From Trichoplax adhaerens (lineage: Eukaryota; Animalia; Placozoa): a stretch of DNA of 64,000 bases. Under the pieces are notes generated by a model. That model saw only the letters and a list, made by a program, of their open reading frames with translations. It was not told where the DNA came from and searched no databases. This document shows, one piece after another, positions 1-64,000 of the stretch. The stretch is taken from contig NW_002060946.1 in the NCBI RefSeq assembly GCF_000150275.1, positions 5,227,454-5,291,453 of the forward strand, written 5' to 3'. Made by a program: the position numbers and the translations under genes. Each line of letters opens with the position of its first letter. Within the stretch, counting starts at the first letter, position 1.

Positions 1-395
1 ACACAGTATTACAGTACTACAGAGTACTAGTATTCGATTTACGGTATAATAGATTGTATCGTAAACACTCATCGATTGGCTTGATTGACAAGAGTGATCT
101 CATTCTTCGACTAAGACTAACATGTAGGATACAGTACTTACGTTTACTACTACTGGTATAGAGGTTGCGATCGCTTTGCTAGCCGACCCGTCTACTACTT
201 TACTTCAGTTTGTCTGGTTTTTAAAAATTGTCTGGAAGGCTGTCCAGTTGTCCCGTCCACACTGTCGGTTGAGTCAGCCTTAACCCTTGATAGTCAGACA
301 GCGAGTACACAGTGCATATGCTATGATTAAAAAAAAAAAATCGAATTGCCTCATTTGACTAATAAAATCTTTCACTGATTCGTCCACCTATTTAG

Positions 396-1498
396 AATTC
401 GCCTGTACAAGGAGATATGAAATGTGGTAACTCATCCATTGATGCCTGCTACCAATGGTACATGTCTCAGGCTGGTAAATACCCAGTTGGTCATGTAGAT
501 GGCATTTCTAGGTTCGTCTATTATTTATGCTAATGAATTAATCATAGATATTGCAGTGTCCTATACTAAGACAGTTGCATACGCAATAACCTAGTAACGT
601 ATTGAATGATGAATAGAGTTAATGCACATCGTCACATAGCAAAACGAATGAATATTATAGCTTATTTAAGGTGATATAGTGAAATGTATTTGTAACAATT
701 CTCGTCTTCTTTACCTGCAGATTTAACCCAATCGATTTAAATAATGCCAGACGTAAGAATGCTACTCGTGAAACTACCAGCATACTTAAAGCTTGGTTAT
801 ATGAACACAGAAAAAATCCTTACCCTACCAAGGGAGAAAAAATTATGTTGGCAATCATGACAAAGATGACATTAACGCAAGTTTCGACATGGTTTGCTAA
901 TGCTCGTAGACGCCTTAAAAAGGAAAACAAAATGACTTGGTCACCAAGAAATCGCACTGGTGAGGGCAGAAAGAACTCTGAAGACGATAGCCAAGATGAA
1001 GATCTTAACGATGATGACGATGATGATCATACGAGATCAGATGGACTGAGTACATGTGCCGATTCTCCTGCAAGCAGTGTCATGGATGATAAATCGGATT
1101 GTGGTCGTCATAGTCCTGAACTCAAACTTGCGCAAGAAATTGCTCGTAGACAAGAGAAACCAGCTATTTGGTCACCAATCACAGCTTGCTCAAAACCATC
1201 TGTACCTTGTACTACTACTACTACTTTACCGAGTAGCAACACTAATATGGATTCACCGGTTAAATCATTAAGGAAATATGTAGATGGTGTATTCCATTTA
1301 AAGGAGAATGAAGTTGAAATTAACGTAGAAACTAAGGTAGAACCAGCTTCTCCCGAGTCTCCAAAGGAAAAGGTTTCTGTTAGCGTTGAAATGAAATCTG
1401 AAAAAGAAGAGGCAGTACAGGAGAAATCCGAATCTCAATATCGTGAATTTGACGCAGCGCTAGCACTTACTACTCTGTCTTCATCTAGACAGTCATAA
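396..1498 (+). CDS. Irx: Iroquois-class TALE homeobox transcription factor, 5'-partial (exons ~396-511 and 721-1498)
   Basis: Spliced translation gives [61 protein letters not shown] (Irx homeodomain). It is followed by an acidic tract, IRO-box-like KPAIWSPI and [10 protein letters not shown]. The GT-AG intron 512-720 keeps frame. No start exon was found, so it probably lies upstream of the window. Confidence 0.95.
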
Positions 1499-2789
1499 TT
1501 TAAATAGCGCTAGGAACTGTACATGGTTTAATTCGAACTACTTCGGAGATTTTGTAAAAAATATTGAAGTGTGTGACAATGTCGCACATTATAGAATTAG
1601 GTGCTTGTAGCTGTTAGCTGCGCGCCATTTTCATCGTGAGCATGGCTTCACAGTTTTACTGTTCTTAGATTAGATAAGTTTGAAATTTATAATTAAAAAT
1701 TATTATGAACGTTGAAATCTATCATGTATTAGTAATTATTTGTCGCCACTGTACTTAGCTGTATAACCTGGATACAGTATAACGATATTCTGTTACTATA
1801 CGATGTGATTGATTCTCTAGCGTTATTGTGTTTTCTGTGTACAGTAACACTACATTTCTTATTACGATACAGAATACTGTAACTGAAATACGTAAAATTT
1901 ACACTTCTGTGTTTCCACAATTTATCTTTAATCTTGATGAAATATTGTTTCTTCAGACAATATAAAAGCTTTGCTAAGATATATATTTTAAGCGTAGTAG
2001 TAATACAGGCGCACTTTTACTGTATTACTGTATCATAAATGGTACTGGATGTACTGTAATGTTATTGCTTATTACAAAAGTCTCTCATAATTGATCTGTA
2101 CATATGAAAACCGAGATACTATGTTGCTAAACTCTAACGGATTATTATACTGTACTACTGTGTATATTTTGTCGGTCATTGCTAATCGACCGATTTGTCT
2201 ACTACAGTATTTTCCGAAAGTAAAAACAAGGAATACAATAAATTGAATGGTATTTAACATCTGTATGGAGGTCATCAATTATTTATTTATATTATGTCTA
2301 GAAATTATGCAAATGCAATACAACGATGGTAACATAGCTATAACAATACAGCAACAAGGCAACGACATTAATTAGTCTTGTATATGCACGTTAAAGTAGT
2401 GTTAAGGAATATTATTCAGTGCATTGTCCTTAGTCGTGTTGGTATAAATGTAATTAATAATGACATCATGCGTTACAAAATAAGATGAAAATAGAGGTAT
2501 TGTAATACATCATAATGCGCATACAAGATAACACCAACTTCAACACAGGGGACTGAATTGAATGTGCTCTTTAAGTTGATAACCCGGTACTATTTTGACT
2601 ACCTTGGTAAGACGCGTACAGCCAGTTTCGATCTCTAGTAACTTCAATTATTGTGACATTGCAAGCTTTCTTGAATTTATATTGCGTAGTACTGAAGGAC
2701 AATCAACCAACAGGCAATACGATTTTACCTAATCCATGTTCTGCGCGTATGTAGACCGCACGCCGTTAAAGGTATAGTCTGCCCATGTT

Positions 2790-4220
2790 GCGGTGCTGTA
2801 CTGTACAGTAGTTTAAAATTGATTTTCGATCGAAATACTGTATACTGTACAGTACTATACTTCTGTATGCATAATGCAAACTATCGATCGGTTCTCTGTC
2901 GCTGTACAAGTTCGTTACATATTAGCAAAGGCGTACTTGAGTTTATCCATTTAGTGTAAATAAATAAAATTTAAATTACGATCCGCAGGATTGTGCAATT
3001 AATAAGCGACATTTGTAGAGATCGGTGGGTGTAATACCGTAGGTTATTAATGGTAGAAGAGCAGTAGATTCATTAGTGAAGGCTAAAGTTTTACGTATAA
3101 CGTGTATACGCAAATATATCCCTCTCTCTATAACGCGTTACTGAAAGATAAATTACTGTTGAAGTTGTGCTATCTAAATTAATACTACACAGCTATTTCC
3201 TGTGTTCACTATACTTATTATTAATAATTTATTTTTTATCCTTGTTCAATCATGTTTTTGTTATCCCTCTGAGTACAGTACGGTACACTGTACTGTACAG
3301 TACAGTACAGTACTGTACTGTAGAGACCCTTAAGAGTACAGTACTGTGTACTGTACTGTACATACAGAAGATGGAACAGCCGGACCCGACCAGACCTACT
3401 GATTTAGATAAAGCCGTTCTCCTATGGCACAGTACTGCAGAAATACAGGGTCTACAGTACTGTACAGTATGCTATTCTTCTAGGTTTTGGCACAATGTAC
3501 ACAGTACTGTACTATACAAATTACTAATTACAGGTTTTCCATTAAATCTCCAGTTGTGCTCGCTACGCCCGAGAACCAGTACAGTAGAATAGTACACACG
3601 TTGTACAGACCTCTGCATTGAGTGTACAGTACACTGTCAGGGGCTATTGAACTCCTTCTTACGTTATTAAAAGTAAAAACGAGCTAAAAATGAATTTTAA
3701 GAAATCAGAGGAGGGAAGGATCGCAAAGAAGCGTAGCGAGACGTCCAATATTTTCTATAGAACAGTACTGCACTAAGACGTACAAAGTACAGTACACTGA
3801 GTATGCGCTGTAGTCCACAGTGCAGTCACCATACAGGTCCAGTGTACAGTGCACAGTACTGTAGATTGTCTACTGTCCTATAGTACTGTCCTTCTGTATA
3901 GACAGTACACTGAGTACAGTATGCTGATTCACAGAGAAAATTCTAGAGAATTTACAGTACTGTACTGTACGTACAGTACAGTACTGCACTAAGACGTACT
4001 GTACAAAGTACAGTACACTGAGTATGCGCTGTAGTCCACAGTGCAGTCACCATACTGTACAATGTACAGTGTACAGTACTGTAGATTGTCTACTGTCCTA
4101 CAGTACGGTACTGTCCTTCTGTACAGACAGTACAGTACTGTACTGTACAGTGTACTGTACAGTATGCTGATTCACAGAGAAAATTCTAGAGAATTTACAG
4201 TACGTACAGTAGAGTACTGT
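2790..4220. repeat. ACAGT/ACTGT pentamer-rich palindromic low-complexity region upstream of LONP2, including a ~215-240 bp tandem duplication
   Basis: Runs such as gtactgtacagtacagtacagtactgtactgta (3290-3322). The block agtactgcactaagacgtac...gaaaattctagagaatttacagtac occurs at ~3764-3975 and ~3980-4218. Confidence 0.9.
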
Positions 4221-4428
4221 ACGCAACGTCGAGAAGGACTGTATTGTCTGTCTGTCTGCTCGATGGCCAAGAAAAGGTCAAAAGAGGTGACACTGACAGC
4301 GCATCAGTTGGTATTGCGCACCATTGGTATGAATTGTATGAATCGTATGAGATGATGCGCAGCACGTATCAACCGGACAAGTGGACGTCACTAACATCAC
4401 AGACTTTGATCACCTGGAAAAATTGAAC

Positions 4429-7400
4429 ATGGCTGAAGGTTCACTGGAGCTTCCTAGTTATTTAGCAATCTTAACATTGGCCGATGAAGTTTTACTGCCT
4501 GGATCATCCATTAGAGTATCGATTACAGATACTAAGGGGTAAGTCTCATGAATTGATAGGACTTAAAGATGAATCCATAACCATCTTTGATCATTCATAA
4601 CAAGAACAGTTGATCATTGGATGGGACGCTTTCACTCAAATTGGCCAGGTGAAATAGAGTAAACAGAGATCGACTTTACCAACATGACCAGATCAACTAA
4701 GCATCAACTGGACATTGCTCCTTAAGAGATTCCATTGCCATACTATATCTCACATTGTATAGAGTTGAATCCAATACTTCTTCTTTAATGCTTAAAATAT
4801 GATGTAAAATCCTGAGAAGGATATACTACAAGGTACGACTGTGCCCAGTAGGTACGTCTTAGTCTTACTGTATTCTGGCAACGATTCATACGGTGCATGA
4901 CCAATCCAAAAGGCCATGACCTGATGTTATGCACATTATGGCACAGTAGCCCTGATCGGAGTGATAGAAATAAGTAACCATCAATCAGCTTGGCTAAGTC
5001 ATGAACTACTAAAATTTTTACCATTCGTACTAATGGTAAAGATTTTTGCAGTCCTTGGCCAAGTCAGCTCCAGAAGTTAAGCGTAAGTTTGCCATTACAC
5101 CTGGTAAACTGATCAACTATAAAGTGCAGTCCATCTCCTATCTATGCAGTTCAATAAAAAAAGTACTGACTGTATATTTTCCGTGAACGCTAAATTTAAT
5201 AGAGTATGTTGTATGGCTTTTATCTGTAAGAAAAATTACCAAGTATGGCTACATGATACTGTATGAACGATTCAATCGGTGGCACTATAGTTCTCGTCAT
5301 TCATATATACAGTAGAATACTGAAGGATTATGCCAAATAACGCAAGCTGATACTATAGCGTACACAGTACATACAGCATGCATCTCGAAGTACTTCAGTT
5401 ATCGTCATACTATAGTATTAATTTAATGAATGAATTAATTTAAAGCAGGTCTTCCGAATGTTGTTATGCCCCATGGGTGAATGTTATTTCTAGTTCAACT
5501 ATTTTACGTACTGTATCGTTTTGGATGATATGTGATCACCTGTATACAAACACTGGTTGAATTACTACTGCTGTACTACAGGATTTACTTTGCATGCTGA
5601 AAGATTTATTACTATCGATAGTACAGTACTGTAGATTGCATAGATTAGAACGTCAATTATTCACGAGAATGGCCTGATAAATACGTTAAGATGACTAACA
5701 TGAATGATATAGGGCACAGTATCATAATATCATACGAGTGGATAAAATTGAGACTACATTACATCCCGTATTAATTACTCGTTCTAAAATAAAATAAAAT
5801 TAAATAATTAATCGCCTTGCTTTTGGCATAGACTACAGTACTAGATACTGGTCTAGTCTCTATTAGTTCGTCCTTTTACTAGGGACTTAAAATTGGTTAT
5901 TTCAAGTTAGGATCAATCCTATTACGTTGATTTTAAAGATTTGCAATTTACCATACCGACTACTGTAGTTTACTTGTAATACTTGTTCCACTAAGTACTT
6001 TGTAATTTACCATGGTTGTTTACAGTATATCCAATTCGATGTTCCTATCTAAAATTATTTAGCGTTATTTTACATTGTCAAGAATTTTGGCGTCTGATTC
6101 ATACGTGATCGCAAAGCTGGATTAATTGTATCGTGTTAGAAGTTGAATGTACCATTGCTTCAATCATTAAACAGAGCAGATTTAAATTGAATAAAATAAT
6201 TTATCTTCGGAATAGTAATCTACCATCTTACTCTGTCAGCTTGGCAGCTTGCTATAGAATCTGAATAAATGATTACACTTTTAATATCTGTAGTATCGTC
6301 TATGCTACTGATCTAAAATATCTGCTGTCTCATTGACTTACTAATGAACGTGGCAATTAGTAGTAGCGATTTGATTCCAAATATAACGGCTACGATTTGA
6401 TTATATAACTAATAATGATGTTTTCCGCTAATTTATTGTAGGATTGCTTTAATTCGTCGTAGACTTCTCAGAAGGCGAACATTGCAAAGCACCATTATTG
6501 GTGTTGTACCTAAGCAGAGATTGGATGAGGTCAGTCGATGAAATCAAAGACCAGATTGCTAAAGCTGATCTACTATACTTTAAGTATAGTTCTGCTTAAA
6601 AATTACAAATCAAAATTCGATGATAATATTATTATATGGAGTACATAGTAGCTGCATAGATACCTTGATAGCTACTGTACTTATTTTCCATTGATAGGAA
6701 TTAATCTCCCAAACTGGTACAGCAGCGCTAGTTGTTCAGATAACCGGTGTTTCATCGAACGGCGAACAATCCTATTCCTTATTGCTGACTGGGTTATGTC
6801 GATTTAAAGTAGATACAATCGAACAAGAGCACCCGTATTGCATTAGCAAAATCACTCAGTTAGATAGGCTTCCATTTGTGAAAGGTATGATACTTCAAAA
6901 TACCGTCGTCTTTAAAATAATTAAAATTGAAATATTTTAGAACTTTACGTCATACTTCACTTTCTTACTTAGCTGTAACTTTAAGAAAACAACAAAAGTT
7001 TTACAGCACTTCAGATTATCGCTATTTTGTTAACTGTAAAATTATAGACAGTGGATCTCAAGAGATGGATCAAGAATTAGCTAACGTTATTGATTCCTTT
7101 CGCACTTCCACGAAAGAATTTATCGATATGTTATCTCAATTGGGAACGGCTTATCCCATTGTTGCTAAATTAAAGGTAAAATTATTCTATCTGATAAATA
7201 TATTATCGGAGTATATCTCAATATTAATTCACGATGAATACTTTGTTTGTAATGTATGTAGATGTTTTATCTATCATTTTGAATACTAACATTTGTAGTG
7301 CATATAACTTAAATTCTTTCATTTTGATTTTTAGAATATGGTTAGTTCTTTACCAGCGGAACGACTGCCTGATCTTATTGCTTCTGTAACTAAGTTATCG

Positions 7401-10400
7401 TTTGATGAAAAGTTAAAGGTGTACATTTTTGCCTTATATTCGATCAATTACTTTGTAAACTAATATTAATGAACATTACGAATGATAATTTATTATGAAT
7501 GTATTTATTACATGTTTAATATAGATACTGAATGCAGTCGAAGTTGGGGATAGATTTAAAAAAACTTTGCCACTTTTATTGAAGCAAATTGAAGTATTAA
7601 TAGCTTTTTGTTACATTTATATTGGTTGTATAATATCAAAGTTTGACTCTATGTATACACTATTAGTAGGAGTGTTGCTGAATTTTAATACGTGTATAAA
7701 TTGTTGTTAGGGATTAAAATTACTACAAAAGCATGGTTCAAGCAGTTCCACTCCACCTATAATATCCAAGAATAAAGTGCAGGTATTTATTACTAGTCTA
7801 CTGAAACAGGAATCAGGCATCAGAAATAACAACGGGCACTTATGAATTATTTACACAACCTGTTGTACGGAAGAAATTTATATAACACTTCGTAATTATA
7901 ATCCTATGCACGTAAATTCTTTATCGGAAAACAATGCCTTATTTATTGCAGCCTTTAATGACCCCAACTCGAACAAGGGATTTAAACGATCTCGCTGATG
8001 AGCCAGAGGATGAAGTAGCGGAATTGCAACAAAAAATAAAGTATAATATATTAATGCGTAATCTGTGACTATCTTATTATTGTACCAAATTTGATCTATT
8101 CTGCAATGACGACAATTTTATTGCAATTTTAGTAATGCTAATCTTCCTCCACCGGCACTTAAGGCAGCTAAAACTGAATTAAAGGTATTAATTTATTATT
8201 AATTTATTACGTGGTTCTTTTTTGTGATAGTATTATTTAAAATATCTAGAGGTTAAAGAAAATGCCCCCACAGCTGCCGGATTATAGTGTTACAAGGTAG
8301 TAAATTTATCGGTGATCCTATAATCGTAATCAATCTTTTTGTTGACATTCTCTTCCGCATATGATGGTACTTTTATTTTCCGCTCTAAAAAATATTATTC
8401 ACGAACCTATAATGCTCATAGAAATTATCTAGAATGGATGGTTGACCTGCCGTGGAAGAAATCAACGGAAGATAAATTAGACATTAATAAAGCAAAGTTA
8501 GTTACTGGCTATTAACGATACTTGAAGTATATTTTTTTAATACATAATTCAGCTGATGGTAGCTTATTGAATTTGTGTTCTAATTATCAACTAGGGTGGA
8601 CTTAGATGACGATCATTTTGGCATGAAAGAACTAAAAAAACGCGTTTTGGAGTATTTAGCTGTCAGACAGTTAAGAAATGATTTAAAAGGTAAAATAGAC
8701 ATATATCACGCTGTTCTTTTGCCACAAAATAGCTGGAGATATGTCCGTGTTAACCAATTTTCTTCGTAATAGGACCGATTTTATGCTTCGTTGGTCCACC
8801 GGGCGTAGGCAAAACCAGTGTCGGCCGATCGATCGCAAAAACTTTGGGTAGAGAATTTTTAAGGTGAGTATAATGTAAAGACACTGTTTACCTAAAGTGA
8901 TAATCTTGCTTTGTAATAAGTACTTTAATTTTTAATTTGTAGAATTTCTCTTGGAGGCGTCTCTGATCAATCCGAAATTAGAGGCCATAGGTCTGGAACA
9001 TTGCTAAAAGAAGTATCATTCGTTAGTAATTAAGTAAGCAACCCTGTAATCTACATTTCTGTTTACTTGCAAGGCGTACCTATATAGGTTCAATGCCAGG
9101 CCGCATCATCCAAGGATTGAAAAATATTGGCGTTAATAATCCAGTATTCCTACTTGATGAAGTTGATAAATTGGTAGACTTAATTTCGTAGAGAAAGCTT
9201 CTGAAATAATAGATAAACTTTCTCAGAATGATTCTTCACTGCTTTAGAGTAAGGGAATTCATGGCGATCCTGCAGCTGCTCTTTTGGAAGTACTGGACCC
9301 TGAGCAGAATAATACATTCACCGATCAGTATCCTTTCATTTTAAATCATTTTGTGAACAATTGTACAATTATAAAACTATATAATATTACGATCCTTAAT
9401 CCAAGTTCTCATTTAGCTACCTCAATGTACCATTCGATCTGTCACAAGTAAATATTGATTTCATGCTTTAAATTTTCTTGATATTATATCAGTTGGTAGT
9501 AAAGACTAATATGTTTTTTCCAATCCTAAACCTGAAAGGTGATGTTTATTGCCACTGCTAATACTTTACACACTATACCTTCAGCTCTGTTAGATAGGAT
9601 GGAGGTATAGTACTGGACCTGTACTAATTTATTGCTTTCATTTTTTGTATAATGCAGTTACATCTACGTTTATGCAAAAAATTCATTCGGTTTTTAATTT
9701 ATTGCCTGTAACAATAGGTAATAGAAGTACCTGGATATACTCAAGAAGAAAAAGTGGAAATTGGTGCCCGCCACTTGGTTGCGAAACAATTAACGGTATA
9801 ACTATATTACTTACCCTTATCTATAAATATTTACTATTCGATTTATAAATGCAATGAATAATTTTATGATTCTGTAATAGCAACATGGTTTAAGAAATGA
9901 CCAGCTTGAAATTCCAAGTGAAACAATTAAAGTTATAGGTATAACTAACATTCAAGTTGTGTTTGCATCGCTTCACAAATTAACTCTGTTATGAGGTCAC
10001 TTTTAAAATATAACGATATACTAACATGTACTCAAATTACAGTTTCCCGTTATACTCGTGAAGCTGGTGTGCGCTCACTAGAACGAAAATTAGGAGCAAT
10101 TTGTAGAGCTGCAGCTATTAAGGTAAGGAACGAAATCTTATTAAAGAGCGGAGGTCCGAACTGATGGCTAAAAATATGCCTTGCGTCAAAAGATTGCTGA
10201 GCGGTCAATAGGTACTTCTGAGGACAGGAATAAAGATAAGATAAAAGAACCAGCAATCCATCAGAGTAGTGATATATCGAATTCTATCGTCGTTGATGAA
10301 AGTGCTTTGAAAGAAATACTTGGTGTAAGTTGGACTTTAATCACTTTGCACGTTGTTGACTTACACTAATTTCCATTAACTGCGTATGGAGAATCTAATT

Positions 10401-12292
10401 ATTCATTCAATTTTTAGCCTCATATTTATGAACATGAGGCATCGCAGCGCCTTACCTCACCTGGAATTGCAGTTGGTAGGTTCTGACTTTGCTTTCAAAT
10501 CGGTAGCACTTACAAATGTTAAAATTACTAAACAAAAGTAATTTATAGGCTTAGCTTGGACCCCTATGGGCGGTGAAATTTTATTTGTCGAAGCTAGCAA
10601 AATGATCGGTGATGGTAAATTGAAGTTGACTGGACAATTAGGTAAATATACAGTTTTGATGGCAGCGTATAGTAGAATGACCAGAAAAATGATAAGCCCC
10701 CCCCCCCATTATTTTGCATTGAACGGCCGCCAGGCATCTCTCTCTCTTTCTAGTAGAACTTGATATTAATTGCTTGATATATTAAAGATTTAATATTTTC
10801 TACTTTGACTTCATGGTTTGTAATAAAGGATGTCTGTCTCCAAATACTATTCACTTACACACAAGTATTAACACAATAACTCGAGCTTAGGATAAGCCTT
10901 TATTACGAATTCAATTATAGTAATAGTGATTATCTCACGGTCTAGTATGGCACTTTGTTAGAAATTGTACCATGCGAGCCCAGCAATAACATCTATGTGA
11001 AGGTTACTTCACTACATGGTTATAATTTATTCATTGGATATTATTAATAATTGCATCAGGTGACGTAATGAGAGAGTCCGCATATCTAGCTCTTACTTGG
11101 CTTAAAAGTCATCCAGATCAGGTTAGTGGCATACGCATATAGATAGCGTAATCAGTTTTGATAGCTAATCAATCGCGACAAAGAGCTGTAAAACAAATTA
11201 CCTAATTTTATTTCCTTTCAGAGATACTGTAGTCTCGATGGTACTTTTTTATACACCTTAATTTGCTATTACTAATGTTATCTTCATTTCTGGGTAGTGT
11301 GGTTTATCAAAGAATGATAGTGAATCAATGAACAAGCTCGATATTCACATCCATTTTCCTGCAGGAGCTGTTGAGAAAGATGGACCATCAGCTGGTATAA
11401 CCATAACCACGGTGCTCGTATCACTGTTTAGGTACAATTAAATATGCAATAATTTATACTTATTGAAGCCATGGTTAGACAATTACTTTAACCTATAAGG
11501 ATACTGTAACTCGTTTTTGACTTATGATCTAATGATTTACTTTTGTTTATTTATATTCTTGTAATGTACGCAATAGTGCTAAATGCGTTCGCTCAGATAC
11601 GGCAATGACAGGAGAGATAACTTTGCGTGGACAAGTACTACCTGTATGCTAATAGTTACATGTTTTTATTAATCATACGAGTTGTTGTAGTAATTTATTA
11701 TATTTTTGAGCATAAATTTCAAGTATTTGGTACTTTCCTAATTCACTATGTATTGCTTTTAAATTAGGTTGGGGGTATTAAAGAGAAATCACTAGCAGCC
11801 CATCGCGCAGGCATCAAAAGGGTAATCATTCCGCAACGGAATTTGAAAGTAAGTGATTAAACTAGAAATTACTTTCAATTTTTGTTAGTATTGGTTTGAT
11901 ACTATGACTACATGCACGTGTCTGTACTCTGTACAGTGTACATTAAGCGATCTTTCTAAGGCTTTAGTACGTTTTACAATATTTTGTTTTAGAGTTGAAG
12001 ATATGATGTGCAACTCCTTTTTGTAAAAAAATATACAATTTTTGACATGTAGCTATCAGCAATTATAATCTTAGATATTCTACGTGTTTTGCTTTAGGAT
12101 TTAGAAGATGTTCCAGAAAACGTTAAGGTTTGCTATTTATTTGATCGTTTAAATAAAATGAACTACATAGTAACCTGACTGTCTTTGAAACAACAGAAAG
12201 ACGTTAAATTTATTCCGGTAAAGCGAATTGAAGATGCCTTGGAGGCCGCTTTTATAAGTCAGTTTCCTTTTAAGCCTGATAGTAGGTTATAG
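4429..12292 (+). CDS. LONP2: Peroxisomal Lon protease 2, ~30 exons
   Basis: Exons encode Lon N-domain [10 protein letters not shown], Walker [10 protein letters not shown] (8790s), [16 protein letters not shown], Walker [25 protein letters not shown] and catalytic KDGPSAG (~11376). They also encode [24 protein letters not shown] and C-terminal PTS1 DSRL* (TAG 12290-12292). Internal exon boundaries were read by eye. Confidence 0.96.
9328..9416 (+). other. U12-type (minor spliceosome) GT-AG intron in LONP2
   Basis: Donor GTATCCTTT at 9328, branch site TCCTTAAT at 9393-9400, AG at 9415-9416. Splicing restores [14 protein letters not shown]. Confidence 0.88.
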
Positions 12293-13821
12293 CCTCGTAC
12301 TTTTGTATCAACAATAGTAATAGCAATTGATTATCAGTTGAAAGTTTGGTGAATCAACGTGGCATTCAACGAAATATTATATCATCTTTAGTATAACCGA
12401 TTTTGGTTGTAGGTGATACCTTAGCAGTTCGATGTTTTAATGTACTACTGCAGCTTAATAATTTCATAGCGTAAGCTCCTCGCTCTTAGTATAGCAAAAT
12501 TAATTCATGGTTAACTACACTAACACTGATATATTCTTGTACTGCAATGGTAGATTTAAAATATGTGAACATTTTATTTTTATTTGATGTTATAAGTACT
12601 ACAGGATTATCATGTAAAACGGTTACAATTGCTTAATGTTTAATACCTAATATTCTACTTATGATAATACAGCACTTCACTTGATCAAATTTAATTTATC
12701 AATTGATGCGCTCTTATCCTGAAAACGTTTAGTATAAATTTTATGCTTCTAATGCTTTGCATAGCCTGTAGTTGTCTACGATTACAAAATAAACCGATAA
12801 CATTTTCATCACTAAACTGGTCTTAAGGTATTCAATCATGTAATACGACTATTGCATTCTTTTGGTGTTACGTGTGTTTTTATCAATTTTCCCCTCTAAA
12901 TATGATATTGTTGATTATTCTTCTATCATAAAGACGAAGACACAGTATAGAATATGATTGATCATGTCAGTTTGCAGTGAACTACATTTCTGCCCAAGAA
13001 CCTGCATAACAAGGGGGAAGCGCTTAGCATAAAGTATATACTGTGTAGAATTGACTGCACAATCAATTATAGCATTTAACTTGACGCTTCTGAAATGGTG
13101 CTGTTCCTAAGTTTAAAGACAAAACCTATTCATAACATTCATTTATTGTCAATAATTCTAATCTGAAGAAGTTAAGGATATTACGTAAATTACAATATGA
13201 CATAGAATTAATTCTCGTAGCGCAAACTTGGTAAGGCTACAAAAACTTGAAAGCAAGTTAGTTAACTAAATTAATGAATTCCTACATAATACTTCCTACT
13301 TACAGCTAAATCTAGCAAAGTGGGTACTTTAAAACCTGCGGTAAGTTAGATTTATGATAGTACCAGAAATAGTTTAAAACAATCACTAAAAAGATTATCG
13401 ATATTTAACATTATAATACTGACTCAAGTAATTTATCCTTATGGCCGCATTATTACGGGTATTAATCCAAGTCACTATTACCATAATGCATTTTTACGCT
13501 ATATTTCATACTTTTTAGCATCATGATTTTAAAAGGTTGGACAAGAGGCGGCAGCAGTAAATCAAAGTTACCAGTTCAAATTACTATTAAATAATGATTC
13601 AAATTTTTAGTTACTACCCACACCTATATCACTGAATCACAGATTCTATAATAATATGGTACTAAATCGTTAATGGCAGTTATTAACGAATAGATAGTAG
13701 ATACCGATAATAACTACTTGTAAAATGAACGTTGCCAAAACAGATAGATGTAATTAAGATTCCATAAGCGCAATTAGCGAAGATTAAAGCTTGATAGTAA
13801 GTCTTGTTAAATTAACTGTAT

Positions 13822-15451
13822 CTAAGCCATGCTGGTATTCCCGCCGTCATTGTCGTCTTGGCCTCCATCTCTATTACGCTGAGTAATAGGATAACTTACT
13901 TTCATACAGGCAAAGAACATACCACGCAATATATTTAATAAGCCAACAATGAATGCACCTATCAATCATACATATAAGTTGAATAGTTATGTTAAGCACA
14001 ATTCAATCGCTTGCTATTTATTATTATATTGAATTTAGATGTGCAATCATTTGATTCGACTGACCGATATAAATAGTGTAATAACCGCCATATTGACTTG
14101 CAGCGAAATACGTACTGACCTAGTTTACATATATAAATCACATCAATTACTCGAAGAATATAAAATTATTAGTTGTACAATTTTTAAAAGGAATAAAGAG
14201 GAAGCTAGGCGTAGTAAGTATTTAGTAATTGGATAATTTTTGATAAAACTCACAATTAAAATAATGCCAATAACGATGAAAAGTACTCCAACAGATATAT
14301 AGACGCTTGCTCTTCTCTTAGCATATTGTGGTCCAGGCGATGAGCTAATAAGAACAATGAAACTTTAATCTACTAGATTATTTTCAAGACTGGTCTTGAT
14401 TAAGATCTTTACTACTCACATTCGCTGACAGTGAGAGCACCGTACGGAAACATTGGTTCTGTTAAACTACAAGATGAAACCAAATAAAATACGTCAATAA
14501 AAAAATCTTGAAGTAGAATTTGTTTCATTAATTATTTCAAATTATTTGCAAGATATTTCTCATCGCTATTTTGGATACTTTTATCGAAATAGAAGCATAA
14601 ACGTACAAAGAATTCATGTTGACAATGACCACAGCTGTATCGTATCCCAGATAGGACTATGGGAATACCACGCGAAAGGGTGAAAATCGGTGCACTTGCT
14701 GCGTTGACCGTGGTAACATAATTGCTAATACAAGTAGACACATAAAACAATCAATATCAGCTATCGTAAACTAATCAATCTATTTTGTTGCAGCATACCA
14801 ATTTGATCTAGGACATCTGACACGGGCAGCATCTTTATTACAGATAAGAAGACAATTACAGACACAGCGAATATATTTTTTACCCTCGGGAGGATCTTTG
14901 ACAGGCTAGAATTATTTAATGAATCAATCAAGCAAAGCAATCAATTTTAATCATCTGATAGTAGAGTATATCAAAGATAATGAAAATAAAGAGATGACGA
15001 GTAGTCGTCAATTATTTTAGTGTAGCACTGAGCTACTATTAATCGCAAATGACCATTACTATAGCAATTTGGTCAACCTAAAAAATGTCTACTATGGCTT
15101 ACAATGGTCAGTTTGATTGCCATGTACTGAAAATTAAATAACATGTTTCTGATTGTCACTATAATTTACTACATACTCATCAATTCTAACTTACCGATAA
15201 TTCATTGCATTTTTCACATTTTACGGCGTGTTGATCACGACGAGTAGAAATATCAATTAAGTGTTGACAGACTTTGCATGCTAAAACAGTTCTTTCCCCT
15301 TCTTTCGTAGAATGACTGTAAGAAGGTGGTGGTTCGATAGGCGTAGAAGATGAATGAATTCCTCCAGACAAGGGTGGCGGTAGCAATGAATCATCTTGAC
15401 CCGACAGTGGAGGAAGTGGAGGGAGTTGGTTGTCTGATTGTTCCGATGGGC
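13822..15451 (-). CDS. PIP4P: TMEM55 / PIP4P family (PI(4,5)P2 4-phosphatase-like lysosomal membrane protein); first coding exon not located
   Basis: Minus-strand exons give [15 protein letters not shown]...CEKCNE and [33 protein letters not shown] (CX5R = CNKDAAR). They continue with [15 protein letters not shown], two hydrophobic TM segments and [10 protein letters not shown]...SMA*. About 7 exons. Confidence 0.92.
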
Positions 15452-18400
15452 CTATTAAATAGTGAAATGAATGCAGAGAGTCAATATATATTGCAATTTA
15501 ATTTTTGGTAACGCGGCGAAGGCATCATTTGCGCATTCCATATCAATAATAGAAAGAAGTATTACTATCTTGTTATTATTCATGGTTTCATATTGTTATA
15601 GCATCATTTTAATGTGGTTAGTCATGATGGTTATGGCTTCTACCATGACAAAAATATCTTGAGATAACTTTTTTTAAACATTATTATACAGCAGATGAGC
15701 AATTTTTTTTTAAATAGGCAACTATCCAAGTTGGCATTATTGAAGTTACGAATAAATTGATGTGCAAGCAAGCTTACGAGGATGATCTCATGCCAATCTG
15801 CTATTATTATTTTACTAAAAGATACAAGTATTTTAAACAGAGAATGATAATAACGCCATTTATTAACTTAGCTAGCAATTCGATAGTTGGAAATGAGGAA
15901 TCAACGGGTATACTTGAGTACTCGATATTGCCAATGGGTAGAATGAACGATTGTACTGTGATCAATCGTAAAACATGACAAAGCAATCCATTGATATAAT
16001 CTATCCCTTAAGACGGTACAAATATACATGTAGAATTAACAGTTGACATGGATACTCCATTTAATTTAAAAAATATCCGCAACAAGTCAATAAGGAGGAG
16101 GATTTTTGATTGCCTTTTTAATGATTAATGACCAATCTCTTTCAAACATTAAATTTACTATACTACTGGTAGGAGCTCCTTGTTCTAAGAATAATAATCA
16201 TAATAAAATGTTGGCAACGTGAAACCTTGTGATGTTCCATAGAGATTTGCACTATTTTTATAACATCGTTGTCAGTAGCAGTCATTAATTATTGACCTAA
16301 TGCGGACTGTAATTGGATAAAAGTATAAAAAATTTTTGATATTTGCCCATAGGAAATTAGGAATAGAAGAGATACCGCTAATATTTGAATAGTCAATTCA
16401 ATATAGCATAAAAACTTGCAATTCAATTATTAATTACGTAGAGTTCAATACATTTCTTTTTACTATAGTCTTTTAGTCATTTATATGACTATGTATACGC
16501 GTATATCCAATCCTCTTATTGAATTTAGTTTGTAAAACTGTTTTTTTCCGATTGCTAAGGTGATAAAACTACTACTGTACAGTGCCTATGTAGGGAAAAA
16601 GACTCTGCTCCATCGTCTGTTGAATATTACTGTAATGATAGGGTGATTAACATTCTTGGATGTTGATATCTAAACGGTGATATCGATATTAGCGTTTTTT
16701 TTTTTCATTCGTAAACTCCGAATTCATTCAATAGTACTCCCTTATGGCATTGGGCAATTACAAGCAATCATTGAAATTGATCATCACTGCTAGACATTGA
16801 TTCAAAGGCATATTGCTATCCAATATTGCACCATCTTCAAAATACGTTGATAGGAAATGGGCTTGCAGTCTTTTTAACAGTCAAATGCAATGAATTCTAT
16901 TCATTTCAAGAGTATTATGATTATAATCTTTACAGTAAATAAGCGAATTCACTAGTCGAATTGGACTTCAATACACCATTATAACAGGCTATCCATCAAT
17001 TTCCTTCGATATTGTTGAATGGCTGAGTAGGGGTTATTTGGATTAATAGTAAAAAGTCTAAAAAACATGTTACTGTCATGATGGAATATCTCATTATCTT
17101 AGACATCAATAAAATCAATGAATACTATTTCAAATGTGCATTTCATGACCTTTGACGTTGAACATTGATCGAATTATTTTGATCTTACTTATACGAGTAT
17201 ATCAATATTACAGTGATGACGATATCGGGCTATCGCCAATCTAGGAATCGTTAGCTAGGTAGCAACCATTTTGTTGATGCCTTTTTAGTCTGTGTATAAA
17301 GAGTTTAGCTACTTATCAAGTCGATAGTTACCATGCTGTATAAAGCAAAGAATGAACAATTCATTTCATCCTCATTGAACGATATACGAGTTTTCCTTTA
17401 GCGCTCCCATTTCAATTGATGTTGAGTAATGCGATAGCGCATTTATCTGCTCTGCTTGATGTGGATTGAAAATACTTTCTAGTGGATAGAGGAGTTCCAA
17501 TCTGTTGCTCGATCTATGTATTTGACGATAGATGCTCAACAACCATTTCATTGAGTTTGTTGATGTTGGAACAAGTCATAACCATGATATTTATTGAAGC
17601 ATGTGACATCCATGGAGCAAGAAATATTACGATCAGCGGTGTTATTGACGATAAAACTGATCATGAATGCATTAGAAATAATGCAACGAGTAAACCCTTC
17701 ATTGACTTTGTGATTTGCTTGGTTATAAAACGGTACAGGCAATTCTTTTTAGCGGTTAACAAATTTTACTTTATTGCTTTCATCGATTGGATTGATGGAA
17801 TAAAAAAAGATTCCTTTTTTTTCATCGCTAACGTAGTACTACTTTGTGTGGTTTATAATATGTTTTTTAATTGCTAGTACAGTATATGAATATTAGCAAT
17901 AACTATGATTACTAGATGTGTTTCTACTTGACTAGAGTTGGCTCTATTCGAATAGTGCATCTCCACGCGTACTCGTATAGAATGCGTACATTAATTCATA
18001 CCGTAAATGTACATGATGAAGATACAAAGTACAACTTGAAATTGTTCTCGGTTATATTCAGGTGCAACGAATTCAAATTGTATTTTAGCTAGTATAAGGG
18101 AAAAAGTCTATGAACACGTATATGGTAAAGCTGCAAAGTACAACTTGAAATGGTTACCGGCTATAGGCCCGGTAGAATGACTACCCTGAAAGTTATTTTA
18201 GCAGGAGTAGCCATACAGTATTAGGGGAAAAGGCATTTGTATCCTTTTGGAGAATTGGCTTCATTCATGACTGAAGTAGAGTAGCAAGAAAGCCTAGGAA
18301 AAGAGTTAGGTCTAACCGATATCACAGTAACCATTCAATTTGTGGCTGTTGAAATTTTGCATTCAGTTTTGCAGAGTTATAGACGGACCAAGGACAGTAT

Positions 18401-19283
18401 GCTATCTACCATCTACTTCGTAGAGTCATTACTGGCAATTCTATTCTTATTTTAACCGGAGATTGTGGCCATCCTAAACTAGCATGTATACTACTTTTAA
18501 ACGAATAATTGTAGCCAACACTGCAAGCAGCTAGTCTAACTCAATGGACTGCTATTTCCATTTTTTTTCAAGAAGGAAAATCAAATCCATACTTTATCTG
18601 TCTAATAATTGTGCGCGCGACATAATAGACTAGTAAGAAAATTAGAAATGGTCGTCTATTGCATATGCTGAATCAGTGCCTTTTTTCCGACTATCTAGGA
18701 TGACATTACAGTAGTTGGTTATGGATTTAGAGTGGAATTGCCTTGTATGTGCAAAGATTCGTTAAGAATTCTACTCCATACGCCCGTATCATGGCTGATA
18801 TATGGGGGGAATATTTTATGACGATTGAAAAAACCGACAAGAAAATGCACGTCGAAAGGGGAGGGGGAAGTACAGTATTCCATTACTAGAGTAGGATAAA
18901 ATGTAGGTACTTCTTACCAAGGATGAAAAGGTACAGTAAATCGATCTGTAATGCCAGTATTGGCCAAGATAGAGTCAAAGAGATGCTGTAAAATAAGAAA
19001 AGGCTATTCTATTCCTTTTTTTTCTTTCTTCCTCCAGTCCTGTCATCCTTTTTCATCCTACTAGAGTAATAAGATGAGACTCATTTTCCGACATTGCTCC
19101 ATTCTATCATCGTAAACGGTTGAACGTAAGAAAGATGAAAATAATCGCTAGGCAACCGATGGCATTCTACCTAAAACTTATGTTGTCCATTTTCATGTGC
19201 GTATTTTAGCGTTTCAAAAAGTTTCCTTCCGATCATCATTGGCCTATAGCATAGCCATTATGGTGGCCATTCTGCCCTTGATG

Positions 19284-20080
19284 CAGATTGTCAAGCGTCA
19301 AGAAGAAATGGTCTAATCCAATTGCCATGATAGGATTGAAGAGAGTGCAGTGGAATAACATCATGGCGTTCCCTTCCAGTCAGGCTATTGCAGTCTTGAA
19401 TACTCGATTCTCCTTGATATGGAGAATACTACCAGTCCTAACTGAATGTTAGTGACACTAGCCTAAATTGATTTTGTATTTTCTTTAATTACTGGGGGAA
19501 GAGAGAATATTTTGAGACTTTCGTTTTGTCATGATTGTACCCCATGACGGCAACGCATACTGACAGATTGTCAAGCGTCAAGAAGAAATGGCCTAATCCA
19601 ACTGCCAAGATTGGATTGAAGAGAGTGCAGTAAAATAAACATCATGGCGTTAGCTTGGAGTCAGGCTATGGCAGTCTTGGATACTCGATTCTCCATGACA
19701 TGGAGAACATTAACAGTCCGAACTGAATGTTAGTCATGCTAGCCTGAATTGATTTTGTATTTTGTAAATGGGAAAAGGGTGCAGTAAAATAACATCATAT
19801 CATTTACCTTGGAGTCAGGCTATGGCAGTCTTGGATACTCGATTCTCCCTGACATGAGAACATTAACAGTCCGAACTGAATATTCGTTATACTAGCCTGA
19901 ATTGATTTTGTATTTTTTTAATAGGGAATGGAGAATACGGAGAATCCTAGTTATGACAATATGAATACTATGATTGCTAATGATGGAGAAATCATCCCCG
20001 TCCTAACTGAATGTTAGTCATACTCGACTCGATTGATTTTGTATTTCGTGAATGGGGAAGAGAGAATGTTTTCGACTTTG
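19284..20080. repeat. Diverged tandem repeat, ~200-280 bp unit, 2 full and 2 partial copies
   Basis: cagattgtcaagcgtcaagaagaaatgg occurs at 19284 and 19564. The motif aactgaatgttagt...ttgattttgtattt recurs four times. Confidence 0.85.
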
Positions 20081-20861
20081 GTTTTGTCGTGTTGGTATGA
20101 TGGCGGCACTTATTGGCAGCCAGGGCGTTGTCGACTGGATAGTAAACTCTTTCATCGACAGTTCTCTACCCTATAGCAACAAGATGGCGGAAGGGAAGGG
20201 GACCAAAAATGGGAGAGATTGAAAGTAAACAAGGTTGCCCGTATCTACGGTAAAAAATGCACGACTGGCAGTGTGTATGGTATGATTGAATGTGGTGAAT
20301 GCGTACCATGACTGTCGTCATGCAAGCAATACCATATTTTTCTACACATCCAATAAGAGAAAATAATTTTCATCGTCGATCGATTTACCGCTACCCAACC
20401 TGTCATCATCAAAGTAGGATAACGATGAAAGATGATGAAAAGAGCGAGTAGTTGATGATTGGTTTGGATCGCTGTAAAAGAGACTCCGTTGTGATAGACC
20501 CTATTGGACAAGAGTAGCGTAGGCTAACAAGAAAAGGCAGCACTGGAAGTGATGGAAAACTTGCATGAAAATAGAAAGATGCGTTGTCTGCTGATGGATC
20601 GATCGATCCATCATCACTTGTGCTATCTTGTTACTCTACTGTACTTGGAGAGTACTAGTTCAGTCCATGATCGAAGTGGATCCAACTGTATTTTATGAGT
20701 AAGACGATGAAAGGGCAAGACGATGTAACTTATTGTAGGTCAAAGGCTATCATGGTCTCTGTAAACAACCACTACAAGCGATCGATACTGGAATGAAAAT
20801 AGATGACTGTGTCTTACAATGATCCAAGATAACTCTGACTGTCAGTTGAAAGTGATTGCAA

Positions 20862-20877
20862 GTGTGTGTGTGTGTGT
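20862..20877. repeat. (GT)8 microsatellite
   Basis: gtgtgtgtgtgtgtgt. Confidence 0.85.
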
Positions 20878-21359
20878 AAGTACAATTTAAAAGGATACGA
20901 TCAAGATTATTTCATCAGCAAAAGGATGAAAAGAGCAAGATGATGAAGTAGTTGAAAAGAGAAAAAGAGTGGTTGGACAACAATGGCAAGCAGGGTATTG
21001 CAAGGCGATTTTCAATCCCATACGATCATCATCTGTCTGGCTGAAAGTAGACATAGCAATCAATCTTACCTACGTATGGAGGCAAATCATGGAGATCATG
21101 TTCTTCTTCTGCATGAAGCAATAAAATATCATCCGAGTTGGACATGTTTGCAAATCGGAAAATGGCCCCCAGTCGACGTTTAGTATGAAAGAGAAGGAAG
21201 CGAGCGACAAGTCTATACTGTTTGTGCATGTGTCGTCGACACTGTCTAGTGTATCAGATAGGTGTTTATTCAATATAGTACCGTATAGGTTGATGTTGAC
21301 GATGGAGGTTGACCTACACAGTCTAGTCCGTGGGCTCGGGTTTCCAGTCCAGGGGCGAT

Positions 21360-21775
21360 TACAGTACTTTACACTGTAGTTGGCCGCTACAGTGTACACT
21401 GTACAGTACCAGGAGTGGCGATTGGGTTATCTTTCTTCGTCTTCTTGAGTATAGTATTGTATAAGGGTGCAACGCTCTGTCTTGGGACAGTAGTGCTATT
21501 TCTTTCAGTTCAAAGTATAGTACTGTACTGTACACTGTACTGTACAGTGACGTCAACATAATTGCTGACAGCTTGGTGTTACGTACCGGTACGGTTCGGT
21601 TCGGTTCATTTTTCATCGATATTCACCGTGGAGGTTGAGCTACAGTACCTTACACTGTACTCCGTTGCTACTGTACAGTATAGTATTGTACTGTACGTTA
21701 TAAGGCTACAGTATACAGTACTGTCGAACCTGACAATGTCACCGTGACTGGACGGACTGTACTAGTACAGTACGT
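21360..21775. repeat. ACAGT/ACTGT-rich low-complexity tract
   Basis: Dense tactgtac/gtacagta motifs, e.g. 21518-21548 and 21640-21775. Confidence 0.75.
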
Positions 21776-22157
21776 GTATAGCGCTCAGTCCCGCATACAA
21801 TCCTATTGTTGATTATTGCATGCTTTCCATTTCAGCCAATCAAGGGAAGCTGTCCGTCCGTTGTAGATTTCAATCATTGTCTTGCTGCTGTTCTACTCTC
21901 ATCCATAACAATGGGACACAAACTCGCATTCAAAACATACTATGGTGCTATTTTCCAGCCAAGCCAGTTGTAATCCATGGCTCTAATCAGTAGAAATAGA
22001 ACACGACAGTGCTGAAAGCTTGCTTGAAGATAGGCACTCATCATCATGGACTACTAGACAAAATACCATACCTTTTTTTCTATTTTTTAAACCAGCCAGT
22101 CAGTCTATGCCCGCTCCATGGCCTCCATGCTATGGACTAGAAGACTTGGATGGATGG

Positions 22158-23370
22158 CTCACTCTTGGACAGACAGACATTCCCTGCTTATTGATGACTC
22201 ACTCTTGGACAGACAGACATTCTCTGCTTCATTTGGTTAAAGTACTGTACAGTACAGTACAGTACTGTGCCAAACACTTGCTTCTGGTAGTAGTTGACTA
22301 GGCTGATGATTAGTACTGTGGACGTTAGCCAGTTTTAATGAACGAACGTACAGTACGAACGTCCAATTTGAACGTCGGACGTTCATTGAACGTACCAACG
22401 TACACAGTGTACAGTGTTAACACTACAGTATATACATAGTGTACACTGTACTGTACAGTACGGTATAAGACTATACTATACAGTACACTGTACTGTACGT
22501 AACAGCGTACAGTATACTGTAGTCATGACTAGTACTGTGGACGTTAGCCAGTTTTAATGAACGAACGTACTGTACGAACGTCCAATTTGAACGTCGGACG
22601 TTCAATGAGCGTACAGTACAGTACCAACGTACACAGTGTACAGTGTTAACACTACAGTATATACATAGTGTACACTGTACTGAAAGTGTTTGTAAAAGAC
22701 GTTTGTACTACTGTACTGTATGTACTGTACAGTATTGGGGTGGGATTATACAAACTGACTGTATACACCGTACAGTACTGTACACTGTACAGTTCGTCGA
22801 CGTCCGATCTGACAACGAACGTACATACCGAACGTCCAAAATCGAACGTCCGTTGGACGTCCAATCGCTCGACGTCTACAGCACTATACAGTAGTACTGT
22901 GGACGTTAGCCAGTTTTAATGAACGAACGTACGAACGTCCAATTTGAACGTCGGACGTTCATTGAACGTACCAACGTACACAGTGTACAGTGTTAACAGT
23001 GTACACTGTACAGTACGGTATAAGACTATACAGTACAGTATGTACAGTACAGTAGTACGTAACAGCGTACAGTACTGTATACTGTAGTCATGACTCTGAA
23101 ANNNNNNNNNNNNNNNNNNNNNNNNNNNNNNNNNNNNNNNNNNNNNNNNNNGGCTGATGATCAATGACTCACTCTTGGACAGACAGACATTCTCTGCTTC
23201 ATTTGGTCAAAGTACAGTACTGTGCCAAACACTTGCTTCTGGCAGTAGTTGACTAGGCTGATGATCAATGACTCACTCTTGGACAGACAGACAGACCCGT
23301 CTTCATTTGGTCAAAGTACTGTACTGTGTCAAACACTTGCTTCTGGCAGTAGTTGACTAGGCTGATGATC
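22158..23370. repeat. Composite repeat: ~105-bp 'cactcttggacagacagac...ggctgatgat' units flanking three ~220-bp ACGT/ACAGT-rich units
   Basis: A-units lie at 22158-22310 and 23152-23370. B-units start tagtactgtggacgttagccagttttaatgaacg at 22311, 22530 and 22892. An N-gap lies at 23102-23151. Confidence 0.88.
23102..23151. other. Assembly gap (50 N)
   Basis: Run of n. Confidence 1.
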
Positions 23371-24138
23371 GATTTGGAATGGACTGATGTTTCCTCAATC
23401 AAAGTCATATTACATTCAATCTTATTTGTCTCTTTCAAAATTCCGCTAGAAAAGAGTGGTACAAGATCATAGACGCTATGGCAATGAGTACCAGTGATTG
23501 ACAAAACAGATGTAGAAGAGATCCATACTATCTGTTTGAACGGCCTGATGGAGTCAGAAAAGTCCGTCTGTCCGAAAGGAATCCGACTGCAGTGGCACGA
23601 CCCTCCATTTCGGACAGACGGACTTTTCGGACCCCAATGAGGAACGTGTATGTCGAAAAATGGCGACATCCAGTAGCCTATCTCCTTTCTAAATCACCGG
23701 TACTCAATGAAAGGGTTCAACAACATCGATCCTCTTACAAAAACTCTTTCCTAGCAGCATTTAGCACAGCAAGAAGACAAATTAGTTTATTGCAAATCGA
23801 CTAACTGTCTACTAAACTACTGCCACCACTCGCAACCAAGTGTTTAGCACACCATTTTCAACGTCAGAAAAGCGGTCAAAGTCTGTCCGTCCAAGCGTGT
23901 TTCTACTGCGTCGAATCAGTACTGCCGCGACTCCTGTGGAAAGAAAATTACCTGGCCATGATCGACTGGTGTTTTACTACTGTATTTTATGGCCGTTTTC
24001 GACACTATACTACCAAGCCATCATCAAGTCAAGAGTACGTCCGAAACAACACCATCCAATTTAACCAATCACTACTGTCCAAGCTAGACAGCCATTTTCT
24101 CTATGCAATTCCACTCAACTCTGCCAAATGCAATCGGC

Positions 24139-24149
24139 CAAGATGGCGG
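24139..24149 (+). promoter_or_regulatory. YY1-like motif overlapping the ACIN1 start codon
   Basis: CAAGATGGCGG; similar motifs lie at 20180-20190 and 55277-55288. Confidence 0.4.
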
Positions 24150-27100
24150 AGCTAACCAAAGGCGATATTATGGGAATGAAAGTAGTAAAATTGAAGGAAG
24201 AGCTCTCCAAGAGACACTTACATGTTGGTGGCAGCAAAAGTGTGCTGATTGCACGCTTACTAGAGGTATTATCATCAACGTAGAGACTTGCTACGATGAC
24301 TACAACTGTGCAGACTATCATCTTCATCAATCATTTCTTGACTGGACAACAACGAGTTCAATTAGCTTGATGACATTGTAATCTTCCTTAGCAAGATGCG
24401 ATTCAAATCCTTCTGTATTCTGACTTAGCTTGCCTTTTCAAAATCAACTGATCCAACACTGATCGGCATGATCCAAAAAATACAGTCATCGCAACGTTAC
24501 TGCACATTGTAATCTTCCTTAGCAAGATGCGATTCAAATCACTCTGTGCTATATTCTCCTTCTGACTTATCTTGCCTTTCAAATCAACTGATCTGACACA
24601 AATCAGCATGATACAAAAAATAGTAACGTTACTGCACATTGTAATCAAATCCCTCTGTATTCTGCTTATTCATCCTAACGTTACTACACATTATAACTAT
24701 CGATTTTACTCGTTCAAATCCTAATCTCAAGTTCTCAACGCATCCACCAAGATTGCACAAAAAGAATCATCTTCCCTTAGTTTGACATGCTATTGTAGGC
24801 CATGGTACAATGATACAGAATGAGTCTACATCACTGTTTGTAATTGCCTACTCTTAATTTGAATACAAAATTAGTCAATACAGATATTCCCTTCATTACT
24901 AAACGTTAGAGTAGAACGGAATTCTACTGCACTTTCATGGACAAGGTTGCATTTCCTTTGCAACGTGGAAGCTATACAATGTTGGATAAGAATGATATTA
25001 TACAGGAGCAAATACCATTCAATCCATTCTACTACAATCACTGCTCTATTGCATTAATACCATAACTAGCTTAGCATTGCGTAAGTATTTTACATAACAT
25101 ACACTTATATATATTTTAACAGCATGTTAAAAAGATGGAAAAAGAAGCTGAAGAAGCAAAGGCCACAGGTAATATCAATTTGTCAATACCACTATTCGTG
25201 TTTCTACACTATCAATACCTGGTTGACAACGTTACCTGACATAGTACTATTGTACCCTTCTTTTGCCTCATTTTTACAGAAAATCAAGAAGCAATGGAAG
25301 AAAATCAGGTATGAAGCTGTAGAAAATCAATTTTATTTTTATCATCTTCATGAACTTTTCCCCATAACATGAAATAGTATTGTTTTCATTGCCAGTATAC
25401 TATCCTATGTAGTCTGAAAATCTGCACTTTGAATTTATTTTCAAGCAGTCTTGGCAAATAATAAACCAGGTCAATTCTTCATCCGGGAAGAATTACTGTA
25501 CTGTATACTCGTTACAGTATACAGAGTATAGCTTTTGTAAGAATGAGATGCAAGTAGACGGTCAATATGGACTATACTTCCGTTATTTTATAAAAGTGAT
25601 AGGATGTCGTTTACAAGCCTGTCATAGATATTACCATAACATACCAATGATATAGATCGACTGGATTATGAAAATGATGTAGGATTGATCTGCCGACTAA
25701 GATTGCTTATCTGCTAATAGAATGGCAGTAAAATAGCTTAGTTCACTTACTACGAGCGATATATATCGACTGCACAGTGTTATGAAAATTGTGTAGGAAT
25801 GATCCACTACCTAAAATTGCTTATCTGCTAATAGAATAGCAGTAAAATAGCATAGTTCACGTACTACGAGTGATATATATCGACTGCATTATGAAAGTTA
25901 TGTAGGATTCATCCGCCAACTAAAATTGCTTATCTGCTAATTGAATAACTAAGAGTGATATATATCAACTGTATTATGAAAGTTATGTACGATTGATCCG
26001 CCAACTGAAATTGCTTATCTGCTAATCGAATAGCAGTAAAATAGCTTAGTTCACGTACTACGAGTGATACATATACGACTGCAATATGAAAATTATGTAG
26101 GATTCATCCGCCAACTAAAATTGCTTACCTGCTAATAGAATAGCAGTAAAATAGCTTAGTTTACGTACTAAGAGTGATATATATCGACAGCATTATAAAA
26201 ATTATGTAGGATTGATCCGCCAACTAAGATTGCTTATCTGCTGATAGAATAGCAGTAAAATAGCTTAGTTCACGTACTACGAGTAATATATATCGACTGT
26301 ACAGTATTATGAAAATTGTGTGGGATTGATCCACCACCTAAGATTGCTTATCTGCTAATAGAATAGCAGTAAAATAGCTTAGTTCACGTACTACGAGTAT
26401 ATCGACTGTATTATGAAAGTTATGTACGATTGATCCACCAACTAAAATTGCTTATCTGCTAATAGAATAGCAGTAAAATAGCGTAGTTCGCCTACTACCA
26501 GTATATCGACTGGTTAATGTCTTAGATAAATTAAAATGGATGAGTATTTTTCAAATATTTTTAAAAGTCATCTTATGCATATCTCTAAATTTAGACTCAA
26601 GCTGAAGTAAAAGCGACAGAGGATCCTGCGCCAGCTGCTAAAGAAGAACAGCAAGTCGAACCTATGCAAGTTGAAACCGTTGATAATAATGACCAGGAGA
26701 TACGCGATAAGGTAGTGCATGTAAACATATCGCTCTGACATGAGCCGTTTTATTATTTTGAACAATCAGTTCACTATTCAATGAATTTTATTAGGAATCC
26801 GATAAATCGGAAGTTGTACCTCAGGAAATTATGCTGGAGCCAGATAAAAGCAAAATTGACAAAGCTTCTGCTAGTAACAAAGAAGTACGGGCAGAATCTG
26901 TAATGATGTGTTGTTACAAAATGAATAATGATTTTGTTTGATCTACTAAATTATCTTGGTATATATTGCTAATTTAATCATTTTCTGAATTTTCTAGCAG
27001 CCCCGTAAAAATAGTAGACAACTAGATGTGACAAAACGGAGACTATCTGGTTATAGTAAGTCAATTTTCTAGGTCTATCAGTTTATAAAATGATACCTAG

Positions 27101-28873
27101 AATAAAAGTTTAATATGCCTTCTTAATCTTATTTCACTAGACGTTAAAAGTACTGAGGAAATAGAGAGTGAAAGTGCAGAAAAACAACAGTGGGGTAAGA
27201 AATCAATGGAAGATGAAAACAAGTCTATACTCATCAACACGAATCTCTTGCAGGTGCATAAACCTTAATTTTCTGTTGCCAAAACAGTGCGCTCTTCATA
27301 TGCTTGCTTGTAAATGTTCGCACTACAAATTGCGACTGTCGACGATGCTGACGTTGCTATATTTATACATTCCTTAGGATATCATGAATGATAACTCGCC
27401 TTCCAATGATATCCAGGTTAGCTAGTTTTGACCTTCTTTAATTACTTGAGATTTTAAAGAATGGGACTCAATTTTAGGACGTCTTATTTCCAAGTGTAAC
27501 ATTTTTATTGCTTTACTCATTGCAGAATGAGAACCATGAAAGTACTCGCAATGTACAAGTAATGGACACAAGCAAAAAAGTAGATAATATTACACCAGAT
27601 CTTAGGAACCAACAACATATCCCACCAAAGCTTAACCGTCAAAACCTAACGACAGGTTTGTTTTTTTTGCGTACTTGTAAAACTTGCGTAAATTAACCTT
27701 CGCTACCAATCTATCTTTCAGGTAGCAAAAAATTCGATATGAGTAAAAAGTATAGTAACATCCCTCAAGAATTGGAAGAGGTAACAGTTCCTGAGTCAGC
27801 CAACCCTGTCAATGAAATAGTGCATATAACAAATTTGGTTAGACCGTTTACATTGGTACAGTTAAAGGAGATACTTCGAGAATACGGAACTATTAAAGAG
27901 GATGAGTTTTGGATTGATAATATTCGTTCTAGGTGTATGGTTAAGGTATGTCTTCACAATTCTATCCAATAGTACTAAAGATTTGTGGTCCATTGCATAA
28001 ATCTATGAGTTGTAATAATGATTGTAACCATCTTGGGCTCTTTTATAGTACTCTTCTACGGAAGAGGCTACAAGTGCTAGAAACAACTTATATGGTAAGA
28101 GATGGCCATCCACCAGCCCAAAGAGGCTGACAGTTGAATTCTCAAATCAAGAAGAGGTATAGAAATGAAATCGTATTATTACGAGTACTATATGTAGCGA
28201 TAAAATTGTACCATCTGTCTATCCTGAACTGATCAATTTGCGTATATTTCCATGTGATTAGATGGATAGAGCACGGGGTATCCTAGCCGAAGAGGTCATG
28301 GAAGTTGAACCTGCTCCGACAAATACGCAAGAGTCGTTAGGTCCTGATAACGAAGACATAGGTAGTGTTGTGACTTCGGTTAAATCGACAGTGTAGATAT
28401 AATCTCATAACAGGCCTACTTATCCAATTGCGTACAGCAGAAGATGACAGAAATAAGGATAATGAAACTGATGCACCCATTAATGTTTTGGACGAATTAT
28501 TTCGAAAAACGGAGACTTCTCCTCACATATATTGGCTCCCGTTGTCGGAAGAAGAGGTAATCACCCGTAAACTGTACAGCTTATTCATGCTCTGCTTACG
28601 TTTATTAATTGATTGAACTTGCTTTAATAATTCCTTTCAATTTCGATTTCATAGGCCGGTAAAGTAAGGACTACTTTAGTTTCTGGAAGTGAGACACGCC
28701 AGGGTATAGAATTCCTACCAGGATCACGCACTCGTAGATCCGTAGAGCGACGCAACAATGAGAGAAGACGACGATCTAGATCGAGATCTAATCCACGTAG
28801 AGATTACACCATTAATTCAAAAGATACCTCGCGTTTCAATAATCGATCACGCTATTATAGTAGCCGTCGTTAA
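24143..28873 (+). CDS. ACIN1: Acinus (apoptotic chromatin condensation inducer; ASAP complex), ~14 exons
   Basis: Exon 1 encodes SAP domain [28 protein letters not shown]. The Acinus RRM reads [19 protein letters not shown]...[10 protein letters not shown] and [21 protein letters not shown] motif [19 protein letters not shown] is followed by an RS-rich tail ending TAA 28871-28873. Confidence 0.94.
24373..24668. repeat. ~130-bp tandem repeat (2+ copies) in ACIN1 intron 1
   Basis: acattgtaatcttccttagcaagatgcgattcaaatc occurs at 24373 and ~24504, with a partial copy at ~24636. Confidence 0.85.
25650..26512. repeat. Intronic minisatellite, ~110-118 bp unit, ~8 copies (ACIN1)
   Basis: Recurring ttgcttatctgctaatagaatagcagtaaaatagcttagttcacgtactacgag. 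Confidence 0.95.
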
Positions 28874-29670
28874 ACCCTTCCTATATTTGTAATGTTGCGA
28901 TTGAAATTGTACTATTTGGTTTGCATTTTGTACTTGCATCAGTATTGCCATCGATACGAATATGTCTTGTCTTTCTAAGATATCCTTTAAATTAATTTTG
29001 AAACTTAACTAAATCTCATCGTAATTTTTAGTAAATTGTTAAAATTTACTATGATCAGTCAATATTGTACATTAGTTATAGATCGTTTTACACCATAACA
29101 ATATCAAAAAAGATATAAAAAGGCTGACAAATTGACATGATGAAAATTACTTTCTATCTTTCTTGAGATATTCAGATTTTCTAGCTACAGTGATTGTGAT
29201 CATCATAGGACAGGATATACTAGCTACAGTGATTTGATCATAATGAACAGAAACATATCTAGATACCTCTGGTAACATGATTCTGTTGCATTACAAATAT
29301 CAGTACAATCTATCAGTTGGACTTATAAAAGATGTAGTCGTACTCTGTAAATTAAGTTCAATGGTCAAGTTTACACTGCTTTTTACGTGTACAGTAGACA
29401 AAGCTTAGTATCAACGCATGAATAAGTATATCATGGCATCATGAACAAAAATACTCTTTGTCGGTTTACAGTATGCAGGTTATATATACATGCTGTATAA
29501 ACAATATATAGTGCTAGATTAAGTCACTATCCATATGTCGTTCTTCATTAATTATAGACGAATAGAGAAAATATTCTAATAACTTCCTGTTGTGTAGTTT
29601 AACAGCATGATATAATACATAAATTCATTGGAAAATTATATTGTTGTAGTAATGTATTGCCTTGAAATTG

Positions 29671-32600
29671 TTATTTTACGATCGGGAGTTCAATAGGTAA
29701 AGTAGTCACGTAGCCTAAAGCAGCTTGCAATGACGTTAAACAGTATCCTTCTTCATTCATCAAGTAGCTAGAAAAAATGCAATTAAGACCGTTATCATAT
29801 CTTGCTATTTACAACGGGCTCTATGGCTAATATCAATCTGGCGCTCTATTCCTCTAATTCTTTTCCCTCAGAACATACCTATCATCAATCAGTTCTTCCA
29901 TAATGGTACTTTCAGATAATATTAACGGATTGGCAGCTTTGATGATCACAAAGCTTAATATAGGAAGAAGATCATCACATCCCCTATATGGTAATGCAAA
30001 ATAACGGCGTTTTTAAGTAGTTGACGTGAGAAAAAGTTATAAAGAAAGAAAGCAAGCCAAATCCCATTACAAGGCATAACGTATTCTATACAGTCCGCAC
30101 GTACATATTAGACGTAGCAGGAGTTTTCCTTCCTTTCCCTTTAGCTGGGCGGTTGAATTCGTCAACCGCTTCAAAAATTGCTCGAACTGTTCGAACTGCA
30201 AATATAGAATAGTTCTGTTATTCTTAATTTTTAGAAGCGAAACAAAATATTAACAAATGAAGGACGGCAAGCTGTAGATAGTTAAAGTCTTTGTTCCCAC
30301 TTTAAGTCAGATAACAGCTTTCTCGTCGGCAATGTTAGCAATAAACCAAATCAATTACTCTCCTATTCGTAACATCCGTGTATAATGACTACCAGATATT
30401 TATGTTACCTAAGCACCGTAACTTCTTAGATGGGCTGGTCAGTGTAGTTAATTTCGATAGATTTTCAATTGCCTTTATGTAGGGTATCGTGTTGCGTGTT
30501 TCGTCCTATAGAAAATTATTCCTTAGTCACTACAAGAAATACTTAACAACAAAATATAGACTTGTACTTTAACATTATAAAATTGGTCATTTCTGCATTT
30601 ACCTTCAAACAAAATTTAACCGGTACACCTAATTCCTGAGGCTGTTTCGTAGCATAAGAGCGTAATATTTCCGCAAATTCTTTTTCACGGTTGCTATTGG
30701 TTTGCCTGTGTAAAAAGGATATAGATTTAACGTAGAATTTCCTACCTACGGCATCTCATGAGGACAGTTTGATACAGCGATATCTAATTTCTTGTATAAC
30801 TATCCTTACCTTAAAACAGAGACAAGTTCAGTTACAATACTGCCGTAAAAGGGTGACTCGAGACTTTCAGAGCAATAACTACGACCGTTAGGCGTATTTA
30901 GTTCTTCGCAAGCGATGATAAACATAGATCTCAATTTGCCTAAACAGAAAGGACGGAGTTTAGTAGTCCCGCAAGAATGCTACAAAATAATTTTAGAGTC
31001 AATCATCAGAGCAATTCCATCTCGTACAGAAGTACTAAACATTAGTCATACCAAAATATAACTGAATTTCTCGACATAGCTTGGCTAATTTTTTACTAAA
31101 TTCAGAGACCAAATTATCTATGGAATTAATGGCATTCAGTTTATCACTGGATGTTAAACTGCCGTCGTTGCTACCATCGCTAAGATTATTCCCTTCTTCG
31201 CTACCCCCTTGACAATCACCACAGCCTAAATAAATAATTAATCAGAATCAAAAATCAGAGCCATCATAATCCGAAAAATTCCATTCATTCATTCTGCTTA
31301 AAGACCATTAATTCATTTTTAAGTAATTCACATCCTAGCACAATTTAGCATTTTCATCATAACATTTGCAATAACGATGTCAATAATGCTAGTATTTATG
31401 AGGTGTTAAAACTTGCCATCAGAATTTAAATCGGGTCCTTCAGCTGAATTAGCAGAGTTGATCGTAAGTGCTAGTTTATCTATTTCGGCTAATTTGGTAT
31501 TAACTGATTCATGATAATCAGCCATCAACCTTGTTAAAGGATGATCCTTGTAGCTAATAACAATGAAGATGATACATTTATAACACTACTTGCAAGGTGC
31601 ACCTAATCGTGTTATGATTGAATTCTACACGCACGCACTTCAGTATAACATTTATTTGCTTTTCGATAACATGGGCATCATTTGGGGTTGCTTTTAGTTT
31701 AGCATGTACACTTGCGGTCCATTCCTGCCGTTAACAAATAATTAATACATTACTAACTAAAGCCTTCAAAAATTAAATCCAATAAGGCTTTCAAACACGT
31801 TATTTTCGCTTCAATAATAATCGCAAGATAGGTTATTACATCAGAAGAGTTGAACTACTAGTAATGCAGACTATCGAATCTAACCAACAGAAGAACAGGG
31901 CAAGAAAGTACAAAAGTAGACCAATCGAGTGTACTAATAGTTAAATGTTGCAGAAATGGCATTCCTATAATTTATAGTCCCTACTCTACACTTTCAAGGA
32001 ATCGGTGATTAATTATACTTACATTTCCTTTCTCAAACTGCCAAACTGATATAAGTAGCTGTCGCTTTTCGTCTTCGCTAACCGATAACGCCGCAGTAGA
32101 TGCAACACGCCTACAAAAGAGATTTATAATCAAAATGCATGAAATTGAAGGTAATATTACAAGCAATGAAGAAAATAAAAGAAAGTTTATATTAATATTG
32201 ATATTGCATCACAAACTACCATTATATAGGCACATTTCAGCGTTGTCAAGACAAACCTATCAAGTTCTCTTTTTAGTTTACTCTGTCTTTCTTGCATGGT
32301 AGCGATCAACTAAATAAAAAGATTATAGCATTAAGTTATAAAATTATAAATGAAAGCATGTACAACAGAACTATAGCTACGAGTTTTGAACTTTTAATGC
32401 ATGATACAATATTGAAAAAAGATTAAGGCTAAGGTAAAGATTTTCACCTGCTTCTGTTTGGTTTCGATAATAGCTAAGTTTGCCAAAAGTTGGCGGTTCA
32501 TTCTCAATCTCTAAATGAAGATAATAAATGTACTACAAATGAACTTACTGAAATAATCATATCAAAGACTGCAATAATTAATTTTTAATACAGTGCAGAA

Positions 32601-34910
32601 TTCACACTTTTTAGTGCTTTACATCAATAATTGCGCAATTTCCATTGCTACAGTACTATGGTGATTGATCAAAAGAATCTATAAAATTTTGATAGATTCT
32701 CGTCATTCATAAACATCTCTAGTACAATTTTTTAAGATAGAAGGAACTACGCGCATGTCCATGGAAATAATTCAAATCCAGGAAAGTATGAAATAACTTT
32801 GAAACCTACCAAGAGTATTGCCGTCATATTTTGGATGTTAGAACTAATTCACAATCTATAAGCAGATTTACTACATGCACTTGAATAACGAACGTTTCCT
32901 ATAAACTACAATTCTAGCATGCAAAACATTTATACTATCTATCATAGTAGTGCAAAGTGAATTAGATTTACATTAACATCCTCTGTACACTAGAACTGCT
33001 CTATCTCCATCCATGTACTTCCTACTAAAGTATACAGCGATGCTGAATCGATCGCGTCGAAAAGAATATAATTGAAAAAATTATATTTACATTTAGGTAA
33101 CTGCCTCACTGATAGAAAGGATTATTTCTTGCTATATATGGTGGATGGAAATCAAAGTAGGGCGATCCTTATAACTGGTAATACTATCATGCATTTCTAC
33201 GATCTTACAGTAAGAGTAATACAATATTCGATCATGATTGCAAACAAGAAAGGCCTGAACAGCTAAATGGGGACTTGACACTTTGCAATTGTCCACATGA
33301 TCAATTGCCATCACGCTATTCTTGCATCATATAATAACTGGCGTTATTGCATTCAATATGAGTAATAGTCACCGATTTTATAATAGTAATGAAGGTGTTA
33401 TATTTTACCACATTTGGAGGCTGCGGAGTGTTGTTAACAACTTCGAGTTTTTGCCGATATAAAGAGATGATGGATTCATTAATTTTCAGCTTTTTGGTCA
33501 ACGAATCGGTTTCCTGCCTGTAACAGTATTCAAGAATATATCATTGTGCCGACTGTTTTATGATAGCATGAACATCCTTGAGATTTTGTACATCTTTTGC
33601 AAATGATAGATTTCATTAATTAAGACTAGGTCAACGCCATGCTTACTATACTGTATATATATATATACTAGGGTCAAGAATAAACCATTCAAGCCACGAG
33701 AACGTGATTGTCATAAGAGGTTACAAATATACGCAACTTAGCTATTGCATTTATTCATCACGTTGATCATGTTGTGAAATTATTAATTCTACCTGAAGTA
33801 ATCATCGAAAGATACCATATTTTCGGATGAATTTGATTTACAGTTCGCTAGGGTATGGTCAGTTTGATTTGTATTAAAATGCTGCTGCTGTAATGGTGAT
33901 GCAGGAGGTTGATTGGATTCATCTTCAGTTGGGCTATGAACACTTATCCGCATGAGAATCTTGGCTATCAATTCTATCGCGATTTTGTTGCTGCTGGCTT
34001 GGACTAGATTGAGAATCTTCTGATTTGTCATCTTTACCTAAGTGATAAAAGACGGCATCAGTGATACAGAGATCATCATCAATTGCAGTTTCACCTTGGA
34101 AAAGTAAGAATCATCGTGTTACAACAGACTCGACTAAGAATTTGATCTAATTATATACTCTTCGTAGATTAATTAGTACTGCATTCTGCAGGTTATTCCT
34201 CTTTGTACGAAATGGTTCTAATTCCTGTGGCATTATTATACGAGTAGGATTTATACCAATTTTACCAGATTCTAAAATTGCAGCAGATCGTTCAACACAT
34301 TGTTTCAGTAGGTTCAATAGCCTTTCATTGGTTCCTGTTCTGATCTCATTCAAGTCTATAAGCCAAGTCCGATCATTATCACAACATATTGAGTTTGTGC
34401 TATTCTTATTGATCGTTTTGATTATTATTATTTTTGACTCTCACTACCACAGAATGCAATTTGTGCTCTTACTTTTATTAGCAGAATTTCCTTGAACAAT
34501 TCCAATAATAGAGTCAGCACAAGTCAGATATTGAGTAAAAGCTTGCTATAACGTATGAATAGGATTCCATTTGAAAGTTCACGTTTATCCAATTGGAGAA
34601 ACAATAAAATATAAATCAATGTTGGATGGATAAAGTGGAAACTAACACCCATTACAAGACCGAGCGATCGCAAATGATCAATCCTCCATTACAATCGAAG
34701 ATGGGAGAATTGTCTCTCTATTGAAAGTAGTACAATCTACCATCTATTCTACGGTGCAAGATGAACCTCTATCATTTAGTTACCCTTCGCTCACGACTTG
34801 TACAGTAGACTTACCCTAAATTGGTTATTTGCATCCAATTCGAAGGCCTTTTTAATATCGTTCCGGATAGCTATCATCCGGTTGCTACTCGGCGATTGAA
34901 TCCACGACAT
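29671..34910 (-). CDS. VPS9D1: VPS9 domain-containing protein 1 (MIT-like N-terminus, Rab5-family GEF domain)
   Basis: Starts MSWIQSPSSNRMIAIRNDIKKAFELDANNQ/QAFTQYLTC. C-terminal exons encode GCDDLLPILSFVIIKA...EELIDDR/YLLDEEGYCLTSLQAALGYV, matching the VPS9D1 signature. Stop TAA at 29673-29671. Confidence 0.9.
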
Positions 34911-35394
34911 GATTATTTACACTATAAAATCATTCGTTTCAACACCAAAAATGATCGCTGTCTTATTCCACCGTAGCCAAAGGCTATTGAGGATTCTATC
35001 GCTAAAATTGTTCACCACTGTAGACTTTCAAAGCGCCTTTTCCACTTCTAAATAGTAAAGGAATGTGCTGGAATGCTTAATTGAAATTTGCATTTGATTT
35101 GATTTTACGATAGTCGCATTGGCAATGGTGAGTCCATATCGACAATAGTACCGAGTTTGATACGACCCAATACAATATATGCTACAGTATGAGAAAGAGG
35201 ACCCTAAATGGATTCATCATTTTCAATGCTGAGAGCTAGGTGTGGCCGCGTGCAGCTGCGTAGTATACTATATTGTACAACACCCTGCAGCCTCCCCGTT
35301 GTTAACCGATGCAATAAATAAATTAAATTAAATTAAATTATATGTAAATTGCCATTAAATGGAGTGATGGCTGTAGCGAACACAGACACCAGCT

Positions 35395-36605
35395 GTAATC
35401 TGGTGGTAGTCTGTATTAATCTTGCTATAATCGATGGTACCCATTACTTATGAAAGGAAAATTGAGCTAGTTGATCTTCTTTAATTACGCAAACACCAAC
35501 TCATCTTAATTAAAGTGGCAGGAGCTCAATTCATTGCAAAACACGAACTCATTTTAGCTAAAGTGACAGGAGCTCAATTAATTGCAATCTGGTGGTAGCC
35601 ATTATTAATCTTGCTATGATCGATGGTACCCATTACTTATGAGAGGAAATTGAGCAAGTTGATCTGCTTTAATTACGCAAACACCAACTCTTAATCAGAG
35701 CGATAGGAGCTCAATTAATTGCAATCTGGTGGTAGCCATTATTAATCTTGCTATAATCGGTGGTACCCATTACTTATGAGAGGAAAAATTGAGCAAATTG
35801 ATCTGCTTTAATTACGCAAACACCAACTCATCTTAATCAGAGTGATAGGAGCTCAATTAATTGCAATCTGGTGGTAGCCGTTATTAATCTTGCTATAATC
35901 GATGGTACCCATTACTGATGAGAGGAAAAATTGAGCAAGTTGATCTGCTTTAATTACGCAAACACCAACTCATCTTAATCAGAGTGATAGGAGCTCAATT
36001 AATTGCAATCTGGTGGTAGCCGTTATTGATCTTGCTATAATCGATGGTATCCATTACTTATGAGAGGAAAAATGGAGTTAGTTGATCTGCTTTAATTACG
36101 TAAACACCAACTCATCTTAATTAAAGTGACAGGAGCTCAATTAATTGCAATCTGGGTGGTAGCCATTATTAATCTTGCTATAATCGATGGTATCCATTAC
36201 TTATGAGAGGAAAAATGGAGTTAGTTGATCTGCTTTAATTACGCAAACACTAACTCATCTCTATTAAAGCGACAGGAGCTCAATTAATTACGTCTATATT
36301 TCTATTAAATAGAGTAATGACTGCAACACCACTGCGATCTGGTGGTGGTAGTCATTGTTAGTACTGTATTACTATAATCGATGATACTCATTCCTTATGA
36401 GAGAAAAATTGAGTAAATTGATCTCCCTTAATAATGAAGCGAACACTAACCGATGCTAAAAGAGACGGTCTTAAGAGCTCATACCCGAGTAGTAGTCTTT
36501 ATTAATATTGCCATGATTATAATTAATCGATAGTACCTATTATAGTACTTATAGGAGGAAAATTAGGTAAGTAATCTCCTTTCATTACGCAAACACCAAC
36601 TCATT
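35395..36605. repeat. Intergenic tandem repeat, ~142-bp unit, ~6 good and 2 degenerate copies
   Basis: gcaatctggtggtagcc...aggagctcaattaatt starts at ~35584, 35721, 35863, 36005 and 36147. Confidence 0.95.
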
Positions 36606-37055
36606 TAAAAGAGACGGTCTAAAGAGCTCATCCTGGACCTGGACTACCCCAGTGATTCTCATCTAAAATCATACTTTGTAAGAATAGATTGTATTGCTAG
36701 GCTCTTACACAAGCCCATAGGAGTATACAAATGTGTACATATTCCGTTTTATAACGGATTTCAAGGAGAACATTTTTTCATCCAAATATTGTAGATCTGA
36801 TTCAGTGAAGAGTATCTATAACTTGCAAAGATATACACAGATATTCTAGTACCGGTGATATGTGAAATACTGCATCATGCATACAGACACCGTTGCCAGT
36901 GGTTAGGCCTTACACGATATACTATGGTACACAAAGAATGATAATGGCGATTATTTATTTACAAACCAAGATCGTTAAACATACTTGTAGTTCGTACATA
37001 GACGTATGAAATAGGCATTAGTGTCCATCAACAATGCAGTAAGGACTTTCCTAAT

Positions 37056-40000
37056 TTAATTGCCTCCAAGTGTTTGTCCTGTACCCCACCTATGGCCCCG
37101 AAAGCCTTGGCCTTCATTTTCGGGTCTGCGACTGGCAGGTGGAACACCAAAACCACTAACACCACCGCGCCTACTAGGAAAATATCGATACCTACAAAAA
37201 AAAGAGGAATGATTAGAAACGTTTGCATTTAAAAAGCATGTCTAGAGTAAAAATTGTAATATCTAATCCAATCATACAGAAATGACGGTGTTCCTATGAG
37301 TTGACGTCCACCGTATTCTTGCGGGTACTTGAAGACAAGGAAGAAATAAACGTGGCCAACAAAAATTCCGATTAGTTCATCTTTACCGCTGAAAGAGTAT
37401 AATAAGAACGTTACAGATTAGTCATGGAACACTATCACAACATTGAAGTGATATTGTACAATCAATGTAGTCCTTACGATCCCCTGATGACGATGTTAAA
37501 TATAGCAAATACCCATGGCAAGTACATCGCCTAATTTATGAAACATTTCGATAGTGCAAAATAAGTACAAGTAAGGTTGAAAGTTTTTCTAGATATATAC
37601 AATATTAGCAACCTTAAATTGAGTGCCAAAGAAGAATTGCACAATTACATCTCGATTCACTTGACACCACACATAAAGGACGCTTAAGACCATTGGAGTC
37701 ATCAGTAACTATAATTTCCAGGATGGATTTAATTAAATTATACATGTTGTAATAATTCAATAACATCACAGAAGAGCAGTTAACATTAGTAATTTCGATG
37801 CCAACTAGAAGCGATTTATTCTACTACATCAAGGATGCACAAGTAACCAAAACATTTTATATTAAAGCGATTTTGCAGTATAGTATAAATTAGGATAAGG
37901 GGTAACTTACGTAAACGTTAAGTACAAAGCCAACAATCTGCAACAAATAAAATGAAAAAGTCAATCGTTGCCAAAATACACCAAACCATGCGCAACGAGT
38001 GTGACTCGGAAAAGTATAAAATATAACGCGCAATAGACATTATACTATAGTAAATCGATTCTAATATCATCAAGGTTTTATTTGGTACACTGTAAAGAAC
38101 ACTATGGCGCTACTACTCCTGGTCACTCTTTAGATAGAATTTACTGCATTTAAAAGACCATTTTATAGTGATTGGTATAAATAACCTGCATTGCTTGGTA
38201 AACTGTAGAGTAAATCGATCATTGTCATACTTATACTATTGAAGTGTACGTATTCGATAAAATCATCACCGTAATCATCATGATCAACTTACAATCAGAG
38301 TTAGCCAGCAAAATATTAACATAAAAATGAAGTCTGCAGGACGGCCATCAAATAGACCTTAAAATGAAATAAAAAATGCAATGCATTACATATAATAAGG
38401 TTCATTTTCTGTTATTTCTAAATCGAGATTCTCTTGTATGCTAATACGATGAAGTAGAAGCTAATGTACAGCAAGGAATAAAGTTAAGACTTGACATTAA
38501 TCCATGCTGCCTACCATTATGACAAAGAATAAAATAATTGAATCATTATCTGACTGATCAATACTACTGGACGAGCATAATAATAACCTCTAAGCGCTTA
38601 GCATAATTTATTGAACGGTAAGACTTTACATCATACTCCAAAGCAAATCGACTACTTCCCATCAAACATTCACATCGTCAATGTTACCATGCAGTAAATA
38701 CGATCATACTGTACAGTATATGGTTATACTTTACATCACTTTGGAACTTATTGTTGCAGTACCTGTTTCTAATCGGATAGAATAGCTATAAAGGAAGTAT
38801 AAGTTAATTAAATATTGAAATCCTGTCATTGGATTGATAGGAAAGAAGAACAAGGCGGTCAACAATCTCCATATCTATAAAAAATAGAGAATGAGTAAAA
38901 TTCATCACAATCGGTTACTAGATACCTAAACGTATAGTAATTTGTCAAATTTATACATCATAACTGAACAAATTGGTATTTTCTGGTGTGTTGTAACGTG
39001 CACATAAACAGCCATTAGTTATAAAGCTTACTAAGTACAATAATTACAACAGATCAACACAGTAGAAATTCATGAAATTACTGTTCCAAATTGCAATTTC
39101 TCATCACGCGATGTTGGTCAACCCGTCAATTTATATAAAAATCATAACTGACTCATCGTGACAACATCAACACCCATTCTATACAGTATATAAATGTATT
39201 ACTAAGCTAAACTATATCATCATTATAATACTGTACGTCGATGGGTACAGCAGAACTTTTGAAATTGCTACTCCAAATGGTCAAATTGCAATTTGTCCTG
39301 GCAAGATCTTGTCTTGGTCAACAAGTTAATTTGCATAAAATCATACTGTCTTTACACCGCCAACTAGAACTAGTAATCGATCCTTGTGATAAAAAAGCAC
39401 AAGCTTGTTACTACACTACTGAATTTTTCAGAAGATGAGGCTAGCAGCATGATTTATAGTATGTCTTCTATGGCCTACATAAAATTCTCATGAATTGCAA
39501 CATTGTAGAGGTAATTTTATGTTTCTTATTTGATGCTCTGATGTCGACACAGTATGGCACTGAATGAAAGTATGTCTTGGATTGTTCACCATCCCTGAAA
39601 TGTACGATCGACAACAGGATAGTTCTTGATTGGCGAGATCATTTCAAAGACGCGTTGGATTGCATAATCTCCATTGACTCTATTGCGATAGGAAATCAAT
39701 CTTGACTTTCTATCATTTAAAGTATTTAGAAAACATGTTGTAGACTTTCATCATGTCCATGGAATAAAGTCATACTGTCGATGGCACTACGCCGTAAGAT
39801 ACTGTCTGTCATGACACTGTACGTATTGCTTAAGGAAGACTTTTCAAATCATCCTGTCCACTGGAAAATGGACTGTACTTATACTACCGCCATTGCTAGC
39901 ACTTTCTATCTCCAGATACATCATTCATATGGTGTGCGGATGGATGATGCCAATGTACTATCGTTGAAATCAATTTGCCTTTTCGGTGTAACATGATCAT

Positions 40001-40405
40001 GAGAAGATAGACTATGCTGTTAATGCGATGTCAATCGCAGGAGAAGATGTCATTCTGCTAGGCTTTTGCCAGTTGAGTGGCGTTGTGCAATGAAATGATG
40101 AAAACTACTGCTTCATTTTGATCAACTTTGTCGCTTCTCTCCCAAAGGCATCGCTACTTGTCTCTAGTCTGAAGTCAACTAAAGGTGAAATCAAACAGGC
40201 AAAGCTGCGTTGCAAGATGACAAAGTCATTTGTCTTTCCCTACCTGAAATTTATAAGCAACTTCCGACCATATCAGGAGAAAATACATCGGGTTGATGAT
40301 CTTTAACCAACCAATCATGGGCAAAATTACCGACATGGTAAACCACTGCTTGGTTATAAATGGGATATTCTTATACCAATCACCAATATCGCTTTCTCCA
40401 GCCAT
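37056..40405 (-). CDS. DERL1: Derlin-1 (ERAD), 8 exons
   Basis: Exons 40405-40244, 38874-38763, 38357-38293, 37937-37911, 37708-37613, 37530-37478, 37388-37278 and 37191-37056 splice in frame. They encode SDIGDWYKNIP, FQ/IWR, FDGRPADF, YLPWV, GIFVGHVYFF and C-terminal SHP box HRWGTGQTLG. Confidence 0.96.
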
Positions 40406-41076
40406 ACTTGTCAATTTAAAATTAGAAATCCACTGCAACGAAGAAGAAAGAGTTAATGATAGAATGGATGCAGTCAAGCCAATGGATTTGCCAAGTCTAA
40501 GATCAAACTAGGATGGAAAGTTCCACGTCGCTCTTTATACTGCAGTCCTGCTTTTCCCCCATCCATTCTGTCTGGCAGTCTGTAGCTTTCCTTTGACCAC
40601 TAAGTCAATCCCCTAGTCCAGAGTCCTGTCGGCGTTTCCACTTGTGAGTGGAAACGGTGAGTTGGAGTATCACCAGTCTTTATTAGGGCCATACTATACA
40701 CTAGCATACTCTACTCAGATCCTATCGGATAGAATACTTTCCTTCTTAATCATGCTGTGGAGTGAAAATTTGATGTTGGATAGGAATTTTGCTCTTTTCA
40801 AATGGTCGCTGACTTGCCGTACAGGCATTTGACTTGAGCGTTCTTTAGTATGCGATATACAACCGTAATTACGGTAGTATAATTCTAATGATACGCACTA
40901 TGTTTTGCGTACCTACACTATACAGCTCGGTACTGTACCAGGACCGAGATTATTGCCTCGATGCTACTATAGGGATCGAGAAATTAGAACGTTTTTCTAT
41001 GGATGGCATCGTTAATAGCCAAGACAACACCGATTCATTCTACTTATACAAAATCTACCTCTTTACGCTCAGGTAT

Positions 41077-41148
41077 GCGTTGGTGGTGTAGTGGTTAGCA
41101 TAGTTGCCTTCCAAGCAGTTGACCCGGGTTCGATTCCCGGCCAACGCA
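41077..41148 (+). tRNA. tRNA-Gly (anticodon TCC)
   Basis: GCGTTGG acceptor stem pairs with CCAACGC. A-box TAGTGG, anticodon loop CTTCCAA and B-box GGTTCGATTCC are present; length 72 nt. Confidence 0.97.
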
Positions 41149-41155
41149 CGCTATC

Positions 41156-41160
41156 TTTTT
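41156..41160 (+). terminator. Pol III oligo-T terminator of tRNA-Gly
   Basis: T5 run a few nt downstream of the tRNA 3' end. Confidence 0.7.
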
Positions 41161-41436
41161 AGCAATTTTGGAGAGGAGCATTTTTTTTAGGCTTGCCATT
41201 TTCACTAACAAGTAACAACCATAGCGAATGCTTTCTTCATCATTTTCGTCATTTTAGTGTTCTTACCTGCTACATTTGAAGTCATTAAGAGATCAATAGG
41301 CATTGCACTGTATCGTATCTGTTACAGTATAGCATGGACTAGAAGCCGAGGGCTCACCTTTGAATGCAGTGCTGGGGAAAATGACGTCATGATTGACGTT
41401 GGTAACTCAGGAGTTGCAAGTTGACGTTGACAATGA

Positions 41437-41842
41437 TTATTAATTCCTTAATGATAGGATTAAAACTGCATAGAGCATCAAAATGAATTCTCCAATCATA
41501 TAGTAAATATTCTAGAAGTACATTTAGTATTGATTTTGAAATTATATCCATTATTTGTAAGCATACGAGTATGTTCATGTCTAGTAGCTTATTAATTCTT
41601 TAATGATAGAATTAAAACTGTATAAAGCATCGAAATGAATTCTCCAATCATAAAGTACATATTCTACAAGTACATTTAGTATATTCATGACTATTAATTC
41701 CTTAATGATAGAATTAAAACTGTATAGAGCATCGAAATGAATTCTCCAATCATACAGTAAATATTCTAGGAGTACATTTAGTATTAATTTTGAAATAATA
41801 TCCTTTATTTGCAAGCATACGAGTATGTGCATGTTTAGTAGC
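41437..41842. repeat. Tandem repeat, ~152-bp unit (2 full and 1 truncated copy)
   Basis: tattaattcYttaatgatagRattaaaactg occurs at ~41438, 41590 and 41692. Confidence 0.9.
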
Positions 41843-44800
41843 TTTCGTAATACTGTACGTTTAGGGTGCAATGTGTATACCAGTTTTCCATAATGAAACA
41901 ATCGTGATTTCTTACTGTCTTTAGACCTTTTTGCCAGTATTTTAACACTCTAATGAGCATCAAAATGAAGTGCTCTCCAGTATCAGATGATGTGGGTGAT
42001 GAATCGGCGATCAAAGTAACTTCAACATTACTATTAACATGTTAATCGACTACACGGCATTTTATTACCGGCAATCATAACATCCATTACAACAGACCGA
42101 AAGTAGAAAGCAACCTACATGTTCCGAAGTATATAGGAAAGAATGTGAACTGCCTTTCTATTCATACTGTGACATGACATATCCTAATCCCCTTATTTAT
42201 TTAGAATGATATCTAGTCCCCGATTTAATACTGGGAATATCTTTGACACTTCTACGGTATACCCGTATATCGTACATCGTTTATTCACTGTCAACATGGA
42301 TTTGACGTACAGAACCACATTGTTCTGCATAAAAGTATACCCGAATTCTGGTTAAATAAATAAATACGACCGACGGGTATAAATATAAGTGAATATCAAA
42401 AAAGACCGAAATTGAATCATCTTTATGAAGTTGAAAAATCAACGATCCAACAAACATTCTTTCTTTTCTTTAATCAATTATGCAACATACAACAAGAATT
42501 GATTGCGATTTGCCCATATTTACACATTTTAGCAATGCTATGCACGTATATATAGGCTATTGACCAATACTAATACTAAGCGTAGACTTACCGAACGCTG
42601 ATACGTTAAATTGTCAACCTGGGTAGCGAGTATAGTTAACGAACAAGATTCTATTTCATATAAATCCATATTAAAGGTTAAATTGATGAAGCTGTCGCAG
42701 AAGTTCTTTTATTTTTAATAAAAGATTTTACTTCAGCGAAGAGACATTTTTTGTCTTTAGTAGACTACGGCAGTTTCGCTAAGTTATAGTGATTAGAAAT
42801 AATTACTAGTCTCCGACGTAGAACGAGCCATTCAATTAAAAGGGAAAATTGTCTATGTCATAGCTATGGTCGTGACATGAGCACTGCTTATACTCTTGTA
42901 TTTCCATAAACGACAGTACTGTGCGAATCACTTAAAAGCGTCAATACTGTAATTTCTGATCACATAATTAAAATTCGAATCTCTAACAAAATCAAGTTAA
43001 ATGAAAAATTAAAGGTGCTTCCAGTAATTTATGAATCCAAGAAGTTTTATATCAAAAAGCCATCCGGTGCCGTTATCTTGAAATAGTTAAGTGCAAATCT
43101 TATCTCACACTTTAAGTAATCGCATCCATATCACCTCGTCATCTAAGTAGATGTTAAATGTTCACTAGCACTTTTACTATACGTTATGGCTATAGTTGAC
43201 AACCTGTGGCGGTGGTCGTATGAAATAGTATGTGGAAAAGTACTCGCGTAAAATTTCCTGCATCAACTCTTGTCTAAGGATTCGGGTAATACCAGTGCAA
43301 AACTTCCATCTAAGAGAACTAAAAACCCTGGTAAATCCTTACTTACTAGGTCGAATTCATAGCTTTTAAGATTGCGGTATTCGTCATGTTATCCCATTTT
43401 ATTTGACTCTCTAATGCTCTGTAATATTGTGATCAAAGTATGACATTCTCAAAAATCATTTAACCCTTTCACTTCGTTCTTTAGATTTAGTACAGATCCA
43501 AGCAGCCATTACAAAAATCTGAATTAATAGCTACAACTTGGAATTAATAACAAAAATCCTAGTACTGTAATAAATTATCTAGGACAGCAATGTATTTACA
43601 CCATTTTATAACCAAAGTGAGTAGATCGTTTTATTTCCCAGCGAGATTAAGCAAATTTAAAGTGTTAGGCAATAGAAACTTATCAATTAGAAATAGCATA
43701 CTTTGCTAGATTAACTTGCACATCCATGATGAAAAATTGATTAAGCATCGCTAACTAGAACGTTCTAATAAAAAAAATTAAAAACTCATATTATCACCCA
43801 ACGTAGGGTATTGATGGGATCCTATACACTGTAATTAGAACCCTCGTCAGCCAATAGTGGTATGGATATGGCTCCAGCCTTCGCATTACCTTTTAGCACT
43901 CGCTTATTATTAACTGTACAAGTATGTGAAGAAAATGTTTTAAGAAATCCAAGCCGTAGTAGAAACATTTCCTTGCCGATGTTCAATGACGATCTATTAT
44001 TTAATTAAATTTCTACTTTATAGAAGTATTAAATTAAGTGTTTAACAGATATTCTTTTTTAATACATGCGATAATGTTGATTGTTAAATTCTTTCGTTTG
44101 TGGCTAGAAAATTTAAATATGTAAATAACCGGAAATATAACATCTACGCTGAATCCGCACTGATTTAAGTTGACAATAAAATGCCCGGTTTGTAAGCTTC
44201 AAAACAGTAGAATCGATGTTTCTAACATACAGTCCCTCATTCTTACTTAGAATACTGGCACGCATTCCTAAATGAAAATGATAAAAAATGTATTCCAGAC
44301 TATATATTAATATGCAATTGGAGTGCTGTCATATTATGATGCATCACTCAAAATTGCCTACTATAAAAATTATACCTGTGAGTAATTTACTATTTAAAAA
44401 TGTCAATTAATGCTGATGCAAAAAATTGTTATTGAAACGATTAATAAAGCAAAGCTTGACATCCGTCTTTGATACTTAGCAACGGTCAAGATGATATTGA
44501 ATGGTTGGAAAGCTAATTATGAAATTTAATCTTCTTTAATTTCAATAAATTGACGAAGTTCACGCTGATATAATTACATTCGATATTAAGATGATTTACT
44601 CCTTTCATCTCATCCATGATTTCAACCACGTTGAATATTTTTAAGAATAAATAATATAATGGAGACATCTAGCACAATTAATCGTGATCATTATCAATAG
44701 ATTCAGGAGGGGCAAATTATATTCTTGCATATTTAAGTGCTATTGTTGGTATCAATAACAAGCTACCAAGTAGATCCTCGCAGGTAACAACTTGGAAATC

Positions 44801-45228
44801 AATTAGAATAACAAAGGTAGCAATGTTAGGAGTGACGTTTTTTAATTAGATTAATCGATCGACAACATGTAAATAGAAAAGAGGTCTATTTATCTCTATT
44901 TCAAGTGCAATCCACTGTATATTATACAATACAAGTAGACTAGGACAGCAACGTAATAATATCATTAATTAGTATAAATTCAATATACCATAAGGCGGTT
45001 GTATTTGTGTCTATAGTGATCATAGTAATTGACTACCAGTAATGTAAAACTCGACCAACGATAACAACGACGACTTGGATGCCTGGGAATAGAGATAGTA
45101 CTGTAATTAGATAAGTTGTCTTCTTTAATATCATCCAACAGACTTTTTTAATTTGGTAGTATAGGATTCATGCAGTCTTGAAAAGGATTAACGTTATCTA
45201 GTCTATCGACAATTAAAAAGGGAACGTT

Positions 45229-48200
45229 ATGGTGGCAGAAGAAGATAGTGAGTTTGACGATTTTATGTTAGACATTTTGTTCGATGCGCAAGATGTTAAG
45301 AATGAATTGTGTGCTAAAGTTGCTCAACAACACGAGAGTAGAATCGCGGAAAATGGCCATCCTTGGTCACACTATGTCATCGGTAGGATGCTTTTTGAAG
45401 GCGTCCATCCATTCCACAAAAATGCCCATAAAGCTTTTGTACATATGACAATAGCAGCGGAGAAAAAAATCTATGAAGCTTATTGGTATCTATCACAAAT
45501 GTATGGCTATCGCCAGCAGAAAGTTCTTGCCGAATCGACTGTCAAACTTGTTAGCAGTCACAAAGCTATGTTGAAAATACAACTTCGAATGTGGGCAAAA
45601 TCGGCGATAGCTGGTCCTTATTTTTATTCTTTCTATTCATTGAAACAATTTAGTGATGATACTAAATCGTCTGCATTAGCGGCTAATGCCTATTGCGAAG
45701 TAATATCCAAATTATGTACCAAAATTAATGTCTTTAAGTTATGTAACCCTACCCCAACTGAACAATTGGGTCAGCATTACTTTGAATTAGCATGTTTACT
45801 ACTTTATACTGATGTCGATGACGAAGGGTTCGCTAAAAGAGTAGCTATACGATTGAAAATGTCGAAAATTGCCCGTGAATTACACGATGGTAATATCGAT
45901 CGAGATTGGACAGATCATTACGATGATATTAAAAAGATACTACCAGCAGTGACTATCGAATGCTTAATTAAAGCTGGTGAAAATGGGTGTCCTGCTGGAT
46001 TTTATTATTTACGCTATTTATATTGTCAAGATACTCAACTAATTTTATCACCCGAAGCCAATTATCACGCCATACAATTTCCTTGCCAAGTGGAAGAAAA
46101 TCGTACAGTAGCCTTTACTTATTTAAAACGTGCAGCAAGCGGTGGTCATCCTATGGCGCAATATGAAATTATTATTCGTGGTGATAGCAAATATCCCTAT
46201 CGCTATTTATTCGCTGGTATCTCATTAAGTGTACTATCAACCTATTTAGAAAGTCTATGTAATTATGGTTATAAACAAATTCTATTACTACTGGCTACAT
46301 GTTACTTTCGCGGAGTTGGTATTACAAGGGATAAGAAAAGGGCTCTAGATAGTTTAGAAGAAATGTTACTAGCGCCAAATATAGTTTATTTTCCCAATAT
46401 TATTGATCAAACACAGCATCAAGAATTAAGTCAAGATTTGCTGGAGCATAATATTTATGGCATTGCTGGATATCAATCACCAACACCAGTTCGTTGCTTC
46501 AACGGTAGCTTTGACAAATTTGATTACTTAACACCCTATCACTACTTTCTACTAGCATTTTTTTATGAACGTGGCTTAGGTATAACAAATCAAGATGAGA
46601 AAGCAGCTTCATTTTATCGCTTAAGTTATGAACTAATAGAGAAATTTTGTTATAATGACCAAGATCATTTCGTCCATTTCTATGGTATTTCACGCGGATA
46701 TTCTCTACTATCGTTATGTCGTATTGGTAAAATGATCGAAGGAGAAAAAATTGATTGTGACAATTTAACTTTAGCTGAAGAATGCTATAGACGAGCTTTA
46801 ACAACCCACATTTCAACGAATAAAGTATTACAATTTGCATATGCTTACTATCGACTGGGTAAATTTTATTCTAATCCTGATCATGGACAATACCGCAGTT
46901 TAGCTAAATCCTATTATAATTTCGATGAAGTTCTTTGCGTTGATCCTAATCAACCAGATTTATTTCGTAATTATTGCAGTTATTATATGGGAAAAATTTA
47001 TGACCAAGGTTTAGGTGGTGGAGAAGTCAACCATAGATTAGCAGCAATGAATTATTCCGGGTTGGCTGGTGTTATTAATGCGCATTTCCATCCATACTGT
47101 GATATTTACTTTACTTACATGCAGCAAAAAGCCAAGACCAGGATTAAATCAGAAGGTAAATCAATTTCAAAATTGTCCAACCTTTACCTGATATTGTTGA
47201 TCAATAATTTGACTATAGTTGTAATATTAAAGTCGATAAATTGAAAGTAGCATACTGCTTACGTTGATGAATGACATAATTACTGAAGAAAAGTTTGAGG
47301 CTGCAGCATTTTCTAATATTGATCGAAAATTAAGGTTGTACAGACAATTTACATACTACAATTAGATATTGCTTGTAAATCTGTAAACTTGAGGTTGGAA
47401 TAGTAATAAAAAATACGTATAGATAGACAATCCATAGACGAAACCATTCTTAAAACATTACACTTTATGAATCTTACAAGTGATGGCAACGAGACGCTGC
47501 AGTCCAATTTACTTTCAACTAGTCCATTAGCAGACGCAGTAATAGTATCAAGGTACAATATCAGCTATAGTCTAGCTACGATACTTTTTTAGCTGTCAGA
47601 ATACAGCTTCTAATGCATCTAACGTTCATAGATAAAATTTGGTTGTTAAAAAATGCAATTCAATTAACATTGATCGTTATTCCATCCATTCTGCTCGAGA
47701 AATAATCTATTTCTTCTAAATGTATTTTTAGTTCCCTTGGAAATCTTGCAGAAAGGGAAAAACGTTATTGCAACGTATGAAAAAGCATGCAAATATGGTA
47801 CTAGTACCATGGATGTTGTGCGAGTTCTCATTTTTGGAGTGGAAAACGTTGGAAAAACATCATTGCTGAAATCACTCATTGGTGAGGAAACAAAAACAGA
47901 CCAGTTACCAACAATCGACATTGATACTTCTAGAAGTGTAGACAGCTCAGATTGGGACGCTGATGGAAATATTAAGGAAGGTTGCCGCTATGATGTTGAG
48001 CGAGACGTTAGTACCGGAAGCGGGTACAATACTGATTCAGGTAATTTTGAAATAACATGGTAAATTATGATGTTAAGGAAATTTATCGGTCATGTTAGGT
48101 TATTTTGATATTTACAGCTGCGCTTTACATTAAAATAAAACTTAAAGTTACCTTCAATATGATCTGGCGAATGATTTAATCATGAAAATACTATTTACAG

Positions 48201-50329
48201 TTAATAACATCCTATTTGCAGCAATATTACTGTTACTTTTCATGCTCAGTAAATATTTTCAAACAAGCAATTTCTTACAAATCACCCATATTTAATCATT
48301 TCCACAGATGAAGAAGTTGTTATGGCTGCAGGCAAAAGAAACGGTGTAATTGAAAATGGCGATACGATGCACTCAGGAAATCAGATACAAAATCATAGTG
48401 ATGAAGATAAAAATAATAAGAATATTTCACATAAATCAGATAAATCACAGACTCAACAGGGTGTGAAGAATGATGCAAATTCTGGTCATCTCTTTATTGA
48501 AGCTGGGATAAGTGGAGGAAAAGGTCTGTTGAAAACTGTTTTAAGAAAAGGTATGGCAGAAAAATTACGAGCCACATTACAACAAGCTAGTGATAAACAA
48601 AAGAGCAATGCAAAACAAAGTGATGAGCAAAGATCTCGAAGTCGTTCATTGCAAACTAAATCGAAATCAAAGAAACATAGGAGTACAAGTGCCCATGAGA
48701 TGCCATCTGAACCTCGTGAAAGAAAATATTCATTGCAAGGCAATATTCGCAGTAATAGCCGAGGAAATAACGATCGATGTAAAACACCACCCTTGACAAA
48801 AGAGGAAAGTGGAATGCAATTGAAATTTTGGGATTTCAGCGATAGCTTTGAATACTATACAACCAAGTTATCATCACGTAGCTCTATCTATATCCTCGTT
48901 TTTAATGCAGCCAAGCATATAGAAGAAATGATTGAAAAAAGAGACGGTAGTCACGATATCTATACGTATTTGGATAAGATGACGACTTGGCTTCAGTCCA
49001 TACATTTACATACGTTACGAGAAGAGGATTGCATATTAGGGAATGATTTATCGTTTTCACCTCCAGCAATTATCCTTGTTGGTACTCATGGTGATGAAAT
49101 TCAAATTGAAAACGAAGAGGAAAGAACAAATAAAATAAATCAGATGTACGCTGAGATCATGGGTGCTTTAGAAGANNNNNNNNNNNNNNNNNNNNNNNNN
49201 NNNNNNNNNNNNNNNNNNNNNNNNNNNNNNNNNNNNNNNNNNNNNNNNNNNNNNNNNNNNNNNNNNNNNNNNNNNNNNNNNNNNNNNNNNNNNNNNNNNN
49301 NNNNNNNNNNNNNNNNNNNNNNNNNNNNNNNNNNNNNNNNNNNNNNNNNNNNNNNNNNNNNNNNNNNNNNNNNNNNNNNNNNNNNNNNNNNNNNNNNNNN
49401 NNNNNNNNNNNNNNNNNNNNNNNNNNNNNNNNNNNNNNNNNNNNNNNNNNNNNNNNNNNNNNNNNNNNNNNNNNNNNNNNNNNNNNNNNNNNNNNNNNNN
49501 NNNNNNNNNNNNNNNNNNNNNNNNNNNNNNNNNNNNNNNNNNNNNTACGAGAAAAGATATCGCTTTAGCTGTGATGCAACATCTTGACTTAATTTGTCAG
49601 CAAAGCAGTCAAGCAGAAAGTAAAGAATCGGGTAAAGAAACTAATGCTAAAGGGCGGCATAAAGATAAAGCCAAGTATTATTATGCGCCATGTACCATGA
49701 GTAACATTAGTTTGCCAACAGATGAGGAATTATATCCACAAGATTGCATACAATCTGTTTGGTTAAAGATAAAGTTCAAAGATGAAATACCTGATATTAC
49801 ATTTTATCGTTTACTAACATGTTGCTTACGGAAATGGAATACCAACCCCAAGCTATATAGAAATTGCGTTATCTATTCCATAGCTACGCAAGTTTCTTTA
49901 ATAATAAAAAAAGAAGGCATTCATGTTGGATTACAGATATTATTTCGTCCAGTGAATAAGAATGAATCCAAACGAGAAATTGATGATAAAATGATTACCA
50001 ACGGGATTGGAATTGCAGCACGAGTTCATGTTGAAAAACAACTTGTAAAATTGCTTAAAAAATGGAATGCTAGCATGAAAAAACAGTATTCACTTTATTT
50101 TTTATGTCCATGCATTTGTCAGACTAATCAAGATCATCTTGACGATGAAATGAAGCAAAAAGTTTGCAATAATTTTATTAATCTAGGCAATGTTATCAAC
50201 ACCTTAGAAGCAAGTAAAGATCAAAAAATTCAGTACAAAGACATCCATTGTGATAATTGCAATCAAGCATTCAGTAGCATGAATTATTTAAAATTTTGGT
50301 TTAAATTGCCTGATGAAAATTTGCAATAG
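45229..50329 (+). CDS. Sel1-like repeat - Roc - COR (Roco-family) protein; exons 45229-47155, 47732-48040, 48308-(gap)-50329
   Basis: SLR motifs: YLKRAASGGHPMAQ, LATCYFRGVGITRDKKRA, LAFFYERGLG, MGKIYDQGLG. Phase-1 splices join these to VPLEILQKG..., P-loop GVENVGKTS, WDFS...IYILVFN and IILVGTHGD. A COR-like C-terminus follows (YYAPC...PDITFYRLLTCC). An in-frame stop lies upstream of ATG 45229. Confidence 0.8.
49176..49545. other. Assembly gap (370 N) inside the Roc-COR coding region
   Basis: Run of n. Confidence 1.
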
Positions 50330-51944
50330 TAATTTATTAGCATGCCTGTGCTCTACCAAGTTAAAATTGAATTAGTACGCAAATAGAGGCAATTAATGTA
50401 AAATTATCCTGCACTATTGTTTCTCTATTCCAAAATGCTATATAATATATTTGTGATTAATATTATTATAGTGCATATCAATATTGTACTAGCAAGCAAC
50501 TGATGGCCGCCGGTTCATATTTGTGTATGTACGCGTATAAAACGGTAATAAATTATCCATTAATGATGTGAATACGCACCACGGTGCTTGATATTCAACG
50601 AACTTGATTTTGCTTGACGAAGGCAAGGACTACTGCACTAGAAATATCGCTTTTATTATCGAATAGTCCATGACGGAGGCCAAAATAGGTGGTATTACTA
50701 AACTCTAGCTTTAACTTACGATTGTGTTCCATTTTGAACACTTTACCAGTTATACCCGCACTCAACTGCAACATTATATACTATACGCAAATATTGAGTA
50801 GCGATGGAAATGAAGTAGAAACTGAAAGAAAACTTGAATAGTGGACTATTGATCTATCATTAATGAATAAAGTAGTTACAGTACAGACTCCACTTCATCT
50901 TGCACAAGCAGATTAATTTTATAATGTGAAATTGGCTCCATGATACCAAAATGACTACTTGAAATTCTAATGTAATTGACAAGCTCAGTTAAGAATATAC
51001 CGTTTGAAAGTTTTCATCCCTTTTATTTCTTTCTCGTATATTCAGCTTCAAAGAAACCTCCACTCAGCAGGTTTCGTATAGAAAGTAAAGGTTACAGCTT
51101 GATGGCGCATTAAACTCCTAAAGTACAATCTCTACGTCGAGTAACATTTCTTACGGGAAGTTTTGAACGATATCACGTCCAATTCCCTCTGTTGTTCCAC
51201 TGCGAATTGTATTGAATTATTATGATTTAGTTCATTACTTAGGTTAGCATCGTACTGAAGCAATTTCTAATTTCGTTTGCTTGCATATTACAGATTCATT
51301 AGTGATGATAAAAATCAAACTATTAGAATAAGAACTAGTAATTCTGATGATGTATCATCTTATTACGTCAACTTGGTTCGTCTAATAAATTACAGTATGT
51401 TCAGCCTACAACTGTAGCTACCGCATAATTCTCTCTGTGTCATCGTTACTTACTTTCATAGAGAGAAACGAAACGATGACCGAGAGGGAAGGCATAACAA
51501 TTAATTAGTGATTAGAATTAGTGAAAATTACACTTCAAGCTTCTCGCAGAAATTATGAAGGATTTCGCTATCATCGCCTTTAAGCTCTTTAGTGACATTA
51601 AGAAATAATACAGGAAAATTTGCATCTAGTACAATAGTAAATCATCCATTGCATGGAGTTTTTTTTTTTCGCCTGGCCCTCTGGTCATCAATACCAGGAA
51701 CTTCTAAAAAGAGAAAATTCCTGTCCAAAGTCCCTATTAACATGCTATCCTCTGCTCTCAATACCAGTGTGGTTTTACTGTGCTTTCAACTGACGTGAGC
51801 ATGAGTAATGGGGTTACTATGACTGAGTTCTATCTATGGGAAGAAAAAGTCTTTTTTCTTTTACCTCTACCGGGCCGCGGCTAAAACCTATCCAACCAAC
51901 AGTTGTATACTGGTTGAAAGGTGTTCAGCTATAGTGCAGCTTTT

Positions 51945-54436
51945 AATATCTGATATTTTCTTGTACCTCTCTATGGCTAGTAGTACTATCAGCGATTATT
52001 AACGTACTACCATGAACTTGTAGAAATTATACAGTATATCTGATAATTTCTTGTATCTCTCTATGGGTAGTAGCACTATCGGTGACTAATAAAGAGCGAG
52101 CATGAACTTGTATATGCCTACAGTCCATGTAAGGGTCTGGGCAATTACATGGACCGTCACATATACATATATATCTGATATTTTCTTGTATCTCTCTATG
52201 GGTAGTAGTACTATCAGCGAGTACTAAAGAGCGAGCATGAACTTGAATGCTGTACATATATATCTGCTATTTTCTTGGAACTCTCCATGAGTGGTAGTCT
52301 ATCAGCGCGACTGCTAAAGAGCTAGCATGGACTTGTAGAAATATACTGTACATCTAATATTTTCTTGTATCTTTCTATGAGTAGTAGTACGATCAGCGAT
52401 TGCTACTAGCATGAACTTGTAGAAATAAACACTCTATCTGATATTTATTTTCTTGTATCTCTATGGGTAGTAGTACGATCAGCGATTGCTACTAGCATGA
52501 ACTTGTAGAAATAAACTGTATATCTGATATTTTCTTGTATCTCTATGGGTAGTAGTACGATCAGCGATTGCTACTAGCATGAACTTGTAGAAATATACAG
52601 TATATCTGATATTTTGTTGTATCTCTATGGGTAGTAGTACTTGTAACGAGGTCAAGAATCTGAGACTTTGAGCTTTCCTTTAGTCTACTTTATTGGAAGT
52701 ACATGCCAAGCGCGATATCATACACACGTTAACTAGACGTAAGAACTGTGACAACAAATCAGCTCTAGTACGAACATAACTTTAATACCATATCCTAATG
52801 CAGGTGAACATTTATAACATATGATCTTAATCTAGTATAGTAGATAAGCCGTAAATAGTATTGTACGATATCTAGGATTGCCTACGAACTACAAGGTAAC
52901 AAGCAGAGTTTACAGAGCGAGCATGGACTGGTAGAAATATTTATCTGATATTTTCTTGTATCTCTTTATAGGTAGTAGTACTATCAGCGAGTAAAGAAGT
53001 AGCATGGACTTGTAGCCATATGCATCTGATACTTTCTTGTATCTCTCTATGGGTAGTAGTACTGTTACGGCGTACTATCAGCAACTGCTAAAGAGCGAGC
53101 ATGGACTGATAGAAATATGTATGTGATATTTTCTTGCATCTCTTTATGGGTGGTAGTAGTACTATCAGCGAGTAAAGAAGTAACATGGACTTGTAGCCAT
53201 ATGCATTTGATATTTTCTTGTATCTCTCTATGGGTAGTAGTGCTATCAGCAACTGCTAAAGAACTAGCATGAACTTGTAGAAATAAACACTATATCTGAT
53301 ATTTTCTTGTATCTCTATGGGTAATAGTACGATCAGCGATTGCTACTAGCATGAACTTGTAGAAATATACAGTATATCTGATATTTTGTTGTATCTCTAT
53401 GGGTAGTAGTACGATCAGCGATTGCTACTAGCATGAACTTGTAGAAATAAACTGTATATCTGATATTTTGTTGTACCTCTATGGGTAGTAGTACGATCAG
53501 CGATTGCTACTAGCATGAACTTGTAGAAACGTACAGTATATCTGATATTTTGTTCTATCTCTTTATGGATAGTAGTACTATCAGCGACTGCTAAAGAACT
53601 AGCATGAACTTGTAGAAATATACAGTATATCTGATATTTTGTTCTATCTCTTTATGGATAGTAGTACTATCAGCGACTGCTAAAGAACTAGCATGAACTT
53701 GTAGAAATAAACACTATATCTGATATTTTCTTGTATCTCTCTATGGGTAGTAGCACTATCGGTGACTAATAAAGAGCGAGCATGAACTGGTATATGCCAA
53801 CGGTCCATGTAAGGGTCTGGGCAATTACATGGACTGTCACATATACATATCTATCTGATATTTTCTTGTATCTCTCTATGGGTAGTAGTACTATCAGCGA
53901 GTACTAAAGAGCGAGCATAAACTTGAATGCTGTGCATATATATCTGCTATTTTCTTGGAACTCTCCATGAGTGGTAGTCTATCAGCGCGACTGCTAAAGA
54001 GCTAGCATGGACTTGTAGAAATATACTGTACATCTGATATTTTCTTGTATCTTTCTATGAGTAGTAGTACGATCAGCGATTGCTACTAGCATGAACTTGT
54101 AGAAATAAACTGTTTATCTGATATTTTGTTGTATCTCTATGGGTAGTAGTACGATCAGCGATTGCTACTAGCATGAACTTGTAGAAATATACAGTATATC
54201 TGATATTTTCTTCTATCTCTTTATGGATAGTAGTACTATCAGCGACTGCTAAAGAACTAGCATGAACTTGTAGAAATATACAGTATATCTGATATTTTCT
54301 TCTATCTCTTTATGGATAGTAGTACTATCAGTAACTGCTAAAGAGCGAGCATGGACTGGTAGAAATATGTCAATGATATTTTCTTGCATCTCTTTATGGG
54401 TAGTAGTACTATCAGCGAGGAAAGAAGTAGCATGGA
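51945..54436. repeat. Large minisatellite, ~80-89 bp unit, >20 copies, with higher-order duplication and a unique insert (~52625-52905)
   Basis: Unit tatctgatattttcttgtatctctctatgggtagtagtactatcagcga...agcatgaacttgtagaaat. The block at ~52036-52430 is repeated 1680 bp downstream. Confidence 0.97.
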
Positions 54437-55280
54437 GTTGGAGAAAGCTAGCAGTAGCATGGAGGATAATTTAGAAAAGTCTGCAGGCAGAATCAAGTCT
54501 GATAGAGTACCAATGTCGAGATACTACATGATATGACATCATTCCATGGAGTTCGGTTGGGCACAGTACCAGGTCCGGTACCAAGATGTTCCACATAGTC
54601 TTGATGTTGACGATCGGGCGGGGGACTAGTGGAAGTGGTTGCAATTGGCTGCTACGCCAAGCATGCACTGAGTAGGGTAAGGAAGACAGCAGGGACTGCT
54701 ATTGCTACTGTATGGGGATTTACCCAGTGGATTGAACTTAGTGGTCGAAATTGATTCCGGTAGATTTGATTTACTGTTACAACTTGATTGGATTGGATAG
54801 ACAAACTGGGTGGAAAAATACACTAGGCAACGAATTGGATCTCTATCCATGCTTGTATCAATAAGCTTTGAAAAAGCTTGAAGGATATTATTGGATCATT
54901 CGGGGGTACATTAACACCGTGTTGCATTCAAATCCACTATTCAAACGTTTCCATTGGCGATTGAAAAAGAACGCAATTCACCATCAAAATCATTCTCCAA
55001 AACGGTTTGCTTTGATCGAGAAGGTCAAGATAGGAGAAGAGCTTGTCCTATCATTTGTTCTTGTATTCTGCTAACCAACTGATAGACGATTGAATTATTG
55101 TACAAGTTTAGACTAGAAAAAGAGACCCACTTTGCTCCTCCAATGCAGACTAAAAAGAAAGTAATGATGACCATCATGGCGTTCTACTACAGGCATTAAA
55201 GTCTTTCCAACCAGTCACGATAGACGAGCATCCCAAAGCTTGTAGTCGACAGGCAAGAGTCCTACTTCACTTCTTTCAAG

Positions 55281-58200
55281 ATGGCCGCTAATCGATATAA
55301 AGATGAATTGGAACGCATTGCCAATGGGAAAAAATATTATTATGTAATAGAAGCGTTTGAAACGATAGCTACTGTAGTTGACACCGCCAGTTATAATCAT
55401 TACATTATTTCACCTGGCGATATATTATCCATGGATCAATCGACCAGGAGAGGTTATCGATTACATCAGGCAGGAAATTTCCGATCACCATATCAACTTA
55501 AATTGAAGATCGAAAGCCTCAAGACACCCAAGATAATTAAAACCGTGGGTAAAGTTATAGATCATTGTACTAACCGTCTATCTATCGTCGAAGCTGCTAT
55601 ATTACTTGGTATTCGCGATGTGAACGAACGACAGAAAGTATATACAGAAACACTCGATAAAGTGATCAATGCTGAAATTGGTGATTGGATTGATATCACT
55701 CATGGCAAACATTTATACCAACTTTATCAAATCTCAGATATCCTGCCGGCCAAAAATAAAAAGATGCATCTAGTCATTCGAGTCAGTCAGGTAATACAAA
55801 TATTAAAACTCGATCTGCAACATGCTAATGGCCAATCTACAATTGACTCTACTTTTGAAACGGCTATTTTCCTGCCTCTTGCCCATAAACCTTTCTACCT
55901 ATTGATCGAAAGCTCTATCACCAATAGACTCCTCGATCTTACTGTATGTACTGTATAGGGCTAACCTTAGATAGTTAGTATCATCATGCAACTAGGATCC
56001 CTCATTATATTGTCCATAAACCCTTCTACCTATTGATCGAAAGCTCTATCACCAATAGACTTCTCGATCTTACTGTATGTACTGTATAGGGCTAACCTTA
56101 GATAGTTAGTATCGTCATGCAACTAGGATCCCTCAATTATTTTGCAGCTTGACTACATGTATTCAAATGCTACGTAGTTGCTAGCGAATGAATGTTAAAT
56201 ACAGTAGGAGGTAAGTTTAATGTTAGCCCTGAAACTTTGACCTCTAATAAAAGTGACACACTACCGTTATTATTCTACTGTAGAGTAAATTACTTTACCA
56301 GTCAGTTTTGAATGCAAATAAAAAATTATTAAGTAATTATTATTTGATTCATTTGCTCTCACCATTGACTGTTTTGCTCATAGTAAGTGTGTTTTAATCT
56401 TTGTTTGCTCCACTATTTTAGCCTATCCATGATATTGACACGGCGGCAAGATTGTATGACTTTCCTGCCGATAAAGTTGTATTTTTAAGTGCTACCAAGT
56501 CTCAGACTGATCAAAATCAACGACATTCAAGCAAAATAAATAATTATAATGACGAGCAAACTTTGGATAAAACTGATGCTGATAATTTATGTACGCGTAA
56601 TCGCAACCGCAATGATCAAATCTTTCCCATGGCATACCCTGAAATACCTCGTAGGACGATGGAAGTCGATGAAAATGTTAGCTCCATGTAATAAATGTGT
56701 CTGACAATAACTATCTTAGTCAAACGGTATTTTCTAAAAGGCTTTTATTACAAGCTTTTAGCAATAGCAGAGCAATAATTAATTACTACAAGAATCTAGT
56801 CTAAAATCGAAAGTATTCCGACCTCAAAGCGAAGTGAAGTCTCTTCTCTTCTGTGAGCTCATCTCTACACTTCTTAGAAACCTTTCCTTCAATCCATTTA
56901 TAGCAACTTGATTAATCAACAATCAGACAGGAATTGATTATCAAACAAAACACTTTTCTCTAATCGTACATTATTATTTTCTACAATCTAAATCATTTTA
57001 CTTAAGATGTCACTACTCTTCTATTAACGTCTAGCCCCTTTCTTCGAAGAGCATCTTAACAATTACAGTGTTTCTAGCTAGATAAATCTTGTACCATAAT
57101 TAGTCAACTGGCTACTATTAGTCATCAACAATTTCTAATATAGTAGTTAGCAATCATCTAATATTAACTTCACGGTCATATCTATTCAAAGCAACCTAAC
57201 TATATCAAATATAGCTAACCGTATTTCAAATATGGGTGTATCACTACACTCCAATCCTGCTACGTAGGCTAATCTAGTTGAAACAATTTGAACTATTTCA
57301 AGGACTAGTATAGCCCTTGCTGACAATGCTTGCGCATAATGTACTCGTAATATAATGTTGACTACTATCGATTCATACCTTTAGCTCAACTTACTCATCG
57401 CGTTATGCTAAGCACCATTTCATTTTGCACTTTACAAAAAATAATGATGCTACTTTACTAGACCTCAGCTACTATATAGGATAATCGTACACAATAGCAG
57501 TAGTTTATAGTATTTAAGGTCAACATATCATCCAAGTATTGCTTTACATGTACTGACTTTTAAGTAATATTATCCTCAACTAATTGTGCTGGTGATTCTT
57601 CGAAACATTACTTTAGTAGCTGTACTAGTAGTATACTTACACCAACATATAAATTTATTCTAATATTTACATAATTCATACAGTAGCGATCAATACTTAC
57701 TATTTATTGATTGACACATGCTCGATAGGCAACAAGACATGCTGAAAATTTAACTCATCAGGAAAGCCTACGAACGCAATATAATGACCATGTCAAGCAA
57801 TATGAACGTAGTAAAACTTTACCAAGACTTGGGGATAACAACTCATACTCACGGCAACTTCCGAGTTCATCGATAGATGACACTGAAGTACAAAGAATGT
57901 TGAAGCGATCAAAGGTAGAGAATCATTGCTTAATTACAAAGGACCGCCATGAGCATTGGCATGCGATTGAATTACAACTATGTTGCTTATATATACATAA
58001 TAACATAATTTGTATACCTTCACTATAAAAATAGGAGACGGGAATATCTGTGACGTCGGATAATACAAGGAATAATCAACCTAAAATTCGTGAGGTTTGC
58101 TAGCAGTCTTTAATCCGTTTCTGTGTAACCCCTAGCGTATGTCTAGTAATATCTGAAAACGTTCAATTTACGTTACTTGCAGTGACATAGTCACAATGAC

Positions 58201-61200
58201 GCCTTTAATCATATGTTTTTGTTCAAAAAATTTTATTCGTATCAATGAATGGAATAGGTTGATCAAAGTCTATATGGTGGTATTGCGACGGCAGCTAACA
58301 GCAAAAGTAACAGCCGGCCTGAATCCATGTCAAACGTTATCACGGTTACGAAAGGTCTTACTAATGTTAATCCACAGCACCTTCACTATGGTTATCCAGT
58401 ATTGGTTGTTTTAAATAGCACACTTTACCGTGGCACTGTTGTTAGCTGTCGCACTGAAAGTAATGAAGCGGTCATCGAAGTGGTAAGTTCTAGATTTCAA
58501 AACAAATAAAACGTTGACATAATTGCAACAATTACATGCAATATTTCTATTTTTTAATTATAACAATAGATTGAACTAAGACACATTTATGAGATACGTC
58601 GGACAGGTTTATCTAATAAAGATAAACACACAGTTGTTGTGCCGTATGACTTTATCTTTGTCGATAATAGCGAATCGGTCAATGAAATTAGAAGTTATCA
58701 AGGCAGTACCGATATTGACATTCCAAGAGATTTTAAATCGAGTAGATTGGAAAATCTACCAGAAGATGTCTGGCGTCGAAAAAATATTTCTAAAGGCGGT
58801 AATAATAATACGATTAAAACAGAAACTAAAAAGCAATCTGTGAAATCAAACCAAGAGGCATCTTCAATTACCACCGAATCAACATTACAGCTACTAGATT
58901 CAGTTGCAATTGGTAAGCGTATCGCGATCCTGGATAGCAATAATAAATATGGGGAAGTAACTAAAATGCGAACATTAGATGAACTTGATTTCATGGAACG
59001 TCAAAAACTATCCCATTCGATTAATGATGGTGTCAATATTTTCGTCACTGTTAAGCTCGAGAAAGTAAGGCATTTCCCTCCGTATAGTATTGTAGCACAA
59101 AGTATATAAATTTGGAAATAAAACATACCTTCTTTAATCCTTAACTGAAATCATTTCTGATATCAATACCATTACATTTATCATTAAGATTAATTATTAC
59201 TATCTTTTCTATCGATCGCATATTTATTATTTATTAGGAATCAGCAATTTATGGTCAAGAGTTGATTACAGCTGTGGCTAAGTATATATACTCTAAGACT
59301 AGCAAAGAAGTTATTGTCCCGTTAAACATGTGCAGACCTATACAATCTAATCGTTCATCTGACCTAAGAGTTGATGAACGTGCTCGACAAAGTAGGGCAT
59401 TTCGTAAATATTGTATTTTTATTTCTAATCATCTCATATATTACTTTAATGTAACATATAAATTTAAGTATAGTATTGCTTTGTACACATTTTTTAGATT
59501 TCGGAGATTTCGATTCACCAATAGTAAAAGATTACATTCCGCCACCATCTTCACTTTCAGCTCTTATGTATGGTGATAATCGAGGGATTCAAGGTCATAA
59601 CAATTCCTGTTACCTGGACTGTACACTATTTAGTATGTTTTGCTGTAGCTCTAATTTCGACGAGATGCTACAACCCGAAAATTTTTCTAACGCCGACGAA
59701 AATTTAAAAGAAATTCAGGGTTGCCTAAGTAGTGGAATTGTTAATTGCTTAAGAAGGTACAGTATTGAAGGGAAACGGTCGTTGTTATTATTAATAAGGA
59801 TGCAAAGATTTCGTAATAAATATCATGGTATCTTCGTGTAAATGACAAGATAAATCCAGTTTAATTTATAACAATTACTTTGTATGTACGATGATTTTTT
59901 AAAGCCATGGTTTCGTTCGAGCTGATCGTGTGGCTAGATTTAGGCAGATTTTGGAAGCTACTGGCCAGATAAAAGGTGTACTTGACCAAGAAAAAGGTAA
60001 ACGGACTTATTAATCCCTAAGATTAAATTTCGGTGTATGCCGCACATCTAATTGACTTAGATCCGTATTGCACACGTGTAAGCAGAGTTTCAGCGATATC
60101 TGGATTTACATTTCGTTAAACTATAGATCCAGAGGAATTTATCAATTTTTTAATGAATCTCCTGTGGCCAAAGAAGCCATTGCTGGAATTAAAACTTATG
60201 TAATCAACTATTTTAAAGACTACTATAGCTAAATCATGTAAATAGCACAGGATCATTTAGTACTTGTCGCATTTCAGATCAACAAACAATTCGTATGATG
60301 GCAATATTCTTCAAATTCTTGGTGTAAGAGATCCAAGAGAAACAATGCCGACGCTGCAAAATTTGTATGAAAAGTCCATGATATTTTCTGATATTAAATT
60401 TGCTAAGGTCAGCTTAATGCCTTGTATAACTGAAATTTTAATATTAATAGACTGATCTCACTTTGACTCAGCTTACTAATTCTTTACTTGTAATTATGTA
60501 GAAACCAAGTTGTTTAATATTACAATTACCACGTAACGGTCAAGATAAGATGTTTGATAAAACTTTTATTAATCTTACCCTGGATATTTCTGATCAGATG
60601 GAAAATTGTAAGTTGATGAAATAATCAAAAAAATGATCGTACTTCAATTTCCATTCTTATATGTCCTTAAAATGCTATCTATCGATGTGAAATGATAAAT
60701 ATATGATGAATTACTATATTTTCTCTTCAGACATTCGTCGCTGCCTTATATGTGGTAAAATTGCAAAGTTGGAATGTGTAGCATGTCGAAAAGAAAAGTT
60801 ATTCGAAAAGTCATTTGCTCATGTTTCCTACTGCGAATGCTGTTACGATATTGTTCATTCTGATTCTGGACGTAGGATGCACTCGGATGATCTAAAATCA
60901 TTAATCAAATTACAATCTGAGCATGATATAGATAGGCCACAAACAAATGATTGTAACAACAATCATAGAATTCAACTGAATTTATTTGCTGTTATTTGTA
61001 TCTCCATATCCCACTATGTGGCATTTGTTCGCTGTGGTAACAAAGTCGACTCGAATTGGTGTTTCTATGACAGCATGTTTGATCGTGATAGTAAGTCGAA
61101 GCTTTAAAACATATTATCTGGTAAATGTTTATAAATACGTCAAACACTATTTCTTTTTTATTATTTTCTAGTTACTGGTTACAATATTCCCCGCGTAGAA

Positions 61201-61332
61201 AGATTAGACGATGTAGCAACGTGGCTAAGTGATCATAGATACGCTTGTGAGGGCTATTTAAATGAGAATGTACCAGATCGTTTACGGCGATTATTTGAAG
61301 ATGCATATATTTGTATGTATAGCTCCGATTAA
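55281..61332 (+). CDS. CYLD: CYLD-family ubiquitin-specific protease, ~14 exons
   Basis: Cys box RGIQGHNNSCYLDCTLFSMF, GFVRADRV, QEKDPEEF and LILQLPR are present. So are B-box CLICG...CVAC...CECC...H, His box LFAVICISISHYVAFV, WCFYDSM, GYNIPRV and end LFEDAYICMYSSD*. N-terminal AILLGIRDVNER resembles CYLD ELLLAITNCEER. Confidence 0.92.
55883..56134. repeat. Near-identical ~131-bp tandem duplication in CYLD intron 1
   Basis: ccataaaccYttctacctattgatcgaaagctctatcacc...gcaactaggatccctca occurs twice. Confidence 0.95.
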
Positions 61333-62710
61333 CTTTATTTGATATTTTCGGGTTATAATTTGATCGAAAGATGTTACAATATATTTGAGATGACATACAT
61401 TGAATGATATTATTGATATTGCGACTATAGCTATACTGTATATGAACTTAATCTGTATTAAATCTCACAGAACAGAATATGGTAAAATAGTTATTTGTAT
61501 ACGAAAATCTGCCTAGTTAGTATTGTGTTAATAGTTTTGCCGTACTTTACCACGATGAATAATTAAACTTTACGTTAAGAGTGCTTCACATATATTTGTA
61601 GTCATAACAGTCTATTATTTAAATTGAAGTTGTAATTACAGCCGATGCTGTACAGTTTGATATGTATTTATGCTGTCATATTATATAGCTATTTTATAAT
61701 AGTAATGAAAGTAAAATTATCTCATGCTTTTGCACACCCGAGTATTCTGTAATCGTTATAGTTATAACTCCATGGTATCATATCGTTTAGTTTTAGTCAG
61801 TTAAATCATAGATTTACGCAAATTGGTAATTATTTTTATAATTATCCGTGTAACCTATAGAAATATGATTTGAATAATATTTATCATCCGAGATATTATT
61901 TATCCTGATCTAGTGTGTATAGCTCTTAAAAATGTTGTTAATCATTACGTATTAGACTACTCTATGTGGCACATATCGTTCCGATTGATATGTTCTATAC
62001 GTCATTTTCACTTGATTCCGCAAACTTTATAAAATGCCAAATTTTCTTTTATCTTCACGAGACTTTTCACGTAATCATAGATACTGGATACTGTATTGGG
62101 TGCTTAACTCATTATCTAAAATTAACAACCAGTACCATTAACTTTATTATGTATTCCTGGGTATTTTGGACATTATGAATATGATTAATATGATGCTGCA
62201 TTACAGTATATCTATCTTTGCTAACAAATTAATGCAATATTGAAGGTCTTTATCAATGTGAAATACTGCCATATAAAATAAAATTTAATTTAGGCAACAG
62301 TTTCTTTTCTAACTTGGTGAATGATTCATGATAAAATTAAAATTGATAATCATAATTTCGCTGTAAATTTGCTATATAACAATAATTTTATTTCCTATCC
62401 TAAGCTGATTCAACCTCTTAAATTACTTCATGCCTGAACATTACGTACATTCTTTCAGTTGACACCGGCCCAATAAGCTGGGTTTCCAGAGCACAACATC
62501 ATTAAGGCATAAGGAGTATAATTACTTATCATGAATTAAAATGCTACATCTATGAGTTTGGCACTGACTTATCTGTATTCTATTCGTATGTATATAAAAT
62601 TTAGGTATAATGTTGTCATTTAAAAGACTGAATTATCATTCATTATGTTAGAAATAGTAAATATTTTAACATAGCGAACGAATACTGTCTATTAGTCAAG
62701 TATTGGACTG

Positions 62711-63921
62711 TCAAATGGATTTATTGCATCCACATCGAATAGGATAGCGGTAATCTGCAACTTCGGTGTATTGGTAGCCTCTTCTTGTCTTGCACAACAT
62801 TTGAACTGTTGTTTTTTGGGTGGCTGCAGGTAGACAGCCAGTCTGACATTGAGGTACTTTTTTGATGCTTTTACAAAAGTAATCACTTCGTTTGTAGGTA
62901 TAAATGCCTCGATGAACATTACATTCTATAATAAGAATTAGCATATAAGAACATAATCGGCATATTGATGGGTGCACTTTGAGGACATAACTAACTTTTT
63001 GGTCACGTTTGAATACTGGTATATATATATACATATAGAATGACATATTATTGATCGTACTATGAAAGATCCCATATTCGATCTAGATTTGCAGCGTTAC
63101 GCGTAAAATAGGTAAAAGAATTAGAACTACGGCAATAAAATACACTATAAATGATAGTATGCTGTATGGGAGTGTGGAATAAACTATTGAAATGCTTGTA
63201 GCACAATGTTAGTACCTGTAAGATAATTTTTAAGATCTAAAGACTAATATTCGGTAAAGTTGCTGAATACCGAATATGCCGTAATATAGAATAAGAAATA
63301 CAAATAGGACATATTAGCTACTGCCATTAGCTAAAATGAGATTAAAGCATGTATCTTCTATGTCAACCAAACCAAAAATCAATTATAATCACGGAAGACA
63401 AAGTCATATTTACATAAGAATTGAATAAGCAGCTTCCGAAATCTCAAGCAATCCTAGAGAAATCGTAGCAAGTCTGCGCTATCAGACTTATATGATTGTC
63501 GTAATCAAAAAATTGAGTAACTTCTGTAGTAGTACAGTAATCATTAAGCTAGCTAGGGTTTATTCAAATGCATTATGCTGTATTTCAGGTAACGACGAAT
63601 AAGTAGATATGAGAATGCTTAGTATTTGACAAATCATAACCTTTTTTCATTACTATCCATCGTGCGAGTGGTAATGCTCGGGGAAATACTCTTACATTAC
63701 ACTACACCGGTTTAGCTTAAGTAAGATTTTCTAAAATTTAATTTGTTCATAAAATATGCTAATCTTACCACAATTCATGCAACTCATTTCTTCTACACGT
63801 GGCTGGCAGCTTGCAATATTGTTATTGCAACTGATTGTTTGGAATCGACTTCGCACACCGCGGGAACATGGTCTACTAGTGGAGCAATTTGTCCAATCTG
63901 TCCAATTTCGAGCGAAACAAC
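62711..63921 (-). CDS. 3' end of a probable extracellular protein: TSP1 repeat exon (63921-63769) and cystine-knot-like terminal exon (62925-62711); 5'-partial
   Basis: The first exon reads CFARNWTDWTNCSTSRPCSRGVRSRFQ...C (WxxWxxC...CxxGxRxR). The terminal exon reads CNVH...CKSIKKVPQCQTGCLP...C...CGCNKSI*. Both junctions are phase 1. Confidence 0.75.
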
Positions 63922-64000
63922 CTGAATGAATAAAGAGAATAAAAATAAAAATTCCCTTAGAATAATCATAGTTTGTCTATCAAAATGATTGCGTAGATAT

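Follow-up and report, generated by a model that had tools for sequence, protein, structure and literature searches.

Roco proteins have been studied chiefly through LRRK2, and the crosstalk between their repeat arm, Roc-COR switch and output is still debated. The placozoan Roco set is among the largest and most modular. We know of no N-terminal Sel1-like-repeat (SLR) array in LRRK2, LRRK1, DAPK1 or MFHAS1, and a search of the accessible literature returned no report of Sel1-like repeats joined to Roc-COR. In Trichoplax adhaerens the ROCO expansion comprises at least 17 genes with TPR, LRR, CARD, death, TIR, AAA and Ras-like modules (Civiero et al. 2014, PMC4104024), in agreement with the expanded placozoan set noted in an initial annotation of the locus described here. 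The gene is an unusual member of this known expansion; the Roco family of Trichoplax, its modularity and its absence of kinases were already published, and the advance is incremental.

The locus lies within a 64,000-nucleotide window of the T. adhaerens genome – the whole stretch of DNA that was analysed. Taking structure and proposed mechanism together, we consider it highly probable that positions 45229–50329 of the plus strand hold one placozoan protein-coding gene of at least three exons, encoding an SLR-Roc-COR protein without autonomous enzymatic output. The predicted product is roughly 1,400–1,450 residues long and would run from a 642-residue Sel1-like-repeat solenoid through a Roc domain with an insert, COR-A (within an assembly gap) and COR-B to a Cys-rich tail and the stop (Table 1). 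Both splice-site pairs are canonical and lie where the initial annotation, which joined three open reading frames (ORFs) in frame through phase-1 GT-AG introns, had placed them. Sequence searches were run on each exon separately.

Table 1. Features of the SLR-Roc-COR locus (positions within the window).
Feature	Position	Strand	Details
Exon 1	45229..47155	+	From start codon, 642 codons + 1 base; Sel1-like-repeat alpha-solenoid
Intron 1	47156..47731	+	Phase 1, GT-AG; CAGAAG/gtaaat at 47155/47156, ttttag/TTCCC at 47731/47732
Exon 2	47732..48040	+	Pre-G1 helix, G1 P-loop, G2 region, insert start
G1 P-loop, GVENVGKT	47836-47859	+	Exon 2
G2 region, LPT	47905-47913	+	Exon 2
Intron 2	48041..48307	+	Phase 1, GT-AG; TTCAG/gtaatt at 48040/48041, ccacag/ATGAAG at 48307/48308
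Exon 3 to gap	48308..49175	+	168-residue insert portion, strand 3, G3, G4
G3, DFSD, degenerate	48832-48843	+	Exon 3, in strand 3
G4, THGD	49084-49095	+	Exon 3
Assembly gap, 370 N	49176..49545	.	Expected content: Roc end (G5) and nearly all of COR-A
Post-gap coding stretch	49546..50329	+	Last COR-A helix, COR-B, Cys-rich tail, stop 50327-50329
COR-B start, YYYAPC	49676	+	Post-gap ORF
Cys-rich tail motifs	CPC at 50105, CDNC at 50249-50260	+	Post-gap ORF

Exon 1 encodes a Sel1-like-repeat solenoid. It scored 36.4 bits against the Pfam Sel1 model (cut-off 30.7); two repeats exceeded the stretch threshold, and the model recognised only part of the exon's 642 residues. Remote matches to the exon (n = 43) were weak and at the level of the repeat, and all six of the long ones scanned proved to be strong Sel1-repeat proteins. 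Consistent with this assignment, the AF2 model (pLDDT 74) contained 31 helices and its top Foldseek matches were Sel1 proteins (6ok3, SEL1L, 4bwr, LceB, LpnE and HcpC). By eye, the N-terminus is not signal-like; the solenoid is probably cytosolic. The described SLR proteins SEL1L/Hrd3, HcpC, LpnE and E. coli c5321 share with exon 1 the Pfam Sel1 pass and the solenoid fold, but they are secreted, ER-luminal or bacterial effector scaffolds without a GTPase.

We also considered whether the SLR exon could be a diverged copy of the TPR exons found elsewhere in the family. Exon 1 neither matched the TPR_12 model nor resembled a paralog TPR exon in sequence (E 0.12), and the gene is not nested in the TPR-type clade; we rejected this origin. 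Elsewhere in the genome, there was no pair of a Sel1 match (71 in all) and a COR-A match (50 in all) within 100 kb of each other.

An intron and a long insert interrupt the Roc domain, and its two halves were scored separately. Exon 2 reached 24.4 bits with Pfam Roc (PF08477), its best P-loop family, which is below the cut-off of 27; the Roc half in exon 3 had no Pfam match and no significant PDB sequence match. STAND ATPase families (NACHT, NB-ARC) gave weak P-loop-level matches only (nSTAND6, E 0.12), with Roc scoring best. In the PDB, the best sequence match of exon 2 was 4wnr (E 1.5e-4), titled only ‘Leucine-rich-repeat protein’, which we take to be M. barkeri Roco2; the next was Chlorobium tepidum Roco, in a match that includes the pre-G1 helix. 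Exon 2 also aligns with the N-termini of the Trichoplax Roc-COR paralogs.

In an alignment with 11 of these paralogs, motifs G1, G2 and G4 were intact and G3 read DFSD, not DxxG. A single Roc domain needs G1 and G2 from exon 2 as well as G3 and G4 from exon 3, which supports joining the two exons; reading through intron 2 reaches a stop after 7 codons. The Sel1 score of exon 1 and the G1, G2 and G4 motifs in exons 2 and 3 uphold the annotated order of ~640 residues of SLRs followed by Roc. Pfam itself supported that architecture in part: Sel1 passed, Roc stayed under its cut-off and the ORF beyond the gap had no match.

Between G2 (switch I) and strand 3 lie ~208 low-complexity residues that are presumably disordered. 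The 168 of these that are encoded by exon 3 are rich in Ser, Lys, Gly and Asn, and their frame is free of stops over 165 codons of 33% GC DNA, compared with 6 and 25 stops in the other two frames. The paralogs carry an insert of ~100 residues at the same Roc site.

The assembly gap falls between Roc and COR. Its left flank stops after Roc G4 and its right flank begins in the last COR-A helix. In 11 paralogs the matching points are separated by 180–202 residues (540–606 nt) in a single open frame; the 370 N thus underestimate the gap, and the +1 frame offset as written is uninformative. Ortholog sequence reaches into the missing region. Contig L048 extends in frame 48–61 codons upstream, into COR-A, and in ortholog P0045 the last ~50 COR-A residues, a fragment left unscored by Pfam, are in frame with COR-B. 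These alignments make coding continuity across the gap likely. The first 46-residue frame of L048 had no Pfam match, and the 5' 180 nt of this contig are out of frame beside a 41-nt tandem duplication, where an intron or an assembly error is possible. At the locus, a six-frame search for COR-A (PF16095) returned no match; a search for an unplaced contig of the same genome carrying the missing COR-A gave weak paralog matches only, and a word-index protein search with the exon 3 ORF read across the gap gave none.

The post-gap ORF, which lacked PDB sequence matches as well as Pfam ones, aligns just past COR-A in at least 34 paralogs of the same genome. All of the top 17 Foldseek PDB matches to its AF2 model (pLDDT 71) were COR domains of C. 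tepidum Roco, LRRK2 and LRRK1 (top entries 3dpt, 3dpu, 6hlu, LRRK2 and LRRK1; E down to 2e-4, prob 0.94-1.0). On the basis of alignment and predicted fold, we assign this ORF to the last COR-A helix, COR-B and a Cys-rich tail. The tail, which may be a short zinc-ribbon-like element, was modelled with low confidence and is partly conserved (CPCIC here versus CPCVS in the ortholog). The Roc insert, the Cys-rich tail past COR-B and the position of COR-A inside the gap were all absent from the initial annotation.

No kinase follows COR: the ORF stops 195 codons past the COR-B start, and the ORFs of the paralogs finish at the corresponding position. The COR-like, kinase-less ORF noted initially beyond the gap is borne out by the model's matches to solved COR domains and by a stop kept in the ortholog. 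A six-frame search for Death (PF00531) and CARD (PF00619) over 45229–55280 found neither at E ≤ 0.1, a threshold that a very divergent death fold could escape.

Both ends of the gene are under strong purifying selection. A related placozoan contig (L001; ~80% nucleotide identity) has the ATG conserved and a dN/dS of 0.055 over exon 1. In L001, both splice sites of intron 1 fall on the same bases – similarity is lost just past the donor and returns 5 nt before the acceptor, across an unalignable intron of ~265 nt – and over its first 21 codons exon 2 shows 7 synonymous changes and 1 non-synonymous change. On the other side of the gap, P0045 is 75% identical to the post-gap ORF (dN/dS 0.062); its stop lies one codon later, and homology ends ~10 nt after the stop. 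For the orthologs on both sides of the gap, dS is above 1.5.

Matches to the C-terminal half of Roc point to at least 40 Roc-COR paralogs in the genome. The four that we scanned scored above cut-off for both Roc (29.6–44.4 bits) and COR-A (42.9–63.7 bits). In at least 34–40 paralogs, one open frame is matched by both the gene's own Roc half and its post-gap ORF, on either side of the paralog COR-A; by alignment and modelled fold, we place the gene in the Roco (Roc-COR) family.

Paralogs differ in the module that precedes the cassette, usually a TPR_12-type exon (8 of 10 sampled) or else a CARD. These modules, rather than the LRRs that SLRs were initially suggested to replace, are the relevant comparison. 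In paralogs, a phase-1 intron divides module from cassette at almost the position seen here, and a Death or CARD match follows COR by 1–2 kb in many of them, which is not so for the SLR-Roc-COR gene. A tree places the gene outside the TPR-type clade, on a long branch. Within the placozoan Roc-COR-Cys cassette family it is an old and divergent lineage whose variable module is the SLR array, and it adds a Sel1-like repeat class to the arms of Roc-COR proteins.

The closest counterparts are members of the same expansion, in this genome the TPR-Roc-COR genes with Death or CARD matches nearby downstream. They share with this gene a Roc-COR-Cys-rich cassette (25–45% identical), a G2–G3 insert, the lack of a kinase, the phase-1 intron before the cassette and an N-terminal helical-repeat arm. 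In contrast to them, the gene has a Sel1-like arm dissimilar to TPR_12 exons and no downstream Death or CARD match; its Roc contains one more intron and an insert of double the length, and it has neither of the G3 glycines, which one paralog carries as DFGG. The LRR-Roc-COR protein of C. tepidum (PDB 3dpt, 3dpu, 6hlu) has the same kinase-less repeat-Roc-COR layout and is the best structural match of the post-gap ORF (TM ~0.5, prob 1.0); unlike the placozoan protein, it has an LRR arm, no Roc insert, a canonical DxxG and no Cys-rich tail, and sequence identity is ~10%. LRRK2, LRRK1, DAPK1 and MFHAS1 share the Roc-COR core, with the COR fold matching LRRK2 and LRRK1, whereas the SLR-Roc-COR gene is without kinase, ankyrin, LRR, WD40 or death domain.

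By analogy with models of C. tepidum Roco and LRRK2, the Roc-COR unit would switch conformation and dimerise in a nucleotide-dependent manner, with the SLR arm binding a protein or other ligand. As G3 has DFSD in place of DxxG and neither an enzymatic nor a death-fold output was found, the protein is probably a slow-cycling or locked scaffold or adaptor, not an autonomous signalling enzyme, and it may pair with other Roco proteins via COR. Ligand binding, dimerisation and impaired GTPase activity are all proposed by analogy with studied Roco proteins. An output-less member that strong purifying selection has maintained across placozoan lineages despite its degenerate G3 would offer a natural test of Roc-COR as a pure scaffold or dimerisation device.

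Could the locus instead hold two adjacent genes – a stand-alone 671-residue SLR protein ending at 47242–47244 and a separate downstream Roc-COR gene? The genome contains many stand-alone single-exon SLR ORFs of 530–640 residues, and the frame of exon 1 does run 29 codons past the donor to that stop. However, these 29 codons are not conserved in L001, though the donor GT is, and exon 2 is conserved as coding directly from its acceptor. The paralogs have a phase-1 acceptor at this point, which requires an upstream exon, and a start at the only in-frame ATG of exon 2, 8 codons ahead of G1, would remove the pre-G1 helix common to paralogs and ortholog. We regard two genes as highly improbable. It is also very unlikely that the gene is broken or decaying, with a lesion hidden in the gap. 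Erosion might explain the DFSD in place of DxxG and the 208-residue low-complexity insert, and COR-A lies inside a gap whose flanking frames differ as written; but the gap length is an estimate, the paralogs share the shorter insert at the same site, every readable part is open (the insert included) and dN/dS is ~0.06 on both sides at the divergence given above.

The remaining rivals concern function. The initial annotation likened the architecture to an intracellular immune or symbiont receptor; on this reading the protein would be a pattern or symbiont sensor signalling like an NLR. The layout of a repeat arm plus an NTPase switch recalls such receptors, the expansion is lineage-specific, with Death or CARD matches shortly downstream of other members, and SLR proteins are common in the interplay between hosts and bacteria. 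Resemblance to NLR or STAND receptors is one of layout only, however, and the gene has no death-fold or other output domain and behaves not as a fast-evolving copy but as a single ortholog, conserved by strong purifying selection. The lack of the downstream Death or CARD match seen for many paralogs and the degenerate G3 weaken the receptor reading, which we consider rather unlikely. A related proposal – that the protein is an output-less, GTPase-impaired, conserved adaptor or decoy in a placozoan-specific Roco network, pairing via COR with Death- or CARD-associated paralogs or tethering a bacterial or symbiont ligand by its Sel1 arm – would be analogous to the helper and decoy members of NLR networks and appears unlikely in this specific form. 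The slow-cycling or locked scaffold remains our preferred reading.

Several further candidates at the locus were discarded. A conserved upstream block had no match in Rfam. An alternative donor overlapping the stop codon (TA/GTAATT) does not occur in the ortholog, and its phase does not fit the tail exons of the family. Bacterial contamination or a horizontally transferred fragment was rejected in view of the spliceosomal introns, a host-like GC content of 0.32–0.41 and orthologs on two other placozoan-like contigs.

Four open frames lie on the plus strand at window 45229-50329. The initial annotation had joined the first three through phase-1 introns, and the splice sites we recovered match that joining exactly. 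Every search was run exon by exon, and own-genome searches covered 105.6 Mb in 1,414 contigs.

Exons and introns of the SLR-Roc-COR gene, with GTPase motifs read from an alignment with 11 paralogs
Feature	Window position	Strand	This gene	Paralogs
Exon 1	45229-47155	+	gtaaat donor after	
Intron 1	3' end (ttttag) at 47731	+	phase 1	
Exon 2	47732-48040	+	gtaatt donor after	
Intron 2	3' end (ccacag) at 48307	+	phase 1	
Exon 3	48308 into the assembly gap	+		
G1			GVENVGKT, intact	
G2			conserved PT	PT
G3			WDFSDS	mostly WDFGGH or WDFAGH, two CDFGDQ
G4			THGD	mostly SHGD, some THGD, SHAD/SHSD

A related placozoan contig from another sample (L001; 3.7 kb of genomic sequence, Logan SRR30664516) retains the exon 1-intron 1-exon 2 part of this structure. 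Exon 1 shows ~80% nucleotide identity to L001 throughout, after which the sequences diverge until 5 nt before the exon-2 acceptor; the intron-1 donor and acceptor occupy identical base positions. Exon-1 indels are multiples of three, and comparison with the ortholog gives a dN of 0.088, a dS of 1.60 and a dN/dS of 0.055. The 29 codons by which exon 1 reads through into intron 1 are unconserved, and exon 2 carries seven synonymous changes and one replacement in its initial 21 codons. G+C is 0.36-0.41 in the exons versus 0.27-0.31 in the introns. Exon 2 has no usable start codon within it and encodes only G1 and G2 – paralog alignment places the G3 and G4 of the GTPase in exon 3. The start ATG is kept in L001, and similarity 5' of it is patchy. 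Within that upstream region, a ~60-nt block (window 44790-44850, some 380-440 nt 5' of the ATG) is almost unchanged in L001 between diverged flanks. The block contains stops in all six frames and had no match in Rfam, and it may therefore be a promoter or 5' UTR element.

Exon 1 encodes a Sel1-like-repeat solenoid. It matches Pfam Sel1 at 36.4 bits (cut-off 30.7), with two repeats significant singly. A HMMER search of 1.84 billion representatives returned one close relative, the L001 ortholog P0001, and 43 weak matches. The six long remote matches we scanned all proved to be strong Sel1-repeat proteins without Roc or COR. An AlphaFold2 model of exon 1 has 31 helices (pLDDT 74, pTM 0.79), and its best PDB fold matches are the Sel1 proteins Oxalobacter SLR proteins, SEL1L, E. 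coli c5321, LceB, LpnE and HcpC, with TPR proteins ranking behind them. The previously proposed extent of about 640 residues of Sel1-like repeats thus holds by fold, though the Pfam model covers only part of it. The closest own-genome relative of exon 1 is a single-exon Sel1-repeat ORF at C1409:5575426-5575812 (28% identity, E 2e-9). ORFs of this type, 530-1,180 residues long, form clusters elsewhere in the genome (C1414:1.92-1.96 Mb, C1411:573-591 kb and C1401:1.26-1.32 Mb), in what looks like a placozoan SLR gene expansion.

Sequence comparisons identify exons 2 and 3 as a predicted Roc domain with oddities. Roc is the best P-loop family for exon 2 in Pfam, at 24.4 bits (below the cut-off of 27). 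The best PDB sequence match of exon 2 is 4wnr (E 1.5e-4), which we take to be Methanosarcina barkeri Roco2; C. tepidum Roco chains rank next, and in these the pre-G1 helix aligns too. The C-terminal half of exon 3 gave no match in a Pfam scan and has at least 40 own-genome match sites. Both G3 glycines are lost. Between G2 and strand 3 lies a Ser/Lys/Gly/Asn-rich insert of ~208 residues, of which exon 2 supplies 40 and exon 3 the other 168. The insert is free of in-frame stops, against counts of 6 and 25 for the two alternative frames; paralogs carry an insert of ~100 residues at the same Roc site.

Exon 3 enters the assembly gap ~26 residues past G4, and the frame to the right of the gap, from 49547, opens in the last COR-A helix. 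An uninterrupted frame of 180-202 residues separates the same two points in 11 paralogs, so the gap probably measures 540-606 nt in reality, versus the 370 written, and the written +1 frame offset is uninformative. A second ortholog fragment, P0045 (contig L048, ENA ERZ23499115; 75% identical), extends the post-gap frame 48-61 codons further 5', an extension that can be aligned to the C-terminal part of COR-A in paralogs. Coding continuity over the gap is likely because of the single-frame paralog spacing and the in-frame run of P0045 into COR-A. Six-frame searching gave no COR-A match at the locus itself, and the missing piece was not found among unplaced own-genome contigs. Just 5' of the COR-A-matching frame in L048, at positions 60-180, is a 41-nt tandem duplication where the frame shifts, which may reflect an intron, a genuine duplication or an assembly/scaffold error.

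The post-gap ORF, which had no Pfam match and no PDB sequence match, comprises COR-B and a Cys-rich tail. In at least 34 paralogs, the segment that immediately follows Pfam COR-A aligns with residues 40-190 of this ORF. A model for which 10 paralogs were used (pLDDT 71) has COR domains as its top 17 PDB matches, from C. tepidum Roco, LRRK2 and LRRK1; both results bear out the earlier description of this frame as COR-like. A CxC...CxxC stretch after COR-B, poorly modelled and conserved in part, aligns with the CxxC...CxxC of the paralogs. The ORF has a dN/dS of 0.062. As initially annotated, no kinase follows: the stop at 50327-50329 is matched in P0045 one codon later, and similarity ceases ~10 nt past it.

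The evidence establishes the domain order of the gene, its conservation, and the absence of a kinase and of a death-fold domain; window 45229-55280 contains no Death or CARD match. By analogy with work on C. tepidum Roco and LRRK2, the SLR arm would bind a partner and Roc-COR would act as a nucleotide-dependent switch of dimerisation and conformation. The lack of a G3 glycine and of an output domain leads us to favour a scaffold or adaptor over an autonomous immune receptor, the kind of role first proposed. If the gene is real, a slow-cycling scaffold or adaptor role has roughly an even chance of being correct; an autonomous receptor seems rather unlikely.

Civiero et al. 2014 (PMC4104024) report that T. 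adhaerens has 17 or more ROCO genes, whose modules include CARD, death, TPR, LRR, AAA, MBT, SH3, TIR and Ras-like ones; a paper of 2024 restates this (PMC11378527). Our literature search found no published report of Sel1 repeats paired with Roc-COR; a gene with COR-A inside an assembly gap would be missed by a COR-based BLAST survey. The own genome holds at least 50 six-frame COR-A matches, ~40 of them above cut-off. Among ten sampled paralogs (from loci L037-L047, e.g., C1375:192650-199650 and C1392:634900-641900), eight are preceded on the same strand, at a distance of 50-1,800 nt, by a TPR_12/TPR_10 exon of 389-548 residues, and one by an APAF1_C-like ORF instead. These paralogs, too, have a phase-1 acceptor before the Roc exon, about four codons away from the one in the SLR-Roc-COR gene. 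Exon 1 has no similarity to the one paralog TPR exon compared, and none of 71 own-genome Sel1 matches is within 100 kb of another COR-A match. An unrooted tree of the COR-B region places the gene and its ortholog away from the TPR-type clade, on a long branch that groups with two paralogs that have nearby CARD matches. Overall, the family looks like a Roc-COR-Cys cassette behind N-terminal modules that can be exchanged, among which the SLR arm is so far unique.

A Death or CARD match lies 1-2 kb downstream of COR-A in many paralogs, and these are often tandem-arrayed (C1404 0.93-0.97 Mb, C1392 12-50 kb and C1389 264-281 kb). Just upstream of the paralog at L044 (on C1383), a 169-residue ORF (L044:624-1130) matches the APAF-1 helical domain PF17908 at 31 bits, which hints at an NB-ARC-related module fused to, or adjoining, the Roco cassette. 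Finally, a Roc match at C1404:1785339-1785671 lies inside a 2,750-residue open frame, versus the usual cassette exon of 700-800 residues, and may mark a giant single-exon Roco gene.
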